Sequence record: MN850564.1
Strand: one strand, 5' to 3'
DNA length: 64,000 nt
Source: Escherichia phage humlepung
Translations under genes and position numbers: made by a program
The notes under the pieces: generated by a model
Seen by the model: only the letters and a program-made list of their open reading frames with translations
Told to the model about the DNA's origin: nothing
The model's database searches: none
Shown here: one piece after another, positions 1 to 64,000 of the stretch
Layout: every line of letters starts with the position of its first letter
Position numbering within the stretch: position 1 is the first letter of the stretch

Positions 1-177
1 ATCGTTAATTTCTACGCAGACCTGCAACTGTCTTATCATGGTCAGTTGAAAGTGGTAGGTATCCACCGTGATGCAGAACTGAAAGACCTGCTAACTCTTG
101 AATCAAGCGTTGATGCTACTGAAGTCAAGAAAGCTCTGGCTGCTAAAGGTATTGATTTCGTACCAACTGGCCTGTAA
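1..177 (+). CDS. 3-prime end of a capsid-module protein (partial; decoration/scaffold-like position)
   Basis: Open frame from window edge to TAA 175-177, immediately upstream of the capsid gene. Confidence 0.4.
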   Translation: MVNFYADLQLSYHGQLKVVGIHRDAELKDLLTLESSVDATEVKKALAAKGIDFVPTGL

Positions 178-210
178 TAACAATAATAAGACATTCTGGA
201 GAATTTTACA

Positions 211-1317
211 ATGTTGACTAATTCTGAAAAAAGCAGATTTTTCCTTGCTGACCTGACTGGTGAAGTCCAGTCTATCCCTAATACTTATGGGTATATTTCC
301 AACTTAGGTCTGTTCCGTTCAGCACCAATCACCCAAACTACTTTCCTTATGGACTTGACTGATTGGGATGTTAGCTTGCTTGATGCGGTAGACCGTGATA
401 GCCGTAAAGCAGAGACTAGCGCACCTGAGCGTGTTCGTCAAATCAGCTTCCCAATGATGTACTTCAAAGAAGTTGAAAGCATCACTCCTGATGAAATTCA
501 GGGTGTACGTCAGCCAGGCACTGCAAACGAACTGACTACTGAAGCTGTAGTACGTGCTAAGAAGCTGATGAAGATTCGTACCAAGTTCGATATTACTCGT
601 GAGTTCCTGTTTATGCAAGCTCTGAAGGGTAAAGTTGTTGATGCTCGTGGTACTCTGTACGCTGACCTGTACAAGCAGTTCGACGTTGAGAAGAAGACTG
701 TTTACTTCGACCTTGACAACCCTAATGCTGACATTGACGCTTCTATTGAAGAACTGCGTATGCACATGGAAGACGAAGCTAAGACTGGCACTGTAATCAA
801 CGGTGAAGAAATTCACGTAGTTGTTGACCGTGTATTCTTCAGCAAACTGGTTAAGCATCCTAAGATTCGTGACGCTTATCTTGCACAGCAGACCCCACTG
901 GCTTGGCAACAGATTACTGGTTCTCTGAGAACTGGTGGTACTGACGGCGTTCAGGCTCATATGAACACCTTCTACTACGGTGGTGTTAAGTTTGTCCAGT
1001 ACAACGGTAAGTTCAAAGACAAGCGTGGTAAGGTTCACACTCTGGTTAGCATTGACAGCGTAGCAGACACTGTTGGTGTTGGTCATGCTTTCCCTAACGT
1101 AGCTATGCTGGGTGAAGCTAACAACATCTTCGAAGTTGCATATGGTCCATGTCCTAAGATGGGTTACGCAAATACACTTGGTCAGGAACTGTATGTATTC
1201 GAATACGAAAAAGACCGTGACGAAGGTATTGACTTCGAAGCTCACTCTTACATGCTGCCATACTGTACTCGTCCTCAGTTGCTGGTAGATGTTCGCGCTG
1301 ATGCTGAAGACAAATAA
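211..1317 (+). CDS. major capsid protein (putative)
   Basis: 368 aa; first large gene of the structural operon, followed by connector/tail genes; assignment by position and size. Confidence 0.5.
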   Translation: MLTNSEKSRFFLADLTGEVQSIPNTYGYISNLGLFRSAPITQTTFLMDLTDWDVSLLDAVDRDSRKAETSAPERVRQISFPMMYFKEVESITPDEIQGVRQPGTANELTTEAVVRAKKLMKIRTKFDITREFLFMQALKGKVVDARGTLYADLYKQFDVEKKTVYFDLDNPNADIDASIEELRMHMEDEAKTGTVINGEEIHVVVDRVFFSKLVKHPKIRDAYLAQQTPLAWQQITGSLRTGGTDGVQAHMNTFYYGGVKFVQYNGKFKDKRGKVHTLVSIDSVADTVGVGHAFPNVAMLGEANNIFEVAYGPCPKMGYANTLGQELYVFEYEKDRDEGIDFEAHSYMLPYCTRPQLLVDVRADAEDK

Positions 1318-1338
1318 TATTCTTAAGGAGGGTTATGA

Positions 1339-1788
1339 ATGTGTTATACAGGCGACCCAGCCAATAACCCTCTTGATAGAGTAAGAATCCTCTGCACAGA
1401 CACCAATAATGATGAAATTCTTATTGAGCAGTCTGTGCTAGAGTGGTTCTATCTAGAATCTGGAAAGGATGAAAAGAAAGCAGCCATCAAAGCTCTTAAA
1501 TATTTACTCTTTCAAGTAGCCAAGATGGGAGATGAGAAGGTTGGTGGTGTTTATTTACGTAACTCTTCCAGATTCAAGTCTCTGAAAGCTGTTTATGACG
1601 ACCTTGTTAAAAGCTCTGTTTCAGGACTACCCTATGCAGGTGGTATTAATCAGTGTGATATTGACATGCGTCGTCAGAATCCTTGCTCTGTCAAGAAATA
1701 CACAGAATATGGTGATGCTGCCAGATACGAAGGCAGAGATTACTGCAACCGTGTTAATGGCGTATTTATTATCGAGCGAGATGAATAA
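1339..1788 (+). CDS. hypothetical head/connector-module protein
   Basis: ATG 1339 preceded by AAGGAGGG; 149 aa; tightly packed after the capsid gene. Confidence 0.45.
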   Translation: MCYTGDPANNPLDRVRILCTDTNNDEILIEQSVLEWFYLESGKDEKKAAIKALKYLLFQVAKMGDEKVGGVYLRNSSRFKSLKAVYDDLVKSSVSGLPYAGGINQCDIDMRRQNPCSVKKYTEYGDAARYEGRDYCNRVNGVFIIERDE

Positions 1789-2270
1789 TGGTTAAAAGGG
1801 TTATTCACCCCGCTAGAGCAAAATTAGTCGGGGCTATGAAGAACTTGCAAACGGCTAATGCTCAAGTTGGGTATTTTCAAGAACAAGGTCAACATAGCTC
1901 TGGTTTTTCTTATCCTGCTTTAATGTATTTACAAGAAGTTATTGGGGTTCCTTCAGCTTCTGGTAAAGTATATCGTAGGTTGTTTGAAATCACTATGATG
2001 CTAAACAAACAGACCTTGTTAGAGCAGACTAAGAAGAATCTATATAAGCAACTTAGCAGTCTCAACACAGACCCTTCAGATACCTTAGAAGCATTTGCAA
2101 AGAATGCTCAAAAGGCAATTAAAAGGGGCTTTGGTAATTCTGCTATCCTCCCTCCTAACGCACCTTCCACAGTCAAGAAAAAAGGCTTTAACGCACCTCT
2201 TGTTGAGACAGGTGACTTAAGAGATAACCTTGCTTATAAAATTTCTACTAAGAAGGGTATTAAGAAATGA
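1788..2270 (+). CDS. hypothetical head-tail joining protein
   Basis: ATGA overlap with upstream stop; 160 aa. Confidence 0.45.
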   Translation: MVKRVIHPARAKLVGAMKNLQTANAQVGYFQEQGQHSSGFSYPALMYLQEVIGVPSASGKVYRRLFEITMMLNKQTLLEQTKKNLYKQLSSLNTDPSDTLEAFAKNAQKAIKRGFGNSAILPPNAPSTVKKKGFNAPLVETGDLRDNLAYKISTKKGIKK

Positions 2271-2668
2271 GACTCTTAAACAGACACAGCTTTGTAGTAA
2301 AGCGTAAAGTCTCTGAAGACGGTTATTATAATGATGATGGTGATTGGGTAGCTTCACAAGATATTGTAGAGGTTAACTGCAAAGGTAATATCCAACCATA
2401 TATCAAAGGTTCTGTAAAGAATGGTACACAGATTGCTTTACCGGAAGGTATCAGGCTTACCGATACAAGAATCCTGTATACCACATATAAACTTAGAACT
2501 TCAGATGATGTAGAGTGGAATGAGTCTGATATTGTTATGATTGATGGTCATGAGTATGAAGTATTTATGACTATGGATTGGTCACAGCAATTAGCCCATA
2601 CGTCCCATTATGAATATATCATTATTAGAAGGGATAAAATGAATGCAGTTAGAAACAGCAGAACTTGA
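2267..2668 (+). CDS. hypothetical head-tail joining protein
   Basis: ATGA overlap at 2267-2270; 133 aa. Confidence 0.45.
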   Translation: MRLLNRHSFVVKRKVSEDGYYNDDGDWVASQDIVEVNCKGNIQPYIKGSVKNGTQIALPEGIRLTDTRILYTTYKLRTSDDVEWNESDIVMIDGHEYEVFMTMDWSQQLAHTSHYEYIIIRRDKMNAVRNSRT

Positions 2669-3242
2669 AAAAGGTCTAGTTAGAACCTTAGTGGATGTTA
2701 TTGGTCACAGACTAGCTCGTGATAAAAATAATAGGCCAAACGTAATTAGAGCTTACCCTTCTGATAACTCAAATGACAAAGGTTTAAAACCTGACCAGCC
2801 ATTTATCACCGTATATTGTCAAGATGCTGCAACACCTTATGGTTGGGTTCTTGATAAGTTTGTTGAGGATGATGTAGTTTGCTACAGAATTGCTTTTCAG
2901 ATTCCAGTATTAATTACGGTGAATGGTAAAGGTGCTCACAGTATTATGCTTGAGCTTAAACAACGATTAGAGATGAGTTCAGTCAGAGATTTAATCCTTG
3001 AAGAAACAGGAGCTACAGTACTAGACACTGGAGCTATCCCGAATGACTATACTTATCTCAATACAGATTTCGAAAATTCTGCACCTCTTGTTGTAACTCT
3101 TGTAAAAAACTCAGTCCTGAAGGATGAACGTGGAAGTATTATTGAGCGTGTCATTGTTGATGGTGAGTTGGTTTATGAAGAAGGACAAGAGCCACCAGAA
3201 TATACTATCCATCTAGATGTAGACTCCAAAGGGGTAAAATAA
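2643..3242 (+). CDS. hypothetical tail completion/neck protein
   Basis: 199 aa; overlaps upstream gene by 26 nt; no alternative in-frame ATG. Confidence 0.4.
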   Translation: MQLETAELEKGLVRTLVDVIGHRLARDKNNRPNVIRAYPSDNSNDKGLKPDQPFITVYCQDAATPYGWVLDKFVEDDVVCYRIAFQIPVLITVNGKGAHSIMLELKQRLEMSSVRDLILEETGATVLDTGAIPNDYTYLNTDFENSAPLVVTLVKNSVLKDERGSIIERVIVDGELVYEEGQEPPEYTIHLDVDSKGVK

Positions 3243-4595
3243 ATGTGGAATCCAATTGTTAATGTAGATATTACATTGAACACCGCAGGAACTACAAGAG
3301 AAGGTTTTGGTTTGCCACTATTCTTAGCTTCAACAGATAACTTTGAAGAAAGAGTACGTGGTTACACTTCCTTAACTGAAGTTGCTGAAGATTTCGATGA
3401 GAATACTGCTGCATATAAGGCTGCTAAACAACTTTGGAGTCAGACTCCTAAAGTAACTCAGCTTTATATCGGTAGACGCGCTATGCAGTACACTGTATCA
3501 ATTCCTGATGCCGTTACCGAAAGTACAGACTACTCAATTACTGTAGCTGTTGGCGGTGGAATTTCTCAACCATACCAGTACACAGCACAAGATTCAGACA
3601 CTGCTGAGGTAGTGTTGCAACAGTTTAAAACACAGATTGAAGCTGACCCAACAATCAAAGATAAGGTTTCTGTGAATGTAACTGGTAGCAATGGCTCTGC
3701 CACAATGATTATTACCAAAGCTGGTGATAATGACTTTGTGAAAGTAACAACCACAGCACAGACTGTATATATTGCAAGTACAACTGCTGATACAGCAGCA
3801 ACTGCTCTGGCAGCTATAGAAGCTTACTCTACTGACTGGTATTTCATTGCAGCAGAAGACAGAACTCAACAGTTTGTCTTAGCAATGGCTTCTGAGATTC
3901 AGGCTCGTAAGAAAATCTTCTTTACGGCTAACTCCGATGTAACAGCCCTACAAGGTACAGAATTAGCCAGTGCAAATGATGTTCCAGCACAGCTTGCTAA
4001 GAATATGTACACTCGTACAGTTTGCTTGTGGCATCACGCAGCAGCAGAAGATTATCCAGAGATGGCATACATTGCTTATGGTGCTCCATATGATGCAGGC
4101 TCAATTGCTTGGGGTAATGCTCAGCTAACTGGCGTAGCAGCTTCTCTACAACCACCTAATCAGAGACCTCTGACAAGTATTCAGAAGTCTGCTTTAGATG
4201 TACGTCACTGTAACTTTATTGACCTTGATGGTGGTGTTCCAGTGGTTCGTAGAGGGATTACTTCTGGTGGGGAATGGATTGATATCGTCCGTGGTGTTGA
4301 CTGGTTAGAATCAGACCTGAAAACTTCTCTGAGAGACTTGCTAATTAACCAGAAGGGTGGTAAGATTACTTATGATGATACTGGTATTACCCGTATTCGT
4401 CAAGTCATTGAAACCTCTCTGCAAAGAGCAGTCAACAGAAACTTCCTGTCATCTTACACAGTTAATGTTCCTAAAGCCTCTCAAGTTGCTTTAGCAGACA
4501 AGAAAGCACGTATCCTGAAAGATGTTACCTTCGCAGGTATCTTAGCAGGGGCTATCTTGGATGTTGACTTGAAAGGTACAGTGGCTTACGAATAA
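3243..4595 (+). CDS. tail sheath protein (putative)
   Basis: 450 aa; immediately upstream of a 148-aa tube-sized gene, chaperones and tape measure (myovirus order). Confidence 0.5.
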   Translation: MWNPIVNVDITLNTAGTTREGFGLPLFLASTDNFEERVRGYTSLTEVAEDFDENTAAYKAAKQLWSQTPKVTQLYIGRRAMQYTVSIPDAVTESTDYSITVAVGGGISQPYQYTAQDSDTAEVVLQQFKTQIEADPTIKDKVSVNVTGSNGSATMIITKAGDNDFVKVTTTAQTVYIASTTADTAATALAAIEAYSTDWYFIAAEDRTQQFVLAMASEIQARKKIFFTANSDVTALQGTELASANDVPAQLAKNMYTRTVCLWHHAAAEDYPEMAYIAYGAPYDAGSIAWGNAQLTGVAASLQPPNQRPLTSIQKSALDVRHCNFIDLDGGVPVVRRGITSGGEWIDIVRGVDWLESDLKTSLRDLLINQKGGKITYDDTGITRIRQVIETSLQRAVNRNFLSSYTVNVPKASQVALADKKARILKDVTFAGILAGAILDVDLKGTVAYE

Positions 4596-4610
4596 TAGAG
4601 GTAAATTGGA

Positions 4611-5057
4611 ATGGCTATGTATCAGCAATATTCCCCTAAAGACGTTGTATGTAGCTGGAACGGCATTGCTATTGAAGGCTTTGCTCCAGACTCATTCTTG
4701 CGTCTACAGAGAACATCACCACTTGTGACACCAGTTGTTGGTGCAGGTGGTCAGGTTGCTCTGACACGAAATGCAGACAAGACAGGTACTATTGAGATTG
4801 AGCTAATGCAGACTTCTCTCTCTAACCAGATGCTTTCTGCAATTCAAGCTAAACAAGACAATATGGAACTTGAAGAAGATATCTCTTCTAACTTCGTAAT
4901 CTACGACCCATCAGGCTCTGTTCTGGCAACTGGTATTAACGCTTGGTTGCAGGAGTTACCACAGATTGAACTTGGTCGTGACCAGAACTCTAAAACTTGG
5001 ATTTTTGGTTGTGAGAAGTTAGACTACACTTCTACAATTCCAGCGTCAAGTGTTTAA
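4611..5057 (+). CDS. tail tube protein (putative)
   Basis: 148 aa between sheath and chaperone genes; followed by a strong terminator. Confidence 0.5.
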   Translation: MAMYQQYSPKDVVCSWNGIAIEGFAPDSFLRLQRTSPLVTPVVGAGGQVALTRNADKTGTIEIELMQTSLSNQMLSAIQAKQDNMELEEDISSNFVIYDPSGSVLATGINAWLQELPQIELGRDQNSKTWIFGCEKLDYTSTIPASSV

Positions 5058-5069
5058 TAAATCCTATAA

Positions 5070-5103
5070 GGGGGAGACTTTAAAAGGTCTTCCCCTTTTT
5101 TGT
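5070..5103 (+). terminator. rho-independent terminator after tube gene
   Basis: GGGGGAGAC...GTCTTCCCC hairpin followed by T8. Confidence 0.6.
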
Positions 5104-5129
5104 TTCTTTTAAAGTATTAAGGAATCACA

Positions 5130-5528
5130 ATGAAAACAGAATCTAGAGTAATTAATGGTAAGAAAGTAAATATCGTTCTGCTTGGGGCAAGAGATGGTAT
5201 TAAGATGTCTATGAAGTTGGGTAAGATTGTTGTCCCAACCTTTGCACAGATGCTATCAAGTCTGACTGACAAGGGTAAGAAAGAAGCTCCAATGGTTCCA
5301 TTTAAAGAACTTGTTGAAGCTTGTTTTGACAGAATTGAAGAAATTAACCTTGAAGAGATGGCTACCCTGCTGTTTCAAGGGGCAACTGTTGATGACTTCC
5401 CACTTAATATTGATACGTACTTCCAAGCAAACTACGGTGAGTTTATTGATTACTTAGCATTTGCGCTGGAGGCAAACTTCGGAAGTTTTTTCGAAGCAAG
5501 CATTTTCAAAAGCCTAACTTCTCAGTAA
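5130..5528 (+). CDS. tail assembly chaperone (G-like, putative)
   Basis: 132 aa between tube and tape measure; RBS AAGGAA; contains T6C slippery run near its 3-prime end. Confidence 0.45.
   Translation: MKTESRVINGKKVNIVLLGARDGIKMSMKLGKIVVPTFAQMLSSLTDKGKKEAPMVPFKELVEACFDRIEEINLEEMATLLFQGATVDDFPLNIDTYFQANYGEFIDYLAFALEANFGSFFEASIFKSLTSQ
5486..5492 (+). other. candidate -1 programmed frameshift site T_TTT_TTC
   Basis: Heptamer in frame 0 of 5130..5528; the -1 frame is open from 5450 to 5770. Confidence 0.35.
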
Positions 5529-5530
5529 AC

Positions 5531-5769
5531 ATGGGTAACACTCTACAGACACCACTAACTGATGCTGCTGTAGAGGCAACCTATGAAGAAGCAGACGAGA
5601 TGAAATTTGTGCTTGCTATTTATGGTATGGAAGGGTGTAAAGAAACACTTGACCAACTCTTTGCTATGACATTCTCTGATTTATTATCATTGAGACAATT
5701 TCTTGAGATTCAGAGGTCGTATAAAGAGGAAATTGCTTACAACGAACTTAGAAGAGCAGGAAAAATGTA

Positions 5770-5770
<1 letters not shown>
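5531..5770 (+). CDS. tail assembly chaperone extension (T-like; -1 frame relative to upstream gene)
   Basis: 79 aa from ATG 5531; lies in -1 frame of the preceding chaperone, directly upstream of tape measure. Confidence 0.4.
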
Positions 5771-13768
<7,998 letters not shown>

Positions 13769-13770
13769 TA

Positions 13771-14919
13771 ATGGCAGTAGGTGAAATTCAAATTAGTGCC
13801 TTGCCTCAAGCAGCCTTACCAATTGACCTTAGTGATATCTTCCATCTTAAACAAGGTATCGAGGATAAAAGATGTACTCTTGAGCAATTACTTGCTCCAC
13901 ACTCAAGCCTAAGAAATAACCCTCATGGTGTTACTAAGACACAAATTGGTTTAGATAACGTTATTAATGCTCTCCAGTTAGTCGCTGAAAATAACTTATC
14001 AGACATTGTTAATGTAGCTGAGGCAAGAGCAAATCTACAGATTATGTCTTCAGAAGAGGTTAATAATCTTATTCAACAGCATATTGATGATAAGAGCAAC
14101 CCACACAATACTACTAAGGCACAGGTTGGGTTAAGCAATGTTCAGAACTGGGTGACATCTAACCTTTATAATGAGGATGCGGATAAGTATGCTACAGCAA
14201 GAGCAGTAAATAACTTGTACAAGGCTGTTCAGGCTTCTTATCCAGTAGGTACTATCCATCTTTCTATGAATCCTGCAAACCCCTCTACATATTTAATTTG
14301 TGGAGGTACTTGGGAGTTAGTCTCAAAAGGGAGAGCACTTGTAGGTTATGATAGTGATTCTAGGCCAGTTGGTTCAACGTTTGGTTCACAGACTACTGCA
14401 TTGACGGTTAATAACATCCCTGCACATACCCACTCAGTGTATGTCACTGGTGGTGGTCACACTCATGGTGCAACGGCCTCTATCAGTGCTTTTGATTATG
14501 GCACTAAAGGGACTACAACGTTTGACTACGGAACCAAGACCGTATCTACTTACGACTATGGCAACAGAACAACAAGTGCCGCTGGCTTAACACAAACAAC
14601 ATTCATTAACCGTGGCTATGCTGATGGTGGCTGGAGAGGTTTATCGGTTGAGGGGGCAAGCTATGACCCAAGAGCTACGTTGACAACAGCTAACAACCAC
14701 ACTCACTCTGTAGCAATTGGTGCGCATAATCATACGGTTGGTATTGGTGCTCACAGCCATTCTGTTGCAATTGGTTCCCACAGCCACTCAGCAACAGTAA
14801 CAGTAACCGGAGCAGGTGAGCATTCGCACTCTGGCACAACTGGTCCAACTGGTTCTGGTCAAGCATTTAGTGTTGAACAGCCATCCTTCGTATTGTATGT
14901 ATGGCAGAGAACAGCTTAA
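13771..14919 (+). CDS. tail fibre protein with C-terminal His-box (HxH) repeats
   Basis: 382 aa; repeated NPHxxTKAQ(I/V)GLxNV motifs; C-terminal HTHS/HNHT/HSHS repeats ending ...VWQRTA, paralogous to the next gene. Confidence 0.6.
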   Translation: MAVGEIQISALPQAALPIDLSDIFHLKQGIEDKRCTLEQLLAPHSSLRNNPHGVTKTQIGLDNVINALQLVAENNLSDIVNVAEARANLQIMSSEEVNNLIQQHIDDKSNPHNTTKAQVGLSNVQNWVTSNLYNEDADKYATARAVNNLYKAVQASYPVGTIHLSMNPANPSTYLICGGTWELVSKGRALVGYDSDSRPVGSTFGSQTTALTVNNIPAHTHSVYVTGGGHTHGATASISAFDYGTKGTTTFDYGTKTVSTYDYGNRTTSAAGLTQTTFINRGYADGGWRGLSVEGASYDPRATLTTANNHTHSVAIGAHNHTVGIGAHSHSVAIGSHSHSATVTVTGAGEHSHSGTTGPTGSGQAFSVEQPSFVLYVWQRTA

Positions 14920-14928
14920 TTTCTTTAC

Positions 14929-14950
14929 AGGGGCTGTATAGCCCCTTTTA
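14929..14950 (+). terminator. hairpin terminator between the two fibre genes
   Basis: AGGGGCTGTATAGCCCCT followed by TTTT; preceded by the CTTTACAG motif shared with the downstream cassette family. Confidence 0.45.
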
Positions 14951-14965
14951 AGAGGAAAATTTATA

Positions 14966-17305
14966 ATGGCAGATTACAAGTTGAGTGAATTAAACTCAAT
15001 CGACACAATCCGTTCAGACGACCTTCTCCATGTCAGGGTTAAAAAGAGACCTGAAATGTTAGGTGATGAAGACCGTCGAATGACCTATCAAGACTTCTTA
15101 GCGTCTTTTAAACTAGAAAGATTTGTTCAGATTGCTGGTAGCACTATGACGGGTGACTTAGGAATTGTCAAGTTACTTTATGGTGGTAAGGCAGTATTTG
15201 ACCCTACAGACTCTTCTGAGATTACTATGGGGGATGTTTTAAAGGCTTTTAAAATCAATGCAAACGGTCTTAAACTAACTATTGCAGATGCTTCAAGGTC
15301 TGCAACTGTTTATCATACTCTGAATAAGCCAAGCCCTAATGAACTTGGGATGAGAACTAATGAAGAGAATGACGCAAGATATGCAAGGTTGGCTGTTACA
15401 AACACATTTAACTCTAAACAGACCATTGTAGCAAATGGGGAACAGTTAACACTAAGGTCTCCTGTGAGTGGGGATAGAGCATACTCTGCTATTGTAGGTA
15501 GGGATGCAAGTAATGAAAAAACTTGGGCTATTGGGAACCTGATTAGGGGTAGTCTTGATGTTCAAATCGAGAGTAAACTAGGTTCCATCCTCACTCTAGG
15601 CACGGCTGCTTCTTTTAATAGGTCTTTATCAATCAATGGTCAAGTGCAACCTTCTGACTTCTCTAACTTGGATGCAAGATACTTCACACAGACAGCAGCT
15701 AATCAGAGATTTGCACAGCTAGTTGGCAATAACACCTTCAGGGGTATTAACAATTTTGTAGGAGAGTTCAATATCACCAGAGATAACGCTGTGCTAGTCA
15801 TTAAGAATGCCACTGCTGCAACTGGACTATACTTGCTGGGGCAGAAGGCTGATGGGACAAACAAGTTCTACTTAGGGACTGATAACTCTGATTCTGCAGT
15901 CAACCTACATAACTACACCACGAGTACAACTATCTCTTTGTCAAATGTGATTACCACTACTAAGACTGTGAAAATCACTGGTCAAGTTCAGCCTTCAGAT
16001 TGGGCTAACATTGACTCTAGATACATTCCAGCAGCAACATTAAGTACAATTGCAAGAACTAATGCAAGTAACACGTTCACTGCAAAGCAGGTTATTAACA
16101 CTAATGGTGAAGCTCTTGTGTTACAAGGAAAAACAACCGCCGCACTTTACATTAGGGGTAAGGACTATGATGGAACGAATAGGTGGTATGTTGGCAATGA
16201 TGACGGTAGTGACACTGTTAGTTTGTATAACTATAAAACTGGTAAAAACCTAAGCATTGGTTCCGAAGTATCAATTAATGCAAACTTAGTAATTGGTGGT
16301 CAAGTACAACCTAGCAACTTCACAAACTTTGATGCAAGGTATTACGGTAAAGCCGAAGCCGATTCAAAGTATTTCTGGTCAGCATTCAGAGCTTCGAAGA
16401 CCGAGGCTGCTGGTGGTGTGGCTTGGGACCAACCATCAGGAATCTATCTTGAGACAAAATCTAGCGGGCAAAACCGTTTAGTCTTGCACATGGCCTCTAA
16501 TGCGAAAGCCCTAACACCATCTGCACAATTAAGATTTGAATCGAAAAATGGTGGGATGTGGTACAGGTCAGCCAGAGACACACTTGGCTTTGAGGTTGAA
16601 TGGTCTAAGGTTTACACTGAAGCTCAGAAACCTACCCCTTCAGAGATTGGTGCATACACTAAAGCTGAAACTGACCAGAAGATTGCAGAAGCAATTAGTG
16701 ACTCTACAGACCTGAATAAAATCTATCCAGTAGGTATTGTGACGTGGTTTAACAGTAATGTTAACCCTAATACAGCACTGCCTGGCCTAACTTGGACGTA
16801 TCTGAAGAATGGTGTTGGTAGGACTATTAGAATTGCAGCAGCAAATGGTTCAGATGTTGCTACAACTGGTGGTTCAGATTCTGTAACGTTAGCTGTTGGT
16901 AACTTACCTTCGCACACGCACAGTTTTTCTGCGACTACCTCATCGTTTGACTACGGAACAAAAAACACTAACACGACTGGTGCTCACACTCACTCTGTAA
17001 GTGGCTCTACTTCATCTGCTGGTAACCACAACCATTCCATTTCGTGGATTGGTCAGAACTCTACACACTACTCTGGTGGTGGTGGTGGTAGTATTGGTGT
17101 AGGACCGGGTTACACCGATGTTAACGGTGCTCACACCCACTCCGTAAGTGGTACTGCCGCTTCTGCTGGTAACCATGCTCACAGTGTTGGTATTGGTGCT
17201 CACAGTCATACAGTAAGTGGTAACACTGGTGGTACAGGTTCTGGTTCAGCATTTAGTGTTACTAACCAGTTCTACAAGTTAATGGCTTGGGTGAGAACTG
17301 CTTAA
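14966..17305 (+). CDS. long tail fibre protein with His-box C-terminus
   Basis: 779 aa; three internal ~110-aa repeats containing GQVQPS(D/N)(F/W)xN(L/I/F)D(A/S)RY; C-terminus HTHS/HNHS/HAHS/HSHT repeats ending ...MAWVRTA. Confidence 0.6.
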   Translation: MADYKLSELNSIDTIRSDDLLHVRVKKRPEMLGDEDRRMTYQDFLASFKLERFVQIAGSTMTGDLGIVKLLYGGKAVFDPTDSSEITMGDVLKAFKINANGLKLTIADASRSATVYHTLNKPSPNELGMRTNEENDARYARLAVTNTFNSKQTIVANGEQLTLRSPVSGDRAYSAIVGRDASNEKTWAIGNLIRGSLDVQIESKLGSILTLGTAASFNRSLSINGQVQPSDFSNLDARYFTQTAANQRFAQLVGNNTFRGINNFVGEFNITRDNAVLVIKNATAATGLYLLGQKADGTNKFYLGTDNSDSAVNLHNYTTSTTISLSNVITTTKTVKITGQVQPSDWANIDSRYIPAATLSTIARTNASNTFTAKQVINTNGEALVLQGKTTAALYIRGKDYDGTNRWYVGNDDGSDTVSLYNYKTGKNLSIGSEVSINANLVIGGQVQPSNFTNFDARYYGKAEADSKYFWSAFRASKTEAAGGVAWDQPSGIYLETKSSGQNRLVLHMASNAKALTPSAQLRFESKNGGMWYRSARDTLGFEVEWSKVYTEAQKPTPSEIGAYTKAETDQKIAEAISDSTDLNKIYPVGIVTWFNSNVNPNTALPGLTWTYLKNGVGRTIRIAAANGSDVATTGGSDSVTLAVGNLPSHTHSFSATTSSFDYGTKNTNTTGAHTHSVSGSTSSAGNHNHSISWIGQNSTHYSGGGGGSIGVGPGYTDVNGAHTHSVSGTAASAGNHAHSVGIGAHSHTVSGNTGGTGSGSAFSVTNQFYKLMAWVRTA

Positions 17306-17312
17306 TCCCTTG

Positions 17313-17341
17313 TTGACTGATTGTTAAGATGGTGTTAATAT
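17313..17341 (+). promoter_or_regulatory. sigma70-like promoter TTGACT-N17-TAATAT
   Basis: Exact hexamers and 17-nt spacer; -10 sits in the loop of inverted repeat AAGATGGTG...CACCATCTT; same hexamers as the promoter at 57761. Confidence 0.55.
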
Positions 17342-17384
17342 TCTTTATGGGTATTCTCACCATCTTGGCTGATGAGGTGATTAA

Positions 17385-17579
17385 ATGCCTACAATCCTAG
17401 CAATTCTTCTAAAAAATCTAGGTAGCTTCTTCTGGAAACTCATTTTATCCCTTCTAAGTGAATACATGATTGAGAAAGTGTTCTTTAAGCTTGCAAGATA
17501 CCTTGCGAGTAAGACAGACACACCTATTGATGATGAGTTCGTAGATAACTTAGAAAAAGCTTTTAAGGGAGAGAAATAA
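17385..17579 (+). CDS. small hypothetical protein (hydrophobic N-terminus)
   Basis: 64 aa; RBS GAGGTGA; ATG 17385. Confidence 0.45.
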   Translation: MPTILAILLKNLGSFFWKLILSLLSEYMIEKVFFKLARYLASKTDTPIDDEFVDNLEKAFKGEK

Positions 17580-17951
17580 ATGAAGTGGCTAGAGGAAGCT
17601 TTTAAAAATAATATTGGTGCAATTGTAGTTGGTATTTTTAGTGTTATCGGAATGTATACCACTATGCAGGTTTCAAGTGGTAAACAAGAAGTGTCTGTCA
17701 CAACAAAGTTACAGCAGTTGGATAATTATTCCAAAAGTAACTATTCAGCTATTCGTGATTTACAGTCTGACATGAGACTGATTCAGCTAGGGATGGAGAA
17801 CCAGAAAGTTCAGTTAGAGAATGTTAAGGGTGAAAACGCAAAACTTACCAAAACTCTTGATAAATTCTCTGACAGTGTGAACAATCTGGCTCAATCAGTA
17901 TCAGCCTTGCAAGCTATTACTGAGAAGAACACAAAGAATACTGAAAAATAA
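17580..17951 (+). CDS. membrane-anchored coiled-coil protein (holin/spanin-like or fibre-associated)
   Basis: 123 aa; N-terminal TM segment IGAIVVGIFSVIGMY then helical region; ATGA-coupled. Confidence 0.45.
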   Translation: MKWLEEAFKNNIGAIVVGIFSVIGMYTTMQVSSGKQEVSVTTKLQQLDNYSKSNYSAIRDLQSDMRLIQLGMENQKVQLENVKGENAKLTKTLDKFSDSVNNLAQSVSALQAITEKNTKNTEK

Positions 17952-17956
17952 AGTTT

Positions 17957-17986
17957 AAGGCTCCTTTTTACGGGAGCCTTTTTTGT
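17957..17986. terminator. terminator at convergence of plus and minus operons
   Basis: GGCTCC...GGAGCC hairpin followed by T6; lies between the stop codons of converging genes. Confidence 0.6.
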
Positions 17987-17987
17987 T

Positions 17988-18887
17988 TTACTTACCTACT
18001 GACAGAGGTGCTTCAATCTTCCCTGCATGTTGGTAGTTGTTAATGCCGCCAATAAAATCACTTGCAGTAAGATGTTTTAAGTCACTTAAAGTGTTAAGTG
18101 GTACACCAATCTCAAAAGTAGGTGCATGGAACTCTTCGTTGTTCATCAGTTCATAAACCTGCTTCATATGATTCTGATAAATCTGAGTATCCCCAAAGAC
18201 ACCTATCAAGTATCGTGGAGTGTACCCAGTCATCTTACAAAGAACTTCCAGAATAAAACCATAAGACGCAATATTAAACGGAAGTCCTAAAAAGGTGTCT
18301 ACAGAACGTTGATACCATTGTAAGTCAACTTCACCTTCGTTGGTGATATAAATCTGAAACAGAACATGACAAGGTGCTAAAGCCATTGAGTTTGCTGCAA
18401 TATCTGCTGCATTCCAAGCATTAACAAGCATGTAACGGTCTGTGATATCACCTTTCATCTTCGTTACTAAGGTTTCTAACTGGTCTACAACACAACCATT
18501 ATGACCTTCAAAGTTTCTCCACTGAACCCCGTAGATTCTACCACCTGCATCTTCTAACCAGTCTTGTTCAGAGGAATAATTAGAGCTTAACCAGCGTTTA
18601 AAATCATCTGACCAGATAGTCCAGCGTTCTCCATCATTTTCACCCCAAGTACGATAACGGAGTTCACCAAGTTTATTCTCACCATTCAGGAACCATAAAG
18701 CTTCCCCAATAACTTGCCGTGTAAACACCTGTTTAGATGTTAAGAGTGGAAAACCAGTACGCATGTCAAAACGAAACTGTGGTGGAGCAAATGCAGAGAT
18801 AACATCTCCAGTTCGTGTAGTACGCAGTTCGCCAACAGATAAAACATGGTTCAGGATATTTTTGTAACTCAAATCAGCTTGTGACAT
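17988..18887 (-). CDS. thyA: thymidylate synthase
   Basis: 299 aa; active-site LAPCH motif; ThyA-like N-terminus. Confidence 0.85.
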   Translation of the reverse strand: MSQADLSYKNILNHVLSVGELRTTRTGDVISAFAPPQFRFDMRTGFPLLTSKQVFTRQVIGEALWFLNGENKLGELRYRTWGENDGERWTIWSDDFKRWLSSNYSSEQDWLEDAGGRIYGVQWRNFEGHNGCVVDQLETLVTKMKGDITDRYMLVNAWNAADIAANSMALAPCHVLFQIYITNEGEVDLQWYQRSVDTFLGLPFNIASYGFILEVLCKMTGYTPRYLIGVFGDTQIYQNHMKQVYELMNNEEFHAPTFEIGVPLNTLSDLKHLTASDFIGGINNYQHAGKIEAPLSVGK

Positions 18888-18888
18888 A

Positions 18889-19434
18889 TCAAAAGTGTCC
18901 TTTTACTTGTGGAACATAAATTTCAAAGGTTGCTTTACCATCATCTGAGGGTCTTGACTGCACCTTTGCAAATACACGGTTATCATACAGCTTATCAAAG
19001 AAGTTTTCAAAAGGTAAATACACAGTGGCTTCTTCAGTAACTTTATGGAAAACTGTATGAAAAACTACACCAGCATACGGTAAAGCATTGACAAGAACAC
19101 CTGCACCACCAATTACAAAAACATCTTCATCAATAGAGCTATCAAGATACTTCAAAAATGCTCCAAAGGATTCTTTACTGGCCTTAGCATACATTACATC
19201 ATCTTTGTCAAAATCTATGCCTAAGTATGGTACAGGATTTGTTAAGATGAGGTTTGCACGTTCTGGTAAAGGCTTACTCCCCAGAGTCTTAAAAGTCTCA
19301 TTACCCATGACTACTAAGTTGTTTTTAGTGAGTCTCTTAAACTCTTGCATATCTTGCTTATGTCGAGGCCACGGCATACCAGTTGGAGTACCAAATTCAC
19401 CGTTTTCACCACTTGCAAATATTAGCTTAATCAT
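18889..19434 (-). CDS. frd: dihydrofolate reductase
   Basis: 181 aa; GMPWP motif, VVMGNETFKTLG, VIGGAGV; adjacent to thyA. Confidence 0.8.
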   Translation of the reverse strand: MIKLIFASGENGEFGTPTGMPWPRHKQDMQEFKRLTKNNLVVMGNETFKTLGSKPLPERANLILTNPVPYLGIDFDKDDVMYAKASKESFGAFLKYLDSSIDEDVFVIGGAGVLVNALPYAGVVFHTVFHKVTEEATVYLPFENFFDKLYDNRVFAKVQSRPSDDGKATFEIYVPQVKGHF

Positions 19435-19691
19435 TTTGTAAACCCTTTCTTAATGAACCAGTTGATGACACTCTTCACAACTTTACTACGATGGTAGATA
19501 AAATGTGGAGAGGGTTGGTATGAACCATAAGCCCAGAAAGCGATAATTTCATTACACCCTGTGCATCGGGTACTTTCTTCAGCAATATGACCGTTGACTA
19601 TTTCACTTACCTCACCTTGTAAGTCTGTACACCCACAATGTGGACAACGGATAGGTGTTCCATCAGACTCATAGCAGTGTTCAATTTTCAT
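19431..19691 (-). CDS. small zinc-ribbon protein
   Basis: 86 aa; CPHCGC...CTGC; ATGA overlap with DHFR gene. Confidence 0.5.
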   Translation of the reverse strand: MKIEHCYESDGTPIRCPHCGCTDLQGEVSEIVNGHIAEESTRCTGCNEIIAFWAYGSYQPSPHFIYHRSKVVKSVINWFIKKGFTK

Positions 19692-20207
19692 CTATTTAAC
19701 CTCAAAAACTGGTTCAAGAACCAATATAAAGTCTACACAGTCATCTTCTTCATCCAGAATACCATCAAAGTTCTTAGGAACGAAGTCGAAGAGGCTCATA
19801 ACAAAACAGTCAGAAGTGACCTTGATAGTTCCTCCCATGTTCTCTACAGTTAACACTGTACGACTTTCTTTTACCTCCCTTAGAAGATTACCCACAAAGT
19901 CATCTAAGAAGTACTTCATCAATGACTTAAAACCTTTAGGATAATCTGTACCAGAGTATGTTTCAATCTGTGGTACAAGCTTAACATTTATACTAGTCTT
20001 TGTTAAGAACGTTTTAGAGAACATGCTATCAGGTAGCTTACAAACAGTCTTTCCAGTACCTTCATGTTCAATCTCAACAAAACCAGCTTCATCGCCACAT
20101 GTAACTATTTTAAAAGATGCTTCATTCTCATAATGTGAAGCCATAAACTTTTTAAGCATCTCTTTAAGGAAATCTGCATGAGCATCTTGTAAGAAGATAT
20201 CAATCAT
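19692..20207 (-). CDS. hypothetical protein
   Basis: 171 aa; RBS AGGTGA; coupled to downstream gene. Confidence 0.5.
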   Translation of the reverse strand: MIDIFLQDAHADFLKEMLKKFMASHYENEASFKIVTCGDEAGFVEIEHEGTGKTVCKLPDSMFSKTFLTKTSINVKLVPQIETYSGTDYPKGFKSLMKYFLDDFVGNLLREVKESRTVLTVENMGGTIKVTSDCFVMSLFDFVPKNFDGILDEEDDCVDFILVLEPVFEVK

Positions 20208-20220
20208 AGTTAATCACCTA

Positions 20221-20580
20221 TTATGGGAACAAGCACTTAATGTCGTCGTTTTTGAAAACAAAACTCGTGTAGTTATGACCATCAACATCCAGCCAAACAG
20301 CCTGAACATCCACACCATCAAGATTCTGGTAAAGCTCTTTGATGAAGTGGTCTTTCACAATCTGACTGCTAGTTGTCTCCAGCTTAATGTTTGAGATTGC
20401 TGAACCTACAGCCATATAACCCATGACACGTTTCTTCTCAGTATGCTTAATCTTACCATCTTTGTAAGCCATAATGAGATTGGAAAGAATCTTCACACCG
20501 TAGTACTTTTCAAGGTGAGTAGGTGCACCATAAAAGCCTAATGCGAAGTTTTCAGAGTGGATGATGTTTTCACGTTTCAT
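20221..20580 (-). CDS. hypothetical protein
   Basis: 119 aa; ATG 20580. Confidence 0.5.
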   Translation of the reverse strand: MKRENIIHSENFALGFYGAPTHLEKYYGVKILSNLIMAYKDGKIKHTEKKRVMGYMAVGSAISNIKLETTSSQIVKDHFIKELYQNLDGVDVQAVWLDVDGHNYTSFVFKNDDIKCLFP

Positions 20581-20581
20581 A

Positions 20582-20881
20582 TTAATCTGCCAACCTTAAA
20601 TTGAAATTAACACCAAATTTTTCACACACTTCCAACATATACTCAAGAGAGACATTGCCAGTGAGATGGATTATGTTGGATACGCGAGCCTGAGAGATAC
20701 CACAAATTTTAGCAACTTGCTCTTGAGAAAGACCTCTGGATTTAATCTCTCTCTTAAAACGATGTGCAACGAAGTCTCTCATTTCGTCTACACCCATTGG
20801 ACAAATATAACTCTCCATTTCAGCCTCTCTATCAGCCTCCCAATCATCTTGTGGAGCATAAGGGTCAAAAGCTTCATTCAT
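20582..20881 (-). CDS. helix-turn-helix (XRE-like) DNA-binding protein
   Basis: LSQEQVAKICGISQARVSNI HTH; start moved from track TTG (20911) to ATG 20881 with RBS. Confidence 0.5.
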   Translation of the reverse strand: MNEAFDPYAPQDDWEADREAEMESYICPMGVDEMRDFVAHRFKREIKSRGLSQEQVAKICGISQARVSNIIHLTGNVSLEYMLEVCEKFGVNFNLRLAD

Positions 20882-21086
20882 CTTTCTTCTTCCGTTTGCG
20901 TGAAGTGTCAATCAATGAATCTATGTTTGTAGCCCTAACCTTTTCACGTTCATCGTTAAGATAATCATCAAGAGCCTTTTCAATCTGTGAATCATCTTGG
21001 CAGATAACTGTAAAGACTGTAAAGCCATCTGTATCATCAATTATCTTACCATAACCGCTTCTGGGATGTAACTTTTTAAGAGCCAT
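20874..21086 (-). CDS. hypothetical protein
   Basis: 70 aa; ATG 21086; basic C-terminus. Confidence 0.45.
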   Translation of the reverse strand: MALKKLHPRSGYGKIIDDTDGFTVFTVICQDDSQIEKALDDYLNDEREKVRATNIDSLIDTSRKRKKKDE

Positions 21087-21087
21087 A

Positions 21088-21471
21088 TCAAATACCTGTG
21101 CAGCTTCTGTTTTCTAAGAAATACTCAACACCATACATAGCTTTTTGCATCAAATCTTCTTTAAACTGGATACGGTGGTTGAGCATAGCTTGTACATCAA
21201 TATCGTCATGGTGTTTCTCTTTAATATTTGCAGATTGCAGGAAATACTCTGCAAGAACACGATACTGGTAGTCAGTTACCTTATCAGTCATCTCTGTCAA
21301 AGACTCTTCAGAGATTGGTTTAAGTAGCTCACCATTAGCCAGAGCAACACCTTTTACAATCTGGCAAGTATCTTCTGGAACACCTGACAAGTCCACATTT
21401 GGAAGTTCTGTTGCATTGACTGGTAAATTCATTGTCATAACCATTGCAGCAGCTAATAAAATCTTTTTCAT
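21088..21471 (-). CDS. secreted protein with N-terminal signal peptide
   Basis: 127 aa; MKKILLAAAMVMTMNLPVNA signal-like N-terminus; RBS GAGGTC. Confidence 0.5.
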   Translation of the reverse strand: MKKILLAAAMVMTMNLPVNATELPNVDLSGVPEDTCQIVKGVALANGELLKPISEESLTEMTDKVTDYQYRVLAEYFLQSANIKEKHHDDIDVQAMLNHRIQFKEDLMQKAMYGVEYFLENRSCTGI

Positions 21472-21589
21472 AATGACCTCAAAGTTATATTAAATTTTGT
21501 ATTACGTTGAGTATAAAAATAAGCTATAACACCTGACTTGTCAACAGATTTTATAGCTTATTTGGCAGATTTTTTATAAGGCTACTGCC

Positions 21590-21830
21590 ATCCTTCCATA
21601 CTATACCCTACCAAACCGTACCTAACCTCACCCTACCGAACCGAACCGTACCTCATTAAAAGACCCTCTTTAAAGACCTTTTAAAAAGGTAAGTCTCATT
21701 TTAATGTAGCTGAGACTAACTACCCATACCAAACAGCACCGCACTATGCCTTACCCCACCTCACCGAGCCTCGCCCCACATCACTTAAAAACCCTTTTCA
21801 AAGACTCTTAAGTGATGTTGGTGAGTACCC
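21590..21830. repeat. G-poor degenerate tandem repeat (2 units of ~105 bp) in a 560-bp non-coding gap
   Basis: Two units of ACC/CCT-rich sequence each followed by TTAAAA(G/A)ACCCT...AAAGAC; hairpin GTCTCA...TGAGAC between them. Confidence 0.5.
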
Positions 21831-22032
21831 GTTGGTTTATGCTGCTCAGTATACTCACCAAATTTTCTATGTCAACAACTTTTTATAAAAAAGTTCTGAT
21901 AGCTATATGTGTCACGAAACAAAAGATTGTAAACAAGACACCCATTGCAAAAGATGTGTCCAAAAGCTTACTTGCAACGTATGACAATACAAAGACAACC
22001 AGTATAAACAGAATGACTGTACTGAACATAGT

Positions 22033-23133
22033 TTACTCATAATCCCTAATAACTAGCCCGACAGGGAACTGTAAAGAACCCTTACGAGTCATCTTCTGGA
22101 ACTGTACCGTTAAAGGCTTCCCGATAAACTCTTCAGGATGCTCAGCAAGATACTGTTTCTTCTCATGAGTAGTCTTCCATGATACATCTACAAAGACGTT
22201 AGGAAGAGTCTCTACAACGAACTTACCATGACCACGTTTATCAGTCTTTACACCAGTCACTTTAAACTCTTCAGTGTGCATCTTCTTGTGCTTAATCAAG
22301 AAGTATGAACGGTGACCACACTCATAGAAAGATTCTTCAGAGATTGAACGGTACATTGCACCTTCAAACTTAGCTTCAACCCACTTATCATGAGCTTCAT
22401 CAAATTCTTCCCAAGAATTTACACGACGAGACTTAACAGGAACAACTTTACAGCCATCTCTAAAGTCATTCAATGGTGAAGTCTCAATAATATCTCTACG
22501 CTCAGGCCACGTCTTAGTGCTGTCACAGATATCGTACCAGTAGAACTGGAGTAGATGTCGGTCTGGATTGTCAGCATTTTTAATCATAGACACAATATCT
22601 TCTAAGTCCCAACCATGAGCATAAATCTCACCATCAAAGTCTTCGACTTGTGGATGCAATTTAAGCAACAAAAGCAAATCTGGGATTAGTTCTGCTGGGA
22701 CGTTGTAAATAGTATTCTCACGAGAATAAGCCGTGAAGCTAACTAAATCAGCATCTCTTGAGATTCTACAACGTACACCATCAAGTTTTGGTTGAGCATC
22801 AGCAGGGAACTTCAGATACTTTGCATGACTAACCTTTGCAGCATCATGAGCAAGCTGTACACCTACCTTCTCAGTATTCTGTGCAGACTCTTTTGTGTAA
22901 GCATAACCTTTACGGTCAACTTGCTTTTTATACTTAGCAGCAACTTCAAAGAGAGCTTGCTGTTCAGCGTTACGCTCATTCTTTTTACCGATGTTCTTAG
23001 GCTCTGCTGTATACTCTTCAAACATCATCTTGCCATTCTCTTTACCATAGGTTGTAATAACTTTGTCACCTACAGCAACACATGACCAGACGTTGAAGGA
23101 ACCATCTTTATTTTGTTTGTACAGAATTGTCAT
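22033..23133 (-). CDS. ATP-dependent DNA ligase
   Basis: KLDGVRC motif I (KxDG); start set to ATG 23133 with GAGG RBS rather than track start 23169. Confidence 0.75.
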   Translation of the reverse strand: MTILYKQNKDGSFNVWSCVAVGDKVITTYGKENGKMMFEEYTAEPKNIGKKNERNAEQQALFEVAAKYKKQVDRKGYAYTKESAQNTEKVGVQLAHDAAKVSHAKYLKFPADAQPKLDGVRCRISRDADLVSFTAYSRENTIYNVPAELIPDLLLLLKLHPQVEDFDGEIYAHGWDLEDIVSMIKNADNPDRHLLQFYWYDICDSTKTWPERRDIIETSPLNDFRDGCKVVPVKSRRVNSWEEFDEAHDKWVEAKFEGAMYRSISEESFYECGHRSYFLIKHKKMHTEEFKVTGVKTDKRGHGKFVVETLPNVFVDVSWKTTHEKKQYLAEHPEEFIGKPLTVQFQKMTRKGSLQFPVGLVIRDYE

Positions 23134-23326
23134 TTTTAACCTCTGAGTGATACCAAGTATTGCAAGCATTACATGCGTAAAGCTCTAAGTCATTTTTATC
23201 TGGTTTGTGGAAACAGTTTGACCCACAACGACACCGGAATAGCTTACCATCAACACGAAGAATGAATGTTTCAAGCTCACCATCTTCTGTAAGAACTGCG
23301 TTCTTAAATTTATCTTCTACAGTCAT
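23108..23326 (-). CDS. small Cys-rich hypothetical protein
   Basis: 72 aa; CRCGSNCFH...CNACN zinc-ribbon-like. Confidence 0.45.
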   Translation of the reverse strand: MTVEDKFKNAVLTEDGELETFILRVDGKLFRCRCGSNCFHKPDKNDLELYACNACNTWYHSEVKNDNSVQTK

Positions 23327-23529
23327 TTTCTCTTACCACCAATCTCTACGTCGATAACTTGAACATCGCCAGCAACATCAAACTTATGAATGATGCTTTC
23401 CACAGTGTAAGTCCAACCCTCAATGCGAACCAACTCACCTTCTCGTGGGACGATTGGATTACGTTGAGCTACGGTTGTAGTGGAGTGAACAACATCATAA
23501 CAATAGATGTAGTTTACTAAGACTTCCAT
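23323..23529 (-). CDS. small hypothetical protein
   Basis: 68 aa from ATG 23529 with GAGGT RBS (the longer track ORF overlaps the lipoprotein gene). Confidence 0.4.
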   Translation of the reverse strand: MEVLVNYIYCYDVVHSTTTVAQRNPIVPREGELVRIEGWTYTVESIIHKFDVAGDVQVIDVEIGGKRK

Positions 23530-23539
23530 CGTGAAAACC

Positions 23540-23809
23540 TCACTCAATAACCGTAGTGTGTGATTGACCATTTTTGCCATAGCTATAAGATGTTGTTGTT
23601 TGGGAGTTTGGACATCTGACAACAACAATATCTCTGCTTATAGCATCACCATGTAACTTGTATACTTTGCAATCTTGCATCTCTGGTGGGAGACTGTAAG
23701 AAGCATTTTTATCTTCATAAGAAGGGTTGCAGCCAGATAGAAAAACAACACCAAGCGCAATTACTGCTTTCCACATAATACTTCCCCAGAGACTGTACAT
23801 TTTCTTCAT
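23540..23809 (-). CDS. lipoprotein (lipobox LSGC)
   Basis: 89 aa; N-terminus MKKMYSLWGSIMWKAVIALGVVFLSGC with lipobox Cys; RBS GGAG. Confidence 0.5.
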   Translation of the reverse strand: MKKMYSLWGSIMWKAVIALGVVFLSGCNPSYEDKNASYSLPPEMQDCKVYKLHGDAISRDIVVVRCPNSQTTTSYSYGKNGQSHTTVIE

Positions 23810-24024
23810 AGCAACTCCAGAATATCAATACGTTCGCCCTTAAGGACTCCAGTACGGTCTCTTGCAATCTTGCCGTCAACAATAAGGATATGTGCAGCCC
23901 TTAAAGAGTCACTATTAAAAGCTTTTACGAACTTACTAGGCATCACTACAATGGGCATCTCCTGAATCAACTCTGGAGTATAGCAATTGTCGTGAAGTTG
24001 CTGAATAACGTCTGCAAGTGTCAT
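23806..24024 (-). CDS. small hypothetical protein
   Basis: 72 aa from ATG 24024 (track start is TTG at 24039); RBS GGAGA. Confidence 0.45.
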   Translation of the reverse strand: MTLADVIQQLHDNCYTPELIQEMPIVVMPSKFVKAFNSDSLRAAHILIVDGKIARDRTGVLKGERIDILELL

Positions 24025-24230
24025 TTTTGATGTCTCCAATACTCAATGTCAATAAGTTCTTGTGCAATGCTTTTAAGGTTACCTTTCAAGAAAACCTTCT
24101 CAGAACCTGAAAGAGATGAATTGTCAATTAACCTGTTCATTCTCTCAAACAACTTCTGCTTACGATTTTTGATAGTCTCCTTTGAAGCACCTTTCATCAT
24201 TGCTGCATGGGTTCTTCCACGATGGCTCAT
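24021..24230 (-). CDS. small basic hypothetical protein
   Basis: 69 aa; strong RBS AGGAGGG. Confidence 0.5.
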   Translation of the reverse strand: MSHRGRTHAAMMKGASKETIKNRKQKLFERMNRLIDNSSLSGSEKVFLKGNLKSIAQELIDIEYWRHQK

Positions 24231-24281
24231 AATCCCTCCTATACAAGATGTAGTATAAGGTACTCTTCCCTGAGCACCTTG

Positions 24282-24785
24282 TCAACTTAGTTTTGCAAAC
24301 TCTCCGTGGAGTTTAATAGCAGCTTCACAGTAAGCTTTATGGGCTTCTTCTGGTGTGTCAAATAAACCAAGTGATGTCCTTTTACCTCTGCATGTTATAG
24401 CTGCCCTCCACTTATTGCAGTCTTTAAAGTAATGTACACCCTTGTAACCTGATTTGTTAGTCGTCTGCTTTACCCTATTTTGAGCATTTCCGTATTTATC
24501 AGTCTCCCTAAGATTAGAAATGTGATTATTACTTCTGTTACCATCAATGTGGTCTATCATCTTAGTGGGTTTGTAACCATGTTCGAACCACCAAACGAGG
24601 TGATGAATTTTTATTACGACATCTTTGAATTTAAGTACTTTGTAACCGTAAGCATCAGCACCTCCTGCAATCTGCCCAGCTTTAGCTTGTCTATTCCTGT
24701 CATACTTGTTGTAGAAGACCCCTTTGTCGGGGTCGTAAATAAAATTATCCTTGTAGTCTTGAAGTGTTAGTGTACGGCGTACCAT
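24282..24785 (-). CDS. HNH homing endonuclease with AP2-like DNA-binding domain
   Basis: IDHIDGNRSNNHISNLRE (HNH) plus YKGVHYFKDCNKWRAAI...LGLFDTPEEAHKAY (AP2-like); start overlaps the 3-prime end of the polymerase gene. Confidence 0.6.
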   Translation of the reverse strand: MVRRTLTLQDYKDNFIYDPDKGVFYNKYDRNRQAKAGQIAGGADAYGYKVLKFKDVVIKIHHLVWWFEHGYKPTKMIDHIDGNRSNNHISNLRETDKYGNAQNRVKQTTNKSGYKGVHYFKDCNKWRAAITCRGKRTSLGLFDTPEEAHKAYCEAAIKLHGEFAKLS

Positions 24786-27466
24786 GTCTTACCTACCTTA
24801 CCAGTGCCTGTAACAAGCGTCTTACTCTTTAATCCAAGATTTTTTGATGCTTGACCATACATTCTATCAATAATCTCCTTAACATCAGGTACATCTTTGG
24901 TTGGAACCTCTAAAGAGACCTCATCGTGGTAACTACAGACCCACCTAGCACCAATAGCTGGCTTCCTACCATTTAGAACTGTAAGCTTGCGCTCTGTTAA
25001 CTCCCTGTTAGCCAAGTTAATACCCTCATTCTGCACCTGCGCCTCACTGCCCATAAGTGTGTAATTCAATAACTTATGTGGAGATTTACACCATAACCAC
25101 GCCCCAGCAACCTTGATATAGCCACCTTTTGCAATTGCAGAAGTCTTTCCGAAAACCTCTTCAAGTGCTTTCTTAGTTGCTTTGAAGTCTTCCTCTAGTC
25201 TATCAAGCAGCTTTTTAATCTTAGGTAGACGCACAAAGTAAGTTTGTTTAGTCAATGCACCCTCTTCCGTAGATGATGCCTTGATAGTTTTTGCAAACTT
25301 CTCGTCTCCGGCTCCAAATAACAGGGCGTAGATGCCATTTTTGCTCTTCTTACGACCTTTTGTAATCTCGTGGAGAAGTTCCTCATCCTGTGTCTCCCTG
25401 CAACGAACAATATCCTCTTCTTTGTTAAGACCAAAGTAAATACTGTTCAGTGTATGCGCATCAGTCCCTGTGTAGACTTCATAGAGGTCATTTTCAGCAT
25501 CATAACGCAGATACTTGTCAGTTTCTGGGTTAAGATACTTGTCAAGATGTTTACAGTAGTATCTACCATCATCTTGCTTAGTGAACTCTACTGACTCTTT
25601 ACCCTCAGTTACCGCTTTAGTGAAGTCTTCATCACCCATAAAGTTACAAAGAAGAACTAGCTGGGCTGAGTTTTGGTCTACGGAGATGATATCTGTACCA
25701 TCTTCACAAGTCCACACCTCCCTCATAGGTGCTCCATAGACAGCAGCACCAGACGGTACGTTTACAATACCATATTGTGTCATACGTCCAGTTGAAGTGC
25801 CAAACACCATTGCACCAGCACTAAGGCGACCATCAGGACGAATCTGGTTCAACCAACCTTTTTCATCATCCTTTGAGTTCTCAATAGTTCTGCGTCGGTG
25901 CATCAAAGTATAGTACTTAGCAATCTTCTGTCCAAGCTCACCTTCAATCGTATCATAAGATGATTCAGTAAGTTTTGGTGAAGTACGGATTAAGCAAGGT
26001 TCAAGCAAATCTGTGTATTTCTTCACAGACCAGTTATGCTCGATGTACTGTACACCTTCATGTTCAACATAACTCAAACCACACCGCTCAACCATTTCCT
26101 GCCACTTAGGATGCTTTGTAATCATCTTTTTATTGTCTTTGAAACGACAAACTTTGATAGGGCGACCATCTGAGTCTTTCTTGTAATTCCAGTCATCTGG
26201 AATCCAACCAACTGATTTCAAGTAGTCTTTAACAACTGCTACCTGAGTCATACGAGAAACTTCAAACTCAATTGGTGTATATGGTGCATCAATCAAACCT
26301 GTGTAGCGACTTGACTCAAGTTCAAAGTGATTGACAACGTGACTGTTATAGTACTTCACAGTCTTGACTGTTTTTACTGGTTTCCAGTCTTTGCATTTTT
26401 TGCCAATCTTTGCATTCAACTCGTTGCAGATTGCACGAGCATCCTTCATCGCTACAAAACCCTCTTTGTACTCTTCACCAGTTACAGAGTTGGTTGGTGT
26501 ATAGCAATTTCTCTTTTCAATGTTAAAAATCTTTGTAGTTGGCTTACCAAATGGTTTGATTTCATAAGTCTGCATCTCACCATTACGTACCTGCTGACGA
26601 TACTTTGTCTTAGGGTACTTGGTAATTCTCTTCAGTCCATCTGCATGACCAAATGTTTCAACATACTCATTCCAAGCTTTTGCAAACTCTTCTCCAGTGA
26701 CTTTACCTTTGGTCTTAATAGTTGGAGGAAGATGTGGTTCAACCTCTGAAGCAAGTTCATTAGTCAATTTGTCAAGCTCCTTTACATGGAACTCCATAAG
26801 CTCCTTATCAGCTTTCCAACCATTGATAGCTTGCTGGCTCATCCAGAAAGATGTCTCTTTAGCTCGCATGTAAGTCTCATAAGTGTCTATACCACACTTC
26901 TTAAGCTTGAGATACTCGTTATCAAGTGCCCGTTTAGTTTTGGCATTAATACGGATATCTTCTACAACACGAGTGAAGATTTCTGCATTCCACACACCCC
27001 AATGTTCAATCTCTGGTTTACGGACACCAACACGAGCACCCCATGCAGCCAAACCATGAGCACCTTTATAACCCTTTGGGGTTGGCCTATCCATCCACTG
27101 AACACGAGACTGGATAAGAGAGTCCTGAAAGAAATTACTCCACGGTTTACACTTTGGATTATCAAAGTTCCATAAATCAGGTGCAATGTGATTGAAAACC
27201 CACCAGTCATAACCGAGACCATTATGGATGCAAAGACGTTTTGCCTTTAACGCAAATTCAACACCTTCACGTAAACCACCTTTGATGTACTTAGTGTACT
27301 TGTGACCGAGGATAGGCTCATCTGTAAAGACCCATACAGGTGGCTCTTCATCGTCAGATTTATAGTCTGCAAAGGCCATTACGTGAACTTTAGTGAACTC
27401 AAGGAGTAAACCATCAGTTTCTGTATCACCAACCAAATGTAAGTTTTTAAAATCTACGTTTTCCAT
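24767..27466 (-). CDS. DNA polymerase, family A (3-prime-5-prime exonuclease plus polymerase)
   Basis: 899 aa from ATG 27466 (RBS AGGGAG); DTETDGL exo motif, K...YG motif B (KNGIYALLFGAG), HDE motif C. Confidence 0.85.
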   Translation of the reverse strand: MENVDFKNLHLVGDTETDGLLLEFTKVHVMAFADYKSDDEEPPVWVFTDEPILGHKYTKYIKGGLREGVEFALKAKRLCIHNGLGYDWWVFNHIAPDLWNFDNPKCKPWSNFFQDSLIQSRVQWMDRPTPKGYKGAHGLAAWGARVGVRKPEIEHWGVWNAEIFTRVVEDIRINAKTKRALDNEYLKLKKCGIDTYETYMRAKETSFWMSQQAINGWKADKELMEFHVKELDKLTNELASEVEPHLPPTIKTKGKVTGEEFAKAWNEYVETFGHADGLKRITKYPKTKYRQQVRNGEMQTYEIKPFGKPTTKIFNIEKRNCYTPTNSVTGEEYKEGFVAMKDARAICNELNAKIGKKCKDWKPVKTVKTVKYYNSHVVNHFELESSRYTGLIDAPYTPIEFEVSRMTQVAVVKDYLKSVGWIPDDWNYKKDSDGRPIKVCRFKDNKKMITKHPKWQEMVERCGLSYVEHEGVQYIEHNWSVKKYTDLLEPCLIRTSPKLTESSYDTIEGELGQKIAKYYTLMHRRRTIENSKDDEKGWLNQIRPDGRLSAGAMVFGTSTGRMTQYGIVNVPSGAAVYGAPMREVWTCEDGTDIISVDQNSAQLVLLCNFMGDEDFTKAVTEGKESVEFTKQDDGRYYCKHLDKYLNPETDKYLRYDAENDLYEVYTGTDAHTLNSIYFGLNKEEDIVRCRETQDEELLHEITKGRKKSKNGIYALLFGAGDEKFAKTIKASSTEEGALTKQTYFVRLPKIKKLLDRLEEDFKATKKALEEVFGKTSAIAKGGYIKVAGAWLWCKSPHKLLNYTLMGSEAQVQNEGINLANRELTERKLTVLNGRKPAIGARWVCSYHDEVSLEVPTKDVPDVKEIIDRMYGQASKNLGLKSKTLVTGTGKVGKTWYAVH

Positions 27467-27723
27467 TTTTACTCCCTCTAAAATCATTAACCTCATACAT
27501 TACTGCAAAAAATTATAAAAAGCAAGTTGACAATGTACTTGACAAGGTGTTAATCTTTGCGAAGTGGGTTTTTACTTAAAAGGTCACTTAACAGTTTAAC
27601 TATACAGATACTTTAAAACTCTTAAAAGATTATTTAATAGCTTTTAAAAAGCTTTAAAGTATAACGTATAGAATACGTTAAGATAAAAGATTAAAACTTA
27701 ATAGTTACTTAAAAGAGGCTTAC
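27467..27723. promoter_or_regulatory. divergent intergenic control region with palindromic operator-like sites
   Basis: Between divergent pol and plus-strand operons; TTGACA x2; palindromes AGCTTTTAAAAAGCT and AACGTATAGAATACGTT (the latter contains a TATAGAAT -10-like element). Confidence 0.5.
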
Positions 27724-28146
27724 ATGCAGAAAATGTTTGTTCACCCAGACATAGCTGACTTTGTTAGAGCTTTGCAGAAGTTGGAAGAACTTGACATTGC
27801 TGCTCAGCGGGAATATGCTCACCATCACAGGAGAATGGTTGATATACAACATGAAATAGAGTTGTCTGAAAACTATGAAGATGACTTAAAATGCTCTGTA
27901 TTTGAGCATATGAAAGATGTTGCTACAGCGAGACGTAAAGCTAAAGACACAGTTGCTTTACTAGATTCTCTTAAAAAGAGGTTGCAAAGTGGTACAGACC
28001 TGTGTAATCTAGCGTCACTGATTAACGATGTTGAAACTTCTTGGGATAGGCACTATTATCCACGTTCTGAAAAGACACTTGACTTTTCTTCATCCGAAAA
28101 CTTAAAATGTTCTAGAAAGAAACTTAACCAACTGAGAGAGAAATAA
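27724..28146 (+). CDS. hypothetical early protein
   Basis: 140 aa; RBS AGAGG. Confidence 0.5.
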   Translation: MQKMFVHPDIADFVRALQKLEELDIAAQREYAHHHRRMVDIQHEIELSENYEDDLKCSVFEHMKDVATARRKAKDTVALLDSLKKRLQSGTDLCNLASLINDVETSWDRHYYPRSEKTLDFSSSENLKCSRKKLNQLREK

Positions 28147-28147
28147 T

Positions 28148-28948
28148 ATGAATATCGATGTAGAAAAGATGCTTGAAGAGAAAGGTGTTGATGAAGCATT
28201 CTTAATCAATGCCGTAGAAAGCATGGCTATGATTCTTCGTGGTAATAACTACACAGAACAGTTTATGCCTGCAAGCTATAACTTGCCTGAAGACAAGTCT
28301 GATAACGGTGCTTTTGCAGAACAGGTTAATATGATGTTGACAGACACTACACTTGCTCTGGCATCTATTGCGGTTGGTGTTGATGCACTTGCTGAGTTCA
28401 TTTTTTATGAAATGCAAAAGAATGACTATATCAGGATGTCAGACGAAGATAAGGAACTGTTGCTGACTAAGGACACTGATTTCATTATTGATACGCTTAT
28501 CTCATCAACGAGTGCTGTTATGGCTGTTCTTGAGAAGCGTATGGAAGAGAAACTTTCACGATATGAAAAACTTGATTGGGGCGTAGAAGAATTAAACCCA
28601 CGAATCAAAGAGATTATCCAGCAAACTAAAGAGTCTTTGGAAGAAGCTGTTGAAAATGACTCTGTAGCTGACATTGAACCACTTCAGGTGAAAGTTGCAC
28701 TGATGATTCCAGCTATCTCTACGATGATGAATATCGTTGCACTAATCCAACTGTCACAGATGATGGGTGTGAGTATTGAGTTCATTGAGGAAATGACTGG
28801 TGGCGTTAGTATGCAAGCAATCAATGATGTTCTGGTGAGCATTGGTGCTTCAATCATTGAAGAGAAGCTGCGCATTAACTTTGGTGATGATTTTGTGAAG
28901 CAAATCTCAGCTATGGCTGAAAAAGAGTCTGCTGACCAACTGCACTAA
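28148..28948 (+). CDS. hypothetical acidic protein
   Basis: 266 aa; coupled start. Confidence 0.5.
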   Translation: MNIDVEKMLEEKGVDEAFLINAVESMAMILRGNNYTEQFMPASYNLPEDKSDNGAFAEQVNMMLTDTTLALASIAVGVDALAEFIFYEMQKNDYIRMSDEDKELLLTKDTDFIIDTLISSTSAVMAVLEKRMEEKLSRYEKLDWGVEELNPRIKEIIQQTKESLEEAVENDSVADIEPLQVKVALMIPAISTMMNIVALIQLSQMMGVSIEFIEEMTGGVSMQAINDVLVSIGASIIEEKLRINFGDDFVKQISAMAEKESADQLH

Positions 28949-28965
28949 GTCTTTATAAATCTTAC

Positions 28966-28991
28966 AAGCCTCCTTAGTTGGGGGCTTTTTA
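28966..28991 (+). terminator. putative terminator
   Basis: AAGCCTCC...GGGGGCTT hairpin (one G-U) followed by T-rich run. Confidence 0.4.
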
Positions 28992-29009
28992 GTAATTAAT
29001 GGAGATAAA

Positions 29010-29753
29010 ATGAGTAATATTATAGCATTTACTGGAAAGGCGCGTTCTGGAAAAGACACCTCATGTTCTATTGTGAAGAACATCTTAGAGGATGAGCACG
29101 GCTACAATGTTGCAGTAATGGCCTTTGCAGACAACCTTAAACTATCTGCATCAAAGATATTTGACTTGACTTGGAATGACCTGTACGGTGAAACTAAAGA
29201 GACTCCGCAGGTATTTGACTTATCATATCATGAACTGATGTTTAAAGTTACGGAAGCTATGGAGTTCACCTTCAGGGATGAACGTTACCATATGGACTTC
29301 AAGCTTATGTCAGAGTTAACCGGACGATTAATCATGGAGCTTAAGAAGGTTGCTAAACCGACTCTATTGACACGTCTGGGGTTTAGTAAAAAGTATAAAT
29401 TCTCATCAAGACAAATTCAACAGATTTGGGGTACTGAAGTTGTCCGTAAAGTAATGGGCGACAAGTTCTGGTCTAAAGACCTTGAAAAAAGAATGGTTAG
29501 ATTCCATGAAATGTGCTCACTTAGAAATCAATATGGTTTTGTCTTAATCAGTGATTTAAGATTTGACTCTGAAGCTGAATGGCTGAGTAGATTTGCACAC
29601 CAAACTATTGAAGTAAAAAGAGACAATGTGGACAAAGTTTCATCACATGTTTCAGAAAATGGGATTTCTACAAAATATGAGCGTGACATTATTCATAATA
29701 ATGGTACTCTTGCAGACCTTGAGAACAAGCTAAGAGCCATCATTAAAGTTTGA
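29010..29753 (+). CDS. deoxynucleoside monophosphate kinase (T4 gp1-like)
   Basis: N-terminal P-loop FTGKARSGKDT resembling T4 dNMP kinase GVKRSGKDT; 247 aa. Confidence 0.55.
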   Translation: MSNIIAFTGKARSGKDTSCSIVKNILEDEHGYNVAVMAFADNLKLSASKIFDLTWNDLYGETKETPQVFDLSYHELMFKVTEAMEFTFRDERYHMDFKLMSELTGRLIMELKKVAKPTLLTRLGFSKKYKFSSRQIQQIWGTEVVRKVMGDKFWSKDLEKRMVRFHEMCSLRNQYGFVLISDLRFDSEAEWLSRFAHQTIEVKRDNVDKVSSHVSENGISTKYERDIIHNNGTLADLENKLRAIIKV

Positions 29754-29761
29754 AAGAGATA

Positions 29762-29962
29762 ATGAAGATGAGAGTAAAAGACAATTTTAAAGTTATTGAC
29801 CACCGTTTAGTGGAACTCTCATCTCTTTCCAATGAGGTAATGATTGAACGTCTTAAGAGAGTTGAATCACGAAGGAAAGAGATTGCAGATGAAATTCATG
29901 AACTGGACAAGATTGAAAATGGATTGAAGGCAGAACTACAACGAAGAGGTGCTAATGTCTAA
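29762..29962 (+). CDS. small coiled-coil protein
   Basis: ATG 29762 (track start 29750 is TTG); 66 aa. Confidence 0.4.
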   Translation: MKMRVKDNFKVIDHRLVELSSLSNEVMIERLKRVESRRKEIADEIHELDKIENGLKAELQRRGANV

Positions 29963-31940
29963 AGGTCGTAAATTGAAAGAGGCTGGTCAGTTTGTTGGTC
30001 ATTGCGCATGTCCACGTTGTGGTTCATCAGATGCTGGTTCAATCTATCACCATGACGATGATTCTTATTCAATGACTTGCTTTAGTTGTAACAAAGGTTT
30101 CCCAGAGTGGGATTTTGATAAAGGACAAATCGTGAGCACTTATTCTACTGGTTCAGACAATAAAAACCGTACTTTCCGTGGAATGGATTTAGACGATGTG
30201 AAAGAAAACCTTGAAGCAATGGACTTAAAGGACAGGAAGATTCCTGCAAAAGTCCTTGAACGCTTAGGTATCAAGGTTGACATTGACAGTGACGGTGAAA
30301 TTGATGCGCACTTCTATCCAACTTACAAACGTAATGAAGATGGTAAGCTAGAACATGTTGGCTACCGTGTTCGTCACCGTTACCCAGAAGACCATCCAAA
30401 AGAGCACCTACGTGGTAAGCTAAAAGACTTTTCAGGTGGTGTTGGAGACATTAAAGGTGAACTGGCAATGTTCGGTTCATGGATTGCTCCAGAAGGTGGT
30501 AACCGTCTATTCATCTGGGAAGGTGAGATGGAATGTGCGACAGCAATCTATATGACCTCTCTTGCGATTAAAGACAAGTCTCGTCGTAAGAATTACTGTC
30601 ACGTATCTGTTCCATCAGGTGCAAACATCAAGTCTATCAAAGACAACTATCAGTACATTACATCATTTGATGAGATTTACTTGTGCTTTGATAACGATGA
30701 AGCAGGTGCTAAAGCTACCAAAGAGGCTGCTGGTATTCTCCCTATTGAGAAGGTTCGTTTATTCCAGTATCCAGAAGGTGTAAAAGACCTTAACGAGTGG
30801 TGGACAAAGTTCTATAAAGAGAAAGATACAGTTCTGGAAGGATTTAAGCAGCGTATCTACAATGCACCTCGTTACTGTCCTGCTGGTATCAAGAACTTCG
30901 CAGATGGTTTTGAGGCAATGAAGAATCGTGGTCAGATTCCATTGATTCCTTTCCCAGAATCTTTCGGAGATTTGAACAGACTGACTTATGGTGGTTATGG
31001 TTTAGGTGAGATTACAACTCTGGCAGCACCATCTTCAGTGGGTAAATCTGCATACACTCGTGAAATGATTTATACTGCTTGGAAAGATACCGATTATAAT
31101 ATTGGTGTAATTCCTGTAGAAGATACCTATGAAGAGTTGATGGAGATGCTTTGTGCAATCCACCTGAGCAAGCAGATTTCTGAGATTCCTTATGATGAAC
31201 GTGATTGGGATGAATTGAAGGAGGCACATGCAGAACTATCTAAAGGTCGTCGTATCCACATCGTAGACCATCAAGGGGCAATTGACCAAGATAACTTACT
31301 GGAGTTTGTTGACTATCTTGTTAATAGCTTAGACTGTAAGATTATTATTCTTGACCCTATTACGTTGGCTCTGTCACGTTCAGATACGGATGAAGAGGAA
31401 GTTTTGTCTGAGCTATTGCGTCGTTGCAAACGCTACCAGTATGCACAAGTGAACGTCTGTCACGTTCGTAAGAGTGCAGGTGGTCAGAAGGCTAACTCTG
31501 AAGGTGGGGATATCTCTGAAGAGGATATTAAAGGCTCTGGTGCGTATTTCCAGATTTCTATGAACAACATTCTGTTAATGCGTAACAAGGTTGACCCAGA
31601 CCCTGTTAAGAAAAACTTGACAAAAATCAAGCTAACTAAATGTCGTCGTCACGGTAAGTCGACGGGTATTGCTGGTCATACTTGGTACAATCCAGATACA
31701 GGACGCCTCATCAAAGCATCTGGTTGCGGAGTTGACATTGATGGTGCAGCAGAAAATATTCGCCAACAGTTTGGTATTGGTGAAGCTGAAGACCATTACG
31801 ATGACTCTTTGCCACATTATGAGGATGAAGTGTTTGACCGTGAGACTGGTGAAGTCTATACTGAAGAGCAGCGCCAAAGCTCAACGATTCCACCTGTATT
31901 AAGTGAGGATGCAGATGACTGCCCATTCGAAACTGAGTGA
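29955..31940 (+). CDS. DNA primase/helicase (T7 gp4-like)
   Basis: Zinc-binding CACPRCG...CFSCNKGF, TOPRIM-like acidic region, Walker A LAAPSSVGKSAYT; start at ATG 29955 after GAAGAGG. Confidence 0.8.
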   Translation: MSKGRKLKEAGQFVGHCACPRCGSSDAGSIYHHDDDSYSMTCFSCNKGFPEWDFDKGQIVSTYSTGSDNKNRTFRGMDLDDVKENLEAMDLKDRKIPAKVLERLGIKVDIDSDGEIDAHFYPTYKRNEDGKLEHVGYRVRHRYPEDHPKEHLRGKLKDFSGGVGDIKGELAMFGSWIAPEGGNRLFIWEGEMECATAIYMTSLAIKDKSRRKNYCHVSVPSGANIKSIKDNYQYITSFDEIYLCFDNDEAGAKATKEAAGILPIEKVRLFQYPEGVKDLNEWWTKFYKEKDTVLEGFKQRIYNAPRYCPAGIKNFADGFEAMKNRGQIPLIPFPESFGDLNRLTYGGYGLGEITTLAAPSSVGKSAYTREMIYTAWKDTDYNIGVIPVEDTYEELMEMLCAIHLSKQISEIPYDERDWDELKEAHAELSKGRRIHIVDHQGAIDQDNLLEFVDYLVNSLDCKIIILDPITLALSRSDTDEEEVLSELLRRCKRYQYAQVNVCHVRKSAGGQKANSEGGDISEEDIKGSGAYFQISMNNILLMRNKVDPDPVKKNLTKIKLTKCRRHGKSTGIAGHTWYNPDTGRLIKASGCGVDIDGAAENIRQQFGIGEAEDHYDDSLPHYEDEVFDRETGEVYTEEQRQSSTIPPVLSEDADDCPFETE

Positions 31941-32010
31941 TAGTTATAAAAGAGAGGGGTTCACACCCTTCTTTGAAGAAAAAAGTTTAAATAAATTTCA
32001 GGAAGAGTGT

Positions 32011-32039
32011 TTGACAAAGATTGATAGATTCTATAGAAT
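32011..32039 (+). promoter_or_regulatory. sigma70-like promoter TTGACA-N17-TAGAAT
   Basis: Exact -35, 17-nt spacer, TAGAAT -10; same architecture as the promoter at 32350. Confidence 0.5.
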
Positions 32040-32192
32040 GCTCCTCATGAAATGCGATGGAGAGGTTGAGATAAAAGAAGATTTTCACCAGAGCATGATT
32101 ACAGTCATCATTGCGCTGCCTCAGCATAATATTAGTTGGCTGTTTATAATTAAAGAAAATGTGTTTGAATATCAAGTATATCGGAGAATATC

Positions 32193-32342
32193 ATGAAACA
32201 CTCTAAAGCATTTGAAAAAGTTTTTGGGGATTCCTTAAAAGCCACTGCTGGAAAACCAGCAAAATACTATGAAGAAAAACGTGTAAGAACTGGAAAAACT
32301 GCACGTAAAGCAGCTTCTAAAGATAAGCACAACTTCCAGTAA
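32193..32342 (+). CDS. small lysine-rich protein (49 aa, below ORF-track cutoff)
   Basis: ATG 32193 with GGAG RBS 6 nt upstream; MKHSKAFEKVFGDSLKATAGKPAKYYEEKRVRTGKTARKAASKDKHNFQ. Confidence 0.4.
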   Translation: MKHSKAFEKVFGDSLKATAGKPAKYYEEKRVRTGKTARKAASKDKHNFQ

Positions 32343-32349
32343 TTAGTAT

Positions 32350-32378
32350 TTGACAATAGAGTATCAACAAACTAGAAT
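32350..32378 (+). promoter_or_regulatory. sigma70-like promoter TTGACA-N17-TAGAAT
   Basis: Exact hexamers, 17-nt spacer, ~35 nt upstream of SSB-like gene. Confidence 0.55.
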
Positions 32379-32414
32379 TGGTACTCTTCATAAATTGAGA
32401 TAGAGGTTTAAATA

Positions 32415-33272
32415 ATGTCTAAAGTTGTTAAAATGAAAGCTCCGGTAGAGAAATACAATGGTACTGAACGCCAAACTCTGCGATACCTGCTGAAAGATGT
32501 CTGGTTTTATTACCTGAACACTTCACCACGTCCGGGAAAAGGTAAGTCTATTGATAAGAAATTCCCAGGCAAAGACTGTAACTACAGCGTATCAATTCTG
32601 GCAGAAGACGGTAACAAACTGTTTAAAGAGTTTACTAAGTCTAAGAAAAATCCAGAAGGCTGGGATAAAGTCACTACTGAAGCAGTTGATGCAGATGACT
32701 TCGAAGAGAAGTTTGGTTGTAAACCACCTTTTGAAGCAGACACTTACTACATCTTGAAAGTAAGTCGTGCAGCAGCTTATAAAGATGGTGCTGTATGGAC
32801 AGCTAAACAGTCATTCCCTGTGATGCTGATTGAAGAAGTAAATGGTAAGCGTGTAGCTGTTAAACAGCCGATGAAGAAAATCAAAGCTCAAGCATCTGAT
32901 AAACATGAAGATGACAAGAACTATGATGTAATTCATCCAGATATTGCAGTCGGTAACGGTTCTTTTGGTAGTGTGATTCTTTCTACTCACTTCTACACTT
33001 TTGAGAACAATGTTCTGACAAAACCTATTCAGGAACAGTTTATCATTGATACTCTTGTACCTTACACTGGTGGTAACGGTGCTAACGGTGAACCTGAACT
33101 GGATGAAGACGAACTGGCTATGCTTGGTCTTGATGGTGTCGAAGATAACGGTGAAATCACTGAAGAAGATGCAACAGACCATAAATCTTCGAATGAGTCT
33201 GATGATGGTGATGATGAAGATTTGCCAGACCCAGATGACGAAGAAGATGAAGACTTCGATACAGAAGACTAA
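32415..33272 (+). CDS. single-stranded DNA-binding protein (putative; acidic C-terminal tail)
   Basis: 285 aa; extremely acidic C-terminus DDGDDEDLPDPDDEEDEDFDTED typical of phage SSBs; own promoter. Confidence 0.5.
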   Translation: MSKVVKMKAPVEKYNGTERQTLRYLLKDVWFYYLNTSPRPGKGKSIDKKFPGKDCNYSVSILAEDGNKLFKEFTKSKKNPEGWDKVTTEAVDADDFEEKFGCKPPFEADTYYILKVSRAAAYKDGAVWTAKQSFPVMLIEEVNGKRVAVKQPMKKIKAQASDKHEDDKNYDVIHPDIAVGNGSFGSVILSTHFYTFENNVLTKPIQEQFIIDTLVPYTGGNGANGEPELDEDELAMLGLDGVEDNGEITEEDATDHKSSNESDDGDDEDLPDPDDEEDEDFDTED

Positions 33273-33290
33273 TCTCTAAAAGTTACTTTA

Positions 33291-33319
33291 AAGCCCTGTA
33301 CTTAGTATGGGGCTTTTTC
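33291..33319 (+). terminator. putative terminator
   Basis: AAGCCC...GGGCTT hairpin followed by T-run. Confidence 0.45.
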
Positions 33320-33334
33320 ATATGGAGAGCCATA

Positions 33335-34375
33335 ATGGAGAAGTACACATTAACAAAGCTTCCCGATTCAGTTACACATGTTTTTATTGACTCTGACAGT
33401 ATTGCCTATAAAGGTGCTTGTGTAGTTGAGAAAGCAAAGTATAAATATGTCAATAAACTCACAGCAGAAGAGTCTGAGCCATTTGATAATGCGAAAGATG
33501 CTGCAAGATGGTTAGCAGACCAGAGAATCCTTGTGGAAGAGCTTGGCCTGACATTTAATGAAGATGAATGGGAAAGGCAGACTTGGAAAGAAGCTAAGAG
33601 TGAAAAAGAAGCTATCATGGCTACTCAACAGGTTCTTCAGGAATGGCTTAAGGTTGTTGGTAAAGAGAGAATTTGGGTAGGTTATCTAACAGAGAAAGGT
33701 GTGCATAAGCATAAAGACATTAAAGGTCTTGAGCACCAATATCAAGGTAACCGTAAAGATGCTGTCACACCAACACACTTAGTTGCTTGTCGTGAGTATC
33801 TTCTGTCAAGACCAGAGTTCAAACTAATTCTTGATGGATTTGAAGCCGATTCTATCGTTATTGCTAAAGCTGAAAAGATGGGTAAAAAGGCTGCCTTGAT
33901 GAGTATTGATAAAGACCTTCGTCAAGCTGAAGGGACTTACTGCATTGATATGACCTATGAAAAGTCACCTTTGATTTTCATTGCTGACAACAACGTAGGT
34001 GAAATTTGGGATTGCCCAATAAAATCGACACCAAAAGCTAAGAAGACAGTTGGGGTAGGTTTTAAATTTCTTTGTTACCAAGCTGTGGCTGGTGATAATG
34101 CTGATAATTATTTTGGTTTAAAGGGCGTTGGTAAGGCTACTGTAATGAAAGCACTTGAAGGTAAAACCACCTACAAAGAGTGTCTTGATGCAATTTATGA
34201 GCTTTATGCTAAGAAAGAGTCATATACTTATGTCTCGTGGGATGGCCAAACAATTACCAGAACACCTTTAGAGTTAATGCAGCAACACTTTTTCTTAGCT
34301 TATCAGGAAAGAAACAAGAAAGACGATTTCACTTTTAAGAAATATAATTGGGAGCCGTGTATGAATGAAGATTAA
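33335..34375 (+). CDS. 5-prime-3-prime exonuclease / flap endonuclease
   Basis: 346 aa; H3TH-like AGDNADNYFGLKGVGKATVMKAL; acidic metal-binding N-terminus. Confidence 0.6.
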   Translation: MEKYTLTKLPDSVTHVFIDSDSIAYKGACVVEKAKYKYVNKLTAEESEPFDNAKDAARWLADQRILVEELGLTFNEDEWERQTWKEAKSEKEAIMATQQVLQEWLKVVGKERIWVGYLTEKGVHKHKDIKGLEHQYQGNRKDAVTPTHLVACREYLLSRPEFKLILDGFEADSIVIAKAEKMGKKAALMSIDKDLRQAEGTYCIDMTYEKSPLIFIADNNVGEIWDCPIKSTPKAKKTVGVGFKFLCYQAVAGDNADNYFGLKGVGKATVMKALEGKTTYKECLDAIYELYAKKESYTYVSWDGQTITRTPLELMQQHFFLAYQERNKKDDFTFKKYNWEPCMNED

Positions 34376-34862
34376 AGGATTTGGCAATTGCCCTACCTAT
34401 GGTCATTGGGTATCTTTATGTGGGGAAGTTGACCCCACTAAACATTTTGGTTTTGTCTATTTAGTGTACTGCAAAAAGACTGGACAGTATTATTTGGGTA
34501 AGAAACAGTTTAATAGCGTGACCAAAAGAAAAGTTGCTGGTAAGACTCGGAAGAAGATAGTCACTAAGGAAAGTGATTGGCTGACTTACGAGACTTCTTC
34601 TGAGTATATCAAAAAAGATATTGAGAGCTTTGGAAAAGAATCTTTTGACTTTTACATTATTCAGACCTACTACACAAAAGGTGGCCTAGTCTATGGTGAA
34701 GCAAACCTTCAACATAAATTCGATGTAATGACAAAAAGGATTGACTCGAAGCTCAGACTCTTCTACAATGCCAATATTGCAGCAATTAAGTTTATTACTA
34801 AAGAAACTTATGAAGATGCTGAAAAAAGAATCCATAAGGTAATGAAAGCAAATTGTGCTTGA
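34365..34862 (+). CDS. GIY-YIG homing endonuclease (putative)
   Basis: FGFVYLVYCKKTGQYYLGKKQF GIY-YIG-like motif; 165 aa; start overlaps exonuclease gene end. Confidence 0.5.
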   Translation: MKIKGFGNCPTYGHWVSLCGEVDPTKHFGFVYLVYCKKTGQYYLGKKQFNSVTKRKVAGKTRKKIVTKESDWLTYETSSEYIKKDIESFGKESFDFYIIQTYYTKGGLVYGEANLQHKFDVMTKRIDSKLRLFYNANIAAIKFITKETYEDAEKRIHKVMKANCA

Positions 34863-34883
34863 TAACTATTGAGAGAGAATAAA

Positions 34884-35132
34884 ATGTTTAACAAAAGTAA
34901 AGCTGTGAGTCATGTAGCAAAAGTTGACAGCAAGATTGAAGAACTTGAGCGCATCCTTGCAAATGCTAGAGAGTCAATAATTAAAGAAGTTGAAGCTGTT
35001 GAGTCTCAAATGCAGCACCTAATGCTTAAACGTCAAGAGCTACGTGAACATCTAGAATATATTGAAACACGAGAGCTAAAGGTTAACAAATATTTTAAGG
35101 AGTCCGAATGTTTAACTCAAGAGAATCAGTAA
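34884..35132 (+). CDS. small coiled-coil protein
   Basis: ATG 34884 (track start 34869 is TTG); 82 aa. Confidence 0.45.
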   Translation: MFNKSKAVSHVAKVDSKIEELERILANARESIIKEVEAVESQMQHLMLKRQELREHLEYIETRELKVNKYFKESECLTQENQ

Positions 35133-35863
35133 AAAACTGGAACCTTCGTTGTGGAAACACTCAAAAGCAACCTTACAGTGATGAGTATTGGGAATCTTTA
35201 AAATCTCAATCTCTGTGTATGCTTGAAGAAGCAAAAGAGCTTGTAAAAGCAATTGAAGAGAAAGACCCCATTGAGACACTGGATGCTCAGGCAGATTTGC
35301 AATATGTTCTTGACGGCTTGATTTATCTGTCACAACATGACCATAACGGTGCTATGAAAGCTGTTTGCCGTAATAATGACCTGAAGTACACAGATGACTA
35401 TGAAGAAGCTTTAAAACGTCTTGCAGACATTGAAAAGCGTACTGGTCAAGAGTGTATTATCAGAATGTCAGTAGTTGATGGTAAAGAGTGGTATGCTATT
35501 GTTCGTGCAGCCGATGGGAAGATTATGAAGCAATCAAATCTCCCTAAAGTACAGCTTGGTGAATACATTGTAGAACTTGAAAGCCAAGAACTTTTTGTGG
35601 TAGTATCTGAGACATGCGTTATCTGCAAAGGTATTGTAGGTAGCTTAAAGGATTTGGGTGTAGATGGTTTTGTAGAAGTTAATCCAATTACCTCTAAAGC
35701 AGATAAAGACTTCTGTAAAGAGAACGGACTATGGATTGCAGATATTGTCTACTATGATGGTGAGCAGTTCCATGTAACCTCATACCCGAAACTGAATTAT
35801 GATGCTAATAACCTGAAGTGCTGGTTAAAAGGGGTTGGTTATAATGGATTCACAGAACATTAA
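35108..35863 (+). CDS. hypothetical protein with MazG-like NTP pyrophosphohydrolase N-terminal region (tentative)
   Basis: RBS AAGGAG; LEEAKELVKAIEE...ETLDAQADLQYVLDGL resembles the MazG EExxE/DxxxD pattern; 251 aa. Confidence 0.35.
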   Translation: MFNSRESVKNWNLRCGNTQKQPYSDEYWESLKSQSLCMLEEAKELVKAIEEKDPIETLDAQADLQYVLDGLIYLSQHDHNGAMKAVCRNNDLKYTDDYEEALKRLADIEKRTGQECIIRMSVVDGKEWYAIVRAADGKIMKQSNLPKVQLGEYIVELESQELFVVVSETCVICKGIVGSLKDLGVDGFVEVNPITSKADKDFCKENGLWIADIVYYDGEQFHVTSYPKLNYDANNLKCWLKGVGYNGFTEH

Positions 35864-36167
35864 TAAAGAGGGTGTGGCTCAGAAGAGCCACTTCTCAAAC
35901 TACAATATTTCTATGACGGTGTTTATGAATGACCCGTTACTAGAAAAATATGGTGAGACTCCAGATACACTTCTGGACAATGAACAAGTTTTAAAAGCAG
36001 TCCTGTACAAATACGGTATTGATATTGAGAAAGAGTATTCTTTTGAAATCTGCCAACACAGAAACACTTTTGGTAAAGTTGTGATGGCTCCACTCTTTAT
36101 GGGCGTAGAAAGGACTGACTATGGCTGGTTGTATCTGAAAAGAAACTTGGAGAAATACCGTGTCTAA
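35844..36167 (+). CDS. hypothetical protein
   Basis: ATG 35844 (track start TTG 35835); 107 aa. Confidence 0.4.
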   Translation: MDSQNINKEGVAQKSHFSNYNISMTVFMNDPLLEKYGETPDTLLDNEQVLKAVLYKYGIDIEKEYSFEICQHRNTFGKVVMAPLFMGVERTDYGWLYLKRNLEKYRV

Positions 36168-36495
36168 AGCAAAAAAGCTATCTTATGATGACATTATCTC
36201 AGGTGCTAAGTTAGGTGTTGATAGTATCGGACAAGATGTTAAGCACGGAGACACAGTCATGTACTGTGATGACCGAAGAGGTAGAAGTGCAATCTTGTTT
36301 GGAAGAATTGTTTGCAAGATGAGAGGTAATTACGTTGTTGCAGACATGGATGTGAACGTTACACAAAAACTTGAAACAATTATGGATGCTAGCGCACCAT
36401 CATGGTTCCTAAATTGTATGCACACCTCGTCAGTCACAAAAGTAAGTGATAAGTTTTACGATATGTGGCAGAATGAGCAAATTTTCAAGATTTAA
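36160..36495 (+). CDS. hypothetical protein (GTG start)
   Basis: GTG 36160 preceded by GGAG; no in-frame ATG until codon 34. Confidence 0.4.
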   Translation: MSKAKKLSYDDIISGAKLGVDSIGQDVKHGDTVMYCDDRRGRSAILFGRIVCKMRGNYVVADMDVNVTQKLETIMDASAPSWFLNCMHTSSVTKVSDKFYDMWQNEQIFKI

Positions 36496-36501
36496 ACTAT
36501 G

Positions 36502-36525
36502 GAGCCTCTTCGGAGGCTCTTTTCA
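36502..36525 (+). terminator. rho-independent terminator
   Basis: GAGCCTC-TTCG-GAGGCTC followed by TTTT. Confidence 0.6.
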
Positions 36526-36541
36526 TCTGTAGGATTCAAAA

Positions 36542-38776
36542 ATGATTAAGACAATTAAAAAATCAAACGGTACAGTAGTAAGCTTTGACCCAGAAAGACT
36601 GAATAAGTGGGCATCATGGGCAGATAAACGTGGGATTATCTGGTCAGAAGTCACTATGGAAGCCATGAAACGTGTCTATGAGGGTTGCACTACAAAAGAG
36701 ATGCACCAAGCCATGATTGATGTTTGTGTTGATAAACAAACTCAAGAGTACTCAGATATGGCTGGACGACTGCTTTTGGGTATTATCTACAAAGAAGCCT
36801 TTGGAGGCTTTACTAAGGTTCCTACGCTGGTTACCTTCGTTAAAAATATGGAGAGAGCAGGACTTTGGGAGAAGATGGATTATTCACAGGAAGAGCTTGA
36901 ATACCTGCAAGGTTACATCGTACACTCAAAAGATATCTCTTACGGTTATGCAGTCTTGAAACAGTTCAGAGACAAGTATGGTATCCGTGATATTAAAACG
37001 GGAAGACTTTTTGAGTCACCACAATTTATGTTTATGGGTATGGCTATGAAAGCTTTTGAGAAGCAACCAAAGCACCGTAGACTGCAAGATGTTATCAAGC
37101 TGTACACTTATCTATCTGACCTGAAGATTAATGCTCCCACACCTTATTTAAACGGTTTAAGAGCTACTAAATCAGGTTATGCGTCATGCTGTTTGATTAA
37201 GGCGAATGATACTGCTGAATCTCTAGGTATTGCTGCAAAGGTTGCCTATGACATGACCACAAAGCAAGCTGGTATTGGGATGCTGATGGAGACTCGCACT
37301 ATTGGTGATGGCATCCGTCAAAATACTATTGAACACATGGGTAAGCTGCCTTATTATAAGCTTGTACGTTCATCTGTAGAGGCAAACAAACAGAAGAGTC
37401 GTGGTGGTTCAGCTAATAACTTCTACACTGCTCTAGACCCGCAGATTGAAGATTTACTGCGTTTGAAGCACCCTACAACGGTTCCTTCTAAACGTATTAA
37501 TGAGATGGACTACTCATTCGGCACAAACGATTATTTCTGGCAGTGTGTTCAGTATGATACAGATTGGTTGCTATTCTCTTACAAAGATGCACCAAAACTC
37601 TATGACATGTTCTACACAGCATCTGCTGATGAGTTTGCTATGGCAGTTGGTCACGCAGTACATACAGGAGTTAAGCACAGACGAGTAAAGGCTCGTGAAA
37701 TTGCTAAGCTGTTTATTCAACAGCGTTATGCTACAGGTCGTGTGTATCCATTCTTCACTAACAATGCAAACACACATACACCATTTAAAGAACCATTGAA
37801 GATGTCAAATCTTTGTATGGAAATTGTATTGCCAGTGTATGGTTTTGAGAAAGAGACAGACCTTTACAGAGACGATGCTGTGAAAGAGGATGGTGAGGTG
37901 GCTCTTTGCTTCCTAGCTAGTTTGGTTGCAGGGAGAATTTCAGAAGATGAATACGCTGACGTTGCTTATTATGCTCTTGCAATGGTTGACTCCGTTATTG
38001 ACCTTATGGATTATCCGTATCCGTCGATGCGTAACCATGTTCAGAAGCGTCGTTCTGTTGGGATTGGCCTTACAAATGTGGCTCATTACCTTGCGAAGAA
38101 CTACGTGAACTACTCTTCACGAGCAGGTAAAACGAAACTTCATGAACTTGCAGAGATGCACTCTTACTATCTGCATGAAGCCTCTCTGAGACTTGCTAAA
38201 GAGCGTGGCGTTCCAGAGTACATGAAGTTCACTAAGTATCCTGAAGGCTGGGTTCCTCCAAAGACAGCTAACAAGAAGATTGATGAAAAGCATGATGCAA
38301 AACTACGATATGATTGGGATGACTTAGCACAACGTATCAAAGAAAATGGTGGAATCCGAAACTCTGTATTAGAAGCTTACATGCCTAATGAGAGTTCTTC
38401 ACTAGCAACTAATACGACAAACGGCTTGTACCCAATTCGTGACTTTATTTTAACTAAAAAGTCTGCAACCGGTAACGTACTGTTTATTGTTCCAGATTAT
38501 GAAGAACTGAAGTATGTCTATGAAATTGCTTGGGATATTGACACCTTTGATATGATTGATTGTTATGCAATTGTTCAAAAGTTCACTGGTCAGGCTATCT
38601 CTTCAGACTTCTATGTTGACTATGCAAAGTCTAAGAAGGTATCATTGGCTCAAGCTTTGAAGTACATGATTTATGCCAACTCGGTAGGTATGAAAACCAT
38701 GTACTACCTTAACAGTCGCATTGGTGTAGGTAAATCTGCACTGCAAGATGCTTATTGCGAGGGTTGTGGTGTTTAG
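36542..38776 (+). CDS. nrdA: ribonucleotide reductase class I large subunit
   Basis: 744 aa; N-terminal ATP-cone (IKKSNGTVVSFDPERL); C-terminal CEGCG; followed by nrdB. Confidence 0.85.
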   Translation: MIKTIKKSNGTVVSFDPERLNKWASWADKRGIIWSEVTMEAMKRVYEGCTTKEMHQAMIDVCVDKQTQEYSDMAGRLLLGIIYKEAFGGFTKVPTLVTFVKNMERAGLWEKMDYSQEELEYLQGYIVHSKDISYGYAVLKQFRDKYGIRDIKTGRLFESPQFMFMGMAMKAFEKQPKHRRLQDVIKLYTYLSDLKINAPTPYLNGLRATKSGYASCCLIKANDTAESLGIAAKVAYDMTTKQAGIGMLMETRTIGDGIRQNTIEHMGKLPYYKLVRSSVEANKQKSRGGSANNFYTALDPQIEDLLRLKHPTTVPSKRINEMDYSFGTNDYFWQCVQYDTDWLLFSYKDAPKLYDMFYTASADEFAMAVGHAVHTGVKHRRVKAREIAKLFIQQRYATGRVYPFFTNNANTHTPFKEPLKMSNLCMEIVLPVYGFEKETDLYRDDAVKEDGEVALCFLASLVAGRISEDEYADVAYYALAMVDSVIDLMDYPYPSMRNHVQKRRSVGIGLTNVAHYLAKNYVNYSSRAGKTKLHELAEMHSYYLHEASLRLAKERGVPEYMKFTKYPEGWVPPKTANKKIDEKHDAKLRYDWDDLAQRIKENGGIRNSVLEAYMPNESSSLATNTTNGLYPIRDFILTKKSATGNVLFIVPDYEELKYVYEIAWDIDTFDMIDCYAIVQKFTGQAISSDFYVDYAKSKKVSLAQALKYMIYANSVGMKTMYYLNSRIGVGKSALQDAYCEGCGV

Positions 38777-38831
38777 TTTTAATAACTATGAGGGTCGTAA
38801 AAGACCCTCTAAAAATAACTTTGGAGAGACC

Positions 38832-39089
38832 ATGAAAGATTTAATAGAAAAACATGAGCGACCTATATACTTGCTCCACAAGCCTCGGAAAACGATGTAC
38901 TATGTGAGTAGCACAGACATGATGATAAAACAAAAGGATGACTCATGGGTTGCTGGTATCTCTTACATCTCTACAGCAGATGGTAAAATCTACGCAAGAC
39001 CTTATGAGATGTTCAATGAAGAAAATTGGGAAGTTTTAGACAGAAAACAAGCCTTAGAAATGATAAAGAAAGGAGAAATCACACTATGA
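38832..39089 (+). CDS. small hypothetical protein
   Basis: ATG 38832 after GGAGAG; 85 aa; stop overlaps nrdB start (ATGA). Confidence 0.4.
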   Translation: MKDLIEKHERPIYLLHKPRKTMYYVSSTDMMIKQKDDSWVAGISYISTADGKIYARPYEMFNEENWEVLDRKQALEMIKKGEITL

Positions 39090-40159
39090 TTAACCAGCAC
39101 CCAATCTTTTTAGGTGGTGAGAGAAAAACTTTTGACTCACTTAATAAGCACTACCCAAAAATCTTTGAACTTTATAAACAACAAAAAGCACAAGACTGGT
39201 CAGAAGATGAGTTCCCTTTTGAGCAATCACGTCTTGATTTTGAGAGTGTGCCAGCATCAATGTCAGGTGTAATGCTTGAGATTCTTAAGTGGCAGTGGGA
39301 AGCAGATACCCAAGTTGCTAAGAGCTTGGCATTCGCCTTTGCACCATTCATCTCTGATGATATTTATGCAACTGCAATTATGAAGCAGTCTGAGATTGAA
39401 AACCTACATGCTCTAACTTACTCGGAGATTGTAAGGCAATGTATTAAAAATCCTGAAACAATCTTAGATGAGATTAACCAGAACGTTGCTGTACAAGACC
39501 GATTAAAAACTGTGAATCGTGTTCTTGAAGAATTACTAGATGAAGGTATAAACTACCGACTGAGTTATGTCCGTGGCTCACTTCTGGACAAAGACCCTTT
39601 ACACTTCCATAAAGTGATTCTGAAAGGTCTATTTGCAGTGACTGCACTGGAAGGTATATCTTTTATGGCATCCTTTGCATGTACTTTTGCACTTGATGCT
39701 CAAGATAAATTTCAGGGTATTGCTCAAGCGGTACAGAAAATTATGCTTGACGAAATCCTTCACACTAAAATTGATATTGAAGTTTTAAAAGAAACTTTAA
39801 GAGATGATGAGTGGCAGAAAGCTTTTCAACAAATTCTTCCAGAGATTAAAGTAATCTTAGATGAAGTAGTTGAAAGTGAAGAGAAATGGTCGTATTATAT
39901 CTTCTCCGAAGGACGTGCTGTAGTTGGCTTAAATACAAAGCTTCTTCATGAGTGGGTTTACTATAATGCTGCCCCGCTGTATGACATGTTTGGCATTCAA
40001 AGAGATTTTGTAGCTCCTAAAGAACCACCTTTGAAGTACATGATTAAGAAGATGGAAATTGATAAAGAGCAGAATGCTAATCAGGAGCAACAGAACGGTG
40101 CGTACCTGTTGAATACTGTTGTAGACGATTTGAATAGTGGATTTTTAGAGGTTCCTTAA
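39086..40159 (+). CDS. nrdB: ribonucleotide reductase class I small subunit
   Basis: 357 aa from ATG 39086 (RBS AAAGGAGAAA); ferritin-like helical protein adjacent to nrdA. Confidence 0.75.
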   Translation: MINQHPIFLGGERKTFDSLNKHYPKIFELYKQQKAQDWSEDEFPFEQSRLDFESVPASMSGVMLEILKWQWEADTQVAKSLAFAFAPFISDDIYATAIMKQSEIENLHALTYSEIVRQCIKNPETILDEINQNVAVQDRLKTVNRVLEELLDEGINYRLSYVRGSLLDKDPLHFHKVILKGLFAVTALEGISFMASFACTFALDAQDKFQGIAQAVQKIMLDEILHTKIDIEVLKETLRDDEWQKAFQQILPEIKVILDEVVESEEKWSYYIFSEGRAVVGLNTKLLHEWVYYNAAPLYDMFGIQRDFVAPKEPPLKYMIKKMEIDKEQNANQEQQNGAYLLNTVVDDLNSGFLEVP

Positions 40160-40401
40160 TGACTTATGTAATTTACTCCAAAACTGGATGCCCTCAGTGT
40201 GAGACTGCAAAGAATTTTGCAAAAGCTCGTGGTATTGACCACGTTGTGAGAATGTTAGGGCAGGATTATGAGCTATCAGACCTGATGGATATTGCACAGA
40301 TGCCAGTTCGTCAGATGCCATTCATCATGAAAACTGATGGACAAAACCTAAAACCTGTTGGTACGCTACAGAATTTTATGGCAGAGGTGAATAATGCTTA
40401 A
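40159..40401 (+). CDS. nrdH: glutaredoxin-like protein
   Basis: 80 aa; CPQC redox motif at N-terminus; directly after nrdB. Confidence 0.65.
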   Translation: MTYVIYSKTGCPQCETAKNFAKARGIDHVVRMLGQDYELSDLMDIAQMPVRQMPFIMKTDGQNLKPVGTLQNFMAEVNNA

Positions 40402-40600
40402 ACGCCTTTGGGAAGGTTTGGTTGTTGATGCACCAGCTATTGTGATTGGTATGCTTATTGTTAACCTATTTACTGACTTTGAACAAGGTTCATTGTTTGG
40501 AGCCATGTTACTATGGGTTATCTTTGAAATATTAGAGATACAGTTAGGTATCACTGAAAAACTAAGAGAACTCTTTGCGAAGTTTTCTAAAAAGATTTAA
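40394..40600 (+). CDS. small membrane protein
   Basis: 68 aa; hydrophobic core; RBS GAGGTGA. Confidence 0.4.
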   Translation: MLKRLWEGLVVDAPAIVIGMLIVNLFTDFEQGSLFGAMLLWVIFEILEIQLGITEKLRELFAKFSKKI

Positions 40601-40606
40601 AATGAA

Positions 40607-40629
40607 AGGGTCTCTTCGGAGACCTTTTT
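40607..40629 (+). terminator. rho-independent terminator
   Basis: GGGTCTC-TTCG-GAGACC followed by TTTTT. Confidence 0.6.
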
Positions 40630-40648
40630 AGCATGTAAAGGGGCAATA

Positions 40649-42793
40649 ATGAACAAAGTACAGATTATTAAAAAGAATGGCTCACTCGAAGAACCTGATA
40701 TCAAAAAAGTTTTAGCAGCAGTCACAAAGTCAGCTAATAGGGTTGGGTATAAAGAACTTCCATCAGATGTTACCCAAGCTCTTGAGTCAGCATTTATGAG
40801 GATTCTGGTAAAATCTACTAAGCAGAATAATTTACTCATTTCAGTAAATGATATTCACAGTATTGTTGAAGGTGCTTTGGCAGAAGTCAATCACGAGATT
40901 TATGAGTCTTACTCAACATATAGAAATTACCGTAAAGAGGTTGCTCAAAATTGGGATGAACTCTACCAGAAGACCAAAGATACACTCTTCTTAGGTGACC
41001 GAGAAAACGCTAATTTTGACAGCAGTTTAATTTCTACAAAAGGCTCAATTATTCGTGGTTACCTGACTAAAGAAATCTTTAAACAGTACCACCTAACACC
41101 AGAGGAACTTGAAGCCATTGAAAAAGGGTTTATCTATATCCATGATTTAAGAGACCTGATTTTTGGTGGTATCAACTGTTGCTTGTTTGACATTGGTAAA
41201 GTGCTGAAAGGTGGCTTTGAAATGTCTGGCATTGAATACTGTGAACCGAAGTCTGTACTGTCAGCCTTACAGGTTATTGGTGATGTAGTTCTTTCAGCAA
41301 CTGCACAGCAATTTGGTGGCTTTACTTTAGCAGAGATTGATAAGGTACTTGTACCGTATGCTAAGAAGTCTCTACGTTACCATGCTGAAAAAGCAACAGC
41401 TTATGGTATTCCTAAAGAACATTACCACAACTATGTCATGGAGCAGCTACAGATTGAATTAACTCAAGGTTTTCAGTCTCTTGAAATGAAGCTCAATACT
41501 GTGCCTTGTAGCCGTGGTGATTTTGCATTCACAACTTTGACATTCGGGTTACTTGACTCAGATATGTCTAATGAAGATAACCGACTGCAATACATGATTG
41601 CAAGCACTCTCCTAGATGTTCGTATGAATGGACAAGGTAAGAGCAAGAAGCCTGTTGTATTCCCTAAACTGGTTTATATTTATGACCAGAAGAGACATAA
41701 TGAGAATATCTGTCAAGGCCACCTGTACAGTAAAGCTATTGAGTGTTGCTCTAAAGCTATGTATCCAGATTTCTTAAGTGTATCTGGACATGGTGCTGTA
41801 GCAGAGGCTTTTGAGCATTCTGGTAAGGTAATTTCACCGATGGGTTGCAGAGCCTTCTTATCTCCATATCTTAATGAGGAAGGAGAAGAGTTCTACGTTG
41901 GTCGTGCTAACATTGGTGCTGTATCTTTGAACTTACCAATGATTTACCAGTATTCTAAAGAGAATGGTTTAGATTTCTGGAAAGAGCTTGATAAGTACCT
42001 AGAGATGATTCGCAGCTTCCACAAGAAACGTTACGAAATGATTGCTAATATGCCAGCAAGTTCTAACCCTCTTGCATTCACACAGGGTGGTCTGTACAAA
42101 GGGAATAAGAAACCTACTGACAGGGTTGGTTGGGATATTGTGAAGTCCTTCACAGCTTCTTTTGGGGTTACTGCGCTTGATGAGCTATCTGTTCTTGCTG
42201 AAGGTAAACGACTTCATGAAGTCGGAAGCTGTAGTTTTGCATACGATGTTCTGGAATACATCAACATGAAAACTGAAGAGTTTAAAAATGAAGATGGCTT
42301 CTTATATGCAGTCTATGGCACTCCAGCAGAATCACTTTGTGGAACTCAGCTAAAACAGTTCAGAGATATGTTTGGCGTTATTAAAGGTGTCTCTGACAAG
42401 GAATACTTTACAAACAGTTTCCATATGAATGTTGCAGCAGACATCTCACCATTTGAGAAGCAGGACTTAGAAGAGCCATTCTTCCATATCTGTAGAGGTG
42501 GTAGAATCCAGTATGTAAGGGTAGCTAACCCAGAAAACTTAACAGCACTTAAAAGTTGTATTACCAGAGGGATGTTGAAGGGTTTTTATCAGGGACTTAA
42601 CTTTGACTTAGCAATCTGTGAACATTGTGGTAACAGACCAAAGGCTGATGTTGAAGAATGTGAGGTTTGCCATTCACATGATATCTCTGTGATTAACAGG
42701 GTGTGTGGGTACTTGTCATTCACAAAAATTAAAGGTCAGTCTCGAATGAATGACGCTAAGATGGCAGAAATTAAGGATAGGGTTTCTATGTAG
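40649..42793 (+). CDS. nrdD: anaerobic ribonucleotide reductase (class III)
   Basis: 714 aa; C-terminal glycyl-radical motif RVCGYL and zinc-ribbon CEHCG...CEVCHS. Confidence 0.85.
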   Translation: MNKVQIIKKNGSLEEPDIKKVLAAVTKSANRVGYKELPSDVTQALESAFMRILVKSTKQNNLLISVNDIHSIVEGALAEVNHEIYESYSTYRNYRKEVAQNWDELYQKTKDTLFLGDRENANFDSSLISTKGSIIRGYLTKEIFKQYHLTPEELEAIEKGFIYIHDLRDLIFGGINCCLFDIGKVLKGGFEMSGIEYCEPKSVLSALQVIGDVVLSATAQQFGGFTLAEIDKVLVPYAKKSLRYHAEKATAYGIPKEHYHNYVMEQLQIELTQGFQSLEMKLNTVPCSRGDFAFTTLTFGLLDSDMSNEDNRLQYMIASTLLDVRMNGQGKSKKPVVFPKLVYIYDQKRHNENICQGHLYSKAIECCSKAMYPDFLSVSGHGAVAEAFEHSGKVISPMGCRAFLSPYLNEEGEEFYVGRANIGAVSLNLPMIYQYSKENGLDFWKELDKYLEMIRSFHKKRYEMIANMPASSNPLAFTQGGLYKGNKKPTDRVGWDIVKSFTASFGVTALDELSVLAEGKRLHEVGSCSFAYDVLEYINMKTEEFKNEDGFLYAVYGTPAESLCGTQLKQFRDMFGVIKGVSDKEYFTNSFHMNVAADISPFEKQDLEEPFFHICRGGRIQYVRVANPENLTALKSCITRGMLKGFYQGLNFDLAICEHCGNRPKADVEECEVCHSHDISVINRVCGYLSFTKIKGQSRMNDAKMAEIKDRVSM

Positions 42794-42800
42794 AATACAA

Positions 42801-43358
42801 ATGAATTACGAACTAATATATAATGCAATTATTAAGAAGGCACATTCTGAAAGGGGTGTGCCTCTTACATACTACAAATGTCAAGGTAAGGGTTATGAAA
42901 GACACCATATCATACCAGTGTGTCTAGGTGGCGATAAAATTAGTGGAGATAATATTGCTCTACTTACACCTAGAGAACATTATATAGCTCATAAATTACT
43001 GGTTAAGATGTATCCAAACAACCACAAGTTATGGTTTGCATGGAACAGACTAGCTCATGATGGCCTAGATAGGAAAATATCATCCAGAGACTATGAAAAG
43101 GTAAGGGCTTTGAACTCGAAAGCTTTATCTATTGTGAATAAAGGTAGGGTTTTCACTGAAGAACATCGAAGACGATTAGGAGAATCTCAAATAGATAATA
43201 CAAAATCAAAAGGTTGTAAAAGGTCTATAGAAACAAGGAAGAGGATGTCAGAAGCCGGAAAAAAGCCAAAGAAAAAGAAAACTTGCCCTCATTGTGGTAT
43301 GACTGGTGGTGCTGGTAACATGACTCGATATCATTTTGACAATTGTAAGAAAAAATAA
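42801..43358 (+). CDS. HNH homing endonuclease
   Basis: YERHHIIPVCLGGDKISGDNIALLTPREHYIAH; start at ATG 42801; inserted between nrdD and nrdG. Confidence 0.6.
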   Translation: MNYELIYNAIIKKAHSERGVPLTYYKCQGKGYERHHIIPVCLGGDKISGDNIALLTPREHYIAHKLLVKMYPNNHKLWFAWNRLAHDGLDRKISSRDYEKVRALNSKALSIVNKGRVFTEEHRRRLGESQIDNTKSKGCKRSIETRKRMSEAGKKPKKKKTCPHCGMTGGAGNMTRYHFDNCKKK

Positions 43359-43378
43359 CCTTATGTAAAACTTGACAA

Positions 43379-43417
43379 GGTGATGTGGGTCTTGATAGGC
43401 TTACATCACCTTTTTTA
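43379..43417 (+). terminator. rho-independent terminator
   Basis: GGTGATGT...ACATCACC hairpin followed by T6. Confidence 0.55.
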
Positions 43418-43430
43418 TTGGATGTTAGAT

Positions 43431-43544
43431 ATGGCAGAAAGTATTATTGGATTGTTCATAGGTTCTGTCTTGCTAGGGTTCTTTTTAGGACTCTCTTATT
43501 GTGAATTGAGAGATAAGTTAAAATGTTTAAGATATCAAAAACGA
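43431..43544 (+). CDS. small hydrophobic peptide (37 aa, below ORF-track cutoff)
   Basis: MAESIIGLFIGSVLLGFFLGLSYCELRDKLKCLRYQKR; ATG 43431; TGATG overlap with next ORF. Confidence 0.3.
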
Positions 43545-43723
43545 TGATATACATACTCCACATTCTAATCTTCTTCTTTGGGGTTAGTGTTATGGTATGG
43601 GGTTTTTCAGACCCACAATGGAGTTTATCATATCATGGTCAGATGGATTTATGGTCATGCTTCAAACCATTTTTAGGGTTAGCTATAGCATTCAGTGCAT
43701 TACCAACTAAGGTGAAATTATGA
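43523..43723 (+). CDS. small membrane protein
   Basis: 66 aa with two hydrophobic segments; alternative start ATG 43544. Confidence 0.4.
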   Translation: MFKISKTMIYILHILIFFFGVSVMVWGFSDPQWSLSYHGQMDLWSCFKPFLGLAIAFSALPTKVKL

Positions 43724-44115
43724 TTAAGTTAAACCAAAAACAGTTAGAGTGGATTAAAGATTACGCCTCAGAGTGTGGTTCTTGCGAAAAGAATCACGTA
43801 AGATACTCAACATTCCATACGACCTTCACATTGTATATCGGCGACAATGTTCTAAGTGATTCTGTAGAAGATGGTGTAGCATTGCCTAATGAATTGCTTG
43901 ACAAATTAGCTGTAGTCACTGGAACTTGGTCTGAAGAAGACGGTCATGAATTATCTGACAATGTTGTCTTCTACAGTCTTGAAAATATTATGAATCCAGA
44001 GTACATTATGCTAATGACTTGTGCACAAGATTGTGTGCCATTACAAAACTTCATTAAAGAGCACTGTGAAGAATTTATTACTAAACAGGTTCCCTGTCAG
44101 GTAGTGTTTGGATGA
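43720..44115 (+). CDS. hypothetical Cys-rich protein
   Basis: 131 aa; RBS AAGGTGA. Confidence 0.45.
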   Translation: MIKLNQKQLEWIKDYASECGSCEKNHVRYSTFHTTFTLYIGDNVLSDSVEDGVALPNELLDKLAVVTGTWSEEDGHELSDNVVFYSLENIMNPEYIMLMTCAQDCVPLQNFIKEHCEEFITKQVPCQVVFG

Positions 44116-44174
44116 GCAAAACAATTCGAAGAAAAGGTTTACAGAACTTTTATATGTATTGGTGAGGTAACTAG

Positions 44175-44660
44175 ATGAATTACATGGAGATTAGACCATT
44201 TGACACAGCTAATGGTGAAGGGGTTCGTGTAAGCCTCTTCGTAGCTGGTTGTAAGCATCACTGTGAAGGCTGCTTTAACAGGGAGTCTTGGAAGTTTAAT
44301 GCTGGTAAGGTATTTACTTATGCAAACCTCTACGGAATCATCCAGCTAATGGGTGATAATGCTGTCAGTGGTTTGTCAATACTTGGTGGAGAACCTCTGG
44401 ATGATAGAAATATTCAAGAGGTTACAGACATATGCAAACGTGTTAAAACTGTTTACCCAGAGAAGACTATATGGCTCTGGACAGGTTTTCAGTTACACGA
44501 AAAAATTCACCTAGATGTAATGAAATATGTTGACGTGGTGATTGATGGTAAGTATGATTCATCTAAACCAACAGTTAAACCATATCGTGGTTCTGATAAC
44601 CAAAACCTCTGGAGAAAAGAGTATGGGTGGCAAGGCGATTGTCAATGGCGAGCAGAGTGA
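44175..44660 (+). CDS. nrdG: anaerobic ribonucleotide reductase activating protein (radical SAM)
   Basis: CKHHCEGCFN CxxxCxxC radical-SAM cluster motif near N-terminus; 161 aa. Confidence 0.8.
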   Translation: MNYMEIRPFDTANGEGVRVSLFVAGCKHHCEGCFNRESWKFNAGKVFTYANLYGIIQLMGDNAVSGLSILGGEPLDDRNIQEVTDICKRVKTVYPEKTIWLWTGFQLHEKIHLDVMKYVDVVIDGKYDSSKPTVKPYRGSDNQNLWRKEYGWQGDCQWRAE

Positions 44661-44898
44661 TTATTCTGGCAAGTGGACTTATGACATAAACAAGTTAGAT
44701 GCCTGGATGATTTATACGAGAGAAAAATTTGGTGCACGTTCATTATGTGCTCTTGCAACGATGGTGAAGAACGTTACCTTTGACATTCATGAATCTGATA
44801 AGTTTGGAGACTTCTACAGGATTCAAAACATCAGAGAAGGTATAACTCCAATCGGTATCACTGAAGAAGAGCTTCATAAGTTCTGTATCAAACTTTAA
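44623..44898 (+). CDS. hypothetical protein
   Basis: ATG 44623 after GGAG; overlaps nrdG 3-prime end in another frame. Confidence 0.35.
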   Translation: MGGKAIVNGEQSDYSGKWTYDINKLDAWMIYTREKFGARSLCALATMVKNVTFDIHESDKFGDFYRIQNIREGITPIGITEEELHKFCIKL

Positions 44899-44913
44899 TG
44901 AGTGAGACTAAAA

Positions 44914-45180
44914 ATGGGAATTTTAGGTAATATGAAAGCTGGCTTCTTGAAGGCACTGGCAAAAGCAGCAGCAATCATTTCTATGACTGGAAAGCAGGTT
45001 GGTGTGGATGCTTCAGCAATTGCACAGGTTCTTGCAAGCCAAATTGAACAGCAGCCTTACATCCACGTTGGACGTGGTAAAGGTGGTAAAAAACAAGCAC
45101 ATCGACCAACTGGTGCAGCAGCTATTAAACGAGCAGCTAAGAAAGCTCGTAACCGTAAACGTAACAAGAAGGCTAAATAA
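44914..45180 (+). CDS. small basic protein (Lys/Arg-rich C-terminus)
   Basis: ATG 44914 (track start 44902 is GTG); C-terminus KKARNRKRNKKAK. Confidence 0.4.
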   Translation: MGILGNMKAGFLKALAKAAAIISMTGKQVGVDASAIAQVLASQIEQQPYIHVGRGKGGKKQAHRPTGAAAIKRAAKKARNRKRNKKAK

Positions 45181-45182
45181 TC

Positions 45183-45503
45183 ATGAGCAAAGTTTATAAC
45201 ACTCGCAAATTACAGATTTTCGTACTGTGCCAGTTTATGGCTAAAGAATACAACTTCTACTATTGTGGTACAGGTTTTATTAGTGATGATGATGGCTCAT
45301 ACCTCCCATTCAAAGAAGCTGTAAAACTCTTTAATGAAGAGAAAAGCTCTAAGAAAGATATTGAAAAGGTTAAGCTAACTTACAGCAAGAAAGATAAGAA
45401 GATTATCTGCCTAGATAACTTTGTGAAAGTTACTGGAGAAGCAAAAGAGTTTATGGATGAGAGTGAGATTTCATTCACAAGCATCTTGAAAGTAGCTCAG
45501 TAA
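45183..45503 (+). CDS. hypothetical protein
   Basis: 106 aa; coupled start. Confidence 0.45.
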   Translation: MSKVYNTRKLQIFVLCQFMAKEYNFYYCGTGFISDDDGSYLPFKEAVKLFNEEKSSKKDIEKVKLTYSKKDKKIICLDNFVKVTGEAKEFMDESEISFTSILKVAQ

Positions 45504-45516
45504 ACAGATACTATAA

Positions 45517-45542
45517 GGGAACTGTAAAGGTTCCCTTTTTAT
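45517..45542 (+). terminator. rho-independent terminator
   Basis: GGGAAC-TGTAAAG-GTTCCC followed by T5. Confidence 0.55.
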
Positions 45543-45554
45543 TTTGGAGATAAT

Positions 45555-46070
45555 ATGTACCTGTCAAACCTGAAACGTTCTGCTGCAATGTCAGTGTTAA
45601 GACTCAGCTTTGAGGAACGTCAAGAGTTCATTGACTCCCACCAATATGACCCTTCAAACTCTAATCACATGATTCTCTGGAATCGTGATAGCACTCGTGA
45701 AAGAGCACTATTCCGCTACTACCCACACTACACCATAGACAACCTGTATGAATGTTTTGTTGTGAAGAACACCATTACAGTACTCAATAAACTTTGCAGA
45801 TACACAGGTAGTCAATCCTTCACATTAGGCCACCACAAACCTGTTACAAAGGGTGGTGAGCATCACTGTGCAAACTGGTTTATCCAGACTAAACTTGATA
45901 ACCAGAAGCAAGGAGATAACCTTCTAAGCACTCCTAAGATGACCTATGAAGAGCAAGAGAAATATATCAAAAATAATATGCCAGATGTGCTTGACAACAA
46001 CTATACAGATTTGGCAATATCTCTCCTGTTGAAGTTCGAGACAGTTTATAGGGCGACTTACAATGGCTAA
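45555..46070 (+). CDS. HNH endonuclease (putative homing endonuclease)
   Basis: LGHHKPVTKGGEHHCANW...N HNH-like motif; RBS GGAGA. Confidence 0.5.
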   Translation: MYLSNLKRSAAMSVLRLSFEERQEFIDSHQYDPSNSNHMILWNRDSTRERALFRYYPHYTIDNLYECFVVKNTITVLNKLCRYTGSQSFTLGHHKPVTKGGEHHCANWFIQTKLDNQKQGDNLLSTPKMTYEEQEKYIKNNMPDVLDNNYTDLAISLLLKFETVYRATYNG

Positions 46071-46341
46071 AGAAAAGTGGGAGATTTTACCACTAGTTAG
46101 TGAAGGCGGTAATGGTTGTGAAATGTACATGATACGTGGTCATGTTCCAGAACCAATTGCACTTGAGATGGTAAACAACTTTACAGATGGCTCTTACAAA
46201 GACTTAGGGGAGCCAACTATAAAGCAGCAATGGGTAAAGCCTGTACCAGACAGCACAGGTAACTGTAGTGTACTTTATCACGTTGTAGACCCTGCAAAAT
46301 GTAAATCTGCAATGGCAGTAACAAACGTAACTTTTGATTGA
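46063..46341 (+). CDS. hypothetical protein
   Basis: 92 aa; overlapping start. Confidence 0.45.
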   Translation: MAKEKWEILPLVSEGGNGCEMYMIRGHVPEPIALEMVNNFTDGSYKDLGEPTIKQQWVKPVPDSTGNCSVLYHVVDPAKCKSAMAVTNVTFD

Positions 46342-46352
46342 GAGAGAAAACT

Positions 46353-47234
46353 ATGAAAACTGTTATTGAAGCCGTCGTCACCGCACAAGAGAAATTCTTC
46401 CACACAGAAAAATTTAATATCATTCAATTCCCATCTGGAGAAATTGGTGGAAACTTCTCTGAAGATTTTGTTAAGTTTACTGAGCGTAATGCTGGTAAGA
46501 TTGATAATGTTATAATTACTGTACAGGGATATGACAAGGATACACTGTTTGCATTAGCTTTGGCTAAGGATGCCGTTGACAGTCTTGTTCCCCAGAAATC
46601 AGCGATGAAAACCGTTGTTTTCGGGTTCTTACCAAATGCTCGATATGACCGCCACATGTTCAAAGGTGATGCAGCAGCACTGAAAGTCTTTGCCAACCTA
46701 GTTAATGCAATGGGCTTTGATGCAGTATGTGCTCTTGACCCTCACAGTAATGTTGCAGAAAACTTATTTAAGTGTTTTCAGAGCATGAAGCAAAAAGATG
46801 TGGCAGTACACTTTGCAAGTGACCCACGCATTGATTTCTTGGTAGCCCCAGATGCAGGTGCAGCTAAGAAGACTGAAGATGCCGCTAAAGAGGTGGATAA
46901 ACCATATATCACAATGTCTAAGGTGCGCAATCTTAAGACTGGAGAAATCACTGGTATGCGAATCCTTGACGATGTTGATTTGACCGATAAAACTGTCATG
47001 ATTCTTGATGATATCTGTGATGGTGGTCGAACCTTCGTAGAGGCAGCTAAACACCTACGTGAAGCAGGTGCAAAACGTGTGGAACTCTATGTAACTCATG
47101 GTATTTTCTCTAAAGGTGTTGAAAACTTACTTGACAATGGTATTGACCATATCTACACTACAAACACTTTAGGTGAAGCTAAAGACCGTGGCTTAACACA
47201 TTACGCCCAAGTTACTGTAGCAACCATTGATTGA
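46353..47234 (+). CDS. ribose-phosphate pyrophosphokinase-like enzyme (candidate ADP-ribose pyrophosphokinase of NARP1)
   Basis: PRTase-type PRPP/ribose-phosphate binding loop VMILDDICDGGRTF; start ATG 46353 after GAGAGAGAAAA (track start TTG). Confidence 0.7.
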   Translation: MKTVIEAVVTAQEKFFHTEKFNIIQFPSGEIGGNFSEDFVKFTERNAGKIDNVIITVQGYDKDTLFALALAKDAVDSLVPQKSAMKTVVFGFLPNARYDRHMFKGDAAALKVFANLVNAMGFDAVCALDPHSNVAENLFKCFQSMKQKDVAVHFASDPRIDFLVAPDAGAAKKTEDAAKEVDKPYITMSKVRNLKTGEITGMRILDDVDLTDKTVMILDDICDGGRTFVEAAKHLREAGAKRVELYVTHGIFSKGVENLLDNGIDHIYTTNTLGEAKDRGLTHYAQVTVATID

Positions 47235-47243
47235 AACTTTATA

Positions 47244-47265
47244 GGGGCTTGAAAGCCCCATTTTG
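47244..47265 (+). terminator. putative terminator/attenuator between the Prs-like and NAMPT-like genes
   Basis: GGGGCT-TGAA-AGCCCC followed by ATTTTG. Confidence 0.4.
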
Positions 47266-47279
47266 AGAGAGATTAAAAG

Positions 47280-49061
47280 ATGACTAAATCGCTTTACGCA
47301 GTACCAGCAGGTTTAAACGCAGATGCTTACAAATCTGGTCATGTTTACCAGTACCCTAGTGCAACAGAATACTTGATGTTCAACCTGACACCACGTAGTG
47401 ACAAATGGTTTAACAGCCCCTTAGCAATTGATGGTGTAGTAGCTTTTGGTATTCAACGTTTCGTTAAAGATTACCTGATAGACCACTGGAACGCCACTTT
47501 CTTTGAACGTGATAAAAAAGAAGCAATTGACGAAATCTTAGAAGTTATGAATGGTGTTCTGGGGAAAGATGCTATCGGTCGAGAGCATTGGGAAGCACTT
47601 CACGACTTAGGTTATCTACCAGTTGAAGTGTACGCTGTAGAAGAAGGCACAGTTGTCCCGATGCGTGTCCCAATGATTGTCTTCCAGAACACTGTTTCAG
47701 GTTTCCATTGGGTAGCAGGTTATCTAGAAGACGCTTTCTCTGCTGAGATTTGGAAGACTTGCACCATTGCAACTATTGCATTGCACTACAAACGTATCTG
47801 TAAGAAGTGGGCTGACCTTACTTGCGACAATGAATTACATTTACCTTATCAGTGCCATGACTTTGCTATGCGTGGTATGTCCGGCTTTACCGATGACGCA
47901 TTTAATGCTGTAGGTCACTTAACCAGCTTTAAAGGAACTGATAGCTTCCCTGCTGTATACACGGCTAAACGCATCTATGGACAGTCTTACCCAATTTCTG
48001 ATATTGGTAGTTCTGTACCAGCCACTGAACACTCTGTAATGTGTGCAAACATTGCTTGGGAAGGTGGTAATGAATTGATTGAAGAGGAAAGACGCTTTAA
48101 AGGTGAGTTGCAAACCTTCCGTCGTTTCTTAACAGAAACTTACCCAACTGGTATTGCAAGTATTGTTTCAGATACTTATAACTTCTGGAGAACTGTGTCA
48201 GAAATCTTACCAGCACTTCGTAAAGAAATTATGGAACGTGATGGTAAGCTGGTAATTCGCCCTGACTCTGGAGACCCTGTACATATTGTCACAGGCTATA
48301 AAGCAATCCACTTAGAGTGTGCTAAGAAGGCTTATTACGAACACTTAAGCAAGCTTGAAGCCAGCGACACAATGTTGAATGCTGTTCTGAACATGAAGCT
48401 TGAAAACATCAATTATGGTATTGCTGGATGGCTACTGTCAGAAGGCTACGAAATGGTTGTTGACAGAGAAGACTTTGAAGTTGCTGATACAGTGCTGTTG
48501 AAAAACGCTTATATGGTTGGTTCTGCAAACGTTGTAACACGTCCTGTAGCTGAGATTGATGGAGCTATTAAGACACTGTACAACATCTTTGGGGGAACTA
48601 TTAACTCTAAAGGGTTTAAGGTACTGGATGAGCATATCGGACTTATCTATGGTGACTCTATCACGCTGGAACGTGCAAACGAAATCCTGAAGCGTCTGTA
48701 TGAAATGGGTTTTGCAAGCTCTAACGTAGTGTTTGGCGTAGGTTCTTACACTTACCAGTACATGACTCGTGACACCTTTGCATTTGCTGTCAAAGCAACT
48801 CTTGCAAGCATTGGTGGTAAAGAGATTATGCTTGCAAAAGACCCTAAAACAGATAGTGGTGTTAAGAAATCTGCCTTTGGTGGTGTAGCACCTATGTGGG
48901 ATGGTGACAAGCTGAAAGCTATAGATGGCTATGGATTCCAGAGTTTTGCAGATGTACTTGACCACCCAGCTTGTGCCTTACGTTTAGTCTTTAGTGACTC
49001 TGAGCAGTTCGGTTACACAACTCTTGGGGATATTCGAAATAATATTGACAAGCAGCTTTAA
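47280..49061 (+). CDS. nadV: nicotinamide phosphoribosyltransferase-like enzyme (candidate Namat of NARP1)
   Basis: 593 aa NAMPT/PBEF-family sized protein directly downstream of the Prs-like gene. Confidence 0.7.
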   Translation: MTKSLYAVPAGLNADAYKSGHVYQYPSATEYLMFNLTPRSDKWFNSPLAIDGVVAFGIQRFVKDYLIDHWNATFFERDKKEAIDEILEVMNGVLGKDAIGREHWEALHDLGYLPVEVYAVEEGTVVPMRVPMIVFQNTVSGFHWVAGYLEDAFSAEIWKTCTIATIALHYKRICKKWADLTCDNELHLPYQCHDFAMRGMSGFTDDAFNAVGHLTSFKGTDSFPAVYTAKRIYGQSYPISDIGSSVPATEHSVMCANIAWEGGNELIEEERRFKGELQTFRRFLTETYPTGIASIVSDTYNFWRTVSEILPALRKEIMERDGKLVIRPDSGDPVHIVTGYKAIHLECAKKAYYEHLSKLEASDTMLNAVLNMKLENINYGIAGWLLSEGYEMVVDREDFEVADTVLLKNAYMVGSANVVTRPVAEIDGAIKTLYNIFGGTINSKGFKVLDEHIGLIYGDSITLERANEILKRLYEMGFASSNVVFGVGSYTYQYMTRDTFAFAVKATLASIGGKEIMLAKDPKTDSGVKKSAFGGVAPMWDGDKLKAIDGYGFQSFADVLDHPACALRLVFSDSEQFGYTTLGDIRNNIDKQL

Positions 49062-49075
49062 AAGTATATGATAAG

Positions 49076-49100
49076 AGGCTCCTACGGGAGCCTTTTTAAT
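49076..49100 (+). terminator. rho-independent terminator
   Basis: AGGCTCC-TACG-GGAGCCT followed by T5. Confidence 0.6.
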
Positions 49101-49114
49101 TTCTGGAGAAAACT

Positions 49115-49450
49115 ATGAAAATCAAAGAGATGAACATCAACATTGTCTTAGAAGAACGTTGGGAGAACATCAAGAAGCCTGAAGATGGTCATAAGTTCCT
49201 TAACAAAATCTTGGTAGCAGCTAAAGAAGAACTGACTGGAAAGGTTGCAGCAGCAATCACAATAAAGGTTTGTGTAAAAGGTCTTCCACAACATCACCAG
49301 TTTGCACTTGACGAGTTTAAAGAAAGCTTCTACAATCCAAACAAACAGATGCTTGAAAGTAACTTTGCAGTATCTACAAGTATCGTTCATGACAGAAGCT
49401 TTATCCTTTACAAAAATATGAGAGGTGAGTCATGCAAGCATATTGGATAG
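49115..49450 (+). CDS. hypothetical protein
   Basis: 111 aa; RBS GGAGAA. Confidence 0.45.
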   Translation: MKIKEMNINIVLEERWENIKKPEDGHKFLNKILVAAKEELTGKVAAAITIKVCVKGLPQHHQFALDEFKESFYNPNKQMLESNFAVSTSIVHDRSFILYKNMRGESCKHIG

Positions 49451-49608
49451 AAATTTTACTGTCACTTGGTAGTGTAGCAGTATTTGTTTACCTCCTTTGT
49501 AAGTACTTTGCAGAGCACAAAAAATGTGACTACTGTAATGGAGAGGGGTACATAAGGGCAGGATGTTGCCCTATGTGTGGTGGTTCTGGTAAAATGTTTA
49601 ATAAGTAA
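49432..49608 (+). CDS. small membrane-anchored zinc-ribbon protein (58 aa, below ORF-track cutoff)
   Basis: ATG 49432 after AGAGGTGAG; hydrophobic N-terminus then CDYCNGEGYIRAGCCPMCGGSG (CxxC...CxxC). Confidence 0.4.
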   Translation: MQAYWIEILLSLGSVAVFVYLLCKYFAEHKKCDYCNGEGYIRAGCCPMCGGSGKMFNK

Positions 49609-49636
49609 TTTAACAGTAAACTGAGAGGAAAGTATT

Positions 49637-52003
49637 ATGCGCATGGTAAACGACCACGCAGAAGTGATTAAGAGTTCAACTTCTTTAGAGACGTCTCAAG
49701 CACAGATTACAATGACACCTGAAATGTTCAGCCTTTTGAGTTCTGGTGTATATACCTTTAAAGAAAGGGCAGTGATTCGTGAACTGTCATGTAACGCAGT
49801 AGATGCTCAGAAAGAAGCTGGAAAAGAGAATATCCCGTTCCATGTGCATTTACCTACTCGTTTTGAGCCTTACTTTGAAGTCCGTGATTTTGGAACTGGA
49901 TTGACTCATGATAAAGTTATGAGTTTGTACCTAAACTACGGGGCTTCTACGAAGAATGACTCTAATGATTACATTGGTGCAATGGGTATCGGCTCAAAAT
50001 CTCCATTTGCAATTGCTCAGTCATTCACAGTATCTAGCTATGTTGACGGTGTTGTTAATAAGTACTCTGTTTATCTTGAGAATGGTATTCCTCAAGTAAC
50101 TAAGCTGACAACTAACCCAACAAAAGAACCTAATGGTTTAGCTGTACGTGTGGCAGTTGCTGACCACCGTATCTCAAAGTTCTTTGAAGAAGCTGGTAAT
50201 GTATACTCATACTTTGCTGTAAAACCAGAAAGTAATATTGTGTACGACGATGTATTAGCAGATATGAACGTCATTGCCCGTGAAGAGGGTGTTTATGATG
50301 CCATGATTCATAAGCAAAGTTGGCGTTCTAGTGGTAACAGGACAGAGTTTAATGTGGTGATGGGTAACATTGCCTACCCTGTTAACATGGAAGCATTACT
50401 TGGTGATGACTTCTTCAAAGTATTGCCAGAATTTTTCCGTAGGAGCGTAGACCTTGTAAACATCTACATGCCTATTGGTTCAGTTGCTATTGCAGCTTCT
50501 CGTGAAGCATTGCAGATGAATGACACGACAAAAAATGTTATCATTGAGGCTACTAAAAAGATAACTGAAGCCATTACAAAGGATGTTATCAAGAAAGTTA
50601 ATAGCCAACCTACACTCATGGATGCTGCACAGGCTTATGCTGAGTTACGTTTGAACTCACGAGAGATGTTTAATGCTGTGTGTCCAAAGCTAGAGTGGGG
50701 AGGCGTTAAGCTTGATTCTCTGGAAGAAGAATTGCTAAACATTCGTCGTGGGATTATCTACGCAGAAGACGGCTCAGTCATTTATGAACGTGACGGTAAA
50801 GGTAATATTAAGGTTGACAGTAAAGGAAACAACATTCCTAAAGTGGACTACCTATACAATCCAGTTGCTTATGTCAAGTTCAACTCTTTAGAGAGTAAGA
50901 TTCGTGCAACAGCACTTTCCTACACTCAAGAGGCAAGTATGTTCAATATCTTTGGTGCAATGCGTAAAAGCCAAATTGAACAGTTTTTGTTCGTGATTAA
51001 TGACCGTCGCAATAAAAACGGAACTGAGAAGACTGTAGGACGCAATCAAATCTTGCGTGGTGCATGTCGAGACTACGCCAACGAGTCAAGTCTGTTTCGC
51101 AGATACAATGGTATTGTGTTTGTATTCTCGACTGAAAAAGAGCTAGATGACTTAATCAACCTACACAAACTTGATAAAAGCTTGTTAAAGATTGTGAAAA
51201 TGTCTGATAAGGAGCACCATTACCAGCGCAAAGAAGCTGTAAGGGGTGTTGTAAAACTCTGGAAAGCTGTTCCATCAGAAACTAAAGCTTCATACACAGA
51301 GGTGTCAGAAGACCTAGATACAATTGAAGAACCCCAGCTTTATATCAAGGCAGTAGGCGACACAGTTGATGGTGAATGTTTTTGCTCATCCCCAGAAGAT
51401 GTAGCTAAAACAATTGCTAATGTTATAGGAAAAACAGTCTATGTTTTCCGAAAAGCAAATTGGAAAAAGATACCAGAAGACTGGATTGAAGTAGATGAGA
51501 AGCTATTGAATGACAGCTTAACTGATGTTCACTGGATTAATCATAACAGGTATATGACACGTATCTATATGAATGGTGTCCTTGACCTTACAAGTAGTTG
51601 GATTATTGCCAGAAACTTTACGTTTAATAACAAGAAGATTTCTCGCGGGTATTGCTATTCACGAGATACAAACAAAACCATCTTCTTAGAAGGTAATGAG
51701 AATGCTGTTGAGGCAATGTTTGGTAAGATTCAGTATGTGGCTGCACCGTTTGCATACACTTACACTATCAGTGTTCTTCAGGATTTGAAGTCATGCCTTG
51801 ACAATGATACAAAACTGTACAAAAAGATTAAGAAAGCGGGTGACCGCATGGTTATCAAACTGACAAACTATCTTTCAAAAAGAAAACAAGAAAACTTCTT
51901 GCTTTCTCATTTAGATTGGAATAAAGTGTCACCCATCGAAGTGAGTAAGTTCTTAGGTTTTGATGTGAAGTGTGTTCCAGAAGGAACTACAATTTACGAT
52001 TAA
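49637..52003 (+). CDS. rIIA: rIIA-like protein (GHKL-type ATPase fold)
   Basis: 788 aa; N-terminal GHKL motifs ELSCNAVDA, DFGTG, GAMGIGSKS; followed by rIIB-sized gene. Confidence 0.6.
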   Translation: MRMVNDHAEVIKSSTSLETSQAQITMTPEMFSLLSSGVYTFKERAVIRELSCNAVDAQKEAGKENIPFHVHLPTRFEPYFEVRDFGTGLTHDKVMSLYLNYGASTKNDSNDYIGAMGIGSKSPFAIAQSFTVSSYVDGVVNKYSVYLENGIPQVTKLTTNPTKEPNGLAVRVAVADHRISKFFEEAGNVYSYFAVKPESNIVYDDVLADMNVIAREEGVYDAMIHKQSWRSSGNRTEFNVVMGNIAYPVNMEALLGDDFFKVLPEFFRRSVDLVNIYMPIGSVAIAASREALQMNDTTKNVIIEATKKITEAITKDVIKKVNSQPTLMDAAQAYAELRLNSREMFNAVCPKLEWGGVKLDSLEEELLNIRRGIIYAEDGSVIYERDGKGNIKVDSKGNNIPKVDYLYNPVAYVKFNSLESKIRATALSYTQEASMFNIFGAMRKSQIEQFLFVINDRRNKNGTEKTVGRNQILRGACRDYANESSLFRRYNGIVFVFSTEKELDDLINLHKLDKSLLKIVKMSDKEHHYQRKEAVRGVVKLWKAVPSETKASYTEVSEDLDTIEEPQLYIKAVGDTVDGECFCSSPEDVAKTIANVIGKTVYVFRKANWKKIPEDWIEVDEKLLNDSLTDVHWINHNRYMTRIYMNGVLDLTSSWIIARNFTFNNKKISRGYCYSRDTNKTIFLEGNENAVEAMFGKIQYVAAPFAYTYTISVLQDLKSCLDNDTKLYKKIKKAGDRMVIKLTNYLSKRKQENFLLSHLDWNKVSPIEVSKFLGFDVKCVPEGTTIYD

Positions 52004-52008
52004 AGTGT

Positions 52009-52038
52009 TTGACAAGGGGCTTCGAAGCCCCTTAGAAT
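52009..52038 (+). promoter_or_regulatory. promoter TTGACA-N18-TAGAAT with perfect GC palindrome in the spacer
   Basis: -35 TTGACA, spacer contains GGGGCTTCGAAGCCCC (doubles as hairpin after rIIA), -10 TAGAAT. Confidence 0.45.
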
Positions 52039-52082
52039 AGCCTTACAAAATGATTTATTAACTAACAAGAGAGAGTAATAAG

Positions 52083-53192
52083 ATGACTACTAAAACTAAA
52101 GCACAGATTGACGCAGAAATTTACGAACTGGTTAAAGAAGGTAAGCTGACTAAAACAGCTATTGCACAGAAATTCAATACTTCAACCCGTTCAGTTGGTC
52201 GTGCTGTAGAGCGTCATGAAGCAACCTTAAAAGGTAAGAAAAAGGTAGCTTCTAAACCAGCTACGAAGACTTTGAAGCAAGTTGCTAAATCAGTTAAAAA
52301 GAAAGCTGACAAACCAGTTGAAAAGGTTGTTAAAGAGCCTGTACAGAAAGCTCCGGTAAATAAACTGCATGAAGCTATGCAGAATGGCAACCAAATTGAG
52401 TACATGATTACTGGCGACTCTGTTATCATGACTTTCGGTGCAGATTCTGAAATCGTTGAATCTACCCATCCGAACTACAAAGAAATCGTGATGGCTGTTG
52501 TATCCGGTGAGTATAAGAAAGCTTTCGAACTGATGAACATTCGTAAGTCTATCGAAAACTTCACTCAGGGTGCTATCACCATCAAAGGTGACAAGTTATT
52601 CTACGGTGCTGTTGAGATGCGTTCTACTCTGGTTGACCGTATTCTTCACATGATGAAGACTGGAGATAAGGGTTTTGAACGCCTTGTGATGTTCTTCGAA
52701 AAACTGATGGAAAACCCATCTAAAGACTCTGTAGAACAACTTTGGGGATTCGTATCTCACCTTGATGTTGAAATTGATGAAGAAGGCTACATCATTGGTT
52801 GGAAGAAAGTCTCTACTCATGAAGGCAAGCTGGTTGACTCCCACACCTACAGAGTACCTAATGATTTGGGTAACATTGTAGAAATGCCACGTTGGATGGT
52901 TGATAATAACCGTAACGTGACTTGCTCTCAGGGTCTTCACGTTGGTGCTTGGGATTATGTTCGTTGCTTCTCAGGTGATACAATCCTGAAGGTTCGTGTC
53001 CATCCACGAGATGTTGTATCTGTTCCAACTGATTACAACGATATGAAGATGCGTTCGTCTCGTTATGAAGTTGCAGCAATCGTTGATAATCAACGTAAAG
53101 TGCTGAAAGAATGGGATGGCAAGACTGAAGCTTTGCATGTCATCGTTGGCACTGCTGGTGAACTAATCTCCCAACGTAAACGTGAAATCTAA
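52083..53192 (+). CDS. rIIB: rIIB-like protein
   Basis: 369 aa directly downstream of rIIA-like gene; basic N-terminal region. Confidence 0.5.
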   Translation: MTTKTKAQIDAEIYELVKEGKLTKTAIAQKFNTSTRSVGRAVERHEATLKGKKKVASKPATKTLKQVAKSVKKKADKPVEKVVKEPVQKAPVNKLHEAMQNGNQIEYMITGDSVIMTFGADSEIVESTHPNYKEIVMAVVSGEYKKAFELMNIRKSIENFTQGAITIKGDKLFYGAVEMRSTLVDRILHMMKTGDKGFERLVMFFEKLMENPSKDSVEQLWGFVSHLDVEIDEEGYIIGWKKVSTHEGKLVDSHTYRVPNDLGNIVEMPRWMVDNNRNVTCSQGLHVGAWDYVRCFSGDTILKVRVHPRDVVSVPTDYNDMKMRSSRYEVAAIVDNQRKVLKEWDGKTEALHVIVGTAGELISQRKREI

Positions 53193-53206
53193 TAAGTAAT
53201 TTCTTA

Positions 53207-53232
53207 AAAGGCTGCTTCGGCGGCCTTTTTTA
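53207..53232 (+). terminator. rho-independent terminator
   Basis: AGGCTGC-TTCG-GCGGCCT followed by T6. Confidence 0.55.
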
Positions 53233-53292
53233 TTTGTATTTTGTGCAGAGTGCTGTATAATTGTTGTCACGATAAACTAAACAGGAGAACCA

Positions 53293-53841
53293 ATGAAGAA
53301 ATTGATTCTAGGTTTGTGCTTAATGTTTACAGCACACTTATCTTATGCAGTTGACTGCCCAGAGCTATCAATTAGCCAAAAAGTAAACATGTTAAAAGCT
53401 TACCAGTATGGTGAGAATAACATGGGTAAAGGTTGGGGTATCACTCTAGCTGCTATAGCCTTACAAGAGTCAGAGTTAGGTCTGAAGGTAGAGAATAAAA
53501 AGACACATGATTATGGTATCTTCCAGAATCACTTGAAGACTGTTGTAAAGCGTAACAAAATTAGTCCTAATGTGGCTAAAAAGAAACTCTTAAAAGACTT
53601 TGACTATGCTGCGAAGGAAACTCACAAAGAGCTTGAGTTTTGGACAAAGGTGCATGGTCAGCCAAAGTCAAAGAAGACTTTACAAAAAGTTTTAGCATCA
53701 TATAATGCTGGGTATTCGTACAAAATCCCTAAAGCTAAGAAATATTCTCAAGATGTCTATAACAACATGAAAGTCATTGCTCAATGTGAATTTGCAATAA
53801 ACATTTCTAAGGTAAACCATGAAAAAATTAAAAAAGTCTGA
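53293..53841 (+). CDS. secreted lytic transglycosylase-like protein (SLT/lysozyme-like domain)
   Basis: Signal-like N-terminus MKKLILGLCLMFTAHLSYA; ALQESELGL...DYGIFQN resembles the SLT catalytic E-S...GxxQ motif. Confidence 0.45.
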   Translation: MKKLILGLCLMFTAHLSYAVDCPELSISQKVNMLKAYQYGENNMGKGWGITLAAIALQESELGLKVENKKTHDYGIFQNHLKTVVKRNKISPNVAKKKLLKDFDYAAKETHKELEFWTKVHGQPKSKKTLQKVLASYNAGYSYKIPKAKKYSQDVYNNMKVIAQCEFAINISKVNHEKIKKV

Positions 53842-54514
53842 TGAAGTATTGTGTCATGCTTACGACTTACATCCTCATGAGTTAGGTCTTGATTCCTGTG
53901 TATGGACTCCAGAACAGTGTAGGGATTTTGAAGACACTGCAAGAGAAGTTGTATGTTCACTCGAAGAGTTCCACACATCAGAGCCAATTGTGAATGTTGT
54001 AGATAAAGAGACTGGACAAACTATAGGTGTAAGTCGTGATAGCTTAGTCATAGTCAATAAAGACCTTGTAGAAAAAGGTAACCTCATCTTAGCAGATATT
54101 GATGGTGTTCTTACAAATTTTAATCACGAAGATTGCTCAACGGAATTGACTGATGGGTCATTCTCACAGTACACTAATCTTCTTGACTCTGTAAGAGCAA
54201 AACCAACGTATGTCTTTAGTATTATTGATGCAATTGCTAATCATGCTGCCATTGGACTCTTGACAGCGAGAGGTGAATCTCAGAGAATACCTACTGAGAT
54301 GTTTTTAAGGCATAACACAGAGCATGACTACATGCTTTTTATGCGTGGTTTTGGGACTAACTCTATAAGTGCAGAAAGTTTGAAAGTGAGGATGATTCAG
54401 TCTTGCATTCTGCCTTACTTTAATATAGTATGTTTTATAGAAGACACAGAGAAGAATGTGCAGAAGGTGAACAGAATACTTCCACACATCAAAACCATGT
54501 TAGTTAAACATTGA
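53819..54514 (+). CDS. HAD-superfamily hydrolase-like protein (C-terminal domain)
   Basis: LILADIDGVLTNF matches HAD motif I (DxDGT/V); 231 aa. Confidence 0.4.
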   Translation: MKKLKKSDEVLCHAYDLHPHELGLDSCVWTPEQCRDFEDTAREVVCSLEEFHTSEPIVNVVDKETGQTIGVSRDSLVIVNKDLVEKGNLILADIDGVLTNFNHEDCSTELTDGSFSQYTNLLDSVRAKPTYVFSIIDAIANHAAIGLLTARGESQRIPTEMFLRHNTEHDYMLFMRGFGTNSISAESLKVRMIQSCILPYFNIVCFIEDTEKNVQKVNRILPHIKTMLVKH

Positions 54515-54524
54515 GAGAAAACTT

Positions 54525-54989
54525 ATGAACAATATCATTACGGTAGCACTGGACGTTACGGCAAACAAATCTGAAGTAGTTCGTAACATTATCAAGAGCA
54601 ACTTTGAGGGTAAAATTTTCCGTGCTGTCAACGTAAAAGCAGACGGTAACATCCGAGAGTATCGTGCTCTTTTGAATGTTAAGAAACACGTAAAAGGTTC
54701 TGGCTCAACCACAGCACACAAAGAAAACCTGATGACTATCTATGATATGGGGATGGCTTCAGAATTAGGTGCTGAAGGTATTGTTAAAGAAGGTGCTCCG
54801 TATCGCTCTTTCAATCTGGAAACTGCTCTTATGCTTTCCTTTACAAGTGGTTCTAAAACAACTACTTATCTCTTTACTGATGCTGCAACGGTATCTGCTA
54901 TCAAGGATAGCACTGTCAAAGCTGGGGTAGCTGCTGCTGCAAAAGCTTCTTCGATGGCTGCAAATGTCCTTGCTAAAGTCCTCGGTTAA
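54525..54989 (+). CDS. hypothetical protein
   Basis: 154 aa; followed by strong terminator. Confidence 0.5.
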   Translation: MNNIITVALDVTANKSEVVRNIIKSNFEGKIFRAVNVKADGNIREYRALLNVKKHVKGSGSTTAHKENLMTIYDMGMASELGAEGIVKEGAPYRSFNLETALMLSFTSGSKTTTYLFTDAATVSAIKDSTVKAGVAAAAKASSMAANVLAKVLG

Positions 54990-55000
54990 GGTTAAGATAC

Positions 55001-55024
55001 AGGCTCCTTCGGGAGCCTTTTTCA
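55001..55024 (+). terminator. rho-independent terminator
   Basis: AGGCTCC-TTCG-GGAGCCT followed by T5. Confidence 0.6.
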
Positions 55025-55041
55025 TTTCAGGAGATTGTTAA

Positions 55042-55389
55042 ATGACATTTAAAGAGTTCTGTCAAGCTACTTTCATAATTGTTTTCTTAGTTGGTGCAGG
55101 TGTCTGGGGAGGATACTCTTACAGAGACTATCAAGTTGCTGAAGCTGAGCTAAATAATGAGAAACTAATAAGTGTTGCTAAAGATGCTTATCAGGAAGGT
55201 TTAGCCACACTCAGCACCAATTACAAAAATGATTTGAAAGATGTGCTTGCTAAGAATAAGCATACAAAAGAGGTACTAACGTATGAAAAGACTAAGCCAG
55301 AGTTTTATAATGTTTGTGTTACTGATAATTATGTCAGGGTGTTCAACGAACAAAGTGAGCAGTACATTCAAAAACTCCCAAGTAAGTGA
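55042..55389 (+). CDS. i-spanin-like protein (N-terminal TM plus helical periplasmic domain)
   Basis: 115 aa; TM segment ATFIIVFLVGAGVWGGYSY; RBS AGGAGA; 3-prime end overlapped by lipoprotein gene. Confidence 0.4.
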   Translation: MTFKEFCQATFIIVFLVGAGVWGGYSYRDYQVAEAELNNEKLISVAKDAYQEGLATLSTNYKNDLKDVLAKNKHTKEVLTYEKTKPEFYNVCVTDNYVRVFNEQSEQYIQKLPSK

Positions 55390-55552
55390 GAGTGATAAGT
55401 ACACTCAAGAAGAATCACGGTATATCATCAAAGGCAACACAGGTAGTGATGTAGCAGCAGCACTTGAGTTCTACCGTGACGGATTTTACCAGTGTACAAT
55501 CAAAGCTAATAACCTTATTGACATGATTTTATTAGGGAATAAGCAGCAATGA
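55283..55552 (+). CDS. o-spanin-like lipoprotein (overlapping, +1 frame)
   Basis: 89 aa; MKRLSQSFIMFVLLIIMSGC lipobox-like signal; starts inside preceding gene. Confidence 0.4.
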   Translation: MKRLSQSFIMFVLLIIMSGCSTNKVSSTFKNSQVSESDKYTQEESRYIIKGNTGSDVAAALEFYRDGFYQCTIKANNLIDMILLGNKQQ

Positions 55553-55818
55553 CAGAGAACGAAGATACTTTCTATGTAGAAGGGTACTTACTGCTACCAC
55601 GACCAAAAGAAACTTATATGCGGGTTGATTTCTCACCAACCATTATGGATAACGTGATGTGTCATATCTTTATGCAAGGTGTCACAGCACAACTTAAGCA
55701 TGTTGGTAAAGAGTGCAAAATAAAGGTTGACACTCATCCAGAAATCAAAGAGAATCACTACACATGGTTCTTACCAGACTCTAAAGAAATCTTAGCAGTT
55801 CTTAAAACGAGGAAGTAA
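55549..55818 (+). CDS. hypothetical protein
   Basis: 89 aa; ATGA-coupled. Confidence 0.45.
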   Translation: MTENEDTFYVEGYLLLPRPKETYMRVDFSPTIMDNVMCHIFMQGVTAQLKHVGKECKIKVDTHPEIKENHYTWFLPDSKEILAVLKTRK

Positions 55819-55820
55819 CT

Positions 55821-56150
55821 ATGCAGATTAATGGAAGAGACTTTGTAGCCGTTTACTACGACGAGAAAGATAAAGAAGTTGGTGTAGCACAAGTAACCTA
55901 TGGCAATGGTAAGTGGCTATATGGAACAATCGCAGTAGTAGGAACAAGAAGTGATACAAAAACTTTTAAAGATTGTGTTGACCTTCTTGAAGAATCCGTC
56001 CACAATCATTGGTGTCTGATATGGATGACTGACAATGAAGTGATGGAACGTTTCAAAAAGATTGATATCAACATAGACAGCATTGAGCATGTTGACTTGT
56101 ATGAACTGACTGAGAAGGTAAATTATGAAAGTAATTCTAGCCAGAGATAA
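55821..56150 (+). CDS. hypothetical protein
   Basis: 109 aa; RBS GAGGAAG. Confidence 0.45.
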   Translation: MQINGRDFVAVYYDEKDKEVGVAQVTYGNGKWLYGTIAVVGTRSDTKTFKDCVDLLEESVHNHWCLIWMTDNEVMERFKKIDINIDSIEHVDLYELTEKVNYESNSSQR

Positions 56151-56352
56151 AAAGACACGGAAAATTATCCGGTCAGCAGTATTTATTGGAAGAAATGAAG
56201 TGATTCCTTTTACAGCAAATGATGTGATAGTCTACAGGAAAAAATTAGCATTCAGTTATTGCTTACGTGGCTTTATCTCCCAGCCATTAGAAGATTTTAA
56301 AAATCGTTGTGGTAAAGGCATCATCATTCAAGAGGCAATTATTCATGGCTGA
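56125..56352 (+). CDS. hypothetical protein
   Basis: 75 aa. Confidence 0.4.
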   Translation: MKVILARDKKTRKIIRSAVFIGRNEVIPFTANDVIVYRKKLAFSYCLRGFISQPLEDFKNRCGKGIIIQEAIIHG

Positions 56353-56545
56353 CTTCTGCAAAGACTGTGCTATCGAGATGTTTGGGCGTGATACAGGTGA
56401 TTTAAAAGGTCTTATCACTGAAGATGACTTTAAAGCTGGCTATGCAATGCCAGTAATCTGTGAAGGTTGTGGATGTATCTGGGTAGACCATGAGGGGCAA
56501 CGTGTAAAACCTTCAGAAGATAAAGAATCTTGGGAGAGATGTTAA
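56345..56545 (+). CDS. small zinc-ribbon protein
   Basis: ATG 56345; CKDC...CEGCGC; coupled to macro-domain gene. Confidence 0.4.
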   Translation: MADFCKDCAIEMFGRDTGDLKGLITEDDFKAGYAMPVICEGCGCIWVDHEGQRVKPSEDKESWERC

Positions 56546-57331
56546 ATGGGTATTGTAAAAATAATCAATGGTGATATCTTTGCCGAATTTGATAAAGGTA
56601 AGTTTGACATCATCGGTCACGGTTGCAACTGTATGAATTTAATGGGTGCAGGTATCGCTGACAAGATTTCTAAACTTTACCCAAAAGCATATGAGACCGA
56701 TACAGAAGTTTATCTATATGCAGGTGGTATAGGACACAAACCCTGTGAAAATTTACTGGGTAATTTCTCTGTAGCACGTTTAAAACAAGGTCGAATAGCT
56801 AACCTTTACACTCAGCTTAAGACTGGTAAAGATGCCCGATACAGTGCTTTAGAATCATCTTTGAAACAGCTTAACAGATACTGTGAAGTCAATCAGTTGA
56901 AGAAAGTCGGGTTACCTATGATTGGCGCAGGTATCGGTGGACTAGACCCTCAAGCCGTCACAGTTATCATTAATCAGGTGATGAAGAGTGTAGATGTTTA
57001 TCTGTATGTCTACGAAGGAGAGATGTACCACAAGTTACGCTCAGGTTGGAATAACTACTGTGAACCAGAATACTTTGCAGGTGTAGTAATGTTCACAGAT
57101 GATACAGTTACCCTCTTCAGACGAAGAAAAGGTAAGATACATCAAAGTAACCCTCCGGTTGAGAAGATGTCTCTAAGTAACGCTCTAGTTACCCACCTGT
57201 CGAAGAGCAATCACAGAATTGCAGTAACATTTGGCAGTGATGCGGATACTTATATCTATGCAAGAACTGATGAGGATATCGAGTTAATCTTCTCTTCACC
57301 AGAGCTTACCTTCTTAGACGCAAAGAACTAA
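56546..57331 (+). CDS. macro-domain (ADP-ribose binding/hydrolase) protein with C-terminal extension
   Basis: N-terminus INGDIFAEF...DIIGHGCNCMNLMGAGIADKI fits the macro-domain GDI...NAAN...GGGV pattern; 261 aa. Confidence 0.55.
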   Translation: MGIVKIINGDIFAEFDKGKFDIIGHGCNCMNLMGAGIADKISKLYPKAYETDTEVYLYAGGIGHKPCENLLGNFSVARLKQGRIANLYTQLKTGKDARYSALESSLKQLNRYCEVNQLKKVGLPMIGAGIGGLDPQAVTVIINQVMKSVDVYLYVYEGEMYHKLRSGWNNYCEPEYFAGVVMFTDDTVTLFRRRKGKIHQSNPPVEKMSLSNALVTHLSKSNHRIAVTFGSDADTYIYARTDEDIELIFSSPELTFLDAKN

Positions 57332-57405
57332 GAAACTTCGTAGCATATTCACAATAGACTAAGCCTTTCTTATCTGGTAAATTTTTTCAGGTAAGGAGGG
57401 CTTTT

Positions 57406-57585
57406 TCATTTTAGAATTGTGCAGGTAGAGTTATGTAGAGAAATCTATAGAGAAAATTTTGAACTCCAAAGAGAAAATTCATTTTCAAACTGTGCAGGTA
57501 ATCTCCAAAGAGCTTTTTCATTTTCAAAACGTGCAGACCCCGCTCAGGTCGGGCAAGAAAAATCATTTTAGAATTGTGCAGGTAG
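57406..57585 (+). repeat. iteron-like direct repeats (4 copies of ~23 bp TCATTTT(A/C)(G/A)AA(T/C)(T/C)GTGCAGGTA)
   Basis: Copies at 57406, 57479, 57518, 57563; copies 1 and 4 identical; CTCCAAAGAG also repeated. Confidence 0.6.
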
Positions 57586-57600
57586 GTTTTTATAGACAGC

Positions 57601-57640
57601 CAGCCCAACCCCTCTCCCCCTCTTACTCCCCCTCTCCCCA
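57601..57640 (+). repeat. polypyrimidine C-rich tract
   Basis: CAGCCCAACCCCTCTCCCCCTCTTACTCCCCCTCTCCCC, between iterons and strong promoter. Confidence 0.5.
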
Positions 57641-57760
57641 AAAGTCAAGAGAAAAATTTGTAGCGGATTGAAAAATAATTCTTGATTTGCGTTCTGTTTT
57701 GTGGTAGTCGTGCGCACCCGTTTCATTACAGTTTTGCCAAAAATATTTTTAAGATTTTTA

Positions 57761-57852
57761 TTGACTCTTTGAACGTGGTTATCTAATATTTACATCAACG
57801 GGGAGGGAATGACCTTCCCCACTAAATAAAATCCTAAACTGGAGATTCAAAA
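57761..57852 (+). promoter_or_regulatory. cassette type 1 (promoter TTGACT-N17-TAATAT, 5-prime hairpin, conserved leader with GGAG)
   Basis: Hairpin GGGGAGGGAATGACCTTCCCC at 57800-57820; leader ACTAAATAAAATCCTAAACTGGAGATTCAAAAATG. Confidence 0.65.
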
Positions 57853-58236
57853 ATGGCATACCGCGCACCGAAATTCATCAATAAAGAAAATTTTCGTAAT
57901 GTATTAGAGAAGGTGCTTGATGAAAAATTTAACGGCAAAATAATTGTTGTTCACGCATACAATTTCAAGTATGATATCAACGGGAATAAAATCAACCATT
58001 ACACGGCAACTATGTTAGATGGCAATCTTTCAAGTGAAAAAGCCGTACTGAATGCACTTGCCGGACGTGGAAAAAACCTGATAAGATGCGATAAGAGACG
58101 TTATCAGGGTGGCGCATATGGTTACGATGATGCTATTTATCATCTTGAAAATATGGGCTATCAAGTAGAAAAAGCTGGAGTATCACAAATCATCGGCAGT
58201 GATGGCTATGTAACAATCTTCAAAATTAACAAATAA
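57853..58236 (+). CDS. cassette gene A, hypothetical
   Basis: 127 aa; starts ATG GCA in conserved leader. Confidence 0.55.
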   Translation: MAYRAPKFINKENFRNVLEKVLDEKFNGKIIVVHAYNFKYDINGNKINHYTATMLDGNLSSEKAVLNALAGRGKNLIRCDKRRYQGGAYGYDDAIYHLENMGYQVEKAGVSQIIGSDGYVTIFKINK

Positions 58237-58322
58237 AGTACTTTACAGGGGGCTTATAGTTCGATAAAGTAAGCCCCAGATAAAGAGCTTTACCACTAAA
58301 TCCTAAATTGGAGAACTTAAAA
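58234..58322 (+). repeat. cassette type 2 (palindrome TAAAGTACTTTA, hairpin, conserved leader)
   Basis: Palindrome begins with upstream stop codon; hairpin GGGGCTTATAGTTCGATAAAGTAAGCCCC without U-tract; shared leader/SD. Confidence 0.6.
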
Positions 58323-58613
58323 ATGGCTATTATCAAAAACGTTGTAATTCCCGCAAAAACTCGTGATGACGCTCGCATCATGGCGAAAAAGTTAGGCGGG
58401 AAAGTGGTTGACAATGGAAAACAATCTGCTGTAAGATGGGGTGTGAAGGCTGATAAACAGTTGAAGTTAAAAAATTCACCGATAAACCTTTTTACATGTG
58501 TAAACACTATCGGGAAGACAAATGTATACACGAAAAAAGCATATATTAGACGCGTAGCATTAACATCCCCCATTCGTACAATGAGAAGTTATGCAAAGCT
58601 GAAAATTAACTGA
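58323..58613 (+). CDS. cassette gene B, small basic protein
   Basis: ATG 58323 (track start is TTG); 96 aa; MAII N-terminus. Confidence 0.5.
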   Translation: MAIIKNVVIPAKTRDDARIMAKKLGGKVVDNGKQSAVRWGVKADKQLKLKNSPINLFTCVNTIGKTNVYTKKAYIRRVALTSPIRTMRSYAKLKIN

Positions 58614-58700
58614 TAAAGTACTTTACAGGGGGCTTAAAAGTTGGTATCTTAAGCCCCAGATAAAGAGCTTTACCACTAAATCCTAAACTGGAGATTCAAA
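58614..58700 (+). repeat. cassette type 2
   Basis: TAAAGTACTTTA palindrome; hairpin GGGGCTTAA...TTAAGCCCC with changed loop; conserved leader. Confidence 0.6.
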
Positions 58701-59213
58701 ATGAAAACTGTAGACGCTACTTTTGAAGTTGTAAAAGAAAAATTCACTATTATTTATGAAGCGGTAAATTGCTACGAAGCAAGCCATAATCTTGATAATT
58801 GGAAGTTTACAGATGACCATCAAGGCGGCGTGACTGTTAAAAACCCTAACTGTCAGCGTAACGATTTTAAATATGCAATCCCTTTAAATTATAGCCTTAA
58901 ACAGCTTTCTAGTGACTATGCAAAACAAGGCCGGGAAAATCCATCAAAAGAGGCTTACGCAAGCTTACAGAAAGAACTAGAAAGAGATTTAGAGGCTTCA
59001 GAGTACAACCTTGCCGCGAAAGTTGTCGATGCAAACGGTAACACGGTTTTAGAAAGTTTTTATCTTGGTTATGCTTTCGATTGGTGCTATAGTGACGGTG
59101 ATGATTTAGAGGAAAGACTAAAAGAAGAGGTGAGCAATTCAGACGCAGAAACTGAAGTATTAGAACGTTTGGAATCGTTGAAAGACTCAGTGATGAATAT
59201 CTTTAAGAACTAA
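58701..59213 (+). CDS. cassette gene C, acidic hypothetical protein
   Basis: 170 aa; acidic C-terminal half. Confidence 0.5.
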   Translation: MKTVDATFEVVKEKFTIIYEAVNCYEASHNLDNWKFTDDHQGGVTVKNPNCQRNDFKYAIPLNYSLKQLSSDYAKQGRENPSKEAYASLQKELERDLEASEYNLAAKVVDANGNTVLESFYLGYAFDWCYSDGDDLEERLKEEVSNSDAETEVLERLESLKDSVMNIFKN

Positions 59214-59305
59214 ATAGATTTCTTTACACGGGGTTATCAAGCTGGTAAGATAGCCCCAGATAAAGAGATTTATCAAATAAAGCCCTTAAACTAGGAGATT
59301 CTAAA
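59214..59305 (+). repeat. cassette type 2 (diverged copy)
   Basis: CTTTACACGGGGTTATC...GATAGCCCCAGATAAAGAG; hairpin retained with a G-U pair. Confidence 0.45.
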
Positions 59306-59602
59306 ATGAAATTATCAAATCAAGTGCGTGAAAATCTGAGCAAATTACTCAACAAAATTGATTTTATCGAGACATCAAGAAATAATCATGATGTTATGGA
59401 ATGGTTGCACGGCAAAATAAAAGGCCGTCGCGTAGTGATTTGCTTATGGAATAGTTGCAGGGAGTATAAAAAACCTGTATTGCAAGTAAATATTTATGAT
59501 GATACTTTTAAAAGTCCAGTAAAGTCTAAAAGTGACTTATTAGAATCCTATGAGATAACTGTAAATGGCAAAGTATCACGTAAAGAGGAAACACCATGTT
59601 AA
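59306..59602 (+). CDS. cassette gene D, hypothetical
   Basis: 98 aa. Confidence 0.5.
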   Translation: MKLSNQVRENLSKLLNKIDFIETSRNNHDVMEWLHGKIKGRRVVICLWNSCREYKKPVLQVNIYDDTFKSPVKSKSDLLESYEITVNGKVSRKEETPC

Positions 59603-59928
59603 TGACTGGCATCACCGCAATCCTTGCCATTTTCGCGCTATATAAGGCATATAAAGCCTATAATCTAGCAAATAAGGCAATCACGCAACAGGTCAATAAT
59701 AGCTTTGTAATGAGCTTTCTGGAGCGTTTAAGTGATGAACAAATAAAACGGTTAGAAATGAGCTTCAGATTTCAATCAAAAACTTATCAAATCAGCGACA
59801 TTTTCAAAGATGATTTTCAGTTAGTCGATGATTATAATTCTCTGATAAATGCTTTAAATGTCAGTGACTTAAAAGACTACTACGCTGTAATTGTTCAAGA
59901 ATTGAGCAAACGAAAAAATTCCTCTTGA
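59596..59928 (+). CDS. cassette gene E, membrane-anchored protein
   Basis: 110 aa; N-terminal TM segment ITAILAIFALY; coupled to gene D. Confidence 0.45.
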   Translation: MLMTGITAILAIFALYKAYKAYNLANKAITQQVNNSFVMSFLERLSDEQIKRLEMSFRFQSKTYQISDIFKDDFQLVDDYNSLINALNVSDLKDYYAVIVQELSKRKNSS

Positions 59929-60015
59929 TTTTGGTTTTTAAAACAAGTAAATTACTAATCAACGGGAGGTAATAACCTCCCCACTAAGTAAAGTCCTTAA
60001 ACTAGGAGATTCAAA
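59925..60015 (+). promoter_or_regulatory. cassette type 1 (TTGATT-N17-TAAATT, hairpin, leader)
   Basis: Hairpin GGGAGGTAATAACCTCCC (compensatory changes on both arms); conserved leader. Confidence 0.6.
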
Positions 60016-60288
60016 ATGTACACTACTAACAACGGTCGCACCTTAAACGTAACCATTCGTCACTATGTGAACGGTGTAATGCACTTCGAAGATTTACAAG
60101 CCGAACAACATATCTTAGATTGGCAACTTGCAGGACTACAAAAAACTGCTACAGGATACGGGAAAAAGATTCCAACCAGTTGGAAAGTATACTACGAAGG
60201 CCGTTTGCGCAGAATTTATCAGGATGTGCAAAGCAATAGCGCATCGAGTTACATCATAGTAAAAGGTAAAAAGCTGCATTTAGTGTAA
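60016..60288 (+). CDS. cassette gene F, hypothetical
   Basis: 90 aa. Confidence 0.5.
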   Translation: MYTTNNGRTLNVTIRHYVNGVMHFEDLQAEQHILDWQLAGLQKTATGYGKKIPTSWKVYYEGRLRRIYQDVQSNSASSYIIVKGKKLHLV

Positions 60289-60374
60289 AGTACTTTACAG
60301 GGGGCTTATAGTTCGATAAAGTAAGCCCCAGATAAAGAGCTTTACCACTAAATCCTAAATTGGAGAACTTAAAA
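60286..60374 (+). repeat. cassette type 2
   Basis: Near-identical to copy at 58234 (stop TAA embedded in palindrome). Confidence 0.6.
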
Positions 60375-60779
60375 ATGGCTATTAATAACCGTGAATTATC
60401 AATCTTAAAAGCACGTTTGACCGTTAACCGGATTAATGTTATCACGTCATCAGCGCCTGATGAGACATTGCACAACATTATCGGGAAGATTCAAAGCGTT
60501 ATCTTAGACGTTGAAAACGTAAAAAAATCATTGGCTGACGTTGCATCAGGTATCACGCTAGACGGCGCACAATATGAAATGGCTGACATGTTAGGCAAAT
60601 CAAAGATAATGAATAAAGAGCTTGATTTAAAAATGTTTCGATTTGCTGTTAAAGTATGGCTATCCGTCGAGTATGACGCTAATTTTGCAATCGCTGATTT
60701 CTTTGCCACTTGGTTACAACGTAATTTGACAAATCACGATTTTCGTGATGTCTGTGATGCAATTTATGCAGAACTCTAA
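60375..60779 (+). CDS. cassette gene G, hypothetical
   Basis: ATG 60375 (track start TTG); 134 aa; MAIN N-terminus. Confidence 0.5.
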   Translation: MAINNRELSILKARLTVNRINVITSSAPDETLHNIIGKIQSVILDVENVKKSLADVASGITLDGAQYEMADMLGKSKIMNKELDLKMFRFAVKVWLSVEYDANFAIADFFATWLQRNLTNHDFRDVCDAIYAEL

Positions 60780-60787
60780 AAATTTTG

Positions 60788-60879
60788 TTGACACCGGTTT
60801 TTAGATAGATTAAATTACACATCAACGGGGAGGGAGTGACCTTCCCCACTAAGTAAAGTCCTAAACTGGAGATTCTAAA
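60788..60879 (+). promoter_or_regulatory. cassette type 1 (TTGACA-N17-TAAATT, hairpin, leader)
   Basis: Hairpin GGGGAGGGAGTGACCTTCCCC. Confidence 0.65.
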
Positions 60880-61083
60880 ATGGCTATTATTAACGGCTTA
60901 AACATTGAAACTACACACATCAAAGATATCAAAGTTGGCGATATAGTCCTTTCCCACGGCGTAGAAAAAACTGTCACTACAAAGGATATCAAAGAGGATT
61001 CTTTCATGGGTAGGACTCTCTTCGGTGATTCTTATTGCTTAGGGTATCTTGCAGTCTTAAAAGTTGTCAAAAATAACAAATAA
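60880..61083 (+). CDS. cassette gene H, small hypothetical
   Basis: 67 aa; MAII N-terminus. Confidence 0.5.
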   Translation: MAIINGLNIETTHIKDIKVGDIVLSHGVEKTVTTKDIKEDSFMGRTLFGDSYCLGYLAVLKVVKNNK

Positions 61084-61169
61084 AGTACTTTACAAGGGGC
61101 TTATAGTTCGATAAAGTAAGCCCCAGATAAAGAGCTTTACCACTAAATCCTAAACTGGAGATTCAAAAA
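61081..61169 (+). repeat. cassette type 2
   Basis: TAAAGTACTTTACAAGGGGCTTATAGTTCGATAAAGTAAGCCCC...leader. Confidence 0.6.
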
Positions 61170-61712
61170 ATGAAATGCTTTCACGGTACTACTCAAGAAA
61201 ACTTTATCAACCTGATTAATAATGGTGATAAGCCATCAGGTGCATGGAATTGTTCGGATATGGACGGCAATTTTTACGTGTACCCAGAAAATAAAATCTA
61301 TGGCGACGATGAGGAAGAGATAATCTCTGAAGGTATCCAGCAAGCGTTAGGTAATGCCACTATTACGGCCGCTTTCCAGATGAAAACCCAAAATATTGTT
61401 ATCTTAGAACTTGATATCCCAGAGGATGACCTAAATGACGATTATTCTTGTGATAATATGTCTGGCGTAGCAAGTTTTACAGAATACTTCGATTTAAATT
61501 GGATTAAAAAGGTTTACGTAACAGAGTTTAACGCTATGTATTCGCCTTTTTGTCTTCCTTCATTGGATAACCCAAATTTAAATTATCTTGATGAGTCTCT
61601 GGAGCTTCTTGCTAAAAGTGTCCAACAGTCGGACAGTATTCAGGTTTTTTGTGACATCATGGACACACTAACGGGAAACATCGCAGAAGAGGATTTAAAG
61701 AGCTTTTTCTAA
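61170..61712 (+). CDS. cassette gene I, acidic hypothetical protein
   Basis: 180 aa. Confidence 0.5.
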   Translation: MKCFHGTTQENFINLINNGDKPSGAWNCSDMDGNFYVYPENKIYGDDEEEIISEGIQQALGNATITAAFQMKTQNIVILELDIPEDDLNDDYSCDNMSGVASFTEYFDLNWIKKVYVTEFNAMYSPFCLPSLDNPNLNYLDESLELLAKSVQQSDSIQVFCDIMDTLTGNIAEEDLKSFF

Positions 61713-61744
61713 AAACCTATGCAATCGCCTTATAAACACTGATT

Positions 61745-61764
61745 AGCCCCTCACAGGGGCTTTT
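61745..61764 (+). terminator. rho-independent terminator
   Basis: GCCCC-TCACA-GGGGC followed by TTTT. Confidence 0.5.
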
Positions 61765-61778
61765 AAGAGGCTTAAATC

Positions 61779-62012
61779 ATGCTTACAACCGTTTATCTTA
61801 TCCTTTCTATTTGTAATGGTCATTCATGTGATTTTAAAGGGCTTGAGGAGTTTACAGGAAGTAAAGAAAATGCTGTTCAGGTCTGTCAGATAGCAAGGCA
61901 AGACTACCCCGCCAGTGATGACATACAATGTTACTTTAAGACAGAAGATGAAGATGGTATCTATTTCGATAGTGTAGACGGTCAATATGAAATAATTATA
62001 GAAAAAGACTAG
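61779..62012 (+). CDS. cassette gene J, small Cys-containing protein
   Basis: 77 aa; RBS AAGAGG. Confidence 0.45.
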   Translation: MLTTVYLILSICNGHSCDFKGLEEFTGSKENAVQVCQIARQDYPASDDIQCYFKTEDEDGIYFDSVDGQYEIIIEKD

Positions 62013-62102
62013 ACAAGCCTGATAAAAATCTGTAAATTACTAATCAACGGGGAGGGAATGACCTTCCCCACTAAACAAAATCCTAAACTGGAGATTCAAA
62101 AA
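62010..62102 (+). promoter_or_regulatory. cassette type 1 (TAGACA-N17-TAAATT, hairpin, leader)
   Basis: Hairpin GGGGAGGGAATGACCTTCCCC at 62049-62069. Confidence 0.6.
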
Positions 62103-62444
62103 ATGGCTTATGTAACCGTAATTACCGATAAAGCTGGCGCATCTTGGTCAACTCAGGTTAGTGATAAGATGTCGCCTATGCAGTGCCTAAAATACTTTGA
62201 ACAGTGGAACAAAGGCGAGGACACAAGCCCCTTTCACGTAATGCAGATTATTCATGTAGACAATGAAGGGAAGAAAACAACTCTGAATAGTGAGTACTAC
62301 GCAAGCCGTTTTGAAACGAGAAGTAAAGCAATGAAGCTCTTACGTGAGGCCGGATATGGTCACATTGCCGCGATAATCTGGGATGACCTTCTAAAAAGTC
62401 AACGTATCAGCTATGTAAAGCCTGAAAAAATATTCATCAGTTAA
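62103..62444 (+). CDS. cassette gene K, hypothetical
   Basis: ATG 62103 (track ORF starts inside the hairpin at 62058); 113 aa. Confidence 0.5.
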   Translation: MAYVTVITDKAGASWSTQVSDKMSPMQCLKYFEQWNKGEDTSPFHVMQIIHVDNEGKKTTLNSEYYASRFETRSKAMKLLREAGYGHIAAIIWDDLLKSQRISYVKPEKIFIS

Positions 62445-62573
62445 TCAATAACTTACAAAAAACTTTTAAAAAAGTGTTGACAATACCCCTTGACATTGGT
62501 AACTTTGTTCGAGGGGGTTTATCTAAAAGGGATTCACTTAAAAGATTCTTTATAGATAAGCTTAAAAAATTGC

Positions 62574-62663
62574 TTGCAATCAGCTATCAAAACAAGTAAA
62601 TTACTAATCAACGGGAGGGATGACCTCCCCACTAAATAAAATCCTTAAACTAGGAGAGTCAAA
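62574..62663 (+). promoter_or_regulatory. cassette type 1 (TTGCAA-N17-TAAATT, hairpin, leader)
   Basis: Hairpin GGGAGGGATGACCTCCCC; additional TTGACA motifs at 62475-62495 upstream. Confidence 0.6.
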
Positions 62664-63194
62664 ATGAACAAGTTTAAAGCTATCAACTTCATTCGTTCAA
62701 ATGCTGTAATGTCAAAACCTGTAAAAGACACATACGAATTTCGCTGCAATGGGGTACACTTTGCAACCATCACTAAGTCAGAAAACGGGGCTTATTACGT
62801 ACATCGTCGTAATGTTGCAACCGTTGTAGTCTCTCACTTTATGCAAGCTGTAGCGGAGTTATTACCGTTATTCTTAGAGATTTATCTAGGTGAGTGTAAA
62901 AACGTTCGTAACCACGTTAAAAACCTTTTAAACGGTTATAAAATGGCTTATGAACGTTCTATCAAGTCCTTGAACAAGTTCTATAAATCCCCTGTAAATA
63001 CTGTTTCAATGGCTTACACTGTAAGCGGTGAGTTGGTTAGCCTCTTCGAAGTAGAAGAAATTGAACTATATGACTCACGTCCTAGCGGTTACTCTAAGAC
63101 ACTGGGAGAAGGATTATCTTTCAATATCAAGAACTTAGAAAAAACTTTAAAAGATATTGAAAAAGATATTGACGAGACAATCAAAAGTCTGTAA
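62664..63194 (+). CDS. cassette gene L, hypothetical
   Basis: 176 aa. Confidence 0.5.
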   Translation: MNKFKAINFIRSNAVMSKPVKDTYEFRCNGVHFATITKSENGAYYVHRRNVATVVVSHFMQAVAELLPLFLEIYLGECKNVRNHVKNLLNGYKMAYERSIKSLNKFYKSPVNTVSMAYTVSGELVSLFEVEEIELYDSRPSGYSKTLGEGLSFNIKNLEKTLKDIEKDIDETIKSL

Positions 63195-63260
63195 ATTGTC
63201 AATCAACGGGGAGGGAATGACCTTCCCCACTAAATGAAGTCCTAAACTGGAGATTCTAAA
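63169..63260 (+). promoter_or_regulatory. cassette type 1 (TTGACG-N17-TAAATT, hairpin, leader); -35 lies inside the 3-prime end of gene L
   Basis: Hairpin GGGGAGGGAATGACCTTCCCC at 63208-63228. Confidence 0.6.
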
Positions 63261-63509
63261 ATGGCTACTATCCGCGCAACTGTTAACGAATTCGGCTTCT
63301 ACTCTCTGGACGTTAAATTTGACCTTGTAGGTACTGATAACACCTTTGAAATGGTGAAAGGCCTTATCAGCCAGACCATCAGTGACTACAACCCCTCTGA
63401 TGAATTCTGGAAAGAAACAAAACAGGAAGTTCTCAAAGAGGGTTATACATACCACTACTGGGGTGAAAAAATTGTCTCCCTGTACTACGACAAAAAAGGC
63501 ACTAACTAA
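63261..63509 (+). CDS. cassette gene M, hypothetical
   Basis: 82 aa; MATI N-terminus. Confidence 0.5.
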   Translation: MATIRATVNEFGFYSLDVKFDLVGTDNTFEMVKGLISQTISDYNPSDEFWKETKQEVLKEGYTYHYWGEKIVSLYYDKKGTN

Positions 63510-63547
63510 ACGCCGCAACGGGGCTAAATAGCCCCAGATACCTTTAC

Positions 63548-63575
63548 AGCCCCTTTCCCATAGGGGCTTTTTTAC
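63548..63575 (+). terminator. rho-independent terminator closing the cassette array
   Basis: AGCCCC...GGGGCT followed by T6; preceded by a type-2-like hairpin GGGGCTAAATAGCCCCAGATA. Confidence 0.55.
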
Positions 63576-64000
63576 GTCTTATCAAATCCCTTATACAACC
63601 CTTTCCCTTTCCTTTCCAGAATCTTATCAGACCTTAAAAAGCAATAACTCTATAGTCTACTCTATAGCCTTTTATCAAATCAACTTAAATATAAGCCCAT
63701 AACCCGAAAGGGAAGGGCAACCGTTTAAACGCTCTATAAAGCTCTATAACAGCCTTATCAACCTAACTTAAGGGATTGCATTAACTCACCCTAAAAAGCC
63801 CTTTATAAAGCTTCCCAGAGACTTAAAAGAATCTTATAAGGGTGTAAGCTTTATTATCTCGTTAGCTATCTTGTGAACTACTAAACAAGCCCCTTGATAG
63901 TAACTGAAAAGTATGTTATAGGGGCTTTAAAGTTACTTTGAAGTGGCTTAAAAGTTACGTAAATGCTAGCCCCCTTAACATTTTCTTAACAATTTCTTAA
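63576..64000. repeat. non-coding repeat-rich region (CTTATCA x5, CTCTATA x4, AAGTTAC x2)
   Basis: No ORF of 60 aa or more on either strand; short direct repeats and pyrimidine-rich tracts. Confidence 0.5.

Follow-up and report, generated by a model that had tools for sequence, protein, structure and literature searches.

A short hairpin with a run of G in one arm and a run of C in the other recurs just downstream of promoter-like boxes in Escherichia phage humlepung, a Felixounavirus (Felix O1-like myophage, Ounavirinae). Is it kept there by selection on its structure, and what might that structure do? A sequence-only reading of this DNA had argued for structural selection from compensatory base changes among six copies, and had suggested a 5' stabilising stem-loop, an RNase III site or a regulator binding site. 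We analysed the copies within a stretch of 64,000 nucleotides (MN850564.1, the window) together with roughly 160 cassettes drawn from some 35 relatives. The hairpin is present, lies at a fixed position and is conserved with covariation. Most probably it is a genuine mRNA-end structure of an ordinary kind, retained in relatives despite sequence change. Felix O1-like phages serve in the typing and biocontrol of Salmonella and E. coli, and their transcription is essentially unmapped; our literature search turned up neither transcription-start nor RNA-seq data for this group. Recognition of a promoter/stem-loop/Shine-Dalgarno cassette would offer a concrete early-promoter map for these phages.

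Cassette architecture

Six type 1 and five type 2 cassettes lie within 5.8 kb of the window, those of type 1 being given in Table 1. Read from 5' to 3', the cassette opens with an A-rich tract (consensus aAAAAa 5' of the -35 box, 151 cassettes compared), followed by sigma-70 -35 and -10 boxes, ATCAAC and the G-run/C-run hairpin. A conserved A/U-rich leader comes next, and the cassette closes at its 3' end with the Shine-Dalgarno sequence (GGAG) and the ATG of the gene behind it. In silico, the promoter boxes of all cassettes are a TTGACA-like hexamer, a 17 nt spacer and TAAATT, TAAAGT or TAATAT. In Felix O1-like phages, cassettes stand in front of small genes that have no known function, and none of the 10 proteins tested has a Pfam family. 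Matches to the cassette by blastn come only from Felix O1-like phages, and the blastn breakpoints that mark gene-content differences from AYO145A, wV8 and FO1a map inside cassettes, which may explain where genes are gained and lost in the variable early region.

The direct repeats of Felix O1 (PMC3185647) and DR_1 to DR_9 of the wV8 GenBank record are the same sequences: the 39-bp Felix O1 repeat TTGACACTGGTTTTTAGATAGATTAAATTACACATCAAC covers the type 1 promoter as far as the hairpin, and the 57-bp repeat corresponds to the type 2 element. Both sources present them as direct repeats only, with no promoter, hairpin or function assigned; the promoter list of the Felix O1 paper is without these promoters, and that paper states that temporal control is unknown (PMC3185647).

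Table 1. Parts of the six type 1 cassettes, in window coordinates; the transcription start is predicted.
Cassette	Part	Position	Strand	Sequence features	Remark
1	promoter	57761..57789	+	TTGACT, 17 nt, TAATAT	
1	10-nt segment	57790..57799	+	TTACATCAAC, invariant ATCAAC	predicted start at A of CAAC
1	hairpin	57800..57820	+	GGGGAGGG-AATGA-CCTTCCCC	8 bp including one G.U
1	leader and ATG	57821..57855	+	ACTAAATAAAATCCTAAACTGGAGATTCAAAA	ATG at 57853
2	promoter	59925..59953	+	TTGATT, 17 nt, TAAATT	
2	hairpin	59964..59981	+	GGGAGGT-AATA-ACCTCCC	7 bp, next C unpaired
2	leader and ATG	59982..60018	+	AGGAG	ATG at 60016
3	promoter	60788..60816	+	TTGACA, 17 nt, TAAATT	
3	hairpin	60827..60847	+	GGGGAGGG-AGTGA-CCTTCCCC	only loop non-canonical
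3	leader and ATG	60848..60882	+	GGAG	ATG at 60880
4	promoter	62010..62038	+	TAGACA, 17 nt, TAAATT	
4	hairpin	62049..62069	+	canonical sequence	
4	leader and ATG	62070..62105	+	GGAG	probable true ATG at 62103; AYO145A orf025 = 113 aa
5	promoter	62574..62602	+	TTGCAA, 17 nt, TAAATT	
5	hairpin	62613..62629	+	GGGAGG-GATGA-CCTCCC	6 bp, next C unpaired
5	leader and ATG	62630..62666	+	AGGAG	ATG at 62664
6	promoter	63169..63197	+	TTGACG, 17 nt, TAAATT	
6	hairpin	63208..63228	+	canonical sequence	
6	leader and ATG	63229..63263	+	GGAG	ATG at 63261

Hairpin variation within the window

All six hairpins that had been reported exist, although the copy placed at 59963 starts one nucleotide later. The canonical hairpin GGGGAGGGAATGACCTTCCCC occurs at 57800, 62049 and 63208, and the copy at 60827 differs by an A to G change in the loop; a search that included this loop variant gave four matches with none expected by chance. 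GGGAGGTAATAACCTCCC begins at 59964 and GGGAGGGATGACCTCCC at 62613. Predicted energies of the six range from -12.3 to -15.2 kcal/mol, with z of -2.8 to -3.8 against shuffles.

The claim that compensatory changes on both arms can be seen in the window was not borne out, as there are only three stem types among the six copies. Compared with the canonical hairpin, the copies at 59964 and 62613 have a 5' G-run shorter by one G and a 3' arm that lacks one T. These deletions are not mutually required, because either alone keeps a stable hairpin according to RNAfold (canonical -15.2, G deletion alone -11.5, T deletion alone -16.3, both -12.6 kcal/mol). Moreover, the two copies have their upstream promoter sequence in common and are therefore probably one lineage, not two independent events.

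Covariation among related phages

Covariation emerges only once relatives join the window copies. We found 45 distinct hairpins with 23 arm combinations, all of which fold directly 3' of ATCAAC; stems include GGGGAGGG/CCTTCCCC, GGGGC/GCCCC and GGGA/TCCC. One downstream gene may follow different hairpin classes depending on the phage, the MLYQRELM slot being occupied by GGGA/TCCC, GGGC/GCCC or GGGGT/GCCCC. When arms were swapped between hairpins, the energy went from -9.52 (native) to -7.60 +/- 0.42 kcal/mol (0/20000 permutations). In a covariance-model alignment 91.8% of cells were paired and 13 cells were double-sided, against 2.2 +/- 1.4 in shuffles (0/500), with a covariation score of 0.123 vs 0.085, and of 0.056 or less with partners slid. 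The register-corrected alignment had 98.5% of cells paired, double-sided change in five pairs and a score of 0.258 vs 0.098. Thus, selection for structure over sequence, which the six window copies do not support, is supported by the related phages, and the covariation sought among homologues is modest but real, above both shuffle and slide controls. The shuffle statistics overstate its significance because the number of independent covariation events is small (roughly 5-8), no variation occurs in the outer G-C pairs across the cassettes aligned, and there are signs of concerted evolution among cassettes.

One alternative is that the hairpin has no function of its own and is an inverted repeat travelling as a passenger in a cassette that spreads and is homogenised by recombination or gene conversion. 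The cassettes are repeats with inter-phage gene-content breakpoints inside them, leader variants are common to cassettes of one genome (e.g. ACTAAACAAAGTCC in L013), and the outer pairs never vary. Nevertheless, we think this improbable, since unrelated stem sequences at the same slot all pair, native arm combinations match better than swapped ones, and stem disruptions mostly affect the terminal pairs or the innermost ones, in contrast to the freely varying loops.

The loops are highly variable (AATGA, GATAA, GAAA, GAGA, AAGCAA, AACA, AAGATAAA) and 4-9 nt long; even a single genome shows variation in the sequence of stem and loop and in the length of the loop. Freely varying loops favour a generic structural role, and the same variation makes the suggested sequence-specific regulator site unlikely. 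A phage RNA-binding regulator, for example one using a boxB/N-like antitermination hairpin or a selective-decay target, would fit a promoter-proximal hairpin with purine-rich loops, some of them GNRA-type (GAAA, GAGA) or GNRA-like pentaloops (GAUAA, GAUGA). We consider it very unlikely, as loop sequence and size are unconserved even in one genome, a boxA-like partner did not come to light and Rfam offers no match: none reached the gathering score in the whole window, and 57600-63700 gave only two chance-level matches (E = 0.4 and 0.6). A boxB/nut-type hairpin, which requires a conserved loop and boxA, was rejected.

Wobble pairs were G.U in 93/93 cells with G always in the 5' arm, and the canonical hairpin is more stable on the sense strand (-15.2 kcal/mol) than on the antisense strand (-11.8 kcal/mol). 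Both observations favour RNA on the sense strand as the working form. They also bear on a DNA-level element, which could be an operator bound by a dimeric repressor (+4 to +24), a cruciform or a hot spot for recombination. Such an element is suggested by the imperfect palindrome overlapping the start region, by the indel breakpoints that fall in cassettes and by PeSL (promoter-early stem-loop) crossovers mapped in or near the stem-loop (PMC2839356). However, a G.T wobble always on the sense strand leaves an A.C mismatch on the other strand, and half-site sequence and spacing vary within one genome, so that we give this explanation little credence.

Position and proposed role

The distance from the -10 box to the stem is 10 nt in 108/122 distinct cassettes and exactly 10 nt in all six window copies. 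Directly 5' of the stem stands NNNNATCAAC in 151/151 cassettes, and the stem lies 12 to 23 nt from GGAG, with one outlier at 33. We infer that host RNA polymerase starts at an A of CAAC, which would place the stem at about +3/+4 and leave 2-3 unpaired nt (AAC or AC) before it; across the start positions predicted from the geometry, 7-9 nt after the -10, there would be 1-3 unpaired nt.

We hypothesize, giving the idea about an even chance, that the hairpin forms the stem-loop module in an early-gene expression cassette that is repeated, and that it has a generic end-structuring role in sense-strand RNA. It would be the first structure in each cassette's own mRNA, and in read-through transcripts from upstream it would sit between cistrons. 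Its job would not depend on sequence and would consist in providing a structured message end. At the 5' end, this structure may limit RppH and RNase E 5'-end-dependent attack on mRNAs from the cassette promoter, while cleavage in the A/U-rich leader could give upstream messages a protective 3' hairpin. [quoted passage not shown] At least two unpaired 5' nt are needed by these enzymes and three or more are preferred, RppH favouring a purine at position 2 (PMC8833179). The few unpaired nt at the predicted start are borderline for both, therefore protection could be weak; a plain stem-loop is also a poor obstacle for RNase E scanning (PMC11194081). Among the three functions suggested earlier, we find a 5' stabilising stem-loop most plausible, although this hinges on the predicted start. 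The hairpin could serve as a compact natural 5' UTR part, a candidate mRNA stabiliser.

More distant phages carry different hairpins at the same place, ATCGAAAC+GGGGAACGACCCC three times in Hafnia phage Zyzzx and ATC+GGTTCAGCACTGAACC once in Erwinia phage Ea21-4. Placement relative to the start motif is variable in the Ounavirinae: one clear sigma-70 cassette of Ea21-4 is without hairpin, other Ea21-4 hairpins end immediately 5' of the start motif, and in type 2 cassettes the hairpin lies within the promoter-like region. A role at the cassette's own 5' end therefore cannot be the sole function.

Comparison with known systems

By analogy, the type 1 element makes most sense as the stem-loop component of a promoter/stem-loop/Shine-Dalgarno cassette of PeSL-like design. 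PeSLs are known from the T4-like phages RB49/phi1, PST and nt-1 (Arbiol et al. 2010, PMC2839356; Comeau et al. 2014, PMC4122927). Those of RB49/phi1 precede ORFans and combine an AT-rich upstream tract, a sigma-70 promoter, a polyG/polyC stem-loop with G-T pairs, a Shine-Dalgarno sequence and ATG; experiments demonstrated a strong promoter, a transcription-attenuating stem-loop and mini-circles (PMC2839356). The cassettes described here share this composite intergenic make-up, including the G-T pairs, as well as the clustering of many copies before small ORFans in a variable region, the variable position of the stem-loop relative to the promoter and the indel breakpoints between related genomes. 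They differ in their lineage (Ounavirinae, not T4-type), in lacking detectable sequence homology and a U-tract, and in the type 1 stem-loop being fixed just after the predicted start. As the cassette matches only Felix O1-like records and its genome belongs to the Ounavirinae, it is a PeSL analogue, not a homologue. The PeSL idea would thus extend past T4-like phages to a second myovirus lineage, a reading unlikely to surprise a specialist.

The PeSL likeness also suggests an attenuator or boundary, in which the hairpin attenuates or stops transcripts arriving from upstream before they reach the next promoter, or else serves as a boundary for processing, and is incidental within the cassette's own transcript. 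Most type 1 promoters lack an upstream terminator, therefore read-through is expected. The architecture matches RB49/phi1 PeSLs, whose stem-loop position varies and may be just downstream of the -10, and one PeSL stem-loop lowered lacZ expression to about the same extent as rrnB T1 did (PMC2839356); the shifting hairpin position in Ounavirinae agrees with this. Still, the stem is followed by ACUAAAUAAAA and no U-tract, the terminator scan is empty at type 1 hairpin sites, and the rigid distance to the -10 would be unneeded for a pure intergenic barrier. We regard an attenuator as possible though doubtful. An intrinsic terminator was rejected (stem then ACTAAATAAAA; none of these sites listed by the scan).

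It is also conceivable, as a long shot, that the hairpin is a cis-acting RNA that alters its own polymerase (put-like) or recruits a phage factor, or a crossover site for cassette shuffling. Cassette-started transcripts would then differ from upstream-derived ones at following hairpins or, for a crossover site, a recombination system would shuttle promoter and ORFan units between Felix O1-like phages.

The preferred role as a structured mRNA end has other parallels. The T7 gene 10 leader has a 5' stem-loop comparable to the type 1 hairpin. The E. coli 5' stabilising stem-loops ompA hp1 and papA are short stable hairpins at the message start, with no required sequence and with an A/U-rich leader and Shine-Dalgarno sequence after them. 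Structure over sequence, typical of such stem-loops, is also seen here in the distinct hairpins, arm swaps and covariation. Stem-loops of this kind lie about 0-2 nt from the 5' end of the transcript. The difference from ompA, papA and T7 gene 10 is that here the start is only predicted and the unpaired nt are at the edge for RppH/RNase E (PMC8833179).

Intergenic hairpins that could define or protect mRNA ends in an early array read by host polymerase also recall the intercistronic stabilisers REP and malE-malF and the T7 early RNase III sites. In the T7 early region, RNase III sites occupy intergenic positions, and the cassettes are likewise intergenic in a multi-gene early region. An RNase III processing site, as suggested before, nevertheless has almost no probability in our view: about two helical turns (roughly 20 bp) are required, the type 1 stem has 6-8 bp, and its flanks add nothing in read-through RNA. 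The neighbouring type 2 elements, with 20 pairs and an internal loop, fit RNase III far better, and for them the resemblance to the T7 sites holds.

Cassettes and hairpins in the window

In each of the six type 1 cassettes of the small-gene array, an A-rich tract precedes the promoter, whose -35 box (TTGACA, TTGATT, TTGCAA or TAGACA) and -10 box (TAAATT or TAATAT) are separated by 17 nt. Four variable bases, an invariant ATCAAC and a hairpin follow. From the hairpin the cassette runs through ACTAA and an A/U-rich spacer to TAAACT(A)GGAG and the ATG. The canonical 21-mer occurs three times, with one further copy that has one mismatch, where chance predicts none; two shorter variants are also present. 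RNA folding energies of the six hairpins range from -12.3 to -15.2 kcal/mol (z -2.8 to -3.8), and the hairpin dominates the ensemble of the whole leader. A search of the 64 kb found the promoter-plus-hairpin layout only in the array cassettes, and no Rfam match was obtained, either at gathering or at E-value thresholds.

Features located in the window
Feature	Position	Remark
Type 1 hairpin	57800, 62049, 63208 (starts)	canonical 21-mer
Type 1 hairpin	60827 (start)	one mismatch
Type 1 hairpin	59964, 62613 (starts)	shorter variants
Type 2 cassette	58234-58292, 58614-58672, 59215-59275, 60286-60344, 61081-61139	long interrupted hairpin
Gene-content difference	58706-59222, 60885-62033, 62079-62105, 63191-63252	junctions inside cassettes; versus AYO145A, wV8, FO1a (L001, L154, L158)
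Direct repeat, x4	57391-57581	about 34 nt, ending TGTGCAG, spacing 39-73 nt
C-rich tract	about 57603-57640	CCCAACCCCTCTCCCCCTCTTACTCCCCCTCTCCCC
Listed gene start	62058-62105	ATG in hairpin loop at 62058
Hybrid hairpin	63517-63575	CAAC-GGGGCTAAATAGCCCC-AGATA; range includes the terminator
Intrinsic terminator	63548-63568	canonical, with T-run
Tandem/dispersed repeats	63580-64000	ACTCTATAGTCT x2, CTTAACATTTT x2, TTATCAAATC x2

The sequence-only reading had located all six hairpins, one of them, at 59963, a single base too early. It had also proposed that changes on both arms compensate each other, which the window copies do not bear out. The change in the 60827 copy is a loop position. In the two shorter copies the 5' G-run is short by one G and the 3' arm by one T, and either deletion by itself still leaves a stable fold (RNAfold, in kcal/mol: -15.2 for the canonical form, -11.5 with only the G deleted, -16.3 with only the T deleted and -12.6 with both). 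As their promoter sequence is common to both, these two copies form one sub-family. Alone, the six window copies demonstrate only an inverted repeat inside a repeated cassette.

Conservation of the hairpin in related phages

Relatives were collected by scanning IMG/VR by flanking sequence only, leaving the stem unconstrained (32 loci, about 20 Felix-like contigs), and the annotated records AYO145A, wV8, FO1a, Sf17, ESh21 and Andreotti were added. Searching these loci and records with a sequence profile gave about 170 type 1 cassettes. A metagenome scan with ATCAAC N{12,40} CCTAAACTGGAG was discarded as too loose, nearly all of its 120 loci being chance matches and only L084, L105, L114, L116, L128 and L146 being Felix-like.

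The segment following ATCAAC takes 45 distinct forms with 23 arm combinations. Among the arm classes are GGGGAGGG/CCTTCCCC, GGGAGG/CCTCCC, GGGGAGG-GAAA or GAGA-CTTCCCC, GGGGAAG/CTTCCCC, GGGGGA/TCCCCC, GGGGC/GCCCC, GGGGT/GCCCC, GGGC/GCCC and GGGA/TCCC. Every one of the 45 forms folds as a hairpin, its first stem base being base 1 or 2 after ATCAAC. When arms were swapped, native halves averaged -9.52 kcal/mol versus -7.60 +/- 0.42 kcal/mol for permuted ones (0/20000 permutations). In orthologous slots, the same downstream gene follows a different hairpin class from phage to phage.

A covariance model was built on the six window copies, and 150 matches were aligned. In this alignment 91.8% of cells are paired, three pairs show double-sided change, and double-sided cells number 13, versus 2.2 +/- 1.4 in shuffles (0/500). 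The covariation score was 0.123 versus 0.085, and 0.02-0.056 with partners slid. The fifth pair is the main covarying one (A-U 75, G.U 14, C-G 7, G-C 2); the outer G-C pairs do not vary. Because the model puts GGGAGG variants out of register, which creates 16 false A.C cells, pairs were recounted on an outer-anchored alignment of 43 distinct hairpins. There, 98.5% of cells are paired, five pairs show double-sided change and the score is 0.258 versus 0.098, an upper bound, since the alignment is fitted to each fold and register shifts count as double changes. The truth is bracketed by these two results. With few independent events (about 5-8) and cassettes that look homogenised within a genome, we regard the covariation signal as genuine and modest. 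Selection on structure over sequence, as proposed from the window, thus finds its support in the hairpins of the relatives and not in the six window copies.

Position and strand of the hairpin

Of 122 distinct cassettes, 108 have 10 nt between the -10 and the stem, and all 151 cassettes carry NNNNATCAAC. The distance from stem to GGAG is 12-23 nt, with a single outlier of 33. The near-constant spacing on one side and the variable one on the other tie the hairpin to the promoter. Transcription usually starts 7-8 nt from the -10 box, with a pyrimidine preferred at -1 and a purine at +1. The predicted start should be an A of CAAC, and the RNA would begin with AAC- or AC- and continue into the stem. 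A literature search on Felix O1-like phages found no transcript-start or RNA-seq data.

The wobble pairs (93 cells) without exception place G in the 5' arm and T in the 3' arm. Folded from the opposite strand, the canonical hairpin loses 3.4 kcal/mol of stability; among distinct sequences the difference between sense and antisense energies is marginal (p = 0.05). Loops differ in sequence and length (4-9 nt) inside single genomes. The wobble strand bias and the loop variability fit a sense-strand RNA hairpin without a sequence-specific reader, and argue against a duplex operator or a cruciform. A regulator binding site, one of the earlier suggestions, is unlikely, and an operator lacks a defining feature, since half-site sequence and spacing differ inside a single genome. 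Another, an RNase III site, falls away for type 1, whose stems are not long enough. Defining features are also missing for an intrinsic terminator (no U-tract) and for a boxB-like site.

Two further features of the hairpin sequence were considered. The 5' arm GGGAGGU (e.g. 59964-59981) matches the Shine-Dalgarno sequence perfectly, and the 3' arm ACCUCCC is similar to the anti-SD tail of 16S rRNA. This GGAGGU/ACCUCC mimicry is missing from the GGGGC/GCCCC, GGGA/TCCC and GGGC/GCCC classes; the likeness is probably incidental, a by-product of purine-rich and pyrimidine-rich arms. A mini-ORF in the hairpin (ATG ACC TTC CCC ACT AAA TAA, preceded by GGAGG) was rejected, since many variants have no ATG (loops GATAA, AATAA, GAAA) and the SD-like run is just 2 nt from the ATG.

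Related cassettes and possible modular shuffling

The neighbouring type 2 element folds as a long hairpin, about 20 bp with interruptions (UAAAGU/AGCUUUA, next CUUUA/UAAAG, next an internal loop of 3x3 and last GGGGCUUAU/AUAAGCCCC; z -4.2 to -4.7) and also fits a promoter pattern (TTTACA, 17 nt, TAAAGT). Its structure is kept in Erwinia phage Ea21-4, with double-sided changes in 4 of 20 pairs (G-C to U-A). By its modelled fold, it resembles a processing site of the RNase III type.

Both elements had been recorded before. The Felix O1 paper lists a 39-bp and a 57-bp repeat without ascribing a role to either, and neither appears among the promoters it lists (PMC3185647). The 39-bp repeat corresponds to the type 1 promoter as far as ATCAAC, the 57-bp repeat to the type 2 element; the wV8 record annotates the same repeats as DR_1 to DR_9.

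The closest described system is the promoter-early stem-loop (PeSL) cassette of T4-like phages. In a PeSL, a sigma-70 promoter preceded by an AT-rich tract is combined with an SD, an ATG and a polyG/polyC stem-loop that contains G-T pairs and lies at one of five positions, one of them just downstream of the -10 (PMC2839356). PeSLs are found ahead of ORFans in hyperplastic regions and bring about modular shuffling; with one PeSL stem-loop, expression of a downstream lacZ fell roughly as far as with rrnB T1 (PMC2839356). Felix cassettes share every sequence-level feature of PeSLs, including breakpoints inside cassettes. Homology to the T4-type elements is not detectable. In AYO145A, an extra ORF plus cassette (269 bp) lies between two copies of the 63191-63252 cassette. 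Such cassette-bounded junctions fit cassette-mediated modular shuffling. As judged from these features, the Felix cassette is PeSL-like, with a 5'-proximal stem-loop, in a phage group where it was recorded only as direct repeats.

In a Salmonella phage SP116-like contig (L013) and other loci, some leader variants, ACTAAACAAAGTCC among them, are common to several cassettes of one genome and are not found in orthologous cassettes of other genomes, which suggests gene conversion among cassettes.

In more distant Ounavirinae a start motif is retained, either ATCGAAAC or GTCGAAAC; G/C hairpins lie after it, or before it and overlapping the -10. Hafnia phage Zyzzx (unclassified Ounavirinae; L159 10200-16340) has three instances of -10, ATCGAAAC and GGGGAACGACCCC in that order. 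Ea21-4 (Kolesnikvirus; L160 9600-16220) has ATC followed by GGTTCAGCACTGAACC once, one clear sigma-70 cassette without a hairpin (upstream of 9724), and several -10-overlapping hairpins that stop directly ahead of GTCGAAAC. These arrangements point to a G/C hairpin near the start motif as a subfamily-wide habit, its exact position shifting.

Possible role of the hairpin

We propose that the RNA hairpin structures message ends. It would be the 5' end of mRNAs begun at the cassette promoter and possibly also, once the A/U-rich leader is cleaved, the 3' end of upstream messages. [quoted passage not shown] Here lies the weak point of 5'-end protection, as the 2-3 predicted unpaired nt, the second of them a purine, would roughly suffice for both enzymes (PMC8833179). 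The hairpin as an obstacle to RNase E scanning was rejected, plain stem-loops having protected negligibly in that system (PMC11194081). The main rival, which we consider less likely, is a PeSL-type attenuator or boundary for read-through transcripts; the shifting place of the hairpin among relatives, and in type 2 cassettes, speaks for it, but the stem is not followed by a U-tract and the -10-to-stem spacing is rigid.

Genomic setting of the array

The array region has matches in 257 phage records (80-97% identity), almost all of which belong to Felixounavirus or related Ounavirinae with Escherichia, Salmonella, Shigella and Citrobacter as hosts. Its counterpart in the annotated relative vB_EcoM_AYO145A is orf015-orf028, a run of small hypothetical genes that lies downstream of rIIA/rIIB and of a gene for a macro-domain phosphatase and ends at a terminator, beyond which about 1.5 kb are non-coding. 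None of the ten array proteins tested has a Pfam family.

The four direct repeats are non-coding and lie just upstream of the first cassette, with the C-rich tract after them. After the last array gene, the front of the hybrid hairpin is type 1 and its back type 2, and the intrinsic terminator follows. The short repeats past the array are non-coding; the counterpart of this segment in relatives extends for about 1.5 kb without annotated genes.

A mechanical ORF list starts one gene at the ATG in the 62049 hairpin loop. That frame stays open only because the leader carries ACTAAACAAA, not ACTAAATAAA; the true start is most likely 62103, after GGAG, giving a product of 113 aa, as in AYO145A orf025.

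Follow-up and report, generated by a model that had tools for sequence, protein, structure and literature searches.

What do the repeated spacers between the small early genes of Escherichia phage humlepung, a Felix O1-like Felixounavirus, do for those genes? In the window (the whole 64,000-nt stretch of record MN850564.1 that was analysed), the early small-gene array occupies 57.7–63.6 kb and contains five type-2 and six type-1 cassettes, all within 5.8 kb, whose genes are annotated as hypothetical (Table 1). Judged from sequence, the type-2 spacer appears to be a conserved ~60-base RNA hairpin with a built-in putative host-type promoter. An exact search for the 12-bp palindrome TAAAGTACTTTA returned four occurrences in the window (58234, 58614, 60286 and 61081), the number given in the original prediction; the chance expectation is 0.41 with one mismatch allowed, and none of 100 shuffles reached four. 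The four cassettes counted originally do carry the palindrome, but the total is five, a divergent copy at 59214-59273 having been overlooked. As proposed, the TAA stop codon forms the start of the palindrome in three of the four cases (ORFs 57853..58236, 60016..60288 and 60880..61083); the fourth, ORF 58308..58613, ends in a TGA one base ahead of it. The hairpin GGGGCTTA...TAAGCCCC, followed by AGATAAAGAGCTTTACC without a T-run, was likewise found in all four palindrome copies. GGAG lies 10–13 nt ahead of the ATG in every type-2 copy, and the ribosome-binding-site (RBS) tail CCACTAAATCCTAAATTGGAGAACTTAAAAATG is common to type-2 and type-1 cassettes.

Table 1. Coordinates of type-2 and type-1 cassettes, terminators and related elements in the window (CM, covariance model; SD, Shine-Dalgarno sequence).
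Feature	Position	Strand	Details
Type-2 copy 1, hairpin	58234..58292	+	Fold −22.4 kcal/mol, z = −4.7; CM R1 89.6 bits, E = 3.6e-19; lower stem TAAAGT/GCTTTA, 1x1 mismatch, middle stem CTTTA/TAAAG, 3x3 internal loop, upper stem 9 bp, loop 11 nt; first three bases are the TAA stop of gene 57853..58236
Copy 1, predicted sigma-70 promoter	58242..58270	+	Promoter scan, conservation; −35 TTTACA 58242-58247, 17-nt spacer, −10 TAAAGT 58265-58270
Copy 1, predicted start	~58278	+	A of AGATAAAG; placed from spacing only
Copy 1, leader/RBS tail	58293..58325	+	CCACTAAATCCTAAATTGGAGAACTTAAAAATG
Copy 1, downstream gene	58323..58613		SD GGAG 58310-58313; ATG 58323
Type-2 copy 2, hairpin	58612..58674	+	Fold; CM E = 7.8e-19
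Copy 2, predicted promoter			TTTACA 58622-58627; TGG + TATCTT 58645-58650 (TG flagged by scan)
Copy 2, flanks			Upstream TGA stop 58611-58613; SD 58690-58693; ATG 58701
Type-2 copy 3, divergent	59214..59273	+	Fold −25.2 kcal/mol, z = −4.9; CM E = 5e-16; unbroken 13-bp lower stem, 3x3 loop, 9-bp upper stem GGGGTTATC/GATAGCCCC
Copy 3, predicted promoter			TTTACA 59223-59228; TGG + TAAGAT 59246-59251 (N17 spacer)
Copy 3, downstream			SD 59294-59297; ATG 59306
Type-2 copy 4, hairpin	60285..60345	+	Fold −30 kcal/mol including flanks; CM E = 2.3e-18; lower stem contains TAA stop of gene 60016..60288
Copy 4, predicted promoter			TTTACA 60294-60299; TAAAGT 60317-60322; SD 60362-60365; ATG 60375
Type-2 copy 5, hairpin	61081..61139	+	Fold; CM E = 2.4e-19; lower stem contains TAA stop of gene 60880..61083
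Copy 5, predicted promoter			TTTACA 61089-61094; TAAAGT 61112-61117; SD 61157-61160; ATG 61170
Type-1 cassette	57761..57852	+	Promoter TTGACT-N17-TAATAT, leader hairpin, then RBS tail as in type-2
Type-1 5′-leader hairpin	57800-57820	+	GGGGAGGGAATGACCTTCCCC
Other type-1 promoters	59925-59953, 60788-60816, 62010-62038, 62574-62602, 63169-63197		
Unrelated hairpin of like design	52008..52043	+	TTGACA, AGGGGCTTCGAAGCCCCT as 18-nt spacer, TAGAAT; CM E = 0.036; upstream of gene starting 52084
U-tract terminator	57365..57407	+	Felix O1 t13 homologue; upstream bound of early array
Short hairpin	63520-63540		GGGGCTAAATAGCCCC + AGATA; ahead of 63548 terminator
U-tract terminator	63548..63574	+	Felix O1 t23 homologue; closes early array; CM E = 5.3
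Terminator between tail-fibre genes	14929..14950	+	Felix O1 t76 homologue; CTTTACA ahead; CM E = 4.2

Palindrome and hairpin had been described as separate elements. Folding contradicts this: the palindrome is the 5′ arm of a 59–63-nt composite hairpin of 20–22 bp and pairs with the downstream AGATAAAGAGCTTTA, the two being the arms of one long structure. All five copies form it (−21.6 to −30 kcal/mol; z −3.2 to −7.8), the 59214 copy reaching 22 bp (13+9) and the other four 20 bp (6+5+9), and at least 18 bp were obtained on folding in 75 of 76 distinct relatives. Across the 76 distinct sequences, the two arms pair in 98.0% of cells, with double changes in 23 cells at three pairs; the compensatory changes (G-C to U-A at columns 22/48 and 9/61, U-A to A-U at 5/65) amount to few independent events among copies related by descent, the one at 22/48 occurring in Kolesnikvirus only. 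None of 500 shuffles matched the observed inter-arm pairing or the covariation score, and slid controls paired only 32–59%. G·U pairs abound on the sense strand alone: C-G and U·G alternate at 24/46, and 10/60 is mostly U·G. The sense strand folds better than the antisense in 51 of 76 sequences, by just 1.7 kcal/mol on average, and with so small a gap the inverted repeat may also have a role at the DNA level. Curated Rfam covariance models gave no match at the gathering score anywhere in the window.

The operator for a dimeric regulator that had been suggested would place a phage or host protein on TAAAGTACTTTA and TAAAGAGCTTTA, flanking the −35 and +1, and thereby shut off early transcription. 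Such binding would suit the perfect 12-mer present in four copies, the bracketing of the promoter by two half-palindromic sites and the retention of TAAAG..CTTTA in most relatives. The alignment argues otherwise: a model of two local palindromes pairs 83.9% of cells with no double changes and is equalled by 466 of 500 shuffles, substitutions at columns 9 and 61 disrupt each palindrome but restore inter-arm pairing, and the central pair of the second site matches in 0 of 76 sequences. Moreover, the 59214 family lacks the palindrome yet has a perfect 13-bp lower stem. Because the covariation runs between the arms and not within each palindrome, we reject the operator as very improbable.

Within the same bases, TTTACA-N17-TAAAGT/TATCTT/TAAGAT occurs in five of five copies; the upper stem GGGGCTTA/TAAGCCCC starts 1–2 nt past the −35, and the −10 falls within the loop and 3′ arm of that stem. 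The promoter scan detects this candidate across the hairpin, in line with the original prediction, and conservation across relatives falls at exactly the positions that sigma-70 would contact. Specifically, among 108 distinct copies TTTACA is essentially invariant, its unpaired CA included, and T-12 (90%), A-11 (93%), T-7 (93%) and G-14 (84%) are conserved, with majorities of only 31–51% at the three middle positions of the −10 hexamer. T-7 is a stem position, and its conservation therefore adds no independent evidence for a promoter. TAnnnT at 17 or 18 nt is kept in 37 of the 38 covariance-model copies from nine genomes, across 12 different hexamers, and this register persists despite gain or loss of one loop base. 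About half of the copies have an extended −10 TG (TGnTAnnnT), and TTTACW is the −35 type reported for early promoters of T4/PST-type promoter-early stem-loop (PeSL) cassettes (PMC4122927). The promoter reading itself therefore stands, but the attribute “cryptic” or “weak” is probably an understatement, given the selection on contact positions, the T4/PST-type −35 and the extended −10. The −10 hexamers match TATAAT at only three to four of six positions. Over the whole region, the scan found 31 promoters against 24.8 expected from shuffles, which is no enrichment. The same promoter-hairpin layout occurs with unrelated hairpins at 52008, 43371 and 24280 (minus strand) in the window, at 8111, 10599 and 12605 in L124, and at ~11040 in L122.

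The comparison with homologous phages bore out the recurrence of the motif: type-2 cassettes are present at 3–7 copies per genome in three Ounavirinae genera (Felixounavirus, Mooglevirus and Kolesnikvirus), every copy lying in the early array, on its sense strand. The same element is known in Felix O1 as a 57-bp “direct repeat”, CTTTACATGGGGCTTAAAAGTCTGTAAAGTAAGCCCCAGATAAAGAGCTTTACCACT, located between genes 15/16 and 19/20 and listed there only as a repeat, with no structure, promoter or function proposed (Whichard 2010, PMC3185647). The covariance model finds both of these copies, together with a third, in FO1a. In end-point, semi-quantitative RT-PCR, Felix O1 genes 16 and 20, directly 3′ of the repeat, peaked at 5 min, and gene 19, 5′ of one repeat, peaked at 25 min (PMC3185647). 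The literature searched yielded no transcript mapping for any Felixounavirus.

Could the spacer be an RNA element only, that is, an intercistronic processing and stability site for RNase III or another endonuclease, with hexamers that are incidental or constrained by the RNA? Its 20–22-bp helix makes roughly two helical turns (~20 bp of dsRNA), the length of an RNase III site, in which internal loops are tolerated; the symmetric 3x3 internal loop has an invariant (A/T)GA on its 3′ side; the G·U pairs point to sense RNA; and the hairpin, devoid of a U-tract, recurs from one intercistronic gap to the next in an early transcription unit that true terminators delimit. The (A/T)GA invariance is poorly explained by the promoter model. 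The early RNase III sites of T7 (R0.3, R0.5, R1, R1.1 and R1.3) are likewise repeated, similar, U-less intercistronic hairpins of ~60 nt, through which the upstream message keeps a protective hairpin at its 3′ end. On folding, they gave comparable repeated hairpins with a 9–13-bp upper stem, and a second short stem below the internal loop in three of five. They differ from the type-2 element in having no host promoter, whereas the latter has a long apical loop (10–13 nt) and a symmetric internal loop; inspection without alignment revealed no sequence similarity between the two. An RNA-only element would also leave unexplained the invariant unpaired CA of TTTACA, the fixing of T-12, A-11 and G-14 at 17–18 nt from TTTACA while neighbouring loop positions drift, and the unrelated hairpins of the same genomes with −35 and −10 in the same register. 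Nor does it account for the different timing of Felix O1 genes 19 and 20 on either side of the element (PMC3185647). We consider this reading rather unlikely.

Another reading of the hairpin is a leaky intrinsic terminator or attenuator, limiting read-through from the strong type-1 promoters and so preventing over-expression downstream. Like an intrinsic terminator, the type-2 element has a stable, GC-rich stem directly past the stop codon; the array contains six strong promoters and no canonical terminator between 57407 and 63548; and one PeSL stem-loop reduced lacZ expression as much as rrnB T1 (PMC2839356). However, the defining U-tract is lacking: the upper stem is followed by AGATAAAGAG, with one T in eight bases, and the full helix by CCACTAAATCC. 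None of the five type-2 sites appears in the terminator scan, whereas the phage has textbook U-tract terminators at unit ends (57365, 63548, 55001 and 14929), and the type-1 cassette places a similar U-less hairpin 3′ of its own promoter, which would be self-defeating if it terminated. A leaky terminator is thus quite unlikely. The supposed further copies of the motif at 14921 and 63520 proved to be something else: what they have in common with the cassette is a GC hairpin and a CTTTACA-like string, but they score at model E of ~4–5, have T-runs and match t76 and t23 among the annotated terminators of Felix O1. No −10 element lies at the right distance from the CTTTACA ahead of the 14929 terminator, and the 63548 hairpin (GCCCC...GGGGC) has the opposite polarity to that of the cassette.

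Comparisons with VpaE1, FO1a, AYO145A, SeKF_63 and Mooglevirus placed indel breakpoints inside cassettes. In VpaE1, gene 58701-59213 is missing; the break falls between two type-2 copies, with 96 nt of overlapping alignment. FO1a is without 57748-58615 and 60885-62033, and AYO145A and SeKF_63 have insertions at cassettes. Selection for intact genes, too, would be expected to leave breakpoints in intergenic repeats. That all observed breakpoints fall inside cassettes, with overlapping alignments, and that the copies are multiple would suit a neutral or selfish repeat persisting only as recombination homology or as a mobile linker, with no regulatory role. Covarying stems, conserved promoter positions and free loop positions in three genera are unlike neutral homology tracts, and we give this account very little credence.

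We favour, with moderate confidence, a PeSL-like composite in which each type-2 cassette is a secondary early promoter, a U-less RNA hairpin and a recombination linker. The hairpin structure, its conservation and covariation, the promoter-like pattern and the breakpoints in the repeats are observed; promoter activity, the start site and the role of the RNA hairpin are what we infer from them. The cassette would then be a ~90-bp linker of the early small-gene array with three overlapping roles. As DNA, it would act as a host sigma-70 promoter, with its −35 TTTACA in the 5′ arm and its −10, often extended, spanning the apical loop and 3′ arm. Transcription is predicted to start at the A/G immediately past the upper stem (CCCC|AGATAAAG), so that RNA made from this promoter would lack the hairpin and carry only the shared leader and GGAG site. 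As RNA, transcripts reading through from upstream promoters would fold the whole element into a 20–22-bp helix from the upstream stop codon, comprising the lower stem, the 3x3 internal loop and the GC-rich upper stem. With no U-tract, efficient intrinsic termination is unlikely; a processing site and a leaky terminator or attenuator, both suggested originally, are possible readings of this hairpin. Most likely, it is a processing or 3′-end-stabilising element of RNase III-type geometry that uncouples the cistrons, and it would be at most a weak attenuator. Finally, the same cassette repeated between genes would offer homology for the gain, loss and swap of early genes.

A more specific version, which we consider unlikely, is a dual-route device whose 60 bases serve both as a promoter and as a two-turn RNA helix whose cleavage would fall on the 3′ side (AGA) of the invariant internal loop. 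The cleavage point may nearly coincide with the predicted promoter start. If so, the downstream gene would receive the same 5′ end from initiated or processed RNA, and the GC hairpin would stay on the upstream message as a 3′ cap. With the stop codon in the lower stem, ribosomes that terminate there would open the lower and middle stems, tying helix formation and processing to translation of the upstream gene.

Felix O1-type phages, with Bas63 as a model, are widely used for typing of Salmonella and E. coli, biocontrol and therapy. The Felix O1 genome paper gave the transcription-unit organisation, secondary promoters and read-through as “not known” (PMC3185647). From a repeat so far only listed, the present analysis derives a map of secondary early promoters and intercistronic RNA hairpins that can be put to the test. 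The cassettes also mark where early genes (for host takeover or anti-defence) are exchanged, a help in engineering and in reading variation in gene content.

The type-2 cassette is of a kind already described in T4-like phages and not a new kind of regulatory element. PeSL cassettes of RB49/phi1, PST/T4 and nt-1/KVP40 (Arbiol 2010, PMC2839356; Comeau 2014, PMC4122927) combine a sigma-70-type early promoter, a GC stem-loop between the −35 and −10 or over the −10, and then an SD and start codon; they occur in many copies between small ORFan genes and bound indels between close relatives. The promoter spacing, stem-loop placement, SD and start codon, and the clustering with indels were all found in type-2 cassettes, which further share the A/T-rich stretch upstream and, with the PST/T4 pair, the TTTACW-type −35. 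They differ in belonging to another subfamily, Ounavirinae, in having, on inspection, no apparent likeness in sequence to the PeSL stem-loop motifs that the paper quotes, in the extended −10 TG of about half of the copies, and in a stem-loop lengthened by 11–13 bp into a 20–22-bp helix from the upstream stop codon. Promoter and terminator activity and mini-circles have been demonstrated for PeSLs; for type-2 cassettes, promoter activity is predicted, with the RT-PCR timing in Felix O1 as the only indirect support. The T4-type PeSL architecture thus occurs also in an unrelated myovirus subfamily, which suggests that the logic by which small early genes are insulated and shuffled is convergent or widely shared.

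Phage records matching the window region number 255-298, with Felixounavirus genomes at the top (92-97% identity), and the 57.7-63.6 kb segment is the counterpart of Felix O1 genes 14-23. This array comprises 13 small genes of unknown function, all on the + strand, with every gap occupied by one of two cassette types (see table) that have the leader and ribosome-site tail CACTAAAT..TCCTAAACTGGAGATTCAAAAATG in common. All early genes share one ribosome site in the cassette tails (57839-63250), built on a GGAG core and reading CTGGAGA or CTAGGAGA. The T4 endoribonuclease RegB cuts early messages at GGAG. In the mechanical ORF list, genes 58308..58613 and 60360..60779 begin at a TTG inside the cassette tail; translation almost certainly begins instead at an ATG 3' of the GGAG site, at 58323 and 60375 respectively.

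Cassettes, predicted promoters and terminators in the window
Feature	Position	Strand	Description
Terminator, canonical U-tract	57365-57407		Homologous to Felix O1 t13; array boundary
Terminator, canonical U-tract	63548-63574		Homologous to Felix O1 t23; array boundary
Type-1 cassette (six copies)			Strong promoter TTGACA-N17-TAAATT, then 5'-leader hairpin
Type-2 cassette (five copies)	58234..58292, 58612..58674, 59214..59273, 60285..60345, 61081..61139	+	Hairpin with predicted embedded promoter
TTGACA-AGGGGCTTCGAAGCCCCT-TAGAAT	52008-52043	+	Single-copy promoter; GC hairpin fills the spacer
TTGACA-AGGTGCTCAGGGAAGAG-TACCTT	24280-24257	-	Single-copy promoter; GC hairpin fills the spacer
Canonical terminator	43371-43416	+	12-bp stem and TTTTTT; TTGACA abuts the stem, TGATAGGCT (extended -10) in the loop

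The original prediction described type-2 cassettes as four copies of a 12-bp palindrome, three of them opening with the stop codon of the upstream gene. The palindrome TAAAGTACTTTA is indeed present at 58234, 58614, 60286 and 61081 (0.41 matches expected by chance, with one mismatch permitted); the TAA of the upstream ORF forms its first three bases in three copies, and in the fourth that ORF stops with TGA one base before the palindrome. The prediction is also right about the GC hairpin and about the tail AGATAAAGAGCTTTACC that follows it without a U-run. A fifth, divergent copy at 59214-59273 had been overlooked: a covariance model from relatives matches exactly five copies in the window, all on the + strand, with E-values of 2e-19 to 5e-16. 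The motif recurrences claimed at 14921 and 63520 did not hold up, as the same model gives them non-significant E-values of ~4-5; both sites have T-runs and correspond to the annotated Felix O1 terminators t76 and t23. The observation is thus confirmed with corrections, and its interpretation is partly supported.

On folding, a composite hairpin of 20 bp in total appears, with the palindrome as its 5' arm. Specifically, a lower stem (TAAAGT/GCTTTA) at the hairpin base is separated by a 1x1 mismatch from a middle stem (CTTTA/TAAAG); above this lie, in order, a 3x3 internal loop (CAG/AGA), an upper stem of 9 bp and an apical loop of 10-11 nt. Fold energies range from -21.6 to -30 kcal/mol, with z-scores of -3.2 to -7.8. 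The copy at 59214 differs in sequence and lacks the palindrome, but folds all the same, with a perfect lower stem of 13 bp and an upper stem of 9 bp.

Comparison with homologous phages, as the original prediction had proposed, yielded 108 distinct type-2 copies, drawn from nine annotated genomes plus a single scan of viral contigs. Using a single alignment of 76 distinct sequences, we compared the long hairpin with two local palindromes, the arrangement implied by the proposed operator for a dimeric regulator. Standard pairs occupied 98.0% of cells in the long-hairpin model versus 83.9% in the two-palindrome model, and both-side changes numbered 23 cells at three pairs versus none. None of 500 shuffles matched the pairing observed for the long hairpin, whereas 466 of 500 did so for the two palindromes; slid controls of the long-hairpin model paired at only 32-59%. 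In addition, changes in columns 9 and 61 destroy both palindromes and preserve complementarity between the arms. The palindrome is therefore a by-product of the helix, and we reject the operator. On the sense strand G.U pairs are frequent (at columns 24/46, C-G alternates with U.G), a pattern that points to sense RNA. Folding energy shows only a weak preference for sense over antisense (-1.7 kcal/mol), so the strand assignment rests mainly on the G.U pattern.

The promoter proposed in the same prediction fared better, being supported by conservation of both boxes. Anchored on the -35 element, the 108 copies show a near-invariant TTTACA, including its unpaired CA, and 17 bases 3' of it, in the loop, T-12 is conserved at 90% and A-11 at 93%. 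T-7 is conserved at 93% and G-14 at 84%, while the majority bases at the three middle positions of the hexamer reach just 31-51%. An (extended) sigma-70 -10 element is conserved in this way; a free hairpin loop is not. The covariance model selected 38 distinct copies, hence independently of the promoter, and 37 of them carry TAnnnT at 17 or 18 nt, across 12 different hexamers, and the register is kept despite one-base changes in loop length. TTTACA also falls within TTTACW, the -35 class described for early promoters of T4/PST (PMC4122927). In Felix O1, for which a 2010 paper lists the type-2 sequence as a 57-bp direct repeat without interpreting it, genes 16 and 20, directly 3' of this repeat, reach peak expression at 5 min, and gene 19, upstream of one copy, at 25 min in a semi-quantitative assay; this timing fits an independent promoter or a differential RNA fate at the cassette. 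Separately, GAGCTTTA was considered as a T4 MotA box and rejected by eye, the sole suitably spaced -10 placing the start within the Shine-Dalgarno or beyond it.

The same arrangement of -35 and -10 boxes is carried by unrelated hairpins in the window (52008 and 43371), in Kolesnikvirus FIfi106 (L124 8111, 10599 and 12605) and in Mooglevirus KMM4 (L122 near 11040). The promoter in the 43371-43416 terminator has the register of the type-2 cassettes, and overlap of promoter and hairpin seems to be commonplace in phage humlepung.

At the RNA level, a terminator role for these elements meets several obstacles. Neither the upper stem nor the full helix is followed by a U-tract, textbook terminators stand at the ends of the phage's transcription units, and type-1 cassettes carry a similar U-less hairpin 3' of their own promoter, which together make efficient intrinsic termination unlikely. 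The helix resembles T7 early RNase III sites: it spans two turns, is interrupted by an internal loop and recurs in successive intercistronic early gaps; no sequence similarity was noticed. This comparison is qualitative only, as the T7 RefSeq annotation carries no RNase III sites and the folded windows were placed by the site positions of Dunn and Studier. We would place termination below a role in processing or in stabilising 3' ends, to which some attenuation may be added.

When the array was compared pairwise with the genomes of five Felixounavirus and two Mooglevirus phages, all indel breakpoints fell in cassettes, and the repeat often aligned in overlap there. VpaE1 lacks gene 58701-59213, the break lying between two type-2 copies; FO1a lacks 57748-58615 and 60885-62033; and AYO145A and SeKF_63 have additional genes, with insertion points at 63191-63252 and 57821-57859. 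Such breakpoints are supportive rather than decisive, because selection for intact genes also favours intergenic breaks.

Three non-coding regions of the array and its flanks have features of their own. The gap 57332-57760 contains four direct repeats, ~TTTTCATTTT(A/C)RAAYTGTGCAGGT, at 57393-57640 with ~40-85 bp spacing, followed by a C-rich tract, CCAGCCCAACCCCTCTCCCCCTCTTACTCCCCCTCTCCCC; repeats and tract are kept upstream of the early array in KMM4 (L122 5057-5559) and FIfi106 (L124 6010-6470). The repeats look like iterons or regulator sites, and the region is possibly an origin or an early-transcription entry point. The gap containing 62445-62570 (+) is unusually long (220 nt), with two overlapping TTGACA boxes, the hairpin CCCCTTGACATTGGTAACTTTGTTCGAGGGG with TAACTT at -10 distance and then ~90 nt devoid of ORFs; Mooglevirus has it too (L122 10455-10649, conserved), and its product may be a small RNA, or its role regulatory. 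Past the last terminator, non-coding 63575-64000 carries the short repeated motifs CTCTATA(G/A) and CTTATCA and is probably near a genome end or terminal repeat; the terminal repeat of UAB_Phi87 is 608 bp (PMC4837284).

An Rfam scan of the whole window gave no match, and neither the Bas63 PhageMaP preprint nor the UAB_Phi87 paper mentions type-2 elements. Literature searches for Felixounavirus transcript maps or promoter studies, and for elements in Ounavirinae of the type of PeSL (promoter-early stem-loop cassettes of T4-like phages), found none; we infer both the promoter and the RNA role of type-2 cassettes. Their architecture matches that of PeSL cassettes feature by feature: a sigma-70 early promoter, a GC stem-loop that overlaps the -10 or sits between it and the -35, a Shine-Dalgarno with start codon, clustering among ORFans and a part in modular shuffling. 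Unlike PeSL, type-2 cassettes belong to a different phage lineage, have an extended helix of 20-22 bp that includes the stop codon, and frequently carry an extended -10.

Follow-up and report, generated by a model that had tools for sequence, protein, structure and literature searches.

The 64,000-nt window analysed here (i.e. the whole stretch of DNA examined, from Escherichia phage humlepung, MN850564.1) belongs to the Felixounavirus group (Felix O1-like myoviruses), and ends in a repeat-rich non-coding stretch (positions 63576-64000) which lies, as the original prediction had placed it, downstream of the early-gene cassette array. In annotated relatives the last plus-strand gene of this long array of small genes is an 82-aa ORF (ending at window position 63509), and the stretch follows both this gene and an intrinsic terminator (Table 1), whose stem and T run are kept in relatives and whose loop carries insertions in some of them. 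A megablast search with window positions 63000-64000 matched 253 phage records in GenBank, nearly all of them assigned to Felixounavirus or to its sister genus Mooglevirus; the best match was Escherichia phage garuso (99.6% identity across 63510-64000), and about 250 other records share 71-94% identity with the window over the same span. Since in the annotated relatives 1.6-1.8 kb lacking any annotated gene separates the 82-aa ORF from opposite-strand genes that face back towards it, the stretch is no short intergenic spacer and represents the first quarter of a long (~1.65 kb) ORF-free region between convergent gene blocks, which is conserved in more than 250 phage records (in the window itself the plus-strand genes stop at 63509). 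The claim that more than 420 bp lack any ORF of at least 60 aa was borne out: the gap covers 482 bp (63519-64000, cut by the window end) and is the largest such gap, on either strand, in the window (the second-largest measures 340 bp). The garuso homologue of 63532-64197 (L002 5548-6213; garuso L002 coordinates equal window coordinates minus 57984) contains no ORF of at least 20 aa wholly inside it, and in the non-coding region we found no periodicity or ORF pointing to coding. Hidden small genes were ruled out; the garuso ORFs of 21-35 aa found further on are not conserved features, and the hypothetical proteins annotated in the region by some records look spurious.

Table 1. Features at the right-hand end of the humlepung window (window coordinates; garuso coordinates are marked L002)
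Feature	Position	Strand	Basis
Stop codon of the last plus-strand early gene	63507-63509	+	
Conserved hairpin (GGGGCTAAATAGCCCC) just 3' of the last early gene's stop codon	63516-63535	+	Read from the sequence; 13 of 13 aligned junctions
Intrinsic terminator of the rightward early-gene array, AGCCCCT-loop-AGGGGCT + TTTTTT	63548-63574	+	Scan on garuso (L002 5564-5584) plus T run
C-rich, G-poor tract (C 26%, G 10%), including CCCTTTCCCTTTCCTTTCC at 63599-63617	63577-63826	+	Composition
Module 1: CTCTATA, 5 nt, CTCTATA, then TTATCAAATCAACTTAAAT	63648-63690	+	Nearly invariant in 13 junctions, including Mooglevirus
Module 2: CTCTATA, 3 nt, CTCTATA, then CTTATCAACCTAACTTAAGG	63732-63773	+	Conserved among aligned junctions
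Near-invariant block AGAGnCTTAAAAGAATCTTATAAGGGTGTAAGC	63817-63849	+	Alignment of 13 junctions, conservation profile
Boundary-proximal element: imperfect inverted repeat (63887-63911 / 63925-63949) and tandem AAAGTTAC-containing unit	63887-63968	+	
Predicted first 32 bp of the direct terminal repeat (GCCCCCTTAACATTTTCTTAACAATTTCTTAA…)	63969-64000	+	Homologous repeat starts in relatives

Several further observations concern the surroundings of the stretch. In front of each of the last early genes stands a near-identical cassette leader (62600-62660 and 63195-63260; caatcaacgg(g)gagggaatgacc(t)tccccactaaat), in which a GGGAGGG…CCTCCCC hairpin is found just upstream of the ribosome-binding site, and twin TTGACA boxes are present at 62478-62505. 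The second-largest ORF-free gap of the window (21472-21811, 340 bp) holds a strongly C-rich, ACC-rich run (…ccctaccaaaccgtacctaacctcaccctaccgaaccgaaccgtacctc… and …ccttaccccacctcaccgagcctcgccccacatcac…) between AT-rich DNA, and its strand-asymmetric composition resembles that of 63576-64000. ARAGORN detected no tRNA genes in the window (1-64000); as Felix O1-like genomes carry about 20 of them, the cluster must reside beyond the terminal repeat, in the part of the genome (roughly 22 kb) that the window does not cover, as it does in UAB_Phi87.

The architecture of the stretch is dominated by two 42-bp modules (with starts 84 bp apart, at 63648 and 63732), each composed of two CTCTATA copies 12 or 10 bp apart that are followed by TTATCAA-N3-4-AACTTAA. 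Downstream of these, the boundary-proximal element carries a AAAGTTAC-containing unit, present in 2-3 copies in most aligned relatives (i.e. its copy number varies), and ends in a conserved AAAAGTTACGTAAATGCTA (19 bp), which is nearly identical in 13 of 13 aligned relatives. The repeats listed in the original prediction were partly confirmed, in that the repeats and the ORF-free stretch are real and one count was wrong: the four CTCTATA copies (63648, 63660, 63732 and 63742, all on the + strand), the two AAGTTAC copies (63930 and 63952) and the pyrimidine-rich tract (CCCTTTCCCTTTCCTTTCC) were all recovered, and CTTATCA, said to occur five times, was found in only three exact copies (63578, 63623 and 63754). 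Its TTATCA core is present four times in the stretch (at these three sites and at 63672), and a further CTTATCA occurs at 63363, inside the preceding gene. With regard to the purine and pyrimidine tracts, we observed a 14-nt exact inverted match between TTCCCTTTCCTTTC (63603-63616, in the pyrimidine tract) and GAAAGGAAAGGGAA (garuso L002 6255-6268, inside the terminal repeat), 622 nt apart, and a third purine tract (GAAAGGGAAGGG) at 63706-63717. The pairing of the pyrimidine tract (63599-63617) with a purine tract at 63706-63718 was considered and rejected: it is not conserved, and its first arm is deleted in Mooglevirus.

The simplest explanation for such a region, namely a functionless, low-complexity spacer arisen by chance (or a decayed gene), could appeal to the fact that a 425-bp ORF-free stretch is not rare in DNA of 39% G+C, and that some of the two-copy repeats returned by the repeat finder are short. 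Against it, the stretch is part of the largest ORF-free gap of the window and lies within a 1.65-kb gap kept in more than 250 records, its conservation equals or exceeds that of the flanking genes, and it harbors 4 of the 7 CTCTATA copies of the whole 64 kb (both strands), where shuffled sequences predict about 0.06 per 425 bp (8.9 per window). The identity of the non-coding region between garuso and Mooglevirus Michonne amounts to 75% (58-72% for the adjoining genes), and in several 50-bp windows of the stretch 66-76% of the positions do not vary among 13 junctions; we therefore conclude that this DNA is under selection as DNA. Contradicted by both conservation and enrichment, the chance explanation (to which we accord a negligible probability) is excluded. 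A structured RNA was likewise sought and discarded: an Rfam scan of the whole garuso junction returned best E-values of 0.17 and 0.31 (far below the gathering scores), and RNAalifold on seven left flanks gave an unfavourable covariation term (+1.74), with compensatory change in 3 of 68 pairs.

The key to the stretch is provided by the ends of related genomes. The records of five relatives (SPJ41, ZX4221, NBEco004, ECP2307 and NBEco005) carry exact repeats at both ends (613, 591, 628, 592 and 651 bp, respectively), and these direct terminal repeats (DTRs) have identical edges and all start at one homologous base, which corresponds to window position 63969 (…AAAAGTTACGTAAATGCTA|GCCCCCTTAACATTTTC…). 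They begin with GCCCCCTTAACATTTTCTT… (preceded by …AAAAGTTACGTAAATGCTA) and finish with …GTTAAGGGCTACC (followed by AAGCAGATATACAT), so that their homologous edges read …ATGCTA|GCCCCCTTAACA… and …GTTAAGGGCTACC|AAGCAG…. More records open at the left DTR edge, or stop 547-613 bp (about one DTR length) past the homologue of 63969. Two of the five records, NBEco004 and NBEco005 (MN994498 and MN994499), are labelled circular although each has the repeat at its two termini. Around the boundary the sequence hardly differs among all 13 aligned junctions, and as the window reads …aaaagttacgtaaatgcta|gcccccttaacattttcttaacaatttcttaa at this point, the repeat should start at 63969 and the window should end 32 bp into it.

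An experimental anchor exists in UAB_Phi87, for which a 608-bp DTR was determined by Bal31 digestion and run-off sequencing, and printed in a supplementary figure as 5'-AACATTTTCTTAAC…GGGCTACCAA-3' (PMC4837284). We located the UAB_Phi87 ends via this figure (the GenBank record of the phage opens elsewhere), and the printed DTR, when aligned to its own record, spans +8 to +616 from the record-derived start, i.e. exactly the published 608 bp, which sets the experimental left edge at window position 63977. The experimental edges are thus 8 nt further in on the left, and 2 nt beyond on the right, in comparison to the record-derived ones. An in-silico SpeI digest of UAB_Phi87 opened at the mapped edges yielded terminal fragments of 2747 and 4435 bp, and the Bal31-sensitive SpeI bands are reported at 2819 and 4322 bp (PMC4837284); the agreement (72 and 113 bp apart, no other fragment pair being similar in size) is good but not exact. 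The UAB_Phi87 record (JN225449) has 87,603 bp, versus 87,669 bp in the paper (PMC4837284). Within the same group, a 581-bp DTR was obtained with PhageTerm for Pr103Blw (PMC8303462), and short terminal repeats were inferred for Felix O1 (PMC3185647).

As shown by homology to these relatives, the DTR of humlepung would start at 63969 (or at 63977, following the one experimental mapping), and the stretch is accordingly predicted to consist of a unique sub-terminal spacer (63577-63968) and the first 32 bp of the DTR. The three readings offered in the original prediction hence fared unequally: the packaging or terminal-repeat boundary gained support (from the five records for 63969 and from UAB_Phi87 for 63977), and the second origin and the promoter cluster, discussed below, did not. 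The boundary coincides with the very end of the interval, most of which is unique DNA just outside the repeat. A second copy of the region or of the DTR, sought elsewhere in the window as had been suggested, was not found there, as is to be expected with the other chromosome end falling outside the 64 kb. With respect to the Felixounavirus DTR (as typified by UAB_Phi87 and Pr103Blw) the last 32 bp of the window match the start of those repeats, the sequence is homologous and the position is also equal (between the early-gene array and the convergent gene block); we see no substantive difference, and regard the window as carrying the same element in another isolate.

The organisation of the wider junction (depicted here for garuso, unless otherwise stated) is markedly symmetrical. 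The DTR homologue (L002 5985-6575) contains 23 of the 30 TGTTAR motifs of the region, where about 2.9 would be expected in 1650 bp; the copies (TGTTAAG) are mostly spaced at 11 bp, and since the first three are inverted, the two DTR edges are inverted repeats of each other. In the window these appear as three CTTAACA copies in 11-bp phase (63974, 63985 and 63996, the third being cut by the window end), and both cut sites, when viewed from outside, read TGCTW|G…CCCTTAACAT. The far flank also contains CTCTATA, with inverted copies in the majority, and the GC skew is negative in the left flank (-0.45) and positive in the right one (+0.45 to +0.59). On the other side of the DTR, the terminator that closes the opposing gene block is succeeded by a mirror-image tract (C 25%, G 7.6% in the transcript sense), and the C/G ratios of the flanks (in the transcript sense) range from 3 to 13. 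In the complete UAB_Phi87 genome (87 kb), the junction region accounts for 15 of the 28 CTMTATA copies and for all three of the bins in which TGTTAR is densest. Furthermore, the compartments are kept in all 13 junctions (including two Mooglevirus genomes): a left flank with CTMTATA almost entirely on the + strand, a DTR with about 18 forward and 4 reverse TGTTAR copies, and a right flank with both motifs. A short palindrome, inserted as a segment of about 25-30 bp with GATTCGATAGAATC or variants of it, was noticed at differing junction positions in different phages, for example in the terminator loop of fKMPT1 (L019) and ZX4221 (L007), in REP8 (L015), in VpaE1 (L018) and, in SPJ41, right after the far edge of the DTR; its appearance suggests a small element that is mobile or prone to recombination, and no close copy of it is present in the window.

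As for the host-takeover promoter cluster that had been proposed to continue past the window, we regard it as very unlikely, either in this form or as one or more small non-coding RNA genes (possibly served by a phage-modified RNA polymerase) reading into the DTR. The TATA-rich words of the stretch (CTCTATAAAG, CTTTATAAAG and CTTATAAGG), which we take to recall loosely T4-type late promoters, and its high conservation without coding capacity would suit such an explanation. The consensus scan, however, found no sigma-70-like site in the stretch (homologous garuso L002 5592-5984), the first weak ones (9/12) being composed of TTAACA repeats that belong to the DTR; other genes of the window have hardly any CTCTATA upstream (3 copies elsewhere in the 64 kb), and for a non-coding RNA neither an Rfam family at threshold nor a favourable RNAalifold covariation term was obtained. 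Moreover, there is nothing downstream to express: in relatives the next 1.2 kb beyond 64000 is ORF-free (i.e. without conserved ORFs), and the genes that follow lie on the opposite strand, pointing towards the region.

The second origin also found no specific support in the stretch. Were a replication origin present, an initiator protein would use the repeats as iterons and DNA synthesis would begin within the stretch or beside it, a scenario compatible with the about 23 TGTTAR copies (mostly in 11-bp phase) that relatives carry in the DTR, with a 130-bp AT-rich segment (GC 0.285) just past the far DTR edge, and with the TTATCA cores, which by our own comparison loosely resemble the first bases of the DnaA box TTATCCACA. 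The first two of these features, however, lie beyond 64000, and the stretch itself is devoid of a TGTTAR array: the left flank has 0-1 TGTTAR copies (13 junctions), CTCTATA occurs in only two pairs, and no phased iterons were recognised. Every TTATCA copy has at least 2 mismatches to TTATCCACA and none fits TTWTNCACA; compared by eye with the IHF (WATCAANNNNTTR) and DnaA-box consensus sequences, none of the TTATCA words fits either. The GC content of 0.34-0.40 across the stretch reveals no AT-rich unwinding element, and no initiator gene is adjacent, the neighbours encoding small hypothetical proteins. In addition, the region is located between convergent transcription units, and the replication genes of UAB_Phi87 are found at a divergent junction about 36 kb away. 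The cumulative GC skew of the complete UAB_Phi87 genome shows no independent signal, and is uninformative as an origin test because it tracks gene orientation. On balance, we judge an origin at this place to be quite improbable, if somewhat less so than promoters or non-coding RNAs; in the wider region, with its iteron-like arrays and AT-rich segment, an origin is conceivable.

A further explanation, unlikely in our assessment and yet the least so of those that dispense with packaging, holds that the region is purely a transcription-insulating zone, formed by the intrinsic terminator and a Rho-dependent (rut-like) backstop. Rut sites are C-rich, G-poor and unstructured, and the terminator is indeed followed by such a composition (C 26% and G 10% over 250 nt, with C/G ratios of 7.7, 4.0 and 3.2 in the first three 78-nt windows of the tract), which exceeds the length of about 80 nt that we looked for after a transcription unit, and which is mirrored after the opposing terminator on the other flank. 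Composition alone, however, leaves unexplained the motifs that are invariant between genera (CTCTATAG…CTCTATA and AGAATCTTATAAGG), the near confinement of CTMTATA to this region in an 87-kb genome, and the invariant sequence abutting the cut site; the block-wise conservation of the stretch exceeds what a compositional rut site needs.

We return to packaging, and consider the stretch to be, probably, a DTR-adjacent spacer together with the start of the DTR, i.e. a cis-acting part of the genome junction as opposed to a gene or a promoter cluster. In replicating concatemers the ~1.65-kb non-coding region would form the genome-to-genome junction, and in the virion it would be split into the two chromosome ends, with the stretch bounded by the last early gene's terminator on one side and by the right-end repeat copy on the other. 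In phages with DTRs, one repeat copy is present between genomes in the concatemer, and the terminase has to recognise the junction and cut at each edge. By analogy with pacB/pacC in T7, the CTCTATA/TTATCAA modules, the AAAGTTAC element, the inverted CTCTATA copies of the far side, the phased TGTTAAG arrays and the shared cut-site sequence would together, as the most likely interpretation, bring the packaging machinery (the terminase, an accessory DNA-binding protein, or both) into place for cuts at both repeat edges. Given cut sites arranged in inverted symmetry, phased TGTTAAG copies, mirrored CTCTATA modules and the invariant 19 bp next to the cut, the stretch may therefore be regarded as one arm of a bipartite recognition/cleavage signal. 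We know of no protein that binds CTCTATA, TTATCAA or TGTTAAG. According to PMC4837284, the Felix O1-like group had no recognised small terminase subunit, and the literature searched contained no functional study of the DTR flanks.

The flanks may also have a second role, suggested by their composition: the first ~250 nt and their mirror image would yield C-rich, G-poor RNA in the sense of the incoming transcription, so providing a Rho-type backstop after the intrinsic terminator that would keep convergent read-through out of the junction. The packaging and insulation roles are mutually compatible. As a tentative extension, which we consider possible and somewhat doubtful, the flanks might constitute a mirror-symmetric cis element, in which CTCTATA/TTATCAA modules, carried by C-rich strands and oriented towards the repeat from either side (~600 bp apart), stop convergent transcription and dock a putative DNA-binding partner of the large terminase, thereby specifying the two staggered cuts.

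The closest functional parallel is found in the concatemer junction of T7/T3, which likewise has a short, exact, non-permuted terminal repeat derived from a single concatemer copy. In T7 the terminal repeat measures 160 bp, short-repeat arrays flank it, and a polymerase pause or terminator is present at the junction; the Felixounavirus repeat is longer (about 600 bp). There is no sequence similarity between the T7/T3 and humlepung junctions, and while the genes on both sides of the latter are transcribed inward, those of T7 read away from the left end. The cis signals of T7, recognised by the terminase, are located at and beside the repeat, its Pac signal being composed of PacB and PacC (PMC9860248). 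A 7-8-bp word repeated at helical-turn spacing beside the cleavage site, as seen in the TGTTAAG arrays, is suggestive of the sites of lambda, SPP1 and P1, and the CTCTATA pairs (with 10- and 12-bp spacing) would fit that pattern to a lesser degree. The lambda cosB R sites, SPP1 pacL/pacR and the P1 pac hexamers are terminase sites made of phased short repeats, in systems that rely on cohesive ends or headful packaging and not on exact DTRs. The injection-stop region of T5 is also repeat-rich non-coding DNA near a chromosome end, beside early genes with strong host-type promoters; it is palindrome-rich, lies inside a 10-kb terminal repeat next to the pre-early genes, and is not known to resemble the humlepung stretch in sequence. 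We know of no report of two-step DNA entry for Felix O1-like phages.

The DTRs of Felix O1-like phages are already published, one of them with its sequence (UAB_Phi87), and as the window holds the same published boundary, features of this kind are already known. What has been published describes the repeat and does not extend to an analysis of the adjoining unique DNA, of which the stretch mostly consists, and the organisation of these unique flanks appears to be undescribed in the literature searched. The stretch is thus a reasonable target for packaging studies, and one that will be unsurprising to the specialist. A DTR start at 63969 would fix the true right end of the humlepung chromosome, a position that matters for genome orientation, annotation and phage-engineering designs; because the early-gene array abuts the right end, the boundary also bears on the question of which genes are the first to enter the cell. 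Phages of the Felix O1-like group find wide use in the typing and biocontrol of Salmonella and E. coli. For this group, the conserved mirror-symmetric motif arrays offer concrete targets for mutagenesis, and if they prove to be determinants of packaging specificity, they could be used for the construction of transducing particles or contained phages, as has been the case with the T7 Pac signal.
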